DNA from: Ktedonobacterales bacterium
GTDB taxonomy: Bacteria; Chloroflexota; Ktedonobacteria; Ktedonobacterales; JADMIN01
NCBI GenBank assembly: GCA_030167145.1
Contig: CP126532.1
Coordinates: 3,540,001 to 3,572,000, forward strand
Reading direction: 5' to 3'
Length of the DNA stretch: 32,000 nt
Shown: piece by piece, positions 1 through 32,000 of the stretch
How positions within the stretch are numbered: position 1 is the first letter of the stretch
How the letters are laid out: every line of letters begins with the position of its first letter
Position numbers and translations under genes: made by a program
The notes under the pieces: model-generated
The model's input: only the letters and a program-made list of their open reading frames with translations
What the model was told of the DNA's origin: nothing
The model's database searches: none

Positions 1-443
1 ACATCGCGGTGAATGATGCCGCGCTCATGCACGTATTGCAGCGCGCTGGCGACCTGGCTGATGAGGTCCACGGCGAAAGGGACGGGCGCGGGGAGCTTGA
101 GCGGGTGTTTGCCGTTGCCCTTGATGGCGTCGGCCAGCGAGCCGCCGGGAGCGTAGTCCATGATCAGGTACAGCAGATCGCTCTGCACACCGTAATCATG
201 CACCGGCAGGATGTTCGGGTGCGTCAGGTTGGCCAGCGTCTTGGCTTCGCGCTCGAACTGCTGGCGCACTTCGCTGGTGTCTTTAGAGTGGAAGGCGGCG
301 TCATCCACGCTGACGACTTTGACGGCCACCTGACGGCCCAGGTTGATCTGCTCGCCCAGGTAGACCTCGCCCATGCCGCCCGCGCCAATCTTGCGGATTA
401 GTCGGTATTTGCCGTCCAGCACCTGTCCATCGAGGTTTAACAT
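1..443 (-). CDS. Ser/Thr protein kinase (Hanks type), N-terminal catalytic part; gene continues past the window start
   Basis: Absent from the ORF track because it is open at the window edge. Minus-strand translation from ATG 443..441 reads MLNLDGQVLDGKYRLIRKIGAGGMGEVYLGEQ...VAVKVV...HPNILPVHDYG...IIHRDV. This shows the glycine loop GxGxxG, the VAVK lysine and the HRD catalytic loop. Confidence 0.85.
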   Translation of the reverse strand, partial: MLNLDGQVLDGKYRLIRKIGAGGMGEVYLGEQINLGRQVAVKVVSVDDAAFHSKDTSEVRQQFEREAKTLANLTHPNILPVHDYGVQSDLLYLIMDYAPGGSLADAIKGNGKHPLKLPAPVPFAVDLISQVASALQYVHERGIIHRD

Positions 444-501
444 GCCACCGTCCCTCCCACCTCTGCCGTACCGCCGCGCCAACGAACGCCGCGCGCAAGT
501 C

Positions 502-510
502 AGTATAGCA
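502..510 (-). promoter_or_regulatory. Extended -10 promoter element TGCTATACT for the kinase gene
   Basis: The minus strand reads TGCTATACT (TGn + TATACT) about 60 nt upstream of kinase ATG 443. The same 9-mer occurs at 1500-1508 (+) and 14126..14118 (-). Confidence 0.4.
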
Positions 511-585
511 GAGATTGGCGCGCCGTGGGAGATCCCCCTGATGTATTAGACGTGCGGCATAGTGGCCCGGTTCCATCGCTTGGGG

Positions 586-1392
586 TCACGCGGCTGGCGG
601 AACCCGCACAGCGAGGGGGCGTGATGCCCGCCGCAGCGCCCACAGCGTCCCGCTCTGGATCGTCAAGGTGACCAGAATAGCGATGACGAAGGCGGAAGCG
701 ATGCCAGTGTGTCCCAGCAAGAGGGCCAGCGTGAGGAAGAAGCCCGCAAAGGCGAAGAGGCCGAGCAATAGCCCGCGCAGCACACCGATTGCCGCCGCTG
801 GCCCCTGCTGCTGCTGCGCGAAGATCGCCAGGATCGCCGCATAGAGCGGGAACGGCGCGAGCAACCCAGTCAGGTGCGGGCCAAGGATGGGCGCGGCTTC
901 GGTCAGCAGCACCACGAAAGCTGTAGCGACCACCATCCGCACGGGCAAATCCCAGGATGGCAAGCCGCTCTTCGCAGGGCGCGGCGCTTTGGCTACGGCG
1001 CGCGGCAGCAGCCGCAACGACAGAGCCAGCGCCGCGACAACCACCAGAAACAGCGGCACAGGCGGCAGGGTCAGCATGTGCAGCGCGAAGGTCGCCGCCG
1101 CGAAAGCGAGGCAGGCCACCGCAACTGTCAACGGCCATCCCGCGCGCAAGGCCAGCCAGCCGTAGGCCAGGCAGAACGCCGCCTGCGAGATCGCGCCCGC
1201 GAGCACGCCGGTTGCGGCGGCGGCGGCGAAGCTGGCGCCGTGGCTGAGCGCGAGGAACAAGGTGATCGGCCCGGAGGTCAGTGGCAGCCCGACGAGCCAG
1301 CCGCTCACCGCCGTGCCCCAACGGCGTCCGGCGAGGCTGGCGGCGGCGATCAGCGTAGGCGTCAGGATCAGTTTCAAGGCGAGGGTGTTCAT
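586..1392 (-). CDS. Polytopic integral membrane protein, family not recognised
   Basis: 268-aa ORF that is almost entirely hydrophobic helices (MNTLALKLILTPTLIAAASLAG...). The overlapping 500..1447 and plus-strand ORFs are Arg/Pro-rich shadow frames. Confidence 0.6.
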   Translation of the reverse strand: MNTLALKLILTPTLIAAASLAGRRWGTAVSGWLVGLPLTSGPITLFLALSHGASFAAAAATGVLAGAISQAAFCLAYGWLALRAGWPLTVAVACLAFAAATFALHMLTLPPVPLFLVVVAALALSLRLLPRAVAKAPRPAKSGLPSWDLPVRMVVATAFVVLLTEAAPILGPHLTGLLAPFPLYAAILAIFAQQQQGPAAAIGVLRGLLLGLFAFAGFFLTLALLLGHTGIASAFVIAILVTLTIQSGTLWALRRASRPLAVRVPPAA

Positions 1393-1478
1393 ATCGGTGG
1401 GAAAGGCACTCCATCTTGGCGTTGCGGTGTCTTGTGCTGGCTATCATACACTGTGACAGGACTAGCGGGCCAGAGGGT

Positions 1479-1508
1479 TTGGCGAGAGTGCGGCATTGCT
1501 GCTATACT
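1479..1508 (+). promoter_or_regulatory. Promoter of the fluoride riboswitch-crcB unit
   Basis: TTGGCG (1479-1484), an 18-nt spacer, then TGCTATACT (1500-1508, extended -10). The predicted start lies just upstream of the aptamer. Confidence 0.5.
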
Positions 1509-1519
1509 ATTGGCAACGA

Positions 1520-1640
1520 TAGTGGTGATGAGGCTCGCCCTTAACCGTGCCGGCTGTTTCGGCGGCGCTGATGGCTTCTACTCCGACATGCTGGGCCGCG
1601 TGACGTACACGCGGCGGGTGTCGCCGTAGAGGCCTTTTTG
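1520..1640 (+). promoter_or_regulatory. Fluoride riboswitch (crcB RNA motif) with terminator expression platform
   Basis: 1524-1581 reads GGUGAUGAGGCUCGCC CUUAACCGUGCCGG..CGGCGGCGCUGAUGGCUUCUAC. This matches the crcB-motif pattern (from memory, T. petrophila: GGCGAUGAGGCCCGCCCAAACUGCCC..GGGCUGAUGGCCUCUAC). A pseudoknot GAGGCU/GGCUUC is possible. The 3' aptamer strand GGCUUCUAC (1573-1581) can instead pair with GUAGAGGCC (1626-1634), which is followed by U5 (1635-1639). The element sits directly upstream of crcB. Confidence 0.85.
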
Positions 1641-1680
1641 TTGCCTTCGCGGAGTACAGACTGAAAGGGACTGCGGGCGC

Positions 1681-2316
1681 ATGCGACGATTGGCTCTGGT
1701 GTTCGCGGGTGGTTTCTGCGGCACCCTGGCGCGCTACCTGCTCTCTGCGCCGCTGCTGGCGCTCTTCGCGGCGCTGCTGCCTGGCTTTGGGCACGGCGCT
1801 ATGCCCTACGACATCCTGGCGATCAACCTGACCGGCGCGCTGGCGTTGGGGTTGCTCTACGGCCTCTTCGAGCGCGGCGTGGCGCTGCCACCGGACCTGC
1901 GCCTGGCGCTGGGCACGGGATTCCTGGGAGCCTATACCACGTTTAGCTCGTTCGTCTATGGCGGCGATACGCTGCTGCTGGGTGGCGCGCTGCTGCCGGG
2001 GCTGCTCTATCTGCTGGGCAGCGTGGGGCTAGGCGTGGCGGCGGCGCACGGCGGGCATCTGCTGGCAGGAGCGGTGGCGGAGCGGCGGCGGCTCGCCCGG
2101 CGCGGCCTGGTGCGCACGCGCCGTGTCTGGCGGCATGTCCGCTCCATGCGTGCCCCACATGATGCGCTGCTGCCGCAACTGCTCGCGCGCCGTGGGCAGC
2201 GGCGGCATCTGGCGGGCGGCGCGACGGCGCACCCACACGCGGCGGTCTATCCACGGCGGGCGGCGAGGATACGGGCCGAAGCAGCGCAGCACGAAGTAGA
2301 AGAACTGGCGGACTGA
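1681..2316 (+). CDS. crcB: Fluoride ion channel CrcB/FluC; the 3' end is doubtful (about 75-aa Arg-rich tail)
   Basis: FAGGFCGTLARY and GTGFLGAYTTFSSF motifs, four TM helices, and a fluoride riboswitch upstream. The CrcB domain is complete by about residue 135. The ORF simply stays open to TGA 2314-2316. Confidence 0.85.
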   Translation: MRRLALVFAGGFCGTLARYLLSAPLLALFAALLPGFGHGAMPYDILAINLTGALALGLLYGLFERGVALPPDLRLALGTGFLGAYTTFSSFVYGGDTLLLGGALLPGLLYLLGSVGLGVAAAHGGHLLAGAVAERRRLARRGLVRTRRVWRHVRSMRAPHDALLPQLLARRGQRRHLAGGATAHPHAAVYPRRAARIRAEAAQHEVEELAD

Positions 2317-2352
2317 GGGGCCGCGTTCACGTCAGATGCAGCGCACCAGAGC

Positions 2353-2377
2353 GGGCGTCCGGTGGACGCCCCTACGT
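2353..2377. repeat. REP-like hairpin GGGCGTCC-GGT-GGACGCCC with CTACGT tail (copy 1)
   Basis: Perfect 8-bp stem with a 3-nt loop, between the convergent crcB and SRPBCC 3' ends. Related copies lie at 2961-2985 (inverted) and 18076-18099. Confidence 0.55.
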
Positions 2378-2836
2378 AGCAGATGCCGGGGCGCGTTCGG
2401 CGCGGCGCTTCAGCCGTGCCAGCGCATCGGCGACGCCACGCTCGTAGCGCGAGCCACCGAGCCGCTCAAGCAGTTTGCCGCGCCATCCAGGCGGGAAGCT
2501 GAAGTCTCAGCCGAAGGTCAGACGCGAGGTTTCGGCGTCCAGCGGCTGCACGACGAGATGGTTGCGCAGCGCGATGCCCAGCGGCATCCTGGTATGCAGG
2601 TCGAGCGTATATTGCTGCTCGTCCACGCCTTCTACGCGGATGGTGACGGGCCAGCGTTTGCCTAATCCAGCGGCGCTGGCGCGAATGACCTGGCCGGGCG
2701 TGGCTGGCCCTGGCGGCGTCACCGATTCGGTGCGCGCGTCCCACCATTCGCCATAGGTTTCCGGCGCGCAGAGCAGCGCCCACACGCGCTCAGCCGGGGC
2801 CATGACGGTCGCCACCGGGCAGACTGCTAGCGTCAC
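2372..2836 (-). pseudogene. SRPBCC (polyketide cyclase/START-like) protein interrupted by one in-frame TGA at 2507-2509
   Basis: AAGGAG (2849..2844) lies 7 nt before GTG 2836. The translation VTLAVCPVATVMAPAERVWALLCAPETYGEWWDA...SRLTFG is followed by TGA. The same frame then continues DFSFPPGWRGKLLERLGGSRYERGVADALARLKRRAERAPASAT to TAG 2374..2372. The total of about 154 codons is a typical SRPBCC length. The upstream part alone is 2507..2836. Confidence 0.6.
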
Positions 2837-2856
2837 CGAATTGCTCCTTCTGTATA

Positions 2857-2896
2857 AAGCCATCCCAACAAAGCCATCCCAACAAAGCCATCTCAA
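2857..2896. repeat. Tandem 14-mer AAGCCATCCCAACA, about 2.9 copies
   Basis: Copies at 2857-2870, 2871-2884 and a partial copy at 2885-2896. It lies just upstream of the SRPBCC start on the minus strand and accounts for the odd N-terminus of track ORF 2507..2896. Confidence 0.8.
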
Positions 2897-2960
2897 TTAT
2901 TGGCGTCATTGTAGCGCGCCAGCTTGGCGAAAACAATGGACCCGTCCGCCACGCACAACC

Positions 2961-2985
2961 ACGTAGGGGCGTCCGGTGGACACCC
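2961..2985. repeat. REP-like hairpin (copy 2, inverted relative to copy 1)
   Basis: ACGTAGGGGCGTCC-GGT-GGACACCC. The first 14 nt equal the reverse complement of the copy-1 tail and stem. It lies between the SRPBCC 5' region and the LLM gene 3' end. Confidence 0.5.
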
Positions 2986-3004
2986 GTCACACGGTGGACG
3001 GCCT

Positions 3005-3850
3005 TTATTCCTCGATGCGCGGCGGACCCTGGCGGATGCGCGTGCGGATGTCGGTTAGCTCGTTCGGCGCTTCCCACATCGCTTCCATCCACCACGTCGC
3101 GCCCGCCTCGGCGAAGGAGTGTACGGTGTCCGCCGCTTTCGCGGGGATGTCGCCGGGGGTGCGGCCCTCGCAGACGATGTCGAACGGGGTGGTTTGTGTG
3201 CGGCGCTCGGCGATGTAAGCGCGCATCTCGCCGATGTCCGCCGGGGTGATCTCAGCGCCGCTGCCGTCGGGGTTGCGCTTGTTGGGGAGCAACCCGTCGT
3301 AGCGCAACACGCGGTCCATAGATTTGGCGCTGGGCCAGAGGCCGACGACCCAAATGGGGATGCGCGGCGATTGAACGATCGGCGGCAGGAAGGTCATTTC
3401 CTCTAGCTGATAATGTTTGCCGGTGTAGCTGAAGGGCTTGCCGCTCCACAGGCCAGTGAGGATGGCGAGGCTCTCATCCAGCAGTTCGGCGCGCGTCTTG
3501 CGGTCGGTTGGCTCGCCGACTTTGCCGAAGCCGCCATCGTCTATCGCGCCCAGTCCCACCGGCAGTACCAGCCGCCCATGCGAGAGGTGATCGAGGGTCA
3601 TCGTCTCGCGGGCGATCTTCCACGGGCGGCGGCGCGAGAGCGGGGTGAGCATCGCCCCCAGCCGCACGCGCTCGGTTCGCATCGCCATTGCTGCCATCGT
3701 CACCCACGGATCGAACATCGCCCCCACGCCTTCGATGCAGATGCCATCCCAATAAAATGCCCCATCCCAGCCCGCCGCTTCGATCTCATGGGCCAGTTCG
3801 GCGATGGTCTCCACCTCGTCCCCGCGTGGAATGATGAACCCATACCGCAT
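3005..3850 (-). CDS. LLM-class (luciferase-like) flavin/F420-dependent oxidoreductase
   Basis: MRYGFIIPRGD...GWDGAFYWDG...RVRLGAMLTPLSRRRPWKIARE..LDHLSHGRLVLPVGLG... fits the luciferase-like TIM-barrel pattern. I moved the start from the track's 3931 to ATG 3850, which is preceded by GAGAGGAG. Confidence 0.75.
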   Translation of the reverse strand: MRYGFIIPRGDEVETIAELAHEIEAAGWDGAFYWDGICIEGVGAMFDPWVTMAAMAMRTERVRLGAMLTPLSRRRPWKIARETMTLDHLSHGRLVLPVGLGAIDDGGFGKVGEPTDRKTRAELLDESLAILTGLWSGKPFSYTGKHYQLEEMTFLPPIVQSPRIPIWVVGLWPSAKSMDRVLRYDGLLPNKRNPDGSGAEITPADIGEMRAYIAERRTQTTPFDIVCEGRTPGDIPAKAADTVHSFAEAGATWWMEAMWEAPNELTDIRTRIRQGPPRIEE

Positions 3851-3907
3851 GTTCGCGCTGCTCCTCTCGTGTGGTCGTGTGTGGCCGCGTGTCGTGCCAA
3901 CTCTGGC

Positions 3908-3935
3908 AGTGTACGCAGTGAATGATGACATGCAA
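3908..3935 (-). promoter_or_regulatory. Proximal promoter of the LLM gene
   Basis: Minus strand: TTGCAT (3935..3930), a 16-nt spacer, then TACACT (3913..3908), about 55 nt upstream of ATG 3850. It overlaps the palindrome ATGACAT-GCA-ATGTCAT (3925-3941). Confidence 0.4.
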
Positions 3936-3936
3936 T

Positions 3937-3975
3937 GTCATATTTCGCGGTCATATTTCGCGGTCATGTTTCGCG
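3937..3975. repeat. Tandem 13-mer GTCATATTTCGCG x3
   Basis: Copies at 3937-3949, 3950-3962 and 3963-3975. The third copy has A>G. Confidence 0.85.
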
Positions 3976-3982
3976 CGGCGGC

Positions 3983-4063
3983 GCAGTGGCCGCAGTGGCC
4001 GCAGTGGCCGCAGTGGCCGCAGTGGCCGCAGTGGCCGCAGTGGCCGCAGTGGCCGCAGTGGCC
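3983..4063. repeat. Perfect tandem 9-mer GCAGTGGCC x9 (81 bp)
   Basis: Counted base by base: nine identical units with no interruption. Each unit carries a GGCC core, so slipped hairpins (GGCC-N5-GGCC) are possible. Confidence 0.95.
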
Positions 4064-4073
4064 GATGGGTGTA

Positions 4074-4093
4074 GTTGCCGATTCTGCCGATTT
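4074..4093. repeat. Dispersed 20-mer GTTGCCGATTCTGCCGATTT, copy 1
   Basis: Identical to the copies at 4248 and 4603. Internally it is a 9-bp-phased direct repeat, TGCCGATT-n-TGCCGATT. Confidence 0.9.
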
Positions 4094-4145
4094 GCACAGT
4101 GGTATGGGGGTGTATGTCGGGAGATGACGGGAAATGGGTGGAGAA

Positions 4146-4166
4146 TTTTCGCCGTTTTCGCCGCGG
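4146..4166. repeat. TTTTCGCCG TTTTCGCCG CGG box, copy 1
   Basis: A 9-mer doublet. It recurs at 4388-4407, and a single unit occurs at 6198-6209. Confidence 0.8.
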
Positions 4167-4212
4167 TTTCGTGCTGGTTGGAGTGGCCGGAGTTGCCGAT
4201 TTTTCGACACGG

Positions 4213-4240
4213 GCAGACAGGAATGTCCGCCCCACCAGTG
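4213..4240. repeat. Hairpin motif GCAGACA-GGAA-TGTCCGC followed by CCCACCAGTG, copy 1
   Basis: 7-bp stem with one A.C mismatch. The same architecture recurs at 4506-4533. Confidence 0.6.
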
Positions 4241-4247
4241 GCAAGAA

Positions 4248-4267
4248 GTTGCCGATTCTGCCGATTT
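4248..4267. repeat. Dispersed 20-mer, copy 2
   Basis: GTTGCCGATTCTGCCGATTT, identical to copy 1. A half copy, GTTGCCGATTT, lies at 4192-4202. Confidence 0.9.
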
Positions 4268-4382
4268 TTGATGGCGCGGATGGCAAAGTAGGTGGTAGAG
4301 GGAGTTCTCGGCCTGAAGCGCCGAGGGTAATCCCGTGCGAACAGTTCGCGCAGGGGGCGAGTGGATGGATCGAGCGGGTGAG

Positions 4383-4407
4383 TTTTTTTTTCGCCGTTTT
4401 CGCCGCG
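4383..4407. repeat. T9 run followed by TTTTCGCCGTTTTCGCCGCG box, copy 2
   Basis: T9 at 4383-4391 runs into the 9-mer doublet. It is followed by GTGGCCGGA GTGGCCGGA ATGGCCGAT (4415-4441). Confidence 0.8.
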
Positions 4408-4447
4408 AATCGCGGTGGCCGGAGTGGCCGGAATGGCCGATATGCGA

Positions 4448-4467
4448 GTTGCCGATGCTGCCGATTT
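4448..4467. repeat. Dispersed 20-mer, copy 3 (1 mismatch)
   Basis: GTTGCCGATGCTGCCGATTT. Confidence 0.85.
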
Positions 4468-4505
4468 GCGCAGTTGTGTGCGAGTGGTGAGAGTAGTTTG
4501 CGCGA

Positions 4506-4533
4506 GCAGACATTCTTGTCTGCCCCACTGGTG
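4506..4533. repeat. Hairpin motif GCAGACA-TTCT-TGTCTGC followed by CCCACTGGTG, copy 2
   Basis: Perfect 7-bp stem with a 4-nt loop. It is followed by 1.5 units of the GTGGCCGCA 9-mer (4541-4553). Confidence 0.6.
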
Positions 4534-4602
4534 ACTGAAGTGGCCGCAGTGGCAGGATATGGTGTGCAAGCATGCTGGCTCTATCAGTGGCTGGAGGTGT
4601 CA

Positions 4603-4622
4603 GTTGCCGATTCTGCCGATTT
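4603..4622. repeat. Dispersed 20-mer, copy 4
   Basis: GTTGCCGATTCTGCCGATTT, identical to copies 1 and 2. Confidence 0.9.
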
Positions 4623-4676
4623 TGTAGGTTCACGCGCATTGCTCGTTGCGGTGGGAGGTGGGAACCGCATGAGAGA

Positions 4677-4685
4677 AGTGTAGCA
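4677..4685 (-). promoter_or_regulatory. Orphan extended -10 element TGCTACACT pointing into the repeat region
   Basis: The forward strand reads AGTGTAGCA, so the minus strand reads TGCTACACT. This is the same 9-mer as the pit promoter (27640..27632) and the element at 6295..6287. The LLM gene has its own proximal promoter, so this one would drive a separate transcript across 4670 to about 3940. Confidence 0.4.
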
Positions 4686-4694
4686 TGCGAGGGG

Positions 4695-4718
4695 GAGGCA
4701 AGGTGGGAGGCAAGGTGG
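4695..4718. repeat. Tandem 12-mer GAGGCAAGGTGG x2
   Basis: Copies at 4695-4706 and 4707-4718, identical. Confidence 0.85.
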
Positions 4719-4862
4719 AAGTTGGGGCGGTCGAATGTGGTCACGTGTGGACACGTGCGGACGCGAGTGCGGGAGGCGGCGAGGTCGGGCTGCGGTGTGA
4801 GCGGCGTCACCGACCGGGCGTATAACTATAGGGGGACGAGGGCTGTATGGAGGAGGGGAAAG

Positions 4863-6179
4863 ATGACAGCCGATGACTTGCGAGGGGACACGAGCACTCA
4901 GCCAGCCGAGGATACGCAACCAGCGCGGCTGCCTGCGGGCGCGGCGCACCGCCGGTGGGGGATGGCCCGCATGCTGTTGGTGGTGAGCGCAGCGCTTCAG
5001 GTCGTGACGTTTTCTCTTCCTTGGGAACACGTCAACATCGTAGGCGCCCACATTGCGCTTGATTACAGTGTATCCACATTTATCACTGATGTCCCGGTCA
5101 ATGAGGTCCTCTACGCTTTTCGATCAGTAGGACTAGCTACACCACACCCGATGCTTGCGGCAGTCTTCTGGGATGTGTTCTGGAGGGGCGCGTTGCTCTT
5201 TATCGGCTTTTGGCTTGTGCTGGCATTCTGCCTTGCAAAGCGATGGGCGCTCCGCTGGTTGCTTGCGGTGCTGTATGGACTGTGGCTGGTTTATACGACG
5301 GTGCTAGCGCTGTCTTTCATCATGACGGCTCATGCAATCAATACCGGAACATATGCGGTGTCGAATCATCCGGCGTGGTGGGAGCAATATGTGCGTGTCG
5401 TCGTGACACTGTTCGGGGAAAGGCCCAGTTACAACCCCACCTCCCCAGCGTGGGGATTTTGGCTCTACGTCGGGGCGCTGGCGATGTGCTGGCTGGCGCT
5501 GGGACTGACGATCACTGCGCTGTTACGCAGCCGGAGCGCGGCGCGGGCTGTGAGTGACGAGCCGAAACGCGCGCGAAAGCTGCCAATTGCGGCCATTCTG
5601 GTGACGGTTGGGGCTGTGGTCTGGCTGGCGAGTGTTGTGGCGCTGCCGATGGCGGTGGCGGATTGCGGCAGACCGCTTGTGCCATGGGCAACAGGTGAAG
5701 CGCGGCGGGTCTGCCAGGCTAACTCGGCGATATATCCCTTCCAGTTGAGCGCATATAGCTTCTTCCTAGACCCCATGCCGGTGCTGGCAAACACCTCCTT
5801 TCTGCGGGGGGATGCCTACAGCCCTGGTAGCAGGATTCTTGGCGTGATTGGTTATTTCCGCAATTTTGGACTGCTGGTGCTGGCGATGTTCGCGACGCCG
5901 CTGGCGTTGGTGGCGGTGTGGCAGGCGCGGGCAACACGGGGACGGGTTGTATGGCTCTCGGCCTGGGCGGTGGTAGTTCTTGGTGAGACAGGGTTCCTGC
6001 TGCATTTGACGACGGAGGTGCTCTCGACGAACTTGCACCCGATATTCGCTGAGGGCATCGGGCTGGGGGCGGTGCTGGCGCCGCTGGGTGCGGCGCTGAT
6101 CGTGGCGGGGGTGGCGCTGAAGTGGCTCCAGATGCGTCGAGATGGTGTGGGCGCAGTGCGGGGCGATACAGCAGCGTAG
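4863..6179 (+). CDS. Polytopic membrane protein of unknown function (438 aa)
   Basis: I moved the start to ATG 4863, which follows GGAGGAGGGG. A possible -10 (TATAACT) lies at 4821-4827. The protein has many hydrophobic helices (MLLVVSAALQVVTF.., LLFIGFWLVLAFCLA.., etc.) and no motif I recognise. By eye, 5040-5400 is locally lower in GC. Confidence 0.7.
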   Translation: MTADDLRGDTSTQPAEDTQPARLPAGAAHRRWGMARMLLVVSAALQVVTFSLPWEHVNIVGAHIALDYSVSTFITDVPVNEVLYAFRSVGLATPHPMLAAVFWDVFWRGALLFIGFWLVLAFCLAKRWALRWLLAVLYGLWLVYTTVLALSFIMTAHAINTGTYAVSNHPAWWEQYVRVVVTLFGERPSYNPTSPAWGFWLYVGALAMCWLALGLTITALLRSRSAARAVSDEPKRARKLPIAAILVTVGAVVWLASVVALPMAVADCGRPLVPWATGEARRVCQANSAIYPFQLSAYSFFLDPMPVLANTSFLRGDAYSPGSRILGVIGYFRNFGLLVLAMFATPLALVAVWQARATRGRVVWLSAWAVVVLGETGFLLHLTTEVLSTNLHPIFAEGIGLGAVLAPLGAALIVAGVALKWLQMRRDGVGAVRGDTAA

Positions 6180-6197
6180 CCTGCGCCAGCTTTATTG

Positions 6198-6332
6198 TTT
6201 TCGCCGCGGATGGCAATTGCCGAAATGGCCCGTGTGGCGCATGCATGGGTGCGTGTTCTTCGCGGGAGGATTGGTCGCATCCAAGCAGTGTAGCATGCCA
6301 GGGCAGGTGAGGGATGTGGTCAGATGCGGTCG
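6198..6332. repeat. Compact paralogue (module B) of the 4388-4763 repeat/promoter module
   Basis: The landmarks appear in the same order as in module A: TTTTCGCCGCGG (6198), AATGGCC, GGGAGG, CGCAT, AGTGTAGCATGC (6287), AGG..GCAGGTG, ATGTGGTCA (6314), TGCGGTCG (6325). Confidence 0.5.
6287..6295 (-). promoter_or_regulatory. Orphan extended -10 element TGCTACACT, antisense to the 3' end of the membrane-protein gene
   Basis: Same 12-mer GCATGCTACACT as at 4688..4677. No minus-strand CDS lies downstream. The transcript would run into 6179 and below. Confidence 0.35.
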
Positions 6333-6345
6333 TAGCTGGACGGCG

Positions 6346-7188
6346 CTAGGTGCTACGGTGTGCTTGTTGGGATGGGTGGAGGCCTGCTGTTGCAGCTTCG
6401 CGCAGGCGCAGAAGTAGGGCGCGGTGGGCCGCGGAGAGCTGCAACGTGTTTGCGGTGATGCGGTCGAGGTCGTTTTCCAGCAAGGTGATGATGTGGAGCA
6501 GGCAGCGACGGATGTCGGATGCGTCGTGTCTGGGGAGGGTGGTGGCGAAGGAGGCGCTGAGGTCGTCTGAGGCGGTGGACTGGAAGAGATGAAGTGGGCG
6601 AGGGGCGTTGCGCGAGTAGCCATAAAGCTCGAAGAGACGTGAGCGGGCTTCGTTGAGGGATTCGATGGCGAACCAGAGATGAGCGCGTTCGAGATTGGCA
6701 TCCACTTCTACGAGGTCGCGGATACAACGGTCCAGCAGGACAGGAAGGGAGAAAGCTTCCAGGCGGCTGTTGGCGCGGCCAGCGGCGGCGATAGTGTCAG
6801 CGTCAATGCGCCCCCAGAGCAGGCGCATGCTTGCGACGATACTAGGGCTGGTGGTAGCAAGCGGATGATAGCGGACGGAGAACTGTGTGAGGGAGGCAAG
6901 CACGATGTCGCCTTCGTCGGTGCGTTTGGGAATGATGAGGGCGGCGTGCTCGCCAATTGAAGTGAAGGTGTCGCAGAGGCGCTGTAGCTCGGCGGTGGGG
7001 TCGAGGGAAGCGCCATCTACGAGGACGATATCGAGATCGAGGTCAGAGCGGGGATGCCAGTTGCCACGGGCGAGCGAGCCGAAGAGGATGACGGCGAGCA
7101 CGCGCGGGTCGGACTGGTAGTGTGTGACAATGGCGCGGAGCAGGCGCTGATGTGCAGGCGAGCCGGGGTAGGGAGGCGTTAGCGTCAT
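6346..7188 (-). CDS. Pol-beta superfamily nucleotidyltransferase, two-domain (KNTase/ANT-like)
   Basis: The start ATG 7188 follows AGGAGA. LFGSLARGNWHPRSDLDLDIV gives the GS-x-x-RG ... DxD nucleotidyltransferase signature, followed by a helical C-terminal domain. The track ORF (6346..7584) is over-extended at its 5' end. Confidence 0.75.
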   Translation of the reverse strand: MTLTPPYPGSPAHQRLLRAIVTHYQSDPRVLAVILFGSLARGNWHPRSDLDLDIVLVDGASLDPTAELQRLCDTFTSIGEHAALIIPKRTDEGDIVLASLTQFSVRYHPLATTSPSIVASMRLLWGRIDADTIAAAGRANSRLEAFSLPVLLDRCIRDLVEVDANLERAHLWFAIESLNEARSRLFELYGYSRNAPRPLHLFQSTASDDLSASFATTLPRHDASDIRRCLLHIITLLENDLDRITANTLQLSAAHRALLLRLREAATAGLHPSQQAHRST

Positions 7189-7499
7189 GGTGCTATCTCC
7201 TGGGATGGCGGCACAACGGCATGGATGCCCATTCCAGTGTCGCATGCGGTCGGTAGCAGCGGCGCGCAGATTTCTGACGCAAGAGCGCCGGAGGTGAGAT
7301 TGCGGACGTGCGTGCAGGTGGCGAGTCAGCGTGCGTGATTCCCAATCCGAAGAGCGGCGGTGGGAAACGCTGGCCCAGGATGTGCAATTGAATCCACGCA
7401 TGATGTTGCTCAGATAGGTGCGCTCGTCCGGCGCGCTTGCGTCTATTGAGTGCAAACTGAGCACGGCAGTGTTGACTACAGTGGATACCCACAACGGAG

Positions 7500-7991
7500 A
7501 TGAGCATGAGCGAAGCACGAGCAACAGAAAACCGAGCGGAGCAAGGGCGCACGGATCAATCGGTACAGCGTCAGACGGCGCCAAGTAGTATGGCGCTTCC
7601 GGCGGGGCGTATCGTGGACGCAGACGGCAAGGGCAAGACGCGCATCTCCAATGGCGTCGTCGCCAAGATCGCCGGTATTGCCGCGCGTGAGGTTGAGGGT
7701 GTCCACGAGCTATCGGCCAGCGGACTGACCAACCTGACCAGCCGCATCACCCGCAGCGATACGCGGGCGGTGGGCGTCAGTGTGGAGGTGGGCGAGCGCG
7801 AGGCCGCCGTGGACCTGGCGACAATCATGGACTACGGGGTGAGCATCCCGCAGGTGGCCGAGGCGGTGCGCCGTAACGTGATGGATCGCATCAACAGCAT
7901 GACCGGGCTGGTTGTAAAGGAAGTCAACATAGACGTATCCGATCTTTATTTCGCGGAGGATGAGACGAGCGGCCAGCCGCGTGTCCAGTAA
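7500..7991 (+). CDS. Asp23/Gls24 family envelope stress response protein
   Basis: GKTRISNGVVAKIAGIAAREVEGVHEL...VGVSVEVGEREAAVDL...IPQVAEAVRRNVMDRINSMTGLVVKEVNIDVSDL is the classic Asp23 pattern. ATG 7506 is an alternative start. Confidence 0.85.
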   Translation: MSMSEARATENRAEQGRTDQSVQRQTAPSSMALPAGRIVDADGKGKTRISNGVVAKIAGIAAREVEGVHELSASGLTNLTSRITRSDTRAVGVSVEVGEREAAVDLATIMDYGVSIPQVAEAVRRNVMDRINSMTGLVVKEVNIDVSDLYFAEDETSGQPRVQ

Positions 7992-8551
7992 TGCGAGGTG
8001 ATGTGAGCGCATCGCCTCGCCCGCCGCGACGCGGCACCCATTGCCAGCCGCGCCCATCGTCGCATCCGATGCCACGGGCGCGGCATCGGCCAGCAGCCAG
8101 GGACATGATCGCCATGGGGACTTCATCACCTGCGCCAGTACGCGCGAAAGCGGCCAGCGCCACATCAAAGCGCGGCCGTACATCGCTCAGCCCCGTCGCG
8201 CTCGCGCAGGCGGTGATTCAGGCGGCGAGCGCCGTACCAGGGGTTGCAAGTGTGCGTTCGCGCGGGGCGGGTCTCGCGGCGACCTACGGCCCACACGCGC
8301 GTGTTGCAGGGGTCGCCATTGCTCATCCCACGCCGAACCAGCTCGCCATTGAGCTTCACATCATCGTCTCACTGGCTGACATCTCTCCGCCAGCGAGCGG
8401 CAGCGCGCAAGGCGCAGCCGCGCAGGGCGGGCAAGACATGCCCGTGTTGCTTGACATCGCGAGCCAGGTGCGTGGCGCGGTCTACAAGGCGATGCGCCGC
8501 CATGGCGAGCGACCGATTACCGTGGATGTTTGCATTGATGACCTGCAATGA
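7991..8551 (+). CDS. Asp23-like domain protein (second gene of the operon); start uncertain
   Basis: AVIQAASAVPGVASV...VAGVAI...LAIELHIIVSL...LDIASQVRGAVYKAMRR...ITVDVCIDDL. ATG 7991 overlaps the upstream TAA (TAATG). An alternative ATG lies at 8105. Confidence 0.6.
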   Translation: MRGDVSASPRPPRRGTHCQPRPSSHPMPRARHRPAARDMIAMGTSSPAPVRAKAASATSKRGRTSLSPVALAQAVIQAASAVPGVASVRSRGAGLAATYGPHARVAGVAIAHPTPNQLAIELHIIVSLADISPPASGSAQGAAAQGGQDMPVLLDIASQVRGAVYKAMRRHGERPITVDVCIDDLQ

Positions 8552-8599
8552 TGCCGCCTGTGCCGGGCGTCGGCGGTCGTAGCGCGGAGGGGGCGTCGC

Positions 8600-9175
8600 A
8601 TGAACCTATTCAATCGCATCGCTATGGCTATCGTCGGCCTCATCCTGCTGTTCGTCGGCGTCATTGGCATCCTGCTTGTCAATGATGTCATACGCCCCAC
8701 CGGCTTGAACTTCCTGTTGCTCTACAATTTCGCGCTCTTCATCGCAGCGCAGCGCGGGGCGGGATATGGCGTGACGCTGACAGTGACCATTATTCTCGCG
8801 GTCGCCGGGCTGGCGATTCTGGTTTTTGAGCTGTGGCCGCGCGGGCGCGAAGCGGCGCGCTATGTGGTGCGGGAGGATAACCTGGGCACGGTGACGGTTG
8901 AGCGTTCGAGCGTCGCTGATCTGGTGCGACACGAGGCCAAGAGCATGCCCGGCGTGCTGGAGGTGCAGCCGCAGGTGTCGAATGGACCAGATGGGCTGCA
9001 TGTCTTCACGCGCGCCACCGTTGAACCGGAGTTCGAGGCTCCCGTGCTCGGACACGAGATGCAAGAGCGCATCAAAACGTCGGTCCAGACGCATATGGGT
9101 TTGCAGGTGGCAGAGGTGCGCATCGCCACCCAAACAGCCCCACTTGACCGGCGCAAGCGCCGCCGTGTGGCCTAG
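8600..9175 (+). CDS. Alkaline shock response membrane anchor protein (AmaP-like)
   Basis: GGAGGGGG lies upstream of the start. The protein has N-terminal TM helices followed by GTVTVERSSVADLVRHEAKSMPGVLEV...VAEVRI. Its operon position after the Asp23 genes fits this call. Confidence 0.7.
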   Translation: MNLFNRIAMAIVGLILLFVGVIGILLVNDVIRPTGLNFLLLYNFALFIAAQRGAGYGVTLTVTIILAVAGLAILVFELWPRGREAARYVVREDNLGTVTVERSSVADLVRHEAKSMPGVLEVQPQVSNGPDGLHVFTRATVEPEFEAPVLGHEMQERIKTSVQTHMGLQVAEVRIATQTAPLDRRKRRRVA

Positions 9176-9224
9176 TGGCTGAGCGCGCGAATCGTCACGA
9201 CAGCGTGTGAAGGGATGAGCAGCT

Positions 9225-9416
9225 ATGCAATCGAACAGGGTTCTTGGTCTGGCTGTCGGCGTCGTGCTCGGCATTGTGTGGGCATGGCTGGGCTTTGGCG
9301 CGGTGCTGCTGGTGGCGGCGCTGGGCGCGGTAGGCTGGCTCATCGGTGGTATCGCCACTGGCGAGGTGGATGTGGTCAGCATTTGGGAGGGCCTGCGTGG
9401 CGGCAGCGGCGCCTGA
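9225..9416 (+). CDS. Small integral membrane protein (DUF2273-like)
   Basis: 63 aa with two TM helices (GLAVGVVLGIVWAWLGFGAVLLVAALGAVGWLIGG). It is the usual last member of Asp23 operons. Confidence 0.65.
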   Translation: MQSNRVLGLAVGVVLGIVWAWLGFGAVLLVAALGAVGWLIGGIATGEVDVVSIWEGLRGGSGA

Positions 9417-9450
9417 CCAGGGTAGCAGTGGCGGATGACGTGGAGCGGCG

Positions 9451-9942
9451 TCAATTAGGCGGATTCGCTGAAGGCACGGGCGCTTGCGCCTGGTGTTTGC
9501 GGTAGTAGCTCTGGCCGATCAGGCCGCCGAGCGCGCCCAGACCCGCGCCGAAGCCAGCGAACATACAGCCGAAGATCAGCATGAAGATAAGGGTAATGAT
9601 GAGCGATCCTATCAGGTCGGAGGCATGAAGCTGACCTTTTGCTAGCAATGTGGCTGGCGAGAACAGGGCGATGCCCACGCCTGCCCCGAAGCCAGAGATA
9701 ACGCCGGAGAGGACGGCGGACCCGATACTGCCGGTGCGTTGCGCCGTCAGGTGGCCGGACTCGACGAGTAGGCCAAGGATGGCGAGGAAGGCGACGCAGG
9801 CGCCAAGCGACAAGCCCGCGTCGGTGCTATGGGTGGCGGCGCTGAAGGCGATGAGCAGGGCGATGATGAGACCGACGCCGAGTGTGACACCGCCCAGGAT
9901 CAGTCCAATACGAACCGCGATACCATCTGTTATCCGTGGCAT
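9451..9942 (-). CDS. Gly-rich four-TM membrane protein, unknown family
   Basis: The start ATG 9942 follows AAGGAG. The sequence reads MPRITDGIAVRIGLILGGVTLGV... The track ORF (to 10326) is over-extended. Confidence 0.6.
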   Translation of the reverse strand: MPRITDGIAVRIGLILGGVTLGVGLIIALLIAFSAATHSTDAGLSLGACVAFLAILGLLVESGHLTAQRTGSIGSAVLSGVISGFGAGVGIALFSPATLLAKGQLHASDLIGSLIITLIFMLIFGCMFAGFGAGLGALGGLIGQSYYRKHQAQAPVPSANPPN

Positions 9943-10098
9943 GGATGCTCCTTGATGCTGATTATAGGTGCTGGCGGCTTCATCTGACCTACCAGCGACC
10001 AGTATACACCTCAGCCATTGATCATCGGCTGAAAGACCAGCCATTTTGCCGTGGCCGCGCGGCGTCTTCGCACGCCTTATTGTGTGTGGAGAGTGGAG

Positions 10099-10107
10099 TG
10101 CTATGCT
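10099..10107 (+). promoter_or_regulatory. Extended -10 element TGCTATGCT upstream of cls
   Basis: TGn + TATGCT, about 90 nt upstream of ATG 10197. Confidence 0.35.
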
Positions 10108-10196
10108 GCATATATACGTGTGAGCGCGAGACGCGCGAACGTCTGGTAGCGCGTGCGAATGGATACGCTGCGCCGCGCTGAGAGGAGGGTACGTAC

Positions 10197-11471
10197 ATGG
10201 GAATCGTGTCGCGTGTGCGCGCCGTCCTGCGCTTCTGGCGCAGTCGCATTCCGCTTTGGCGGATGTTCTTCGGGGTGGTGGGGGTGCTCTTCGCGCTGCA
10301 AGCGGCGACGGTGGCGGTGCTCTCAATTATCGTCGCGCGGCGGCGCGAGCAGCGGCGGCCTATCCGCGGGTTCCCGTATCTGACGCTGCCAGAGGTGGGG
10401 GTAGGCACGAACCGCCTGCGCATCTATAGCTACGGCGACGAACTCTATGATGCGATGATCGCCGCCATCGAGTCCGCCAAGGAGCGCATCTATTTCGAGA
10501 CGTACCTCTGGAAGGATGACGAGGTGGGCCGCCGCTTCAAGGAACGCCTGCATCGCAAGGCGCTGGAAGGTGTCGAGGTGTATGTGATCTTCGATGGCTT
10601 CGGCAATCTGGTGGTGGACCGCGCATTCAAGCAGTTTCCTCCGGAAATCCGCACGATGCGCTACCGGGCGATTCAGCGCTTCGCGCATATCTTCGATCCG
10701 CGCCGCTATGCGCTGGATCACCGCAAGCTGTTGGTGGTGGACGGGCGGATCGCGTTCATCGGTGGCTACAACATCGGCAACCTCTACGCGACGGAATGGC
10801 GTGATACGCATCTGCGGATTCGCGGGCAGGCGGCGGCGGACTTGGCGGATTCGTTTCTGGAGTTCTGGAATAGCCACAGCCACCGCAAGCAGCGCATCCA
10901 GCGGCGGTATGGTCGGCGCTTCGATCCGCTGATCAACATCAAGAGCAACGACGCGCTGCGGCTGACGTTCCCGATTCGCGATATGTACATCGAGGCGATA
11001 GATCAGGCCGAGCGGTATATCTTGCTCACCAACGCCTATTTCATCCCCGACCATACGGTGCTGAGCGCGTTGAAGGCGGCGGTGGCGCGGGGGGTGGATG
11101 TGCAGGTGTTGCTGCCGTGGACCTCGAACCACATTCTCGCCGACTGGGCGGCGCGTGGCTATTTCACGGATTGCCTGAAGGGCGGCATTCGCATCTTTGG
11201 CTACAAGCGTGCGATGGTCCACGCGAAGACCTGCACGATTGACGGGCAGTGGTCCACCATCGGCACGGCGAACCTGGACCGGCTGAGTTCGATTGGCAAC
11301 TACGAGATCAACATGGAGATCTACAGCCCCGAACTGGCGCGGCAGATGGAGGACATCTTCGCCTGCGATAAGACGAACGCCTTTGAGCTAACGCTGGACC
11401 AGTGGATCAAGCGCCCGTGGTATGTGGAGATGAGCGAGCAGATTCTGGCGCCGCTGCGGCTGATGTTGTGA
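10197..11471 (+). CDS. cls: Phospholipase D family protein / cardiolipin synthase
   Basis: There are two HKD motifs: HRKLLVVDGRIAFIGGYNIG and HAKTCTIDGQWSTIGTANLDRLS. The protein has an N-terminal TM helix, and the RBS GAGAGGAGGG precedes the start. Confidence 0.85.
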   Translation: MGIVSRVRAVLRFWRSRIPLWRMFFGVVGVLFALQAATVAVLSIIVARRREQRRPIRGFPYLTLPEVGVGTNRLRIYSYGDELYDAMIAAIESAKERIYFETYLWKDDEVGRRFKERLHRKALEGVEVYVIFDGFGNLVVDRAFKQFPPEIRTMRYRAIQRFAHIFDPRRYALDHRKLLVVDGRIAFIGGYNIGNLYATEWRDTHLRIRGQAAADLADSFLEFWNSHSHRKQRIQRRYGRRFDPLINIKSNDALRLTFPIRDMYIEAIDQAERYILLTNAYFIPDHTVLSALKAAVARGVDVQVLLPWTSNHILADWAARGYFTDCLKGGIRIFGYKRAMVHAKTCTIDGQWSTIGTANLDRLSSIGNYEINMEIYSPELARQMEDIFACDKTNAFELTLDQWIKRPWYVEMSEQILAPLRLML

Positions 11472-11589
11472 CTGATCGGTCTGGGTGGGGTTCAGTATTC
11501 GAGAGATCCTCTGGTGTTCTTGCCAGTGTATCAGACCAGCGTGCTTTATCTGACAATTTCATGCTACATAATACACGCACGCGTCTCAA

Positions 11590-11609
11590 GCATTAAGTTG
11601 CATTAAGTT
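11590..11609. repeat. Tandem 10-mer GCATTAAGTT x2
   Basis: Copies at 11590-11599 and 11600-11609, abutting the -35 of the next promoter. The segment is AT-rich. Confidence 0.8.
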
Positions 11610-11638
11610 TTGACATGTTGCGATAATTATGCTAGACT
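11610..11638 (+). promoter_or_regulatory. Promoter of the excisionase-like gene
   Basis: TTGACA (11610-11615), a 17-nt spacer, then TAGACT (11633-11638) preceded by TGC (extended -10). Confidence 0.55.
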
Positions 11639-11672
11639 TGGCCTGAAATGCGAGTGAAAGCGAGGCGCAACG

Positions 11673-11888
11673 ATGAGCGCAGAACTGGATTTGACGGTTG
11701 AAGAGGTCGCACGGCGCCTGGGGATTGCGGAAGAGTCCGTGCGGCGCTATCTGCGCTCGGGCAAGTTGCGTGGCTATCGCGCTGGTGGAGTGAAGGCGGG
11801 CTGGCGTGTGCAAGCGCAAGACCTCGAAGCCTTCAAGGCAGCGCGTATGAACATCGCGCTGACGCAAGAAGAAAGGCCAGCGCCCTGA
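11673..11888 (+). CDS. Excisionase-family helix-turn-helix DNA-binding protein
   Basis: LTVEEVARRLGIAEESVRRYLRSGKLRGYRAGG..WRVQAQDLEAF matches the excisionase/MerR-like HTH pattern. Confidence 0.7.
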   Translation: MSAELDLTVEEVARRLGIAEESVRRYLRSGKLRGYRAGGVKAGWRVQAQDLEAFKAARMNIALTQEERPAP

Positions 11889-11968
11889 TACGACGCTGGC
11901 CAGGGGCGTGAGCACGCGAAAGAGAGTCGTCCGCGCGAGTGTAGCGCAGTGACATGAGGGGGCACGAC

Positions 11969-12859
11969 ATGAGCAACAGCGATGATCGGCGAGACGATGT
12001 GACGGCGCTGGAACTGCTCGACGAGCAGGCCGAGACCCAGGTGCGGCGAGTGTGGCATGAGGGGCGCTGGTTCTTCAGCGTGATTGATGTGGTAGGGCTG
12101 CTGACCGATGCGCCAAAGCCCCGGATGTATTGGGCTGATATGAAATGACGGATCCAAGACGAAGGGTTTGTTCAGTTGTTGGCAAAATGCCAACAACTGA
12201 ACATGAAGTCAGCCGATGGCAAACACTACCTCACCGATGCCGCCGACACGGAGACGCTGCCGCGTGCCATCCAGTCCATCCCCTCGCCGAAAGCTGAGCC
12301 ATTCAAGCAATGGCTAGCCCGCATCGGCACTGAGCGCCTCGCCGAACTTGACCAGCCAGAACTGGCGGCGGATCGCATGCGGCGCGACTACCAGCGCATG
12401 GGCTACAGTGATGAGTGGATCACCACGCGCATGAAGAGCATCATGACGCGCGACGAACTCACCGAGGAATGGCGCGAGCGTGGGGCGAAGCCCGGGCGCG
12501 AAGTCGGCATCGTGACCGAACTGCTGCACAGCGGCACATTCGGCATCACCACCAAAGATCATCAAGCGGTGAAGGGCATCAAGCCACGCGCCAGCCTGCG
12601 CGACAATATGACGCCGCTCGAACTCGCGCTGACCATCATCGGCGAAGCGACCGCCACGGAACTCCACCAGACACGCGACAGCCAGGGCATGCCTGCGCTG
12701 CAACGCGATGCGCAAGACGCTGGCGACGTGGCGGGCCGCACCCGGCGTGACATAGAGGCGCAGACCGGGCGTCCGGTGGTGAGCAGCGAGAACGCGAAGA
12801 CACTCACGGCGAAGGCCAAGCAGCCACAACTCTTCGGCGGCGATGAGGCGAGCATATGA
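11969..12859 (+). pseudogene. BRO-N / DinD-like (phage antirepressor-type) gene with one in-frame TGA at 12146-12148
   Basis: GAGGGGG lies 6 nt before ATG 11969. The translation RRVWHEGRWFFSVIDVVGLLTDAPKPRMYWADMK is followed by TGA. The same frame continues RIQDEGFVQLLAKCQQLNMKSADGKHYLTDAADTETLPRAIQSIPSPKAEPFKQWLARIGTERLAE... Track ORFs 11954..12148 and 12176..12859 are in the same frame (222 nt apart). Family members I recall read straight through this position (YW..LK.RL..EG). Confidence 0.7.
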
Positions 12860-12969
12860 CTGCCTATGGCTACATTCCCTGTCACGCGCCAGGATGCGCG
12901 AACAAGGGCGACACACAGAACATGGAATCACTGGCCCGCTCAGCGCTAGCCACCTACCAGCTACACATC

Positions 12970-14016
12970 CTAGTGACCCACCTGGCGTCGTGCATCCTCA
13001 GCGCGCATGGCCGCCAGCGAGGCGATGAGGGCCAGCGCGGCGCACAGCCCCGGCCCCACGCTCAGGATCACTGTGTACAAGCCGATGGAGAAGGGGGTCA
13101 CAAGCTCAAGCTCAAAGGGAACCGCGTACATCAGGGGCAGAGCGGAGTTCGCCGCAGCGCCCAGCGGCAGCAGGAGGCTCCCACCCCACACCAGCAGTCG
13201 CCCAGCAGGCACCCCATGTCGGCCATGCAGGTAGGCCCCACCGGCCACCACAGCCGCCACCACCAGGAAGGCGAGGATGAACAGGGAGATGCGGGGGGAC
13301 TGGCGAACGAAGTTGCCTAACCCGTCCGTCATACTCACCAAGCCAGCATAGATAACATGGTCGCCACTCCCACCATCTGCACGTAGAGGAGCGAACAGCC
13401 AGATGGCCCAGGTCAGCAGGGCGATGGCGAACGCGGCGATGCCGGAGATGACTTCGAGCCATGCGGGACGTACTGCCATCGTACCCTCCCTTCTCGCTCC
13501 CTCCCTCGATTGACGTCGTGCATCCTCAGCGCGCATGGCTGCCAGCGAGGCGATGAGGGCCAGCGCGGCGCACAGCCCCGGCCCCACGCTCAGGATCACT
13601 GTGTACAAGCCGATGGAGAAGGGATCCACACGCGCGGATATGAAAGGATTCATGTACATCACGGGCAGAGTGGCGATTGCGGAGGCGCCCAGCGGCAGCA
13701 GGAGGCTCCCACCCCACACCAGCAGTCGCCCAGCAGGCACCCCATGTCGGCCATGCAGGTAGGCCCCACCGGCCACCACAGCCGCCACCACCAGGAAGGC
13801 GAGGATGAACAGGGAGATGCGGGGGGACTGGCGAACGAAGTTGCCCAGGCCAGCCTCACTATCCACCAGGCTTATGTAGAAAAATCGAGGGCAAGAGCCG
13901 CAAATCTCACGCACTCCATAGACTGGGGCGAACAGCCAGATGGCCCAGGTCAGCAGGGCGATGGCGAACGCGGCGATGCCGGAGATGACTTCGAGCCATG
14001 CGGGACGTACTGCCAT
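12970..14016 (-). CDS. Tandemly duplicated four-TM membrane protein, two ~170-aa units fused in frame
   Basis: The 348-aa ORF starts MAVRPAWLEVISGIAAFAIALLTWAIWLFAP at both ATG 14016 and ATG 13479. Each is preceded by the same GGGAGGG RBS. The lower unit alone (12970..13479) could be translated separately. Confidence 0.65.
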   Translation of the reverse strand: MAVRPAWLEVISGIAAFAIALLTWAIWLFAPVYGVREICGSCPRFFYISLVDSEAGLGNFVRQSPRISLFILAFLVVAAVVAGGAYLHGRHGVPAGRLLVWGGSLLLPLGASAIATLPVMYMNPFISARVDPFSIGLYTVILSVGPGLCAALALIASLAAMRAEDARRQSREGARREGTMAVRPAWLEVISGIAAFAIALLTWAIWLFAPLRADGGSGDHVIYAGLVSMTDGLGNFVRQSPRISLFILAFLVVAAVVAGGAYLHGRHGVPAGRLLVWGGSLLLPLGAAANSALPLMYAVPFELELVTPFSIGLYTVILSVGPGLCAALALIASLAAMRAEDARRQVGH

Positions 14017-14028
14017 CGTACCCTCCCT
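12986..14028. repeat. Tandem duplication (offset 528/537 bp) with a mosaic identity pattern
   Basis: Block 1 is 12986-13095 = 13514-13623 (1 mismatch). Block 2 is 13157-13317 = 13685-13845 (identical by eye). Block 3 is 13391-13491 = 13928-14028 (identical). The intervening segments 13096-13156 vs 13624-13684 and 13318-13390 vs 13846-13927 are largely unalignable. Confidence 0.9.
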
Positions 14029-14117
14029 CCCATCTCACTCTCTCCTACGTCTGCTGTGGCCTACTCGTCCGCAGCGAGCAATGTGGGCCGCAGCAAGGAC
14101 GAGCTTAGCTTGATGCC

Positions 14118-14126
14118 AGTATAGCA
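14118..14126 (-). promoter_or_regulatory. Extended -10 element TGCTATACT upstream of the duplicated membrane gene
   Basis: The minus strand reads TGCTATACT, about 100 nt upstream of ATG 14016. Confidence 0.4.
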
Positions 14127-14180
14127 CCCTTAGCAGGCGGGTGCAGACATGACATTCGCCCCTCGGCATATGTGGCGGAC

Positions 14181-14216
14181 CAAAACGGACGCCCCACCTG
14201 AGAGATCAGGCGGGGC
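14181..14216 (-). terminator. Rho-independent terminator of the small ORF 14293..14493
   Basis: The minus-strand RNA reads GCCCCGCCUGA-UCUC-UCAGGUGGGGC, an 11-bp stem with one G.U pair, followed by GUCCGUUUUGG. Confidence 0.6.
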
Positions 14217-14292
14217 ATATTGCTAGCGCTTGAGACTGGCGCTGGCGACACATCTACGCTGCTGTGTGCTACTGTGTGCTACAAGGAGCGTA

Positions 14293-14493
14293 TTAGCGCC
14301 AGGCGAGGCTGGTGTACGCATAGTGGGTGAGGCGTTTGCCGCCGCGAATCAGCAGCAGGCCAAGCTGGGCGGCCAGCCAGTGGCGCAGCGCGGGAGAGCG
14401 GGGCAGGTCGGCGAGCAGCCGCTCGCGCTCGGCCTCGTGCAGCAATGACGCGGTGTGTTGGTGCATGAGTGTTTCCGCGATGTAGGGATGCAT
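14293..14493 (-). CDS. Small hypothetical protein (66 aa)
   Basis: ATG 14493 lies 7 nt after AGGAGG. The sequence is MHPYIAETLMHQHTASLLHEAERERLLADLPRSPALRHWLAAQLGLLLIRGG... A terminator lies downstream. Confidence 0.45.
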   Translation of the reverse strand: MHPYIAETLMHQHTASLLHEAERERLLADLPRSPALRHWLAAQLGLLLIRGGKRLTHYAYTSLAWR

Positions 14494-14526
14494 GGTCAAC
14501 CTCCTGATGCGGATGCCTATGAGCAT

Positions 14527-14536
14527 AGTGTACACT
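14527..14536. promoter_or_regulatory. Perfect 10-bp palindrome AGTGTACACT; candidate operator
   Basis: It lies in the 101-bp divergent region between the small ORF and the YafY/WYL regulator gene. It contains TACACT on both strands. Confidence 0.3.
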
Positions 14537-14594
14537 GATAACCGGATAGAGTCCGTCCTAATTGAACACGGGTTCTGGAAAGTGGTGAAAACTG

Positions 14595-15608
14595 GTGTAC
14601 CACCCGACGACGCGCGTGCTGACCGTGCTGGAACTGTTGCAGTCGCACCACCGCATCACCGGCGCGCGGCTGGCGGAGCGGCTGGAAGTGGATACGCGGA
14701 CGGTGCGCCGCTACATCACCATGCTCCAAGATTTGGGGATTCCGGTGGAGTCGGAGCGCGGGCGCTACGGGGCGTATCGCCTGATGCCGGGATTCAAGCT
14801 GCCGCCACTGATGTTCACCGATGATGAGGCGCTGGCGGTGACGCTGGGGCTGCTGCTGGCGCGGCGGTTGGGGTTGGCGGCGACCACGCCGGCGATGGAG
14901 GGCGCGCTGGCGAAGATCGAACGCGTGCTGCCGCCGCTGCTGCGCGAGCGCGTGCGGGCGGTGCGCGACGCGGTGGTGTTCAACGCGGTGCGGCCCGATG
15001 TGACGACGCCGCATGCGCTGGTGCTGACCTTCAGCGCGGCGGCGGGGCAGTGCCAGCGCGTCTGGCTGCGCTACCGCTCTGGTCTGGCGAAGGATACCGA
15101 GCGCGAGATTGATCCGTATGGGCTGGTGTATCACGCGGGGCGCTGGTATACGCCCGCGTACTGCCATTTGCGCCAGGATTACCGCGTCTTCCGGCTGGAC
15201 CGCGTGCTGGCGGCGGAGCTACGCGAGCAGACGTTCGTGCGCCCGGCGGACTTCGATAGCCTAAATTACGTGCTGCATAGCATTGCGACGATGCCGAGCA
15301 CATGGACGGCGGTGGTGCTGCTGGAGACCTCGATTGAGCGGGCGCGGGCGCTGGTCCCGCCGGACCTGGGGACGCTGGAAGAGACGCCAGCGGGGGTGGT
15401 GCTGCGCTGCTGGGTGGAGGGGCTGAGCTGGATGGCGCGGTTCCTAGTGGAGTTGGGATGCCCGTTCATTGTGCGCGAGCCGCCGGAGCTGCGCGACGCG
15501 TTGCGTGAACTGGTGGCGCGGGTGGCGAACTGGACGGAGCGCGTGGAAGCGGATGTAGAAGTGGCAGCAGCGGTGGAATCGGCGCATGAGAGCGATGCCC
15601 GTGCTTGA
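14595..15608 (+). CDS. YafY-family transcriptional regulator (HTH + WYL domain)
   Basis: GTG start. RVLTVLELLQSHHRITGARLAERLEVDTRTVRRYITMLQDLGIPVESERGRYGAYRL is the HTH region. REIDPYGLVYHAGRWYTPAYCHLRQDYRVFRLDRV is WYL-like, and a C-terminal WCX-like region follows. Confidence 0.85.
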   Translation: MYHPTTRVLTVLELLQSHHRITGARLAERLEVDTRTVRRYITMLQDLGIPVESERGRYGAYRLMPGFKLPPLMFTDDEALAVTLGLLLARRLGLAATTPAMEGALAKIERVLPPLLRERVRAVRDAVVFNAVRPDVTTPHALVLTFSAAAGQCQRVWLRYRSGLAKDTEREIDPYGLVYHAGRWYTPAYCHLRQDYRVFRLDRVLAAELREQTFVRPADFDSLNYVLHSIATMPSTWTAVVLLETSIERARALVPPDLGTLEETPAGVVLRCWVEGLSWMARFLVELGCPFIVREPPELRDALRELVARVANWTERVEADVEVAAAVESAHESDARA

Positions 15609-15682
15609 TGCGCGCGCTGGCGCGTCATACTCTATGGGGACAGCAGCACGATTCGACAAAGGCACAACCGGGGAGGATTTGT

Positions 15683-16678
15683 ATGGCGACACTGATCGAG
15701 CCACGCGCTGAGGCGGGCATACCGGCGGGGCACGCGCGCAATCCGGGCATGGCGCTGGATCTGGGGCGCGTGGCGGCGGTGCAGGTGAATCGCAGCGCGG
15801 TCGAGCGGCGGGCGGCGACCCTTCCCGCGCGGCGGACGGTGAAGAAGGAATGGCAGGCGGCGTGGCTGTTGCGCGCGATCACGTGCATTGATTTGACGAC
15901 GCTGGCAGGCGATGACACGCCGGGGAACGTGAGGCGGCTCTGCGCGAAGGCGCGGCATCCGGTGCGCGCGGAGATTCTGGAACGGCTGGGCGCGACGGGC
16001 CTGGACATCCATACCGGCGCGGTGTGTGTGTATCACAATCTCGTGCCGGTGGCGGTCGAGGCGCTGGCAGGGAGCGGCATCCCGGTCGCGGCGGTCTCCA
16101 CGGGCTTTCCCGCCGGGCAGACACCGCTGCCGCTGAAGCTGGATGAGATTCGCGCCTCGGTGGCGGCGGGCGCGCGTGAGATTGATATCGTCATTTCGCG
16201 GGCGCATGCGCTGACGGGCGATTGGCAGGCGCTCTACGACGAGGTGCGCGCGTTTCGCGAGGCCTGCGGCGAGGCGCATATGAAGACGATCCTGGCGACG
16301 GGCGAGTTGGGCACGCTGCGCAACGTGGCGCGGGCGAGCCAGGTCTGCATGATGGCGGGGGCCGATTTCATCAAGACTTCGACTGGCAAGGAGGGCGTGA
16401 ACGCGACGCTGCCGGTGAGCTTGGTGATGGTGCGCGCGATTCGCGAGTATTACGAGGCGACGGGCTACGCGGTGGGGTTCAAGCCTGCGGGCGGGATTCG
16501 CACGGCGAAGCAATCGCTGGACTGGCTGACGCTGATGAAAGAGGAGCTAGGCGACGCCTGGCTGCGCGCAGACCTGTTCCGTATCGGCGCGAGTGGGCTG
16601 CTGACCGACATCGAGCGGCAACTGGAATACTTCGCGACGGGCCGCTACTCGGCGGCGTACCATCAGCCGATGGCGTAG
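15683..16678 (+). CDS. deoC: Deoxyribose-phosphate aldolase (long type)
   Basis: ATG 15683 follows GGGGAGG. The sequence includes CIDLTTL.., VCVYHNLVP.., GADFIKTSTGK (Schiff-base Lys) and GFKPAGGIRT. Confidence 0.85.
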   Translation: MATLIEPRAEAGIPAGHARNPGMALDLGRVAAVQVNRSAVERRAATLPARRTVKKEWQAAWLLRAITCIDLTTLAGDDTPGNVRRLCAKARHPVRAEILERLGATGLDIHTGAVCVYHNLVPVAVEALAGSGIPVAAVSTGFPAGQTPLPLKLDEIRASVAAGAREIDIVISRAHALTGDWQALYDEVRAFREACGEAHMKTILATGELGTLRNVARASQVCMMAGADFIKTSTGKEGVNATLPVSLVMVRAIREYYEATGYAVGFKPAGGIRTAKQSLDWLTLMKEELGDAWLRADLFRIGASGLLTDIERQLEYFATGRYSAAYHQPMA

Positions 16679-16691
16679 AGGGAGGCGTCGC

Positions 16692-17306
16692 ATGCCCAGC
16701 AACGACTATCACTTCGTGACGCACTGGCAGGTGCGCGGAACGTGTGAAGAGGTGGCGCGCATTCTGGCCGATGCGCCGGAACTGGCGCGCTGGTGGCCGT
16801 CGGTGTATCTGGAGGTGCACGAGCTTCAGCGCGGGGATGAGCGCGGCGTAGGCACGGTGGTAGACCTCTATACCAAGGGCTGGCTGCCGTACACGCTGCG
16901 CTGGTGGTTCCGCGTGACAGAGTCGAATCCGCCGCATGGGTTCACGCTGGAGGCGCATGGCGACTTCGAGGGGCGCGGCGAGTGGACTATCGAGCAGAAC
17001 GGCGATTGGGTGGAGATCACCTACGACTGGCGGATTCGTGCGGACAAGCCGCTGCTGCGCAATTTCTCGTGGCTGATGAAGCCGATTTTTTCAGGGAATC
17101 ACCGCTGGGCGATGGCGCGCGGCGAGGAGAGCCTGAAGCTGGAACTGGCGCGCCGACGGGCAACGAGCGATGACGCGCTGGCGGTGATTCCTGCGCCGCC
17201 GGGTCCGACGCGCACGGGGCCGCTGCTGGCCGCCGGGGCGGGCGTGGGTGCGACGGCGCTGCTAGCGGCGGCGGTGATGCGGCGGCGTGGACGCGCTGAA
17301 CGGTAG
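16692..17306 (+). CDS. SRPBCC family protein with a C-terminal membrane anchor
   Basis: YHFVTHWQVRGTCEEVARILADAPELARWWPSVYLEV...GEWTIEQNGDWVEITYDWRI..., with a terminal hydrophobic segment LLAAGAGVGATALLAAAVM. Confidence 0.7.
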   Translation: MPSNDYHFVTHWQVRGTCEEVARILADAPELARWWPSVYLEVHELQRGDERGVGTVVDLYTKGWLPYTLRWWFRVTESNPPHGFTLEAHGDFEGRGEWTIEQNGDWVEITYDWRIRADKPLLRNFSWLMKPIFSGNHRWAMARGEESLKLELARRRATSDDALAVIPAPPGPTRTGPLLAAGAGVGATALLAAAVMRRRGRAER

Positions 17307-17320
17307 GCAAAGCGACCTAA

Positions 17321-17809
17321 CTATAGGTCTGGGGCCGCCAGTCCATGCATGCCCAGGCTGAAGGATAGCTCGCCGCCGTGATGCAGGTCGTGTTCGATCA
17401 GGTGCCAGAGAATCCACTGACGTGTGTAGGTGATCTGCTGGCCGTCTTCCTCATCGGTGAAGGTTTCGTCCAGGTCGGCCACAGTCCAGTGATCCAACGC
17501 CTCGACGAGGATGCGCCAGGTGGTGGCCATGCCAGTGACCAACTCATCAGCGGTGCGGGCGGGCGCATCCCGGCGATCCCAGGTTTGGAACGATACGATC
17601 TCGTCGTCGCCCAGACCGAGCGCCATACCTATCCAGCGGGCGCGGGCGCCAATGATATGCACGGCAATGTCGCCAATCGAACGAAGGTTCGGCCCTGCTC
17701 GCAGCGCAAGCTGGTCGGACGAAAGCGGAGTGAGCGCGGTGATGAGATGCTGCTGGTAGGTCTCCCAGCCACGATAGACGCTTGCAAGTGAAGGCGCGGA
17801 TGTTGCCAT
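17321..17809 (-). CDS. DinB family protein
   Basis: ATG 17809 follows GGGAG. The sequence includes ..IAVHIIGARARWI.. and ..WILWHLIEHDLHHGGELS (DinB His triad pattern). The track ORF to 18028 is over-extended. Confidence 0.8.
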   Translation of the reverse strand: MATSAPSLASVYRGWETYQQHLITALTPLSSDQLALRAGPNLRSIGDIAVHIIGARARWIGMALGLGDDEIVSFQTWDRRDAPARTADELVTGMATTWRILVEALDHWTVADLDETFTDEEDGQQITYTRQWILWHLIEHDLHHGGELSFSLGMHGLAAPDL

Positions 17810-17855
17810 GAGCGAACTCCCTATTGTTTGGCAGAGATAGATTATCAACTCTCCC

Positions 17856-17864
17856 ATTGTAGCA
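17856..17864 (-). promoter_or_regulatory. Extended -10 element TGCTACAAT for the DinB gene
   Basis: The minus strand reads TGCTACAAT, about 45 nt upstream of ATG 17809. Confidence 0.45.
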
Positions 17865-17946
17865 GGCAATGTGGACAGCCCTTGTCCCATTTCGCAGCAT
17901 TTTCCGCCGTGATCTTCAGCGCGCTGCCGATGCTGGCCACACCCGT

Positions 17947-17987
17947 GCGCGTGGCCAGCGCGTGGCCAGCGCGTGACCAGCGCGCGG
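17947..17987. repeat. Tandem 11-mer GCGCGTGGCCA, about 3.7 copies
   Basis: Copies at 17947-17957, 17958-17968 and 17969-17979 (G>A), plus a partial copy. It lies in the divergent DinB/ALDH intergenic region and shares the GTGGCC core with the 3983-4063 array. Confidence 0.85.
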
Positions 17988-18075
17988 GCAATGGAAGCCT
18001 GACATATCGGGGCAGTCGTTCGCCGCATGTGGTTAACTGCGGGGACAGCGAGTTCGTCTTATCCTACAAGCGGAT

Positions 18076-18099
18076 GGGCGCACGCCGTGCGCCCCTACG
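18076..18099. repeat. REP-like hairpin GGGCGCAC-GCC-GTGCGCCC with CTACG tail (copy 3)
   Basis: Same architecture and CCCCTACG tail as 2353-2377, 37 nt upstream of the ALDH ATG. Confidence 0.5.
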
Positions 18100-18135
18100 A
18101 ACGAATATAAAGGCGAGAGAGCGAGGGCGAGCGAC

Positions 18136-20640
18136 ATGAGCGGCACACCGAGCGTCGCGGAGATATTTGAGACGATGGAATATGGACCTGCGCCGGAATC
18201 ATCAGACCCGGCGCGGGCATGGCTGGCGGCGCACGCGCCCCGACTGCGGCTGTTCATCGGCAATGAGTGGCGCGAGCCAAGCACAGGCGAATACTTCGCC
18301 AGCGTCAACCCGGCGACGGCGCAGCCGCTGATCGAAGTGGCGCAGGCAGGCGCGGCGGATGTGGAAGCGGCGGTGCGCGCGGCGCGTGAAGCCTTTCCGG
18401 CGTGGAGCGCGACGCCGGGGCACGTGCGGGCACGGTACTTGTATGCGCTGGCGCGGCAGATTCAGAAGCATTCGCGGCTGTTGGCGGTGCTGGAGACGAT
18501 GGACAACGGTAAGCCGATCCGCGAGACGCGCGACCTGGATATTCCGCTGGTGGCGCGGCACTTCTATCATTACGCGGGCTGGGCGCAACTGCTGGATAGC
18601 GAGTTTCCTGAGATGCGGCCCATCGGCGTCTGCGGGCAGATCATCCCGTGGAACTTTCCGCTGCTGATGCTGGCGTGGAAGATCGCGCCCGCGCTGGCGA
18701 CCGGCAATACCGTCGTGCTCAAGCCCGCCGAGTTCACCTCGATCACCGCCATCGCCTTTGCTGAGATCGTCAAGAGCGTTGGATTGCCGCCGGGGGTGGT
18801 CAACATCGTCACCGGCGACGGGCGCACCGGCGAGCTGATCGTCAACGCGCCGGATATAGACAAGATAGCCTTCACTGGCTCGACCGATGTCGGGCGCATC
18901 ATTCGCAAGGCCACGGCGGGCAGCGGCAAGCGGCTCTCGCTGGAGCTCGGCGGCAAATCGCCGTTCGTCGTCTTCGATGACGCCGACCTGGATTCAGTGG
19001 TGGAGGGCGTGGTGGACGCCATCTGGTTCAACCAGGGGCAGGTCTGCTGCGCTGGATCGCGGCTACTGGTGCAGGAGAGCGTGGCGGAGCAGTTGCTCGC
19101 CAAACTGCGTGCGCGCATGGAGAAGCTGCGCGTGGGCGATCCGCTGGATAAGGCGGTGGACATCGGGGCGATCATCGCGCCGGTGCAGCTTGAGAAGATT
19201 CAGCGACTGGTGAATCAGGGAGTGGCTGAGGGCGCGGAGATGTGGCAGCCGGGCTGGGCCTGCCCCACCGACGGCTATTTCTTCCCGCCGACGCTCTTCA
19301 CTGGCGTCTCGCCCGCCGCGACCATCGCGCAGGTGGAGATCTTCGGACCGGTGCTGGTGGCGATGACGTTCCGCACGCCATCCGAGGCGGTGGCGCTGGC
19401 GAACAATACGCCGTATGGGCTGGCGGCCAGCGTGTGGAGCGAAAACATCAACCTCGCGCTGGATGTGTCGCGGAAGATTGCCGCCGGAACCGTGTGGATC
19501 AACTGCACCAATGTCTTCGACGCGGCGTCGGGCTTCGGCGGCTATCGCGAGAGCGGCTACGGGCGCGAGGGTGGCCGCGAGGGATTGTACGAGTACCTTC
19601 AGCCCGCGTGGGAAGCCGAGCACGCCGCCGATGTTATAGGCGAGGCGGACCATACCCTCACAGCGAGCGGGAAGAACGGCCACAAGCGCGGCAAGAAAGC
19701 TCATGCAGAGCAGGTGGCACTCGCCCAGGCGAATGGCGCGGGTGATGGCGCGCATCTCGCGCCGGAGAGTGACGGTTTCCGCGACTGGCCCGCAATTGAC
19801 CGCACGCCGAAGCTCTTCATCGGTGGGAAGCAGGCGCGGCCCGATTCGGGGTACAGTCGCGAGATATTGGGAGCGCAGGGTGAGCCGCTGGGCGAGGTGG
19901 GCGAGGGCAACCGCAAAGACATCCGCAACGCCGTGGAGGCGGCGCACACGGCGGCGACGGGCTGGGCGGGCGCAACGGCGCATAGCCGCGCGCAGATCCT
20001 CTACTACATCGCCGAGAACCTCGCCACTCGCGCGGATGAGTTCGCCGCGCGGATTCGCGCGCAGACTGGGCGCGACGGTGAGGACGCGGCGTGCGAGGTG
20101 GAACGCGCGATTGAGCGGCTCTTCACCTATGCGGCGTGGGCGGACAAGTACGACGGCGCGGTGCATGGCACGCCGGTGCGCGGGCTGACACTGGCGGTTC
20201 ACGAGCCGGTGGGGGTGCTGGGGCTGGCCTGCCCGGATGAGTATCCATTGCTCGGCTTCGTTTCGTTGGTGGCCCCGGCCATCGCGATGGGCAATACGGT
20301 GATCGCGCTGCCCTCCGAGCGGCACCCGCTGAGCGCGACGGACTTCTATGCTGTGCTGGAAACGTCGGACGTGCCCGCAGGCGTGGTGAATATCGTCACC
20401 GGCGCACGCGACACGCTGGCGAAGGTGCTGGCCGAGCACGACGACGTGGACGGCGTCTGGTACTTCGGCTCCGCTGAGGGCGCGCGGCTGGTGGAGGCGG
20501 CCTCGACCGGCAACATGAAGCGCACGTGGGTGAGCTACGGACATCCGCGCGCGTGGCTGGAGCGCGGGCAAGGTGAGGGGCAGGAGTTCCTGCGCGAGGC
20601 GACGCAGGTGAAGAACATCTGGACGCCGATGGGCGAGTGA
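18136..20640 (+). CDS. Aldehyde dehydrogenase fused to a second, truncated ALDH-like domain (834 aa)
   Basis: The N-terminal ~480 aa read WNFPLLMLAWKIAPALATGNTVVLKPAE, LELGGKSP, QGQVCCAGSR and EIFGPV. The C-terminal ~330 aa read like an ALDH cofactor-binding half (AGVVNIVTG, VWYFGSAEG). Its ELGGK-equivalent reads TWVSYG, and the protein ends soon after. Confidence 0.85.
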   Translation: MSGTPSVAEIFETMEYGPAPESSDPARAWLAAHAPRLRLFIGNEWREPSTGEYFASVNPATAQPLIEVAQAGAADVEAAVRAAREAFPAWSATPGHVRARYLYALARQIQKHSRLLAVLETMDNGKPIRETRDLDIPLVARHFYHYAGWAQLLDSEFPEMRPIGVCGQIIPWNFPLLMLAWKIAPALATGNTVVLKPAEFTSITAIAFAEIVKSVGLPPGVVNIVTGDGRTGELIVNAPDIDKIAFTGSTDVGRIIRKATAGSGKRLSLELGGKSPFVVFDDADLDSVVEGVVDAIWFNQGQVCCAGSRLLVQESVAEQLLAKLRARMEKLRVGDPLDKAVDIGAIIAPVQLEKIQRLVNQGVAEGAEMWQPGWACPTDGYFFPPTLFTGVSPAATIAQVEIFGPVLVAMTFRTPSEAVALANNTPYGLAASVWSENINLALDVSRKIAAGTVWINCTNVFDAASGFGGYRESGYGREGGREGLYEYLQPAWEAEHAADVIGEADHTLTASGKNGHKRGKKAHAEQVALAQANGAGDGAHLAPESDGFRDWPAIDRTPKLFIGGKQARPDSGYSREILGAQGEPLGEVGEGNRKDIRNAVEAAHTAATGWAGATAHSRAQILYYIAENLATRADEFAARIRAQTGRDGEDAACEVERAIERLFTYAAWADKYDGAVHGTPVRGLTLAVHEPVGVLGLACPDEYPLLGFVSLVAPAIAMGNTVIALPSERHPLSATDFYAVLETSDVPAGVVNIVTGARDTLAKVLAEHDDVDGVWYFGSAEGARLVEAASTGNMKRTWVSYGHPRAWLERGQGEGQEFLREATQVKNIWTPMGE

Positions 20641-20735
20641 GGAGCAGCGGCACAAAATCTGCATGCCACCAGATGGGCGTGAGCGGGGCGAATAGCCGCC
20701 CCGCACGTTTCCCCAAGCAGGAAGGTGGCTGCCCG

Positions 20736-21845
20736 ATGCTGCGCGATACGTTGCGACGCCTGGCCGAAGAGGAGCCGGGCGATATTCCTATACTCAGCGT
20801 CTATCTGGATATGCGCCCGCAGGCGACGGGCGAGCGCCCAGGGATGCGCGCCGCGCTGGTGATATTGAAGGACCGGCTGCGCGAGATCGAGAAGACGCTC
20901 TGGCCGCGCGGCCCCGCGCTGGATTCGTTCCGGGCGGATGCTGCGCGGGTCGAAGCCTATATCGAGCAGGAAGCGCCGAGCGAGGCGCAGGGGCTGGCAA
21001 TCTTCTCGTGTTCGGCGCACAACCTCTTCGAGACGGTGGTGTCTGGTGTGCCCTTCGAGACGTATGTGGTGTATAGCCGCCGGGCCGATCTCTTCCAGCT
21101 TGCGAGCCTACTGGAAGAGCAGGAGACGAGCGTGGTCGCGGTAGCCGACACGAGTACTATACGGCTGTTCGTTATGCGCCGTGGATTCTTGCGCGAGGTG
21201 GAAGGCGTGGATGAACCGAACTTCTACTACAGCATGCGCAACACCGGCGGATTGAACCAGCCTCGGTACCAGCGCAGCATCAAGAATAATCGCGTCGCGT
21301 TCGCCAAGGAGGCGGCGGCGGAACTGGAGTTGTTGGTGGATGAGGTGGGCGCGGTGCGTGTGGTGCTGGCGGGCGACGAGGTGGCGATTCCGTTGCTGCG
21401 GGCGGCGCTCTCGCCACAGGTCGCGCAGATGACGCTGGAGACCGTGCCGCGCTTCGACATTCGCGCCCCGCGCACCGAGATCGAGCAGGAGGTCGCGCCG
21501 ATGCTAGTCGAGGCCGAAAAAGAAGACGAGCGCGCGCTGGCCGATCAACTGCTGGATGCAATCCAGGCGAACGGGCTGGGTGTCGCGGGCTTGGAGCCAA
21601 CGCGGCAGGCGCTGAACTGGGGGCAGGTGGATACGCTGCTACTGCTGATGGACGCGCCCATCTCCGACGACGACCGCCGCAAGCTGGTGCAGCAGGCGGT
21701 GCTGACTGGCGCGGAGGTAGAGACCGTCGAGCAACACGAGGCGCTGAAAGAGTTGGGCGGGGTGGGCGCGCTGCTGCGCTACCGGCATCACGCGCCGCCG
21801 ATGGAGTATCCTGCCGAATTCGGCCAGCACCCAGAATTGATTTGA
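20736..21845 (+). CDS. Bacterial eRF1-fold protein (baeRF / Vms1-Ankzf1-like peptidyl-tRNA hydrolase family)
   Basis: ATG 20736 follows GGAAGGTGG. The N-terminus ILSVYLDMRP.. is typical. The loop RNTGGLNQPRYQRS sits where eRF1 has GGQ and gives a GxxQ pattern as in Vms1. The C-terminal GGVGALLRY matches the eRF1/Pelota domain-3 signature. An alternative GTG 20637 overlaps the ALDH stop. Confidence 0.7.
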   Translation: MLRDTLRRLAEEEPGDIPILSVYLDMRPQATGERPGMRAALVILKDRLREIEKTLWPRGPALDSFRADAARVEAYIEQEAPSEAQGLAIFSCSAHNLFETVVSGVPFETYVVYSRRADLFQLASLLEEQETSVVAVADTSTIRLFVMRRGFLREVEGVDEPNFYYSMRNTGGLNQPRYQRSIKNNRVAFAKEAAAELELLVDEVGAVRVVLAGDEVAIPLLRAALSPQVAQMTLETVPRFDIRAPRTEIEQEVAPMLVEAEKEDERALADQLLDAIQANGLGVAGLEPTRQALNWGQVDTLLLLMDAPISDDDRRKLVQQAVLTGAEVETVEQHEALKELGGVGALLRYRHHAPPMEYPAEFGQHPELI

Positions 21846-21855
21846 TTGCTCTCAG

Positions 21856-22359
21856 CTAATCGCGCATCACGCTTTCGAGCAGCGCCCTCACCCGCGCATG
21901 CTCCTGGCTCCAGGCGTCCCAAACCGATTGGCGCCACTGCCGCAACATGTGGTCGCGCTGTTCGCCTGGTGGCGCGCGCAGCACATCCAACACGGTCAAC
22001 GAGCCACGCAGAGCAGGCGGTGTGAACGGCGGCCATGTCTTCGTGCGTCGCGCCAGGAGCATGTGCATGTGCTGCACCTTCTTGCCGGAATAATCCTGTT
22101 CACAGGCGAGGTACAGGCCGATCAGCGCGAATGCCACGGTAATAGGTCGCGCCTGTTCTCCGGCGTGTTGCGCGCCATAGGTATCAACCGCGTGCTGGTG
22201 CATGAAGGCCACATCACCGCGCGTCACGGTATACGCCGTCAGTTCGCCGTAGAGTTGCCAGCATTCGGGAGACGCATTATATCTGCTGTCGGGTTGTTCC
22301 TCCGACATCAGCAGGCGCACACCACAGCCAGGACAGTCTCGATAGTGTAGCATGGTCAT
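21856..22359 (-). CDS. Cys-containing hypothetical protein (resembles DUF5946; identification uncertain)
   Basis: ATG 22359. The sequence is MTMLHYRDCPGCGVRLL...YNASPECWQLYGELTAYT..., a CxxC...C pattern. The track ORF to 22497 is over-extended. Confidence 0.55.
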   Translation of the reverse strand: MTMLHYRDCPGCGVRLLMSEEQPDSRYNASPECWQLYGELTAYTVTRGDVAFMHQHAVDTYGAQHAGEQARPITVAFALIGLYLACEQDYSGKKVQHMHMLLARRTKTWPPFTPPALRGSLTVLDVLRAPPGEQRDHMLRQWRQSVWDAWSQEHARVRALLESVMRD

Positions 22360-22595
22360 ATGATGAAATCCTCTCCGCAGAGGCGTTGCTGCTGCCGCAT
22401 GTCGCATCTTCTTCCCACTGGATGCCAGCATAGAGTCTGACGTAACGTTAGGGTCAAGTGTATCGCGGCGAAGAGTGTCAGAAATCTGCCGGTTCATCGT
22501 ATTGCGCGGTGGGTAGACTGGCGGTGATGGCGTCGTGGTGTCAAGTGGGCCGCGACGAGCGCCGCGCCACGGCTCTGAGATGGCTGGGTACAGGT

Positions 22596-23291
22596 ATGTC
22601 TCTGCGTATTGATGAACTGCAAGCCGCGCTCTTCGGCGAGACCGCCAGTCGCCTGAGCGAACGATGCGGCGCGTGGATGCGCGCCAACGAACGGTTCACG
22701 CTGTTTGCTGAGCAGCACCGCGATAAGATTCGCAAAAAGGTGCGCGGGTTGCACGGCGATGAGCAAGGTTTGCGCGACCTGGAACTGGAGCTTGCGGTTG
22801 CCTACCGGCTCTTGGGCGAGCGGCGATTCACACTGGCATATGAGCAGTATGTGGCGGAGAAGACGCGCGGCCCCGATTTCACGGTCACATTCAAGACGCA
22901 TACGGCCTTCAATGTCGAGGTGAAGCGGCTGCGCTCCGCGAAGGGTTCCCCTGGATGGGCCAGTGCGATCTGCGATAAGCTGCGGCAGATACCACCGAGC
23001 ATGCCGAATGTGCTGGCGCTTGGCGCGGAGGCCAGCGCGGCGGACGCGCTCGACCTTGAGGCGGTGATGGCCAGCATCCGCGCATCCGCCGAACGCAAGG
23101 ATAGCGGCTTCTTCGCGCGCTTCGGCGTCACGAGCGCAAGCGAATTCTTCCGATATTACGGGCGGCTGAGCGCGCTGCTGGCTTTCGTGCCGTGGGATAG
23201 CGAGCCAACGCCACGAGGCGCGCTGTGGGTGAATCCGCAGGCGAAGCATCTGCTGTCGCCGGAGCTACGCAACGCGCTCGCGGCACTATAG
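22596..23291 (+). CDS. Hypothetical protein with a PD-(D/E)xK nuclease-like motif; start uncertain
   Basis: ELELAVAYRLL ... GPDFTVTF-(7 aa)-FNVEVKRL fits the E...PD...ExK restriction-endonuclease-fold core. There is no strong RBS at ATG 22596, and the track start is 22458. Confidence 0.45.
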   Translation: MSLRIDELQAALFGETASRLSERCGAWMRANERFTLFAEQHRDKIRKKVRGLHGDEQGLRDLELELAVAYRLLGERRFTLAYEQYVAEKTRGPDFTVTFKTHTAFNVEVKRLRSAKGSPGWASAICDKLRQIPPSMPNVLALGAEASAADALDLEAVMASIRASAERKDSGFFARFGVTSASEFFRYYGRLSALLAFVPWDSEPTPRGALWVNPQAKHLLSPELRNALAAL

Positions 23292-23319
23292 GGCCGGTCC
23301 GCTTATACATAATTCCTAG

Positions 23320-23348
23320 TTGCCAGTGCGCCCGGTTCATGCTACCGT
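23320..23348 (+). promoter_or_regulatory. Promoter of the response-regulator gene
   Basis: TTGCCA (23320-23325), a 17-nt spacer, then TACCGT (23343-23348) preceded by TGC. Confidence 0.4.
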
Positions 23349-23397
23349 TTCAAGATACAGGCGACTGCGGGTGAAAGGCATGGGCGGGATAGATACT

Positions 23398-23829
23398 ATG
23401 ACACACGTGCAAGTGATAGATGATAGCTCCTCGCTGCGCCAGCTCGTGCGCGCGATGCTTGAGCCAGAAGGCTATACAGTGGCCGAGGCGGAGAACGGCG
23501 CGGAAGGGCTGGAGCGGCTGCGCGCGGCGGAACAGCCGATGGTGGTGCTGCTGGATTACCAGATGCCGGTGCTGGATGGCGCAGGCGTGCTGACGGCAGT
23601 TTCCGCCGATGGTGGAGCGCTGCTGGGCCACGAGTATATCGTGATTTCGGCGAATACGAGCACCTTCCCTGAGAGCTTCATCGAACTCTTACGGAGTCTC
23701 TCAATTCGCATTCTGCCCAAGCCGTTCGATCATGCCGCGCTGGTGACGGTGGTGAGCCAGGCAAAAGAGCGGCTGGATGCGCCTCGATTCGAGACAGCGC
23801 CATGGGAGACGGCGGGCGAAGACGAGTAG
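23398..23829 (+). CDS. Single-domain response regulator (CheY-like receiver)
   Basis: VQVIDDSSS.., VVLLDYQMPVLDG (phospho-acceptor Asp), ISANTS and LPKPF account for all the REC landmark residues. There is no output domain. ATG 23380 is an alternative start. Confidence 0.8.
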   Translation: MTHVQVIDDSSSLRQLVRAMLEPEGYTVAEAENGAEGLERLRAAEQPMVVLLDYQMPVLDGAGVLTAVSADGGALLGHEYIVISANTSTFPESFIELLRSLSIRILPKPFDHAALVTVVSQAKERLDAPRFETAPWETAGEDE

Positions 23830-23940
23830 CCACGCGCAACGGGACATCTCTGCCGTTGACAGGCTATCCCCTACGACAGTACCATTCCTCTCAGCGGCAC
23901 GGCATCAGCCAGGAAGACCGCCAACGAGAGAGGACATGGC

Positions 23941-25200
23941 GTGGACTCCTTTGAGACAATGCTCGACAACTACATCACGATTCTGCTGACCATCGGCGTC
24001 AACCTTCAGCCCGATCAGATCCTGGTGCTGGGCACACCGGGACGCGGTGTGAATCTCGAAATCGCCGGGTTCGCGCGGTCACTGGCGCGCAAAGCATACG
24101 AAATGGGCGCGCGGGATGTGCGTATCGAATGGGACGATCCCGAACTGCTCCGGCTGCGCCTCGCCCAGGCGTCTGAAGCGACGCTGACGGAGATACCGAC
24201 CTGGAAGGTTAAGGAGTTCGAAGAGTTGATCGCGGGGAATGCGGCACTGCTGGCCCCCTATGCGCCGACGCCGGATCTGCTGAGCGATGTTGACCCACGG
24301 CGTGTGGGACTCTTGGAGAAGACGAACAGGAGCGCGTTTCGGAGTATCGCGGAGGCAATCGGAACCATGAAGGTCGCGTGGACCATCGGCGCGGTGGTGA
24401 CGCCTACCTGGGCGCGGCGCGTCTTCCCCGATCTGCCTGAGGCCGAGGCTGTCGAACGATTGTGGGGCTATGTCTTCAAGGCCGTGCATGCCGACACCCC
24501 CGACCCGGTGGCCGCGTGGCACGAGCATCTGCGCCAACTGGCGGCGCGCGTCAGTTTCATGAATACCGCGCGCTTTGCCAAGCTGCACTATGTCGCGCCA
24601 GGCACGGCGCTGACGATTGAGTTGCCCGCGCGGCACCAGTGGATTGCGGGCAGCACGACCAACGCGCACGGCACGACGTTTGTGCCGAACATGCCGACCG
24701 AAGAGATCTTCACCCTGCCGCACCGCGACGGCGTGAGCGGCACGGTTCGCAGCACGATGCCGCTGAACGTCAATGGCGTGACGGTGGAAGGCATTCGCCT
24801 GACTTTTGAACACGGGCGCATCGTCGAATATGGCGCTGATGCCGGTTATGAGACGCTCAAAGAGATCATCGAGACTGATGATGGCGCGCACTATCTGGGC
24901 GAGGTGGCGCTGGTGCCCAACGAATCGGCGGTCAACTTCGGCGTTCCGCTCTACAATACGCTCTTCGACGAAAATGCGGCGTGCCATTTGGCGATTGGCC
25001 GGGCGTACCCGTTCTCGCTGGAAGGCGGCGACCAGATGACGCCAGAGCAACTGGCGGCGGCCGGTGTGAATACGAGCCTTCAGCATGTGGATTTCATGAT
25101 CGGGTCCGCCGCGCTGCACATAGATGGCGAGACGACCAGCGGCGAGCGTGTGCCGGTCTTCCGCGATGGCACGTGGACGCCCAACGTGCTCGCCGGGTGA
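23941..25200 (+). CDS. M29 family aminopeptidase (AmpS/PepS/AmpT-like)
   Basis: The GTG start follows GAGAGGA. MDSFETMLDNYITILLTIGVNLQPDQ aligns with the Thermus AmpT N-terminus as I recall it. The sequence also has NMPTEEIFT and ..DTLFDENAACHLAIG..HVDFMIG. Confidence 0.85.
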   Translation: MDSFETMLDNYITILLTIGVNLQPDQILVLGTPGRGVNLEIAGFARSLARKAYEMGARDVRIEWDDPELLRLRLAQASEATLTEIPTWKVKEFEELIAGNAALLAPYAPTPDLLSDVDPRRVGLLEKTNRSAFRSIAEAIGTMKVAWTIGAVVTPTWARRVFPDLPEAEAVERLWGYVFKAVHADTPDPVAAWHEHLRQLAARVSFMNTARFAKLHYVAPGTALTIELPARHQWIAGSTTNAHGTTFVPNMPTEEIFTLPHRDGVSGTVRSTMPLNVNGVTVEGIRLTFEHGRIVEYGADAGYETLKEIIETDDGAHYLGEVALVPNESAVNFGVPLYNTLFDENAACHLAIGRAYPFSLEGGDQMTPEQLAAAGVNTSLQHVDFMIGSAALHIDGETTSGERVPVFRDGTWTPNVLAG

Positions 25201-25300
25201 TGCATTTGCCTCTGAGTCTGGATTTCTGATCGCTCGTTCCAACGGCCCGCAAGGTCCCCGGCGCTGGTGGGTCGCTGGAACAATAGGGCGCAAGGGCGAA

Positions 25301-25510
25301 TCAAGCGTCCACTGATGGCCTGGGCGCACGGATGAATGCCCACGCGCCCGCGATAGCTACGGCCCAGACGGGCGCCATCGTGATGATGAACGGCCGCAGG
25401 GTATCACTTACCGAATGTGAGACACGATCAAAAGCGGCAAAGACCATGACGGTTCCCATGAGCAGGATGGCGAAAGCCGCGACGACGAAGAGAATACGAA
25501 AGGCGCGCAT
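25301..25510 (-). CDS. Small two-TM membrane protein (69 aa), hypothetical
   Basis: The start follows GAGGTGG. It has two hydrophobic helices and lies downstream of ispF on the same strand. Confidence 0.4.
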   Translation of the reverse strand: MRAFRILFVVAAFAILLMGTVMVFAAFDRVSHSVSDTLRPFIITMAPVWAVAIAGAWAFIRAPRPSVDA

Positions 25511-25663
25511 GCTTCCACCTCACATCACTCGCACGATTGGCGCTTTCGAGAGCGTTCGTGCTATCAGCATCACGCCACCAGCATAACGAGGGCCTAGGCG
25601 GTGTGCGAGTACTTGTGTGCCGTGGCTGCTGTACGCGCGGGAATACCGCAGAGGGTGATGGGT

Positions 25664-26170
25664 TTATGCGCCAGATTGGCGTGAGATGAGGGCGACGGCG
25701 TAGCAGGCGATGCCCTCTTCGCGGCCCGTGAAACCGAGGCGGTCGGTGGTCTTGGATTTGACGCTGACCAGATCGAGATCAAGGCCGAGCGTGCGCGCGA
25801 GATGCTCGCGAATCGCGGGGATATGCGGCGAGAGGCGGGGACGTTCGGCGACGATGGTGGCGTCTATGTTCACAATGCTCCAGCCCTGGGCGCGTAGCAG
25901 ATCTATGGTGTAGGTGAGGAATGCGGTGCTGGGGGCGTCGCGCCAGCGGTCGTCGCTGGATGGGAAGTGCGCGCCGATGTCGCCCAGCGCCGCCGCGCCG
26001 AGCAGCGCGTCTACCAGCGCGTGCAGTAGCACGTCGGCGTCGGAGTGGCCCGCGAGGCCGCGCTCATGCGGGATGCTCACGCCGCCGATGATCAGCGCGC
26101 GACCGGCCTTGGCTGGCGCGAATGCATGCACATCATAGCCCATCCCCACGCGAATCGCTGGCCCTGACAT
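25664..26170 (-). CDS. ispF: 2-C-methyl-D-erythritol 2,4-cyclodiphosphate synthase
   Basis: ATG 26170 follows AAGGGAG. The sequence includes IRVGMGYDVHAF..GGV.IPHERGLAGHSDADVLLHALVDALLGAAALGDIG..FP and KTTDRLGFTGREEGIA. Confidence 0.9.
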   Translation of the reverse strand: MSGPAIRVGMGYDVHAFAPAKAGRALIIGGVSIPHERGLAGHSDADVLLHALVDALLGAAALGDIGAHFPSSDDRWRDAPSTAFLTYTIDLLRAQGWSIVNIDATIVAERPRLSPHIPAIREHLARTLGLDLDLVSVKSKTTDRLGFTGREEGIACYAVALISRQSGA

Positions 26171-26413
26171 GTATTCGCTCCCTTTCCCAATGCGCTTATG
26201 ATGTGGGACACCCGTACACAATTGTACATGGCGCGGGCGATGCTCTCCCACTGCTGGCGCATCCACCGAGACGGCTGCTACAGTCGTTGAGCTACGGGGC
26301 ACGTTCGTGAGCGAGGGCGGTATCTGGGGCGCTACTGCCTCACTGCCGCCACCGAACCGACGAGCGCCCTCAATGCGTTTACGCCGCGCGAAATCGGCCG
26401 GTTACGCATCCAG

Positions 26414-27571
26414 CTACGCGCCGCCGGAGACCAGGCGCAGCGGGAGGTACGCCGCCAGGCCAAGCAGGCCCGCCCCTGGCAGGGTGACGACCCATGCCAG
26501 CGCCACATCGCGCACGACGCGCCAGTTGATACGGCCTGCGCGATGGCGCAGGCCGATGCCGATGATTGCCCCGGAACTAACATGGGTGGTGGAGACAGGC
26601 AGGCCGCGCGTGGTGGCGGCGATCACCAGCGCGGAGGTGGTCAGGTTGGCGGCGAAGCCTTCGGTATGGTCCATCTTCGTCACCTTTTCAGCCAGCGTCG
26701 CTGTCACCTTCAGCCCGCCCACGTAGCTGCCCGCGCCCATACCCAGTGCCACCAGCGCAAAAATCCAGTACGGCGCATCGTACTTCGCGGTATGTAGCGT
26801 GATGAGATAGAAGGCGACGCCGAGCGCGACAATCTTGGGCGTGTCGTTGAGGCCGCGCGCAAAGCTGGCCGCGCCGCTGGAGAGCCAGTGCAGGCCATTC
26901 AGCGCGCGGGATGCGCGGCAGCCAGCGAGAAAACGCACAGCGAAGTAGACGGCTATCGCTACCGCTAACGCCAGGAACGGGCTGAGCAGCAACGGTAGGG
27001 CAATCTTTTGCAGTAGCGATCCCCATTGCACCTCGCCCGCGCCATACGCGACCGCGCCGACCGTCACCAGCGATCCGGTGATGGCGTGGGTGGTGGAAAC
27101 GGGCATGGCGATGCGCGTGGCCAGCACTACCCAGAGAATCGCGCCAAGAATCACCGCCAGCGCGAAGAGTTCGGTCTGATGCGCATCCGCCGCGAGAATG
27201 CCTTTGGTAAATGCGCCGATGAGGCCAGCGGCGACTAGCGCCGAGCAGAGCGCGCCAAGCACGGTGCAGAGCGTGCCCCAGGCGATGGCGCGGCGATAAT
27301 CGGCGACGCCGCTGCCCACCAGCGTCGCGATGGCCTTCGACACATCGTTCGCGCCGTTGGCATAGGCCAGCGCAATCATCAGCGCCAGCCCCAGGGGCAG
27401 CAGCAGATCGAGTCCCGTGCGACTGCCTGTTAGCGCGGCGGCGAGCAGGACGGCGAGCGTCGCCCCGACACCCGCGAGCACGCGTGGCGAGCGCACGATG
27501 CCGCGCACTGGCGCTTTGGCAGGGGGCGCGATAGTCGCGGACATGCTGATCTGACGCTTCTGGCTTGCCAT
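26414..27571 (-). CDS. Inorganic phosphate transporter, PiT family
   Basis: The start follows GGGAGGGGGG. The sequence includes ANGANDVSKAIATLVGSG and GLNDTPKIVAL, and the protein is polytopic. Confidence 0.85.
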   Translation of the reverse strand: MASQKRQISMSATIAPPAKAPVRGIVRSPRVLAGVGATLAVLLAAALTGSRTGLDLLLPLGLALMIALAYANGANDVSKAIATLVGSGVADYRRAIAWGTLCTVLGALCSALVAAGLIGAFTKGILAADAHQTELFALAVILGAILWVVLATRIAMPVSTTHAITGSLVTVGAVAYGAGEVQWGSLLQKIALPLLLSPFLALAVAIAVYFAVRFLAGCRASRALNGLHWLSSGAASFARGLNDTPKIVALGVAFYLITLHTAKYDAPYWIFALVALGMGAGSYVGGLKVTATLAEKVTKMDHTEGFAANLTTSALVIAATTRGLPVSTTHVSSGAIIGIGLRHRAGRINWRVVRDVALAWVVTLPGAGLLGLAAYLPLRLVSGGA

Positions 27572-27631
27572 AGGTCCCCCCTCCCATCAACCGCCCGCGC
27601 GTAGCGCAGCCCTCCGCGATATGTGGGCAGC

Positions 27632-27660
27632 AGTGTAGCAGTACGCGCCAGAACGCGCAA
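27632..27660 (-). promoter_or_regulatory. Promoter of the PiT transporter gene
   Basis: Minus strand: TTGCGC (27660..27655), a 17-nt spacer, then TACACT (27637..27632) preceded by TGC. It lies about 60 nt upstream of ATG 27571. Confidence 0.5.
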
Positions 27661-27682
27661 GCGCTGCTCGGCGATGTGCGGG

Positions 27683-29260
27683 TTACGGGAGGATCGTCTG
27701 ACTCCATACGCCATTGACATAATGCAAGATAACCCCCTGCCCCAGGCCGGTGACCGCTGCGGGCGCGCATCCTCTGGTGTGAACGATATTCGCGATGGCC
27801 CACACTTCTCCCGGCGCGACACTGGCAATGGCGCGGAGGTATTCATCGTCGGGATATGGCCAGGGGAACTGGCTCCATTGCCCGCCGCGATACTGAAGTA
27901 TCACCGGCTTGTTGACGATGCGTCCGCTTGTGCCAGGGGATGTTTTCTGTACGCCAGCAATCCACACATTCCCTTGAGCGTCCGCAAACACATGAGTGAG
28001 CGTAACCGCAGCGAACGCCGCTGGCAGGCTGACCTGACTCCAATTCGTGCCGTCGTAGTGTTCGAGCTGCGATTCGGAGCCGTTGGGGCCGGGGTATGCC
28101 TCCCCGGTCGCCCAGCCCTCGGTAGCGGAGAGCATGGCGATGGACTCAAGCTGGCCAGAGGCCGTTTGCGTGGTGACGCTCCATTGCCCGAAGGCATAGC
28201 GCGCGATTACTGGCGTCAGGCGCTGGTAATCTGTGCCGACGAGCCAGACATCGTCAGGCGTGCGGGAATCCATATCCCAGAATGAGGTGGTGCTGGTGAC
28301 GGGCGGCTGCAAGATGACCGACCAGGCGCCCTGATGGTAGCGCAGCAGCAGCGATGTCTCACGGCTCGCCGGATTCTTCGGATCGCGCAAGATGGTCGTA
28401 TTGGCCATGAGCCAGCCGTTGCCTGGCGAGACCATCACCACCTTGACCGGGAAAGCATCCTCGATCTGCGTCGCCTCTGGTGTCACAGCGGAGAGGTCCA
28501 CCCGTGTCCAGCGTCCGCCGCTATAGTGCAGCAGGAACAGGTCGAGGCGGTTCTGCTCGCTAATGCTGCCCGCCGCCCAGCCTTCCGTTGGCGAGACCAT
28601 CGCAATGCTGTCGAGCTTCACATCGGGAATCGCCAGGGGGTCGCGCTGCCACTGCCCCTGGACCAGATGCAGCAGCACCGTCTCACCATAGACCGGACCG
28701 TAATGTGTGATCGTGCCGATGGCCCAGCCGTCATCAGGCGCGACCATCGCCATGCCGTTGAGCGTGATGTTGTTGCCGGGGTCGGGCCAGTAGCTATTGG
28801 GGTCGCAGGCTTTGCTGCTCTGCCAGGGTGTGCTGCTCTGCCAGGTTGGCGCGCTCGCCGTAGGACGGTTCGCATTGGGCGCTAGCCCACGGCGCGGCGC
28901 GACAAACTGGAACAGGCCAGCCAGCAGGGCGACGACGGCGGCCATTGCCGCGATAGCGAGCAATCCGCGCCGACGACTACGGGACGGTATGGCGGTAGGG
29001 TGAGGCGTTGGCGCGGAATCGAATGCGGCACCGATGTCAGTTGCCATATCATCGGCAGGGGGCGTTAGCATGGGTGCGGGCGTGGCGCTGCTCAGCAGCG
29101 GCTCCATACGCGCGGCGAATTGTTCGACGGAAGGTAGCTCAGCGTGCCAGGTAGCAGCATCGGCGAGGAGCGCCTCATCCAGTGGATCACCGGTAACGGG
29201 AAACTGGTCGTCGTGCGTCGCATCATGCGCGGCATTAACATCCTGAGGTTCGTGTGGCAT
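27683..29260 (-). CDS. Single-pass membrane protein with an extracytoplasmic beta-propeller-like repeat domain; putative anti-sigma partner
   Basis: Its ATG overlaps the sigma-factor stop (TAATG at 29262..29258). The TM helix is LLAIAAMAAVVALLAGLF. Seven spaced (D/E/N)GW/VW..G motifs follow: DDGWAIGT, TEGWAAGS, GNGWLMAN, DDVWLVGT, TEGWATGE, GNVWIAGV, GEVWAIAN. Confidence 0.65.
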   Translation of the reverse strand: MPHEPQDVNAAHDATHDDQFPVTGDPLDEALLADAATWHAELPSVEQFAARMEPLLSSATPAPMLTPPADDMATDIGAAFDSAPTPHPTAIPSRSRRRGLLAIAAMAAVVALLAGLFQFVAPRRGLAPNANRPTASAPTWQSSTPWQSSKACDPNSYWPDPGNNITLNGMAMVAPDDGWAIGTITHYGPVYGETVLLHLVQGQWQRDPLAIPDVKLDSIAMVSPTEGWAAGSISEQNRLDLFLLHYSGGRWTRVDLSAVTPEATQIEDAFPVKVVMVSPGNGWLMANTTILRDPKNPASRETSLLLRYHQGAWSVILQPPVTSTTSFWDMDSRTPDDVWLVGTDYQRLTPVIARYAFGQWSVTTQTASGQLESIAMLSATEGWATGEAYPGPNGSESQLEHYDGTNWSQVSLPAAFAAVTLTHVFADAQGNVWIAGVQKTSPGTSGRIVNKPVILQYRGGQWSQFPWPYPDDEYLRAIASVAPGEVWAIANIVHTRGCAPAAVTGLGQGVILHYVNGVWSQTILP

Positions 29261-29880
29261 TATTGCTCCTCTTTCCGTGGGAGGGTGGGCGTTGGGTTCT
29301 CAGCTATATCAAGCGCGGCGCGCAGGAGTATGCGAGCGCGGCGCAGATGTGATCGCACGGTGGAGGCAGGCAGGCGCATCGCGATGCCAATTTCGGTGGC
29401 ATCCAGGCCAACGTAATAGCGCAGCAGCACCGCCTGGCGCAGATCGGGGGCGAGTTGGTTGAGCGCCTGGCGCAGGTCGAGCCGGGCGGCGTGGTCGCTG
29501 GCTCCCGGATCGCTGACAAGCGGCGTGGGGAGTCCGGCGGCATCATCTGCTAACGGTTGGGTGCGATGACGATCCGAGCCGAAGCGTCCGCGCTGCCAGT
29601 CCATGCAGACGTTATAGGTGATGCGCAGCAGCCACGTTTTGAGCGCCGTCGGGTCGCGCAACTCCGGCCACGCGCGCATGCCGCGCAACAGCGCTTCCTG
29701 CGCGGCGTCCTCGGCGTCGGCCATGCCGACCAGCGCCGCCGCCGTCCGCAGCACTGCTGCCATGTGCGGGCGTGCCAGCCGCGCGAACTCATCTTGCCAC
29801 TGCGCTCGCATTGCGCTCCCCTCAGTGGCCTGCGCCGGTTCATCCTCAGGTTGCGTGGCGGCTTCTTCGCGCTGTCGCAT
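29260..29880 (-). CDS. ECF-type RNA polymerase sigma-70 family factor
   Basis: ATG 29880 follows GGGGAGGA. Region 2 reads DAEDAAQEALLRGMRAWPELRDPTALKTWLLRITYNVCMDWQR. Region 4 reads LAPDLRQAVLLRYYVGLDATEIGIAMRLPASTVRSHLRRAR. Confidence 0.85.
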   Translation of the reverse strand: MRQREEAATQPEDEPAQATEGSAMRAQWQDEFARLARPHMAAVLRTAAALVGMADAEDAAQEALLRGMRAWPELRDPTALKTWLLRITYNVCMDWQRGRFGSDRHRTQPLADDAAGLPTPLVSDPGASDHAARLDLRQALNQLAPDLRQAVLLRYYVGLDATEIGIAMRLPASTVRSHLRRARILLRAALDIAENPTPTLPRKEEQ

Positions 29881-29990
29881 GCCCCATCCTCCCCAACTGC
29901 CAAACCAAAGAGTTAGCTCGTGTGACGTCACGCTCTATTAGACGGAACGCGCGAAGCCAAGTGTTGAGCAGCGCGTTTGCGGCGGGGGGT

Positions 29991-30016
29991 GTGCGATACT
30001 ATAGTGCAATACTATG
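29991..30016 (+). promoter_or_regulatory. Tandemly duplicated extended -10 region upstream of the cfa-like gene
   Basis: GTGCGATACTATA and GTGCAATACTATG form a 13-mer x2 with 2 mismatches. Each copy carries TGC + (G/A)ATACT, 60-80 nt upstream of ATG 30077. Confidence 0.35.
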
Positions 30017-30076
30017 TCAAGGCGCATGGTATCGCCTACGCTTCGTTCGCCTATGGGATGTCAGGAGGTGGCTTCG

Positions 30077-31456
30077 ATGACGCAGCATACCAGAACCGTA
30101 GAGTCGCGCCCCGCTGCTGAGGCCGTGCCGCACGACGCCAACCAGGCCGTCGCCATCACCCGCTCGCTGCTGCGCGACCTCTTCGGCCCACCGGAGCAAC
30201 GCGACTTCGCCGTGCGCCTGTGGGATGGTTCGCGCGAGACGCCGCCCGAACGCGCGCCGCGCTATACCATCGCGCTCAACCGGCCAGGGGCGCTACGTCG
30301 CATTTTTCTGCCACCCTCGGAACTGGCGCTTGGCGAAGCGTATCTGGATGGCGACTTTGATATCGAAGGCGAGATCGAAGCCGCGGTTGGTCTGGCGAAC
30401 GTCGTCTCCGCGCGGCTCGGCTCGCCGCTCGGATACGCGGCCCTCATCCCACGGCTGCGCGCCCTGCCGGTGGACGATGCGCCAGCGGGCGCAACGGCTG
30501 GCAGCGCACCACGCGGGCGCGCGGCGCTGGCAGGCTTTGGCGCGCGCCACACCCGGCGGCGCGACGCGGCGGCGATTCGCTATCACTACGATGTCGGCAA
30601 CGACTTCTACGCACTGTGGCTCGATCAGCGGATGGTCTATTCCTGCGCGTATTTTCCCACTGGCGCAGAAGATCTCGATACGGCTCAGGAAGCCAAGCTA
30701 GAGCATATTTGCCGCAAGTTGCGGCTGCGTCCCGGCGAGCGCCTGCTCGACATCGGCTGTGGCTGGGGTGGGCTGGTGCGCTATGCCGCCGAACGCTATG
30801 GCGTGGAGGCGCTGGGGGTGACGCTCAGCGAGCCGCAGGCCGCGCTGGCCCGCGAGCGCATCGCGGCGGCTGGACTCACGGATCGTTGCCGGGTAGAGGT
30901 GCGTGACTACCGCGACCTGCCGCGCAACCGCCCGTTCGATAAGATTGTCAGCGTCGGCATGTTCGAGCATGTGGGCCGCTCGCACCTGTATACCTACTTC
31001 AACACAGCGTACCATCTGCTGCGCCCCGGCGGCCTTTTCCTCAACCACGGCATTGCCGAAGGCCCAGCCCAGCGCGGGATGAGCCTGCCGCTGCGCCTGC
31101 TCTGGCGTCCCGGCAGCTTTGTCGCGACGTATGTCTTCCCTGATGGCGAGCTGATCCCACCGGGTGAGGCGCTGCGCTACGCCGAGATGGTGGGTTTCGA
31201 GACGCGCGACGTGGAGAATCTCCGCGAGCATTACACACTGACGCTGCGCCAGTGGGTGCGCCGACTCGAAGCCCACCGCGAAGAAGCCGTGCGTATCGCT
31301 GGCGAGCGCACGTACCGCGTGTGGCGACTCTACATGGCGGGCGCGGCGCAGAGCTTCGCCACCGGCGGCAACAGCCTGATTCAGGCGCTCTTCACCAAGC
31401 TACATGGCGACGGCACGATCGAGCTGCCGCCCACCCGTGCCGATCTCTACGCATAG
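30077..31456 (+). CDS. Cyclopropane-fatty-acyl-phospholipid synthase family SAM-dependent methyltransferase
   Basis: ATG 30077 lies 8 nt after AGGAGG. The sequence includes HYDVGNDFYALWLDQRMVYSCAYF, LLDIGCGWGGL and SVGMFEHVG. Confidence 0.85.
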   Translation: MTQHTRTVESRPAAEAVPHDANQAVAITRSLLRDLFGPPEQRDFAVRLWDGSRETPPERAPRYTIALNRPGALRRIFLPPSELALGEAYLDGDFDIEGEIEAAVGLANVVSARLGSPLGYAALIPRLRALPVDDAPAGATAGSAPRGRAALAGFGARHTRRRDAAAIRYHYDVGNDFYALWLDQRMVYSCAYFPTGAEDLDTAQEAKLEHICRKLRLRPGERLLDIGCGWGGLVRYAAERYGVEALGVTLSEPQAALARERIAAAGLTDRCRVEVRDYRDLPRNRPFDKIVSVGMFEHVGRSHLYTYFNTAYHLLRPGGLFLNHGIAEGPAQRGMSLPLRLLWRPGSFVATYVFPDGELIPPGEALRYAEMVGFETRDVENLREHYTLTLRQWVRRLEAHREEAVRIAGERTYRVWRLYMAGAAQSFATGGNSLIQALFTKLHGDGTIELPPTRADLYA

Positions 31457-31475
31457 CGCGAACGTAGCGCGAACG
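31454..31475. repeat. Tandem 11-mer TAGCGCGAACG x2
   Basis: Copies at 31454-31464 and 31465-31475. The first unit starts with the cfa-like stop codon. Confidence 0.8.
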
Positions 31476-31479
31476 CATG

Positions 31480-31869
31480 CTATGGCGTGACGGTGATCGT
31501 CGCCTGCATCGAAGGATGGATGGTGCAGGTGATGTTATAGGTGCCTGCGTTGGGGAAGACAATCTGTTTCGTGTCACCGGGGCTGAAGTTGACGCCGCTG
31601 GATGCGGCGAACTCTGTGGGCGCGCCGGTCGCGGCGGCGAACTGGCCGTTCGTGCCGGTGACGAGATTGTGCGTGCCGCCCCCGCCGTCCGTATCGGCGA
31701 AGGTCACGGCCTGCCCGGCTTTGACGGTGATGCTGGTGTTGCCGGTGAAGCTGCTGCCCGCCATGGTGATGGTGCTGGAGTTGCCGCCACCGCTGGTGGT
31801 GGTTGTGCCGCCGCATGCCGCAAGCAACAACACCGCGATCAATGGCAGCGCGAGCGCGAGTTTCCGCAT
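31480..31869 (-). CDS. Cupredoxin (amicyanin/plastocyanin-like) lipoprotein
   Basis: ATG 31869. The signal peptide and lipobox read LLLAAC. The putative type-1 Cu ligands are GTHNLV (His) and CTIHPSM (Cys-x2-His-x2-Met, as in the amicyanin CTPHPFM). Confidence 0.75.
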   Translation of the reverse strand: MRKLALALPLIAVLLLAACGGTTTTSGGGNSSTITMAGSSFTGNTSITVKAGQAVTFADTDGGGGTHNLVTGTNGQFAAATGAPTEFAASSGVNFSPGDTKQIVFPNAGTYNITCTIHPSMQATITVTP

Positions 31870-32000
31870 GGTATGTGCCGTCCCTTTCGTGCATAGCTTG
31901 TCACCCAGCAGCGCAGGCGTCCATTGGGATGAGCCGCGGCATTCCTGCCGAGAACTCCCATTTCTGCCGGGCGACAAGACTCTGTAGGTATATCTGCACA

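Follow-up and report, generated by a model that had tools for sequence, protein, structure and literature searches.

A probable REP-cluster/BIME-like mosaic of short repeats in a divergent intergenic region of an uncultured Ktedonobacterales bacterium

The intergenic gap of ~0.8 kb that separates the divergent genes for an LLM oxidoreductase and a membrane protein in an uncultured Ktedonobacterales bacterium is built from short repeats, and it is probably a non-coding mosaic of dispersed elements, similar to a REP cluster or BIME, that has grown through slippage and segmental duplication. The same repeat set is found at two or more other loci of the genome, which points to a REP/BIME-type block and not to a unique RNA gene, an iteron or a centromere. 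The block was studied in a window of 32,000 nt, this being the whole stretch of DNA analyzed, and its features are collected in Table 1.

The repeats listed in the original prediction were all recovered where they had been placed, and their occurrence is far beyond chance; two 10-mer arrays (4114-4136 and 4736-4762) and a 290-codon frame on the minus strand are additions to that list. The description of the region as assembled "almost entirely" from repeats is sound as to its repeat-built character and too generous as to extent, given that exact repeated 9-mers make up 43% of the region (5% in shuffles) and that unique stretches of 26-118 nt are left between the repeats. Both the 9-bp phasing of GCCG and the G-rich plus strand were borne out. 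With the perfect array excluded, nine pairs of GCCG lie exactly 9 bp apart (0.02 expected), and the plus strand carries 28 GCCG versus three CGGC (window background 12.4 and 13.7 per kb). The 9-bp units occur in runs of two, three and nine, the GC content of the block is 0.56-0.64, and the GC skew is +0.25 to +0.44 over 4000-4900.

Table 1. Repeat units, hairpins, promoter-like sites and the long open frame of the block (window positions)
Feature	Position	Strand	Remark
Promoter-like site of the LLM oxidoreductase gene: TTGCAT (3935..3930), 16-nt spacer, TACACT (3913..3908)	3908..3935	-	by-eye match
13-mer GTCATATTTCGCG x3, third copy with 1 mismatch	3937..3975	+	
290-codon open frame, judged non-coding	3938..4810	-	spans block
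9-mer GCAGTGGCC, perfect tandem array, 9.2 copies	3982..4064	+	
20-mer copy U1 AGTTGCCGATTCTGCCGATTTG, dimer of 9-bp unit TGCCGATTY	4073..4094	+	
10-mer ATGACGGGAA x2.3	4114..4136	+	TRF
TTTTCGCCGTTTTCGCCGCG copy 1, 9-bp dimer, opens module A	4146..4165	+	
GGAGTGGCC GGAGTTGCCGATTTTT: GTGGCC 9-mer run merging into half 20-mer	4180..4204	+	
Hairpin A: GTGG-GGCGGACA-TTCC-TGTCTGCC(C), 9-bp stem, 4-nt loop	4211..4235	-	
20-mer copy U2, exact	4247..4268	+	
T9 run, then TTTTCGCCGTTTTCGCCGCG copy 2 (from 4388), opens module B	4383..4407	+	
GCGGTGGCC GGAGTGGCC GGAATGGCC GATAT: three 9-mers in a run	4412..4444	+	
20-mer copy U3, 1 mismatch (T to G)	4447..4468	+	
Hairpin B: GTGG-GGCAGACA-AGAA-TGTCTGCTC, perfect 7-bp core stem	4504..4528	-	
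GAAGTGGCCGCAGTGGCAG: degenerate GTGGCC 9-mer pair	4537..4555	+	
20-mer copy U4, exact	4602..4623	+	
TGCTACACT, extended -10-like motif pointing leftwards over block	4677..4685	-	
12-mer GGGAGGCAAGGT x2.2	4693..4718	+	
10-mer TGTGGACACG x2.7, beyond the coordinates of the original prediction	4736..4762	+	TRF

Within the block, a composite module of ~200-350 nt is present in two diverged copies, A and B. On the plus strand its order is a TTTTCGCCG dimer, GTGGCC 9-mers, a 20-mer or half 20-mer, a GTGG-tagged hairpin and another 20-mer. The two modules align with large indels at 67% column identity, and both 20-nt motifs are identical at 20 of 20 positions. The spacing of the 20-mers, which begin at 4074, 4248, 4448 and 4603, is irregular (174, 200 and 155 bp), and no further copy was found within the 32 kb, with 0.00 expected in shuffles. 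Young tandem arrays occupy the block edges; the GCAGTGGCC array, within which a Logan short-read contig stops (window 4007), is probably a recent slippage expansion. Short-read assemblies break in the block at 4007 and 4213.

Sister copies exist in the same genome. Two "hypothetical proteins" of the same 5.07-Mb MAG, P0021 (OJF49_002964) and P0024 (OJF49_004480), give colinear alignments to translations of the block, residues 3-122 of P0021 matching window 4450..3971 (E 3e-14) and residues 53-108 of P0024 matching 4549..4358 (50% identity over 66 aa, E 4e-13). Their sequences contain the 20-mer translated in all three frames (KSAESAT, NRQNRQL and IGRIGN), the hairpin (VGRTFLSA, WWGGHSCLPV and GGADILVCPC) and the 9-mer dimers (NRGENGEN, GHSGHS and RPLRPL). 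To judge by these motifs, each is the conceptual product of another repeat block that has the motifs of this one in unchanged order. This order is common to module A, module B, P0021 and P0024; the dispersed composite module therefore exists in at least three copies, this block among them. The view that the architecture is singular and undescribed did not survive, as the motif order recurs at OJF49_002964 and OJF49_004480 and the 20-mer and hairpin families are found elsewhere. Genome-wide scatter of the motifs, which the original prediction had named as an outcome that would count against it, was seen in part, namely at the two further MAG loci and, as fragments of the repeat vocabulary, in intergenic DNA at 17890-17990 and 6190-6240 of the window.

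The block is non-coding, in agreement with the earlier finding of no credible CDS, and this judgment is based on flat codon-position GC, no Pfam match and no real homologues. The coding check consisted of a Pfam comparison, two protein searches with word indexing and an exhaustive phmmer run. The long minus-strand frame has GC1/2/3 values of 0.62/0.58/0.63, versus GC3 of 0.69-0.84 in real genes, and gave no match in Pfam; among the 5.8 billion or 1.84 billion proteins searched, the homologues of the block were low-complexity sequences, P0021 and P0024 only. It is therefore hardly credible that the frame encodes a low-complexity, His/Cys-rich protein ending in (GHC)8. The frame is open in 290 of 291 codons, a length reached by 0.1% of mononucleotide shuffles, and the sister block P0021 likewise has an open frame, of 390 codons, but its only matches are low-complexity, it has no ribosome-binding site, it is called by neither NCBI nor JGI, and the 20-mer copies are read in three different frames of the region. 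Such long open frames are a by-product, since the repeat units are stop-free in all six frames. An ORF inside the block is called by NCBI and JGI alike, in neither case the 290-codon frame.

The two hairpins, written in the original prediction as GCAGACA-N4-TGTCyGC, are indeed present, with a stem that reaches 9 bp rather than just 7 when the flanking G/C pairs are counted. This stem (7-bp core) and the 4-nt loop are shared by both window copies and 17 related copies. Both window hairpins carry an unpaired terminal GTGG tag and lie head-to-tail, in the same orientation, 293 bp apart; the stem of hairpin A contains one G.U pair on the minus strand, corresponding to an A.C mismatch on the plus strand. 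In the MAG, at least six copies at three loci can be inferred from the two DNA copies together with the P0021 and P0024 translations. The 23-nt hairpin pattern was also detected in seven viral contigs, with up to four copies per contig, and a stem-only search returned 23 viral contigs with CCAC (11) or CTAC (3) tails, equivalent to GTGG and GTAG on the other strand. These viral-contig copies lie after stop codons or before ribosome-binding sites, or run into ORF ends. Scans of viral sequences with TTTTCGCCG x2 and AGTGGCCGNAGTGGCCG gave many matches, none alongside other motifs. A tRNA-acceptor minihelix (7-bp stem followed by NCCA) was also considered and is unlikely given the CTAC-tailed variants.

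On the strength of its structure and tag, the hairpin is assigned to the REP-type palindromes of the GT(A/G)G-tagged family. In GTAG-REPs, the stem measures 6-9 bp and the tag may decay to GTRG or GTGG; such elements are present in Chloroflexi, with large blocks at few loci in Thermomicrobium roseum, and they also sit in-frame within genes (PMC3733652). The present hairpin would extend the GTAG/GTGG REP superfamily into the Ktedonobacterales and into phage-like contigs, where it appears to reshape gene ends. No RAYT gene was found within the 39 kb examined. Head-to-tail hairpins, a preponderance of direct repeats and no RAYT in 39 kb are observations that run against a BIME-like reading, as is the promoter-like -10 at 4685..4677, which might make the block a transcribed leader.

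The 20-mer has a wider distribution of its own. In Chloroflexia MAGs, its core, TTGCCRWTYYTGCCG, is arrayed in degenerate copies of uniform orientation (L008 has ~9 within 460 bp, L017 seven), and eight positions are invariant over 24 copies from four genomes, the copies having been chosen by motif similarity. The block and the Chloroflexia arrays are alike in the 9-bp phasing of both GCCG and A/T content. At six of six Chloroflexota loci, it is the G-rich strand that carries the motif, antisense to the neighboring or host gene, and this bias suggests a strand-specific process or function. The core is also found within coding linkers in two genomes, and in-frame repeat units occur inside genes, including a SucA linker (L034), an 813-aa protein (L013) and the C-terminus of a phage portal protein (L185). 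Three 20-mers of the block are identical despite unalignable flanks, an observation at odds with neutral debris; together with the invariant core positions, this identity suggests selection on what may be a recognition site. The 20-mer (in its 23-mer form, AGTTGCCGATTCTGCCGATTT(T/G)) would be a well-defined bait for its putative binding factor. Matches outside the Chloroflexota proved to be ordinary coding sequence, such as that for the LPMLPIL motif in DsbD-like proteins, and, with a 9-mer dimer as the query, the tandem TTTTGCCGA arrays of L133, L157 and L172 are a probable artefact. BLAST against plasmid and phage records revealed no similarity to the block, and the literature searched holds no description of a strand-oriented, 9-bp-phased conserved 20-mer.

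The left boundary of the block coincides with the promoter-like site of the LLM oxidoreductase gene. The promoter that had been placed there holds up as a sequence match by eye, but not in a consensus scan of 3700-5000, which called no sigma-70 promoter, this site included; terminator prediction at the block was likewise negative. At the other end, TGCTACACT is identical, as had been noted, to the motif upstream of the PHO4/pit gene (27640..27632), and a similar -10 motif is also found upstream of other minus-strand genes; the TGNTACANT class to which such motifs belong numbers seven in the window versus 0.94 expected. A sigma-28 -10 (GCCGATAA) was discarded for want of a TAAA at the right distance, as were sigma-54, AdpA-box, Spo0A-box and DnaA-box likenesses, which are single or partial matches. 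Among 15 homologues of the membrane protein, three were fetched with their upstream regions (170-290 bp); these have differing neighbors and no repeat motif, so that the expected conservation of the arrangement in relatives was not seen. Pfam annotation of the window genes revealed no rep, par, integrase or RAYT, and a tRNA is absent too.

Several other readings of the block deserve consideration. Transcription from 4685..4677 on the minus strand would yield a ~740-nt, C-rich and G-poor RNA, serving either as a long regulatory leader for LLM or as an independent ncRNA, in which the REP hairpins and AAAUCGGCAGAAUCGGCAAC units could act on stability, processing, Rho loading or protein binding; on balance, this is improbable. 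The match of TGCTACACT to the -10-like motifs of the pit and other minus-strand genes, in a class that is overrepresented, is consistent with it, as are the variable stem position (G.U on the minus strand versus A.C on the plus strand, as seen in hairpin A and two or more of the three P0024 copies), the AAATCGGCAGAATCGGCAAC strand being sense with respect to the neighboring or host gene at all six loci, and folding z-scores of -2.2 and -2.8 for the two strands of the whole region. However, these z-scores are modest, with the self-complementary GGCC array inflating them, no terminator is predicted, synteny is not conserved at the three membrane-gene homologue loci, and in the phage contigs the hairpin sense strand is opposite, with GNRA-like loops. 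Rfam gave no match at the gathering threshold, in line with the earlier remark that the architecture was not recognizable as a described element, and even at E up to 10 it offered only matches far below the gathering score, nearly all of them hairpin-model artefacts on the 9-mer array. With the promoter-like -10 and weak folding z-scores as its backing, the ncRNA of ~700 nt once proposed was not upheld. Even less probable is a phase-variable contingency region in which 9-mer and 13-mer copy number beside the LLM promoter switches expression. The perfect 9 x 9-mer array and the three 13-mers do lie 2-130 bp upstream of the -35, and the related metagenome contigs L133 and L172 differ by one unit in a comparable 9-mer array, but the arrays are upstream of the -35, outside the promoter spacer and coding frames, and the block has one and the same sequence in the NCBI and JGI assemblies. 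As for an iteron-type replication origin or a centromere-like partition site, also raised in the original prediction, the ~20-bp direct repeats in one orientation in an intergenic setting are suggestive; nevertheless, this reading is extremely unlikely, as the spacing is irregular, rep, par, dnaA and integrase genes are absent from the 39 kb examined, there is no GC-skew switch at the block, no plasmid or phage record is similar, and the same motifs recur at several chromosomal loci and within genes. Also discarded were a CRISPR array (variable spacing, several repeat types mixed, no cas genes), the att site of an integrative element (no integrase, no tRNA) and a replication origin (no GC-skew switch, no dnaA).

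A protein-binding array is a better candidate than any of these, but still an unlikely one. The 9-bp head-to-tail units might form an array for a small DNA-binding protein, for example, a BldC/Xis-type (HTH_17) winged helix that stands alone, and the idea of a direct-repeat binding array in the original prediction tentatively gains a concrete precedent in the 9-bp head-to-tail repeats of BldC. Conceivably, nucleation on the perfect 20-mer dimers would be followed by spreading on weaker 9-mers to give a DNA-bending filament that modulates both divergent promoters, and the other blocks and Chloroflexia arrays might, with similarly low probability, be further targets of the same conserved factor. 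More broadly, it is possible but doubtful that TTGCCRWTYYTGCCG-core repeats are sites of a conserved Chloroflexota protein that polymerizes head-to-tail like BldC and Xis. The 9-bp phasing in the block and Chloroflexia arrays, the direct-repeat dimer structure of the 20-mer with its invariant positions across genomes, and the location of arrays next to promoters argue for such a protein. Each BldC protomer occupies one 9-bp site, and a variable number of such sites follow one another head-to-tail as direct repeats (Schumacher et al. 2018, PMC5859096); the consensus is AATTXXXX(C), and known sites include GATTTCCCC and CATTTGCAC (PMC5859096). In the BldC register, the block reads GATTCTGCC / GATTTGCAC and two copies of [A/G]TTTTCGCC. 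An AT-rich tetrad with C-G at position 9 fits these three sequences and fails for GCAGTGGCC, GGAGTGGCC, GATTTTTGA and GATTTTGTA; the likeness to BldC sites is loose because the BldC consensus is itself weak. Likewise, the window encodes a 71-aa HTH_17 protein with 38% identity to BldC over 37 residues, equivalents of BldC Arg30 and Lys36, and phage Xis as its best solved relative. However, its gene is 7 kb from the block, nothing ties the protein to the block, and a different 10-mer, GCATTAAGTT x2, lies upstream of that gene. Moreover, the largest array, GCAGTGGCC x9, has no AT-rich tetrad of the sort BldC needs, and 20-mers in coding linkers are unexpected for operators. If the idea were true, the blocks would be large nucleation platforms that organize or regulate many promoters phylum-wide, an undescribed regulatory or architectural system, and the factor, if it exists, would be an initial entry point into global DNA-binding regulation in a phylum that has received little study.

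Under the preferred reading of the block as a REP-cluster/BIME-like mosaic, slipped-strand expansion would have produced the perfect 9 x 9-mer array, and segmental duplication with indels would have given rise to modules A and B. Copying between loci may have proceeded by recombination or gene conversion and, for the hairpins, possibly by a single-strand Y1 (RAYT-like) transposase. Any function would be generic to all blocks, such as protein binding, DNA architecture or effects on RNA ends, with no place for a dedicated ncRNA gene, a replication iteron set or a centromere serving the locus. Such repeat blocks break short-read assemblies and yield spurious "hypothetical proteins", two such ORFs having been deposited for this MAG; recognition of the repeat family should therefore lead to cleaner annotation of Chloroflexota genomes.

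Among known systems, plasmid iterons and parC/parS centromeres are likewise intergenic and made of ~20-bp, same-orientation direct repeats, but the block is chromosomal, multi-locus and irregularly spaced and has no rep/par genes. The STRR of cyanobacteria and the MIRU/VNTR of mycobacteria are short tandem intergenic repeats that occupy many loci per lineage in variable copy number. The families seen here are similarly short, tandem, intergenic and recurrent across loci; unlike STRR and MIRU/VNTR, they combine GCCG-core 9-mers, palindromes and a conserved 20-mer in a fixed arrangement of higher order. BldC operators and Xis/RDF arrays share the 9-bp head-to-tail repeats that vary in number and consensus match, and BldC operators also share an AT-rich part followed by a G/C part and a position next to promoters. 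BldC operators are, however, bound by a known protein, whereas any factor for the block is hypothetical; unlike those operators, GCAGTGGCC and GGAGTGGCC have no AT-rich tetrad, and the units extend over 0.8 kb and are found in coding linkers as well. Rickettsia palindromic elements and intragenic REPs (cited in PMC3733652) are, like the repeats here, stop-free and in-frame in functional genes, but the in-gene 20-mer copies are direct repeats.

The closest parallels are GTAG-REPs and BIMEs (Di Nocera et al. 2013, PMC3733652; Nunvar et al. 2010, PMC2817692; Ton-Hoang et al. 2012, PMC3333891), which have the same GC-rich 7-9-bp stem, 4-nt loop and unpaired GT(G/A)G as the hairpins of the block. 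Unlike REP clusters, the block has ~20 repeat units with only two palindromes, most units being 9-bp direct repeats; its hairpins are head-to-tail, unlike the alternating, regularly spaced REPs of classical BIMEs; and, in contrast to REP systems, apparent copy number is low and a RAYT gene was not seen in 39 kb. Nonetheless, REP clusters are likewise multi-copy, intergenic or at ORF ends, and gathered into few large blocks, as in Thermomicrobium roseum, and in both REP clusters and BIMEs the repeats are reiterated with flanking DNA and interleaved with other repeat families. As in a BIME, REPs and other short conserved motifs are combined here into a mosaic at several loci.

The ~0.8-kb intergenic block at window positions 3937-4718 is non-coding and genuinely built as a mosaic of short, dispersed repeats, in which a new, GTGG-tagged family of repetitive extragenic palindromes (REPs) appears to be joined with 9-bp-phased GCCG direct repeats of an undescribed family. 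The block sits between two divergent genes (tagged OJF49_003401 and OJF49_003404 by NCBI) of a metagenome-assembled Ktedonobacterales genome (MAG) comprising one 5.07-Mb contig. The NCBI and JGI copies of the genome are identical across this region, and of the Logan short-read contigs from the same sample, one stops at 4007 and the next begins at 4213.

Every repeat named in the original prediction was found in place. Specifically, the 32 kb holds four copies of the 20-mer, a direct-repeat dimer of the 9-bp unit, every one of them in this block and on the + strand (0.00 expected from shuffles), and GCCG is found 28 times on the + strand of the block versus 3 for CGGC (window background ~12-14 per kb each). 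The proposed 9-bp GCCG phasing likewise held, with 9 pairs exactly 9 bp apart even when the perfect 9 x 9-mer array is left out (0.02 expected), and at a lag of 9 the A/T content is autocorrelated at 0.09, or 2.4 sd over shuffles. Repeats are certainly abundant, with 43% of the block in exact repeated 9-mers (5% in shuffles), but the claim that they make up almost all of it was too strong, as unique stretches run up to 118 nt. Modules A and B are diverged duplicates with large indels, and both 20-nt motifs are 20/20 identical between them despite this divergence. The block probably grew by slippage and duplication.

A 290-codon open frame crosses the block on the - strand, but it is unlikely to encode a protein: its GC is flat over codon positions (0.62/0.58/0.63; the real genes of the window have a GC3 of 0.69-0.84 and a GC2 near 0.5), the four 20-mers are spread over three reading frames, no Pfam family matches the block, and both annotation pipelines (NCBI and JGI) left the frame uncalled. 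The ORFs called inside the block are 61 aa (NCBI) and 189 aa on the + strand (JGI). Among 5.8 billion and 1.84 billion proteins there were no real homologues; all matches were to low-complexity (GHx)n sequences or to two proteins encoded by this MAG. As is directly visible, the repeat units are free of stop codons in all six frames, and because of this the long open frames require no translation to explain them. The initial non-coding call is thus borne out by codon-position GC, Pfam, annotation, and protein searches.

The two same-MAG "hypothetical proteins", P0021 (OJF49_002964, 390 aa) and P0024 (OJF49_004480, 110 aa), are other repeat blocks in translation. They show the 20-mer (KSAESAT, NRQNRQL, and IGRIGN) and the hairpin (HWWGGHSCLPV, TGGADILVCPC, and PLVGRTFLSAR) each translated in three frames, along with 9-mer dimers (NRGENGEN, GHSGHS, and RPLRPL). 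In colinear tblastn alignments, residues 53-108 of P0024 match window 4549..4358 (50% identity over 66 aa, E 4e-13), and residues 3-122 of P0021 match 4450..3971 (E 3e-14). Two intergenic stretches of the window share the block's vocabulary, namely 17890-17990 (TTTTCCGCCG, CTGCCGATGCTGGCCA, and GCGCGTGGCCA x3.5) and 6190-6240 (TTTTCGCCGCGGATGGCAA and related sequence); TTTTCGCCGCGGATGGCAATTGCCGAAATGGCC is a further fragment noted in these stretches. The block is not unique, being one of at least three in the genome.

When 185,579 species genomes were scanned, the 20-mer motif turned up in three Chloroflexota MAGs (two Chloroflexia, one Ktedonobacterales); matches outside Chloroflexota were ordinary coding sequence. 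One contig (L008) carries ~9 degenerate copies in 460 bp, in a single orientation upstream of a - strand gene, and another (L017) carries 7. In two others (L013 and L034), copies lie within coding linkers, one host being an 813-aa protein and the other a 2-oxoglutarate dehydrogenase E1-like protein, identified by reading its sequence, with the motif in its N-terminal linker (AEKSAESATRSS...FPAESATSAP). Among 24 aligned copies, picked by similarity and hence biased, the core is TTGCCRWTYYTGCCG, with eight invariant positions. In 6/6 Chloroflexota loci, a small sample in which replication and transcription effects are inseparable, the GTTGCC... strand is both the G-rich strand and antisense to the gene that neighbours or contains it. 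The gene beside that of the 813-aa protein (L013 3746-6643, - strand; a Chloroflexia MAG) seems, from its translation, to have an intein-like insertion. A GC-rich tandem TTYTGCCGA array occupies the same intergenic spot in two related 38%-GC metagenome contigs (L133 184-241 and L172 4121-4169), upstream of a gene for a family-2 glycosyltransferase-like product, and has 5 units in one versus 4 in the other, a copy-number polymorphism.

The block appears to lack locus-specific conservation upstream of homologues of the flanking membrane-protein gene (15 homologues, 47-64% identity). No motif copy is present upstream at 3/3 homologue loci examined, where the gaps are 170-290 bp and the upstream neighbours differ.

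Features of the window in and around the repeat block
Feature	Position	Strand	Remarks
Fluoride riboswitch RF01734	1515-1587	+	39.6 bits vs gathering score 34
crcB gene	1681-2316		directly 3' of the riboswitch
Luciferase-like (LLM) oxidoreductase	3005-3850	-	Pfam Bac_luciferase, E 1e-35
Module A	4140-4275
Module B	4382-4630
Lineage-specific membrane protein	4863-6179	+
GCATTAAGTT x2	11590-11609		perfect direct repeat
HTH_17 gene	11673-11885	+	71 aa
Membrane ORF, 348 aa	12970-14016	-	no Pfam match; internal tandem duplication of two ~528-nt units, 87-95% identical, giving two near-identical protein halves
Bacterial eRF1-like (baeRF family) gene	20637-21845	+	immediately 3' of an 834-aa aldehyde dehydrogenase-like gene, few-base overlap
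TGNTACANT copies	4685..4677, 6295..6287, 22352..22344, 27640..27632	-	motif scan
Further TGNTACANT copies	17864..17856, 11533..11525, 26276-26284		motif scan

Like the coding reading, the iteron, centromere, and dedicated-ncRNA readings are unlikely. The iteron or centromere function raised in the original prediction is disfavoured because there is no rep or par gene in the 39 kb covered, no skew switch, and no similar plasmid or phage record; no integrase or RAYT (REP-linked Y1-type transposase) gene and no tRNA were found either. A dedicated ncRNA, also proposed there, is at odds with the lack of an Rfam match and with modest folding z-scores (-2.8 and -2.2) that owe to the self-complementarity of the GGCC array. 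The TGCTACACT at 4685..4677 belongs to an extended -10-like class, TGNTACANT, that occurs 7 times in the window versus 0.94 expected (6/7 on the - strand; 4 exactly TGCTACACT), with some copies at a sensible distance upstream of - strand genes (pit and a DinB-family gene). Given this enrichment and placement, a - strand read-through transcript across the block is possible, and is predicted to be C-rich (40% C, 21% G). The copies at 6295 and 11533 aim into the 3' ends of opposite-strand genes and would yield antisense transcripts.

The main rival to a mosaic of dispersed repeats is that the 9-bp units might form a protein-binding array of the BldC/Xis kind. BldC consists of a single stand-alone winged helix (68 residues; HTH_17/Xis type), and its sites are head-to-tail direct repeats of 9-bp units in variable number, with the consensus AATTXXXX(C), and include GATTTCCCC and CATTTGCAC (PMC5859096). 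Set in this register, the sequence of the block is GATTCTGCC|GATTTGCAC and [A/G]TTTTCGCC x2, and the 71-aa HTH_17 protein of the window has 38% identity to BldC over 37 residues, its closest solved relative being mycobacteriophage Xis. However, the HTH_17 gene is 7 kb distant, its own upstream region bears a different 10-mer, and the GCAGTGGCC array has no AT-rich tetrad; the lead is therefore weak, and is kept as a rival rather than a verdict. That the 9-bp units serve generically as protein-binding sites is a reasonable hypothesis. The GCATTAAGTT x2 repeat that precedes the HTH_17 gene abuts a TTGACA hexamer and may be that gene's own operator, while the small ORF next after it and a lower GC hint at a mobile-element remnant.

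Within the mosaic of dispersed repeats, both hairpin copies read GTGG-GGCRGACA-N4-TGTCTGCC on the - strand. The 23-nt pattern matches 7 IMG/VR contigs, with up to 4 copies apiece, and the stem alone matches 23 viral contigs, where the tails are CCAC (11) or CTAC (3), i.e., GTGG or GTAG on the opposite strand. These hairpins lie past stop codons, ahead of ribosome-binding sites, or run into gene ends. For example, in a Mu-like phage contig (L185; 4690-4790, 9010-9070), the hairpin gives the last ~20 codons of a portal-like ORF as well as the opening codons (MATQLMADRDVRPT...) of the ORF that follows. The same contig also has a tandem pair of hairpins 3' of a terminator-like hairpin. In a 52%-GC phage-like contig (L187 1380-1430 / L188 9860-9910), the hairpin lies next to another palindrome, headed by GTAG (GTAGGGCAGGCTTTCAAGCCTGCC), and to 2.5 tandem units of CTGCCGCAAC, a further REP-like element paired with short TGCCG repeats.

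Members of the GTAG-REP superfamily have stems of 6-9 bp and a tag that degenerates to GTRG or GTGG; they are known from Chloroflexi, form large blocks at few loci in Thermomicrobium roseum, also occur in-frame within genes and at ORF termini, and in some cases are mixed with repeats of other families to form intergenic mosaics (PMC3733652). No RAYT gene lies within the 39 kb examined, and the two hairpins of the block are head-to-tail rather than alternating. The fit is thus imperfect, but by its stem and tag the hairpin matches a REP-type element of the GTAG-REP superfamily.

Follow-up and report, generated by a model that had tools for sequence, protein, structure and literature searches.

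Concerted evolution is known in bacteria (e.g., tufA/tufB), and the evolution of homodimeric small membrane proteins into fused, pseudo-symmetric two-domain ones is a general principle. Mosaic tandem paralogs arising by interlocus gene conversion are exemplified by mammalian TLR1/TLR6 (PMC2077338) and by the HMA4 copies of Arabidopsis halleri (bioRxiv 10.1101/2025.10.29.685298). The Opa proteins of Neisseria combine a conserved framework with semivariable (SV), HV1, and HV2 surface loops that enter new combinations when opa loci recombine (PMC13183285, PMC5020929), and the first of these sources refers to the "known recombination-mediated shuffling" of the SV, HV1, and HV2 regions.

The gene described here lies in a 32-kb stretch of chromosome (the window) from a Ktedonobacterales metagenome-assembled genome and is recorded at NCBI as WIG60667.1 (OJF49_003415, "hypothetical protein"); in JGI 3300045419 it is on contig Ga0494333_323 at ~3,552,970-3,554,016. 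As in TLR1/TLR6 and HMA4, the copies lie side by side, with some segments near-identical even at silent sites (in the present gene probably through nonreciprocal recombination) and others diverged, and unequal crossing-over alters copy number. In contrast to those genes, a single reading frame contains both repeats as its halves, offset by just 528-537 nt; the tracts, at 101-161 nt, are very short, and their alternation follows the protein topology precisely; and the setting is an uncultured Ktedonobacterales bacterium and an undescribed protein family. The locus resembles opa in that the membrane segments are conserved or near-identical among copies, the two exposed loops are of old, discrete types, and loops are recombined into new sets through exchange in the conserved framework (compare the P0018-to-P0001 crossover below). 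However, Opa is an outer-membrane beta-barrel encoded by 3-11 dispersed, phase-variable loci of a host-adapted pathogen, whereas the present protein is an alpha-helical protein of the cytoplasmic membrane, with fused tandem units and without a phase-variation repeat. As among fused-dimer membrane proteins, single and fused members coexist, and the even helix count permits parallel fusion by a short cytoplasmic linker; the differences are that the linker here is a translated ribosome-binding site (RBS), that the halves are partly identical in DNA, and that dimerization of the single units is putative.

Anatomy of the duplicated gene

The preliminary description of this locus, made from the letters alone, had proposed that a 348-aa open reading frame (ORF) consists of two copies of a four-transmembrane (TM) unit of ~170 aa, with the RBS included in the duplication. 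The coordinates of the units and of their first constant block bear this out. All features lie on the minus strand; N and C denote the N-terminal and C-terminal units.

12970..14016, minus strand: whole ORF, 348 aa, frame intact; two fused four-TM units
13480..14016, minus strand: unit N, 179 aa including a 10-aa linker; loop 1 of the 2-Cys type (CGSC)
12970..13479, minus strand: unit C, 169 aa plus stop codon; loop 1 of the 0-Cys type
14017..14045, minus strand: 5'UTR of the gene with Shine-Dalgarno (SD) sequence GGGAGGG; left edge of the repeated unit
13928..14028, minus strand: const1 of unit N, 101 nt; 12 nt of 5'UTR (SD AGGGAGGGTACG), N-terminus, and TM1
13391..13491, minus strand: const1 of unit C, no differences from 13928-14028; its first 12 nt fall in the linker
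13846..13929, minus strand: loop 1 (variable segment 1) of unit N, 84 nt, codons 30-57; TM1-TM2 extracytoplasmic loop
13318..13392, minus strand: loop 1 of unit C, 75 nt, 9 nt shorter, lacking Cys
13685..13845, minus strand: const2 of unit N, 161 nt; end of loop 1, TM2, cytoplasmic loop GAYLHGRHGVPAGR, and TM3
13157..13317, minus strand: const2 of unit C, no differences from 13685-13845 over 161 nt
13624..13686, minus strand: loop 3 (variable segment 2) of unit N, 63 nt, codons 111-131; TM3-TM4 extracytoplasmic loop
13096..13158, minus strand: loop 3 of unit C, 63 nt
13510..13623, minus strand: const3 of unit N, 114 nt; TM4 and cytoplasmic tail up to RRQ
12982..13095, minus strand: const3 of unit C, three differences from 13510-13623, all synonymous and all in the last 11 codons
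13480..13509, minus strand: linker SREGARREGT, translated from a former 5'UTR (SD region) that the duplication took in

The three near-identical blocks reported earlier are recovered at 101, 161, and 108 nt with one mismatch in total when the third is cut as in the preliminary description, the full cut of that block giving 114 nt and three differences. Its loop peptide sequences are likewise correct. The identity of const1 extends to the 12 nt preceding each ATG, AGGGAGGGTACG, the SD region. Unit C retains an intact ATG of its own with an SD in front. Outside these identical 12 nt, from -29 to -13, the linker is homologous to 14017-14045 with two mismatches and a 4-nt indel.

Divergence between the units and the need for recombination

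The constant blocks (119 codons) have a dS of 0.02 and a dN of 0, whereas the variable segments (49 codons) have a pS of 0.63 (dS ~1.4, saturated), a dN of 0.57, and a dN/dS of ~0.4; among loop codons with an unchanged amino acid, 12 of 19 differ synonymously. With an overall difference of ~15%, a run of 161 nt free of differences would be expected by chance with a probability of ~0.85^161, roughly 4e-12. The earlier argument that uniform divergence after duplication cannot generate such a pattern is upheld by the contrast in synonymous divergence. The two loops had also been called largely unalignable. They are indeed strongly diverged, with 50 of 88 alignment columns identical in loop 1 (~57%) and 41 of 64 in loop 3 (~65%), yet both are detectably homologous at the nucleotide level against codon shuffles (z=5.5 for loop 3 and z=3.2 for loop 1).

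Selection at the protein level cannot account for this mosaic, and recombination is required, because the silent sites are themselves discordant and the identity reaches into 12 nt of the former 5'UTR/RBS. The identical SD region within the linker is a signature of copying at the DNA level rather than of protein constraint. The edges of the units are more diverged than their interior, as seen in the three synonymous differences of the last 11 codons and in the changes between -29 and -13, and such diverged edges around an identical interior fit an older duplication whose interior has been under conversion. Both versions of loop 1 have a low GC3 (0.44-0.54, against ~0.84 in neighboring genes), a feature that conversion leaves unexplained and that could hint at imported DNA.

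A rare family with variable unit number

The family is very rare, comprising 14 clusters in 1.84 billion representatives. The 348-aa protein has no sequence match in Pfam, NCBIfam, PHROG, PADLOC, or PDB, and none of the collections searched holds a close relative of the gene, so that neither the age of the duplication nor the direction of conversion can be read from a phylogeny. A word-indexed protein search with the ORF returned P0001 only, and the same kind of search with a 17-unit profile returned just four proteins, including a single new one. Protein-pattern scans of GTDB genomes, IMG/VR, and JGI metagenome contigs were negative, and a degenerate DNA pattern for GAYLHG...GRxLxWGG had no match in the metagenome contigs while matching the window twice; a 10-unit alignment was too divergent for patterns to be extracted. 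At 80 loci around the neighboring DeoC gene in other genomes (best hits in Ktedonobacteria) there is no homolog, which indicates that the gene is not in a conserved neighborhood, and the flanking genes of the homologs have nothing in common with the window.

Single-unit members (135-166 aa) and fused two- and three-unit members belong to one family, in which the number of units is 1, ~1.6, 2, or 3. The linkers of fused homologs are decayed relics of an SD and start codon (TGGGACGGCACG|GTT in P0002 and GGCAGGGCAGGAACG|CTC in P0007), and the halves of P0001 and P0002 are ~42-46% identical throughout. To judge from these sequences, the fusing of multiple units is a habit of the family. The positions of the junctions vary among multiunit homologs, with a period of 330 nt in P0007; duplications recur independently in the family, and the duplication in the window could therefore also be recent.

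The ancestry of loop 1 appears to be discordant between the two units. Compared with the corresponding loops of P0004, P0006, and the N unit of P0001, all from other organisms, loop 1 of unit N reaches z=7.5, 6.1, and 5.9, but with its counterpart in unit C it reaches only z=1.4, which places it far nearer to foreign homologs than to its twin. In contrast, the constant blocks of the twin units are identical to each other, and the whole units are ~40-52% identical to the P0004, P0006, and P0001 homologs. This incongruence by segment is confined to loop 1 of unit N: the loops 3 of the two units are mutual best matches (z~5), and none of the homolog loops compared is significantly related to loop 1 of unit C (best z 2.4).

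Recombination between units can be observed in a relative that exists as two alleles, P0018 (three units, 596 aa) and P0001 (two units, 392 aa), whose source loci are 95-98% identical. They differ by 612 nt, with the crossover located within a 37-nt stretch that is identical in units 2 and 3 and encodes VAVGAYLHGGRR, the counterpart of const2. Units 2 and 3 of P0018 have a pS of 0.12 in the central block and of 0.47-0.73 elsewhere. An unequal crossover, as read from these alleles, separates the three-unit from the two-unit form and brings together a loop 1 and a loop 3 from different units; exchange between units is thus shown for the relative and not for this genome. Among the three mechanisms offered in the preliminary description, the data agree best with gene conversion limited to the constant blocks; real recombination in the homologous block is seen in this relative.

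Predicted topology and fold

Across 17 units, the density of Lys and Arg is 0.15-0.24 in the inner segments and 0.04-0.07 in loops 1 and 3, and the number of Cys residues in loop 1 is always 0 or 2. These features point to an N-in/C-in topology for each unit with both variable loops outside, in agreement with the face of the membrane first assigned to them. The AF2 model of a unit, built from the 17-sequence alignment, has a pLDDT of 88, with four helices and a hairpin at residues 33-48; in unit N, loop 1 is a beta-hairpin with the Cys pair, and in the family this hairpin would often carry a disulfide. A full-length model from a three-sequence alignment was poor (pLDDT 51) and was set aside.

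The best PDB matches of the unit model in Foldseek are TARP gamma-8/gamma-2 and claudin-19, with TM-scores of 0.5-0.56, E-values of 3.9e-3 at best, and an rmsd of ~6 A. The modeled fold thus weakly resembles the claudin/TARP tetraspans. Like the Claudin/PMP22/TARP (stargazin) proteins, the unit has four TM helices, an N-in/C-in arrangement, and beta-strands with a conserved Cys pair in the first extracellular loop; the pair is absent from unit C. However, the known family is eukaryotic, and the likeness is one of architecture, any homology being putative. Pfam profiles, including those of claudin families, gave no match even at E<=1, and neither sequence-profile nor structural comparison yielded a significant match to members of the superfamily. 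A fold search of BFVD found nothing.

Genomic context

The window contains housekeeping genes typical of an ordinary chromosome and no reverse transcriptase, recombinase, integrase, or phage structural gene. Of the two neighbors singled out in the preliminary description, the excisionase-like gene is indeed an HTH_17/excisionase-family protein of 71 aa; the one called BRO-N-type has no Pfam match and instead matches the candidate PADLOC PDC-S13/phrog_15286, being split by an in-frame TGA. One distant homolog, P0005, adjoins a tyrosine integrase. PADLOC gave no defense-system match for the 348-aa protein, IMG/VR viral contigs contain no relatives, and no PHROG family rises above noise. The roles floated in the preliminary description (phage receptor decoy, superinfection exclusion, immunity, or sensing) are conjectural, the results speaking neither for nor against them. 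A prophage location was rejected on the grounds of the housekeeping content, the lack of phage genes, and the lack of relatives in PHROG, IMG/VR, and BFVD.

The donor-cassette store suggested earlier did not materialize within the window, where no segment has a third copy or a silent or donor cassette. Inverted repeats are weak (12-16 nt), and an invertible cassette switch of the shufflon type was rejected for want of a recombinase, of stronger inverted repeats, and of further segment copies in the window. A scan for promoters and terminators yielded only a terminator-like hairpin upstream of the gene (14189-14218).

Origin of the mosaic

We favor, with a probability of roughly 0.6, an older tandem fusion that was later homogenized in part by segmental intragenic gene conversion. 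The repeat anatomy, the discordant divergence, and the origin of the linker are shown directly; the order of events, with an old duplication and later conversion, is the probable reading of them. The tandem duplication would have begun near position -29 in the 5'UTR and ended with codon 169, short of the stop codon, turning the old RBS region into an in-frame, 10-aa cytoplasmic linker. The copies would date back far enough for divergence of the loops to have become saturated, after which nonreciprocal homologous recombination between the repeats would recently have overwritten the SD, N-terminus, and TM1; TM2, the cytoplasmic loop, and TM3; and TM4 with the tail. The tracts may end at the loops either because divergence stops heteroduplex extension or because selection removes loop-homogenized products. 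The outcome would be an eight-TM pseudo-heterodimer with the same membrane cores and two distinct outward loop sets, and the internal SD and ATG, if preserved by conversion, may allow unit C to be made alone. Consistent with gene conversion are the presence of homologous copies in one genome, the sharp heterogeneity of divergence that extends to synonymous and noncoding sites, and the recombination in a relative. The need for three separate conversion tracts, each very recent, counts against this reading.

The mosaic would be equally recombinational if the variable patches, rather than the constant blocks, were the imported part. In such a scenario, a recent tandem duplication, or the tandem insertion of a second allele, would have been followed by homologous import of loops 1 and 3 of one copy from a divergent allele or paralog sharing the constant blocks, for instance from another strain in a loop-polymorphic population. 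A single event covering loop 1, const2, and loop 3 would suffice if the const2 of the donor were identical. The independent, repeated duplications in the family, with their differing junctions and periods, speak for a recent origin, as do the internal SD and ATG, perfectly intact here, unlike in P0002 and P0007; the 0-Cys loop 1 of unit C, otherwise found only in single-unit homologs (e.g., P0005 and P0013) and without an ortholog in the C units of other fused proteins, and the atypically low GC3 of the loops would suit an import. Yet a recent duplication should have left the edges of the units identical, when they are in fact the more diverged parts. The donor, moreover, has not been found: there is no third copy in the window, and the protein searches showed no paralog from this genome, the origins of homologs having been looked up for P0001, P0002, P0004, P0005, P0007-P0010, and P0018 only. 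The import also shifts the same mosaic problem onto the donor allele, and we hold it to be possible but on the whole improbable.

An assembler could in principle have stitched two strain alleles of a single-unit gene in tandem, since the alternation of constant and variable stretches has the look of strain bubbles in an assembly graph and the source is a metagenome-assembled genome. Against such an artifact, the locus is internal to a 5,069,607-bp (5.07-Mb) contig, the N-to-C junction (a 3' coding end joined to a diverged 5'UTR) is unique and a copy of neither flank, the reading frame is kept, and independent homologs from other samples show the same fused architecture with SD-relic linkers. 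Both copies are, on this evidence, real, and we consider misassembly very improbable. Even less credible is a recent duplication followed by diversification of the loops through retroelement-like hypermutation or through strong positive selection alone, as the targeted diversification first entertained for this locus would have it. The restriction of the changes to two exposed loops is what such a process would produce. However, all twelve mismatch types occur without an adenine bias, together with a 9-nt indel, and the window has no reverse transcriptase or recombinase; on these grounds, a diversity-generating retroelement target was rejected. Further, unit N carries in its loop 1 an old sequence of the family type that other organisms share, and saturation of synonymous loop sites at a dN/dS of ~0.4 is impossible by point mutation while 370 nt gained one change.

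Biological implications

The case for patchy gene conversion presented here is clean, yet precedented. Under the favored reading of an old fusion with later conversion, converted and unconverted stretches match membrane topology exactly within one reading frame, providing a textbook-clean bacterial example of how recombination can fix a scaffold while exposed loops retain separate histories. It also points to an undescribed, very rare, claudin-like four-helix family in which the number of units and the combinations of loops shift by homologous recombination. A role of the loops in determining specificity is conjectural. If they do have one, they would offer a simple, self-contained path to surface variation in a phylum with none known; otherwise, the locus serves as a caution that near-identical internal repeats need not signal recent duplication.

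A bolder proposition, which we regard as a long shot, is that in filamentous Chloroflexota the family provides a variable system of surface recognition driven by recombination, in which the tandem units within the gene are their own cassette store. The constant blocks could then be kept as crossover sites, at which RecA-dependent unequal exchange could often reassort pairs of loop 1 and loop 3 along with the number of units (1, 2, or 3). Were this true, a population would comprise cells with differing outward specificities, of use for instance in phage evasion, kin recognition, or cell-cell contact, and the system would be an alpha-helical, monoderm counterpart to the variation of Opa proteins, with a claudin-like scaffold as its base.

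Anatomy and divergence of the duplicated gene

The 348-aa ORF consists of two head-to-tail copies, N and C, of a four-TM unit of ~170 aa. In a codon-aware alignment of the two units, which sets the block limits listed here, three constant blocks (const1, Shine-Dalgarno stretch, N-terminus, and TM1; const2, TM2, cytoplasmic loop, and TM3; const3, TM4 and tail) alternate with two variable segments, loop 1 (TM1-TM2) and loop 3 (TM3-TM4).

Units, constant blocks, and loops of the 348-aa ORF (window positions)
12970-14016, minus strand: intact ORF, 348 aa
13480-14016, minus strand: unit N
12970-13479, minus strand: unit C
13928-14028 (N) and 13391-13491 (C): const1, 101 nt, 0 differences
13846-13929 (N, 84 nt) and 13318-13392 (C, 75 nt): loop-1 segments, 50 of 88 columns identical
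13685-13845 (N) and 13157-13317 (C): const2, 161 nt, 0 differences
13624-13686 (N, 63 nt) and 13096-13158 (C, 63 nt): loop-3 segments, 41 of 64 columns identical
13510-13623 (N) and 12982-13095 (C): const3, 114 nt, 3 differences

The Shine-Dalgarno stretch AGGGAGGGTACG, which occupies the 12 nt 5' of each ATG, belongs to const1. The edges of the unit have diverged more than its interior: all three differences in const3 are synonymous and fall within the last 11 codons, and the 5' edge (-29 to -13) carries two mismatches and a 4-nt indel between copies. At an overall difference of ~15%, a perfect run of 161 nt has a probability of ~4e-12 under uniform divergence. The mosaic tandem duplication noted in the preliminary description is confirmed, with near-identical constant blocks and diverged loops. 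The loop cassettes that it called unalignable are indeed strongly diverged, yet they can be aligned, their nucleotide homology exceeding that of codon shuffles (z = 5.5 for loop 3 and 3.2 for loop 1); they are the same loops in diverged form rather than unrelated inserts.

By Nei-Gojobori counts, the constant blocks (119 codons) have a dS of 0.02 and a dN of 0, against a pS of 0.63 (dS ~1.4, saturated) and a dN of 0.57 (dN/dS ~0.4) in the variable segments (49 codons), where 12 of the 19 codons that keep their amino acid differ synonymously. The loop substitutions are of all types and are accompanied by a 9-nt indel. On these counts, the divergence pattern requires recombination. A recent duplication followed by rapid evolution of the protein is rejected, because silent sites in the loops are saturated while 370 nt of constant block (const3 cut at 108 nt) carry one change, and purifying selection cannot account for identity that extends to silent sites and to a former 5'UTR. 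The core of the earlier mechanistic argument, that uniform divergence cannot produce such a gene, is therefore borne out.

A rare family with probably recurrent fusions

The family is extremely rare, with 14 clusters among 1.84 billion representatives in an exhaustive HMM search; pattern scans of GTDB genomes, IMG/VR, and JGI metagenome contigs found no relatives, and the 348-aa ORF has no Pfam, NCBIfam, PHROG, PADLOC, or PDB sequence match. The 90% cluster containing the 348-aa protein is represented by an unrelated 47-aa ENA peptide (P0017), a database oddity rather than biology, which may explain the absence of the window ORF from homology search outputs.

Single units of 135-166 aa make up most of the family. 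Two units are fused in P0001 (392 aa) and P0002 (370 aa) and three in P0018 (596 aa), and P0007 (293 aa) amounts to ~1.6 units with a repeat period of 330 nt. In every fused member, the linker is a decayed Shine-Dalgarno and start codon relic (P0002, TGGGACGGCACG|GTT; P0007, GGCAGGGCAGGAACG|CTC), which is still intact in the window gene (GGGAGGGTACG|ATG). Such linkers indicate that the fusions were created by tandem duplications that began in the 5'UTR and ended shortly ahead of the stop codon and, because the junction positions differ among fused members, this probably happened more than once. The halves of P0001 and P0002 are ~42-46% identical throughout, which is the state of the window protein's loops.

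The contexts of the homologues are unrelated to one another and often accessory. P0018 lies near a PIN gene and P0010 near a DDE_3 transposase and DUF4145. The single-unit P0005 (locus L087, 2100-4256; also L086) lies within a run of unannotated small genes closed by a tyrosine integrase immediately adjacent to nuoH, an arrangement suggestive of a small integrated element.

Direct evidence of recombination between units comes from P0018 (L090, 241-2031) and P0001 (L001, 2207-3385), from two samples of one JGI study, whose loci are 95-98% identical. P0001 equals P0018 nt 1-894 plus nt 1507-1791, a difference of 612 nt, and the switch point falls within 37 nt that units 2 and 3 share without a difference and that encode VAVGAYLHGGRR, the counterpart of const2. 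The resulting P0001 unit combines loop 1 of unit 2 with loop 3 of unit 3. The two are alleles of one gene separated by an unequal crossover. Between P0018 units 2 and 3, pS is 0.12 in the TM2-loop2-TM3 block and 0.47-0.73 elsewhere, a dip not found between units 1 and 3. Unit 3 itself looks mosaic, its TM2 starting like unit 1 and ending like unit 2. The switch and the dip together indicate that the conserved core undergoes both local homogenization and unequal crossing-over in this family, and the window gene is the extreme case.

Predicted topology and product

An AlphaFold model of one unit, built from a 17-unit alignment (pLDDT 88, pTM 0.79), has four long helices, a loop-1 beta-hairpin (residues 33-48), and a disordered loop 3. 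Across the 17 units, the K+R density is 0.15 at the N-terminus, 0.24 in loop 2, and 0.22 at the C-terminus, against 0.07 in loop 1 and 0.04 in loop 3; loop 1 has two cysteines in 11 units, none in 6, and a single one in 0. Together, these features support an N-in/C-in topology that places loops 1 and 3 outside, and a disulfide in units of the 2-Cys type, to which unit N belongs, unit C being of the 0-Cys type. TARP gamma subunits and claudin-19 come out as the closest folds in the PDB, at weak scores (E>=3.9e-3, TM 0.5-0.56); a Pfam profile search gave no sequence support for the relation, and the likeness is one of architecture only. The product is inferred to be an 8-TM pseudo-heterodimer with identical cores and two different extracytoplasmic loop pairs. 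The loops, the most variable part across the family, would be its putative interaction surface.

Genomic setting

The exact protein is NCBI WIG60667.1 (OJF49_003415, "hypothetical protein", Ktedonobacterales bacterium MAG). The window is ordinary chromosome: its genes include PLD-like, WYL regulator, DeoC (closest relatives in Ktedonobacteraceae and Thermogemmatispora), aldehyde dehydrogenase, M29 peptidase, IspF, PHO4, and ECF sigma genes, and it holds no tRNA, integrase, or phage structural gene.

Features flanking the duplicated gene (window positions)
11673-11888: 71-aa HTH_17/excisionase-family protein
11954-12148 and 12176-12859, plus strand: PDC-S13/phrog_15286 homologue (PADLOC and PHROG matches)
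14189-14218, minus strand: terminator-like hairpin, 13 pairs, then a T-rich tail

The excisionase-like neighbor of the preliminary description belongs to the HTH_17/excisionase family. The supposed BRO-N-type gene has no Pfam match and is instead a homologue of the PADLOC candidate defense protein PDC-S13, interrupted by a single in-frame TGA (12146-12148; …YWADMK*RIQDEG…) that leaves two ORFs of 64 and 227 aa sharing one frame; the stop reflects pseudogenization, read-through, or a sequencing error. The phage-related functions proposed for the duplicated gene find no support in PHROG, PADLOC, or IMG/VR. The hairpin lies downstream of an 80-aa ORF (14293-14535) and precedes the duplicated gene by ~170 nt, implying that the latter has its own promoter in 14029-14188; a promoter scan detected no sigma-70-like promoter.

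Elsewhere in the window, CGCAGTGGC is repeated perfectly in tandem 9.2 times (3982-4064) between a luciferase-like gene (minus strand) and a called 189-aa ORF (plus strand), with a 13-mer repeated three times in the same gap (3937-3975). A ~40-nt element (AGTTGCCGATTCTGCCGATTT...) occurs four times within 4073-4641, at 4073, 4247, 4447, and 4602, and related motifs recur at 6197-6303; the called 189-aa "gene" may in fact be repetitive sequence.

Origin of the mosaic

The ancestry of the two units is incongruent in loop 1 only. Loop 1 of unit N (VYGVREICGSCPRFFYISLVDSEAG) matches foreign loops 1 (P0004, z = 7.5; P0006, 6.1; P0001-N, 5.9) and has no resemblance to that of unit C (z = 1.4), which has no significant relative among the loops 1 of the compared homologues. 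As wholes, units N and C are ~40-52% identical to the P0004, P0006, and P0001-N homologues while being identical to each other in the constant blocks, and their loops 3 are mutual best matches (z ~5). GC3 is 0.44-0.54 in loop 1 and 0.67-0.71 in loop 3, against 0.81-0.87 in the constant blocks and ~0.84 in neighboring genes; low values also occur in some P0001 loops, not in those of P0002 or P0005, and could stem from an origin in foreign DNA, from relaxed codon selection, or from a GC bias in the conversion of the blocks.

We favor, at a probability of about 0.6, a tandem fusion of older date, in which segmental gene conversion between the two halves has recently overwritten the three membrane and cytoplasmic blocks. 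The overwritten blocks would take in the internal Shine-Dalgarno stretch and ATG, and the tracts would stop at the loops either through the divergence there or through selection keeping two loop sets. Diverged unit edges are predicted by such a history, not by a duplication of recent date into which two patches were imported. In that course of events, the main rival, the duplication (or the tandem capture of a second allele) is recent, and diverged loops were then brought in from a donor with the same constant blocks. It gains from the recurrence of duplications among family members, from the orphan status of unit C's 0-Cys loop 1, and from the low loop GC3 (0.44-0.71 versus ~0.84); the diverged edges speak against it, as does the absence of a donor from the window and from protein searches, and it seems rather unlikely. 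An assembly artefact is very improbable, the gene being interior to a 5,069,607-bp contig also present as JGI 3300045419. Targeted or selective diversification has a next to negligible probability; DGR-type and shufflon-type mechanisms are rejected because the loops show all substitution types and a 9-nt indel and the 32-kb window has no reverse transcriptase, recombinase, third copy, or donor cassette. Every viable reading is one of homologous recombination acting on a conserved scaffold.

For mosaic divergence of tandem repeats through segmental conversion, there are established cases in TLR1/TLR6 (PMC2077338), HMA4 (bioRxiv 10.1101/2025.10.29.685298), and the loop shuffling of Opa (PMC13183285). 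The window gene would be a further case, in an undescribed protein family. While a change in unit number is observed between P0018 and P0001, in the window genome the three identical blocks, 528 nt apart, would be expected to undergo RecA-dependent exchange, giving rise to derivatives with one or three units and to loops in new combinations.
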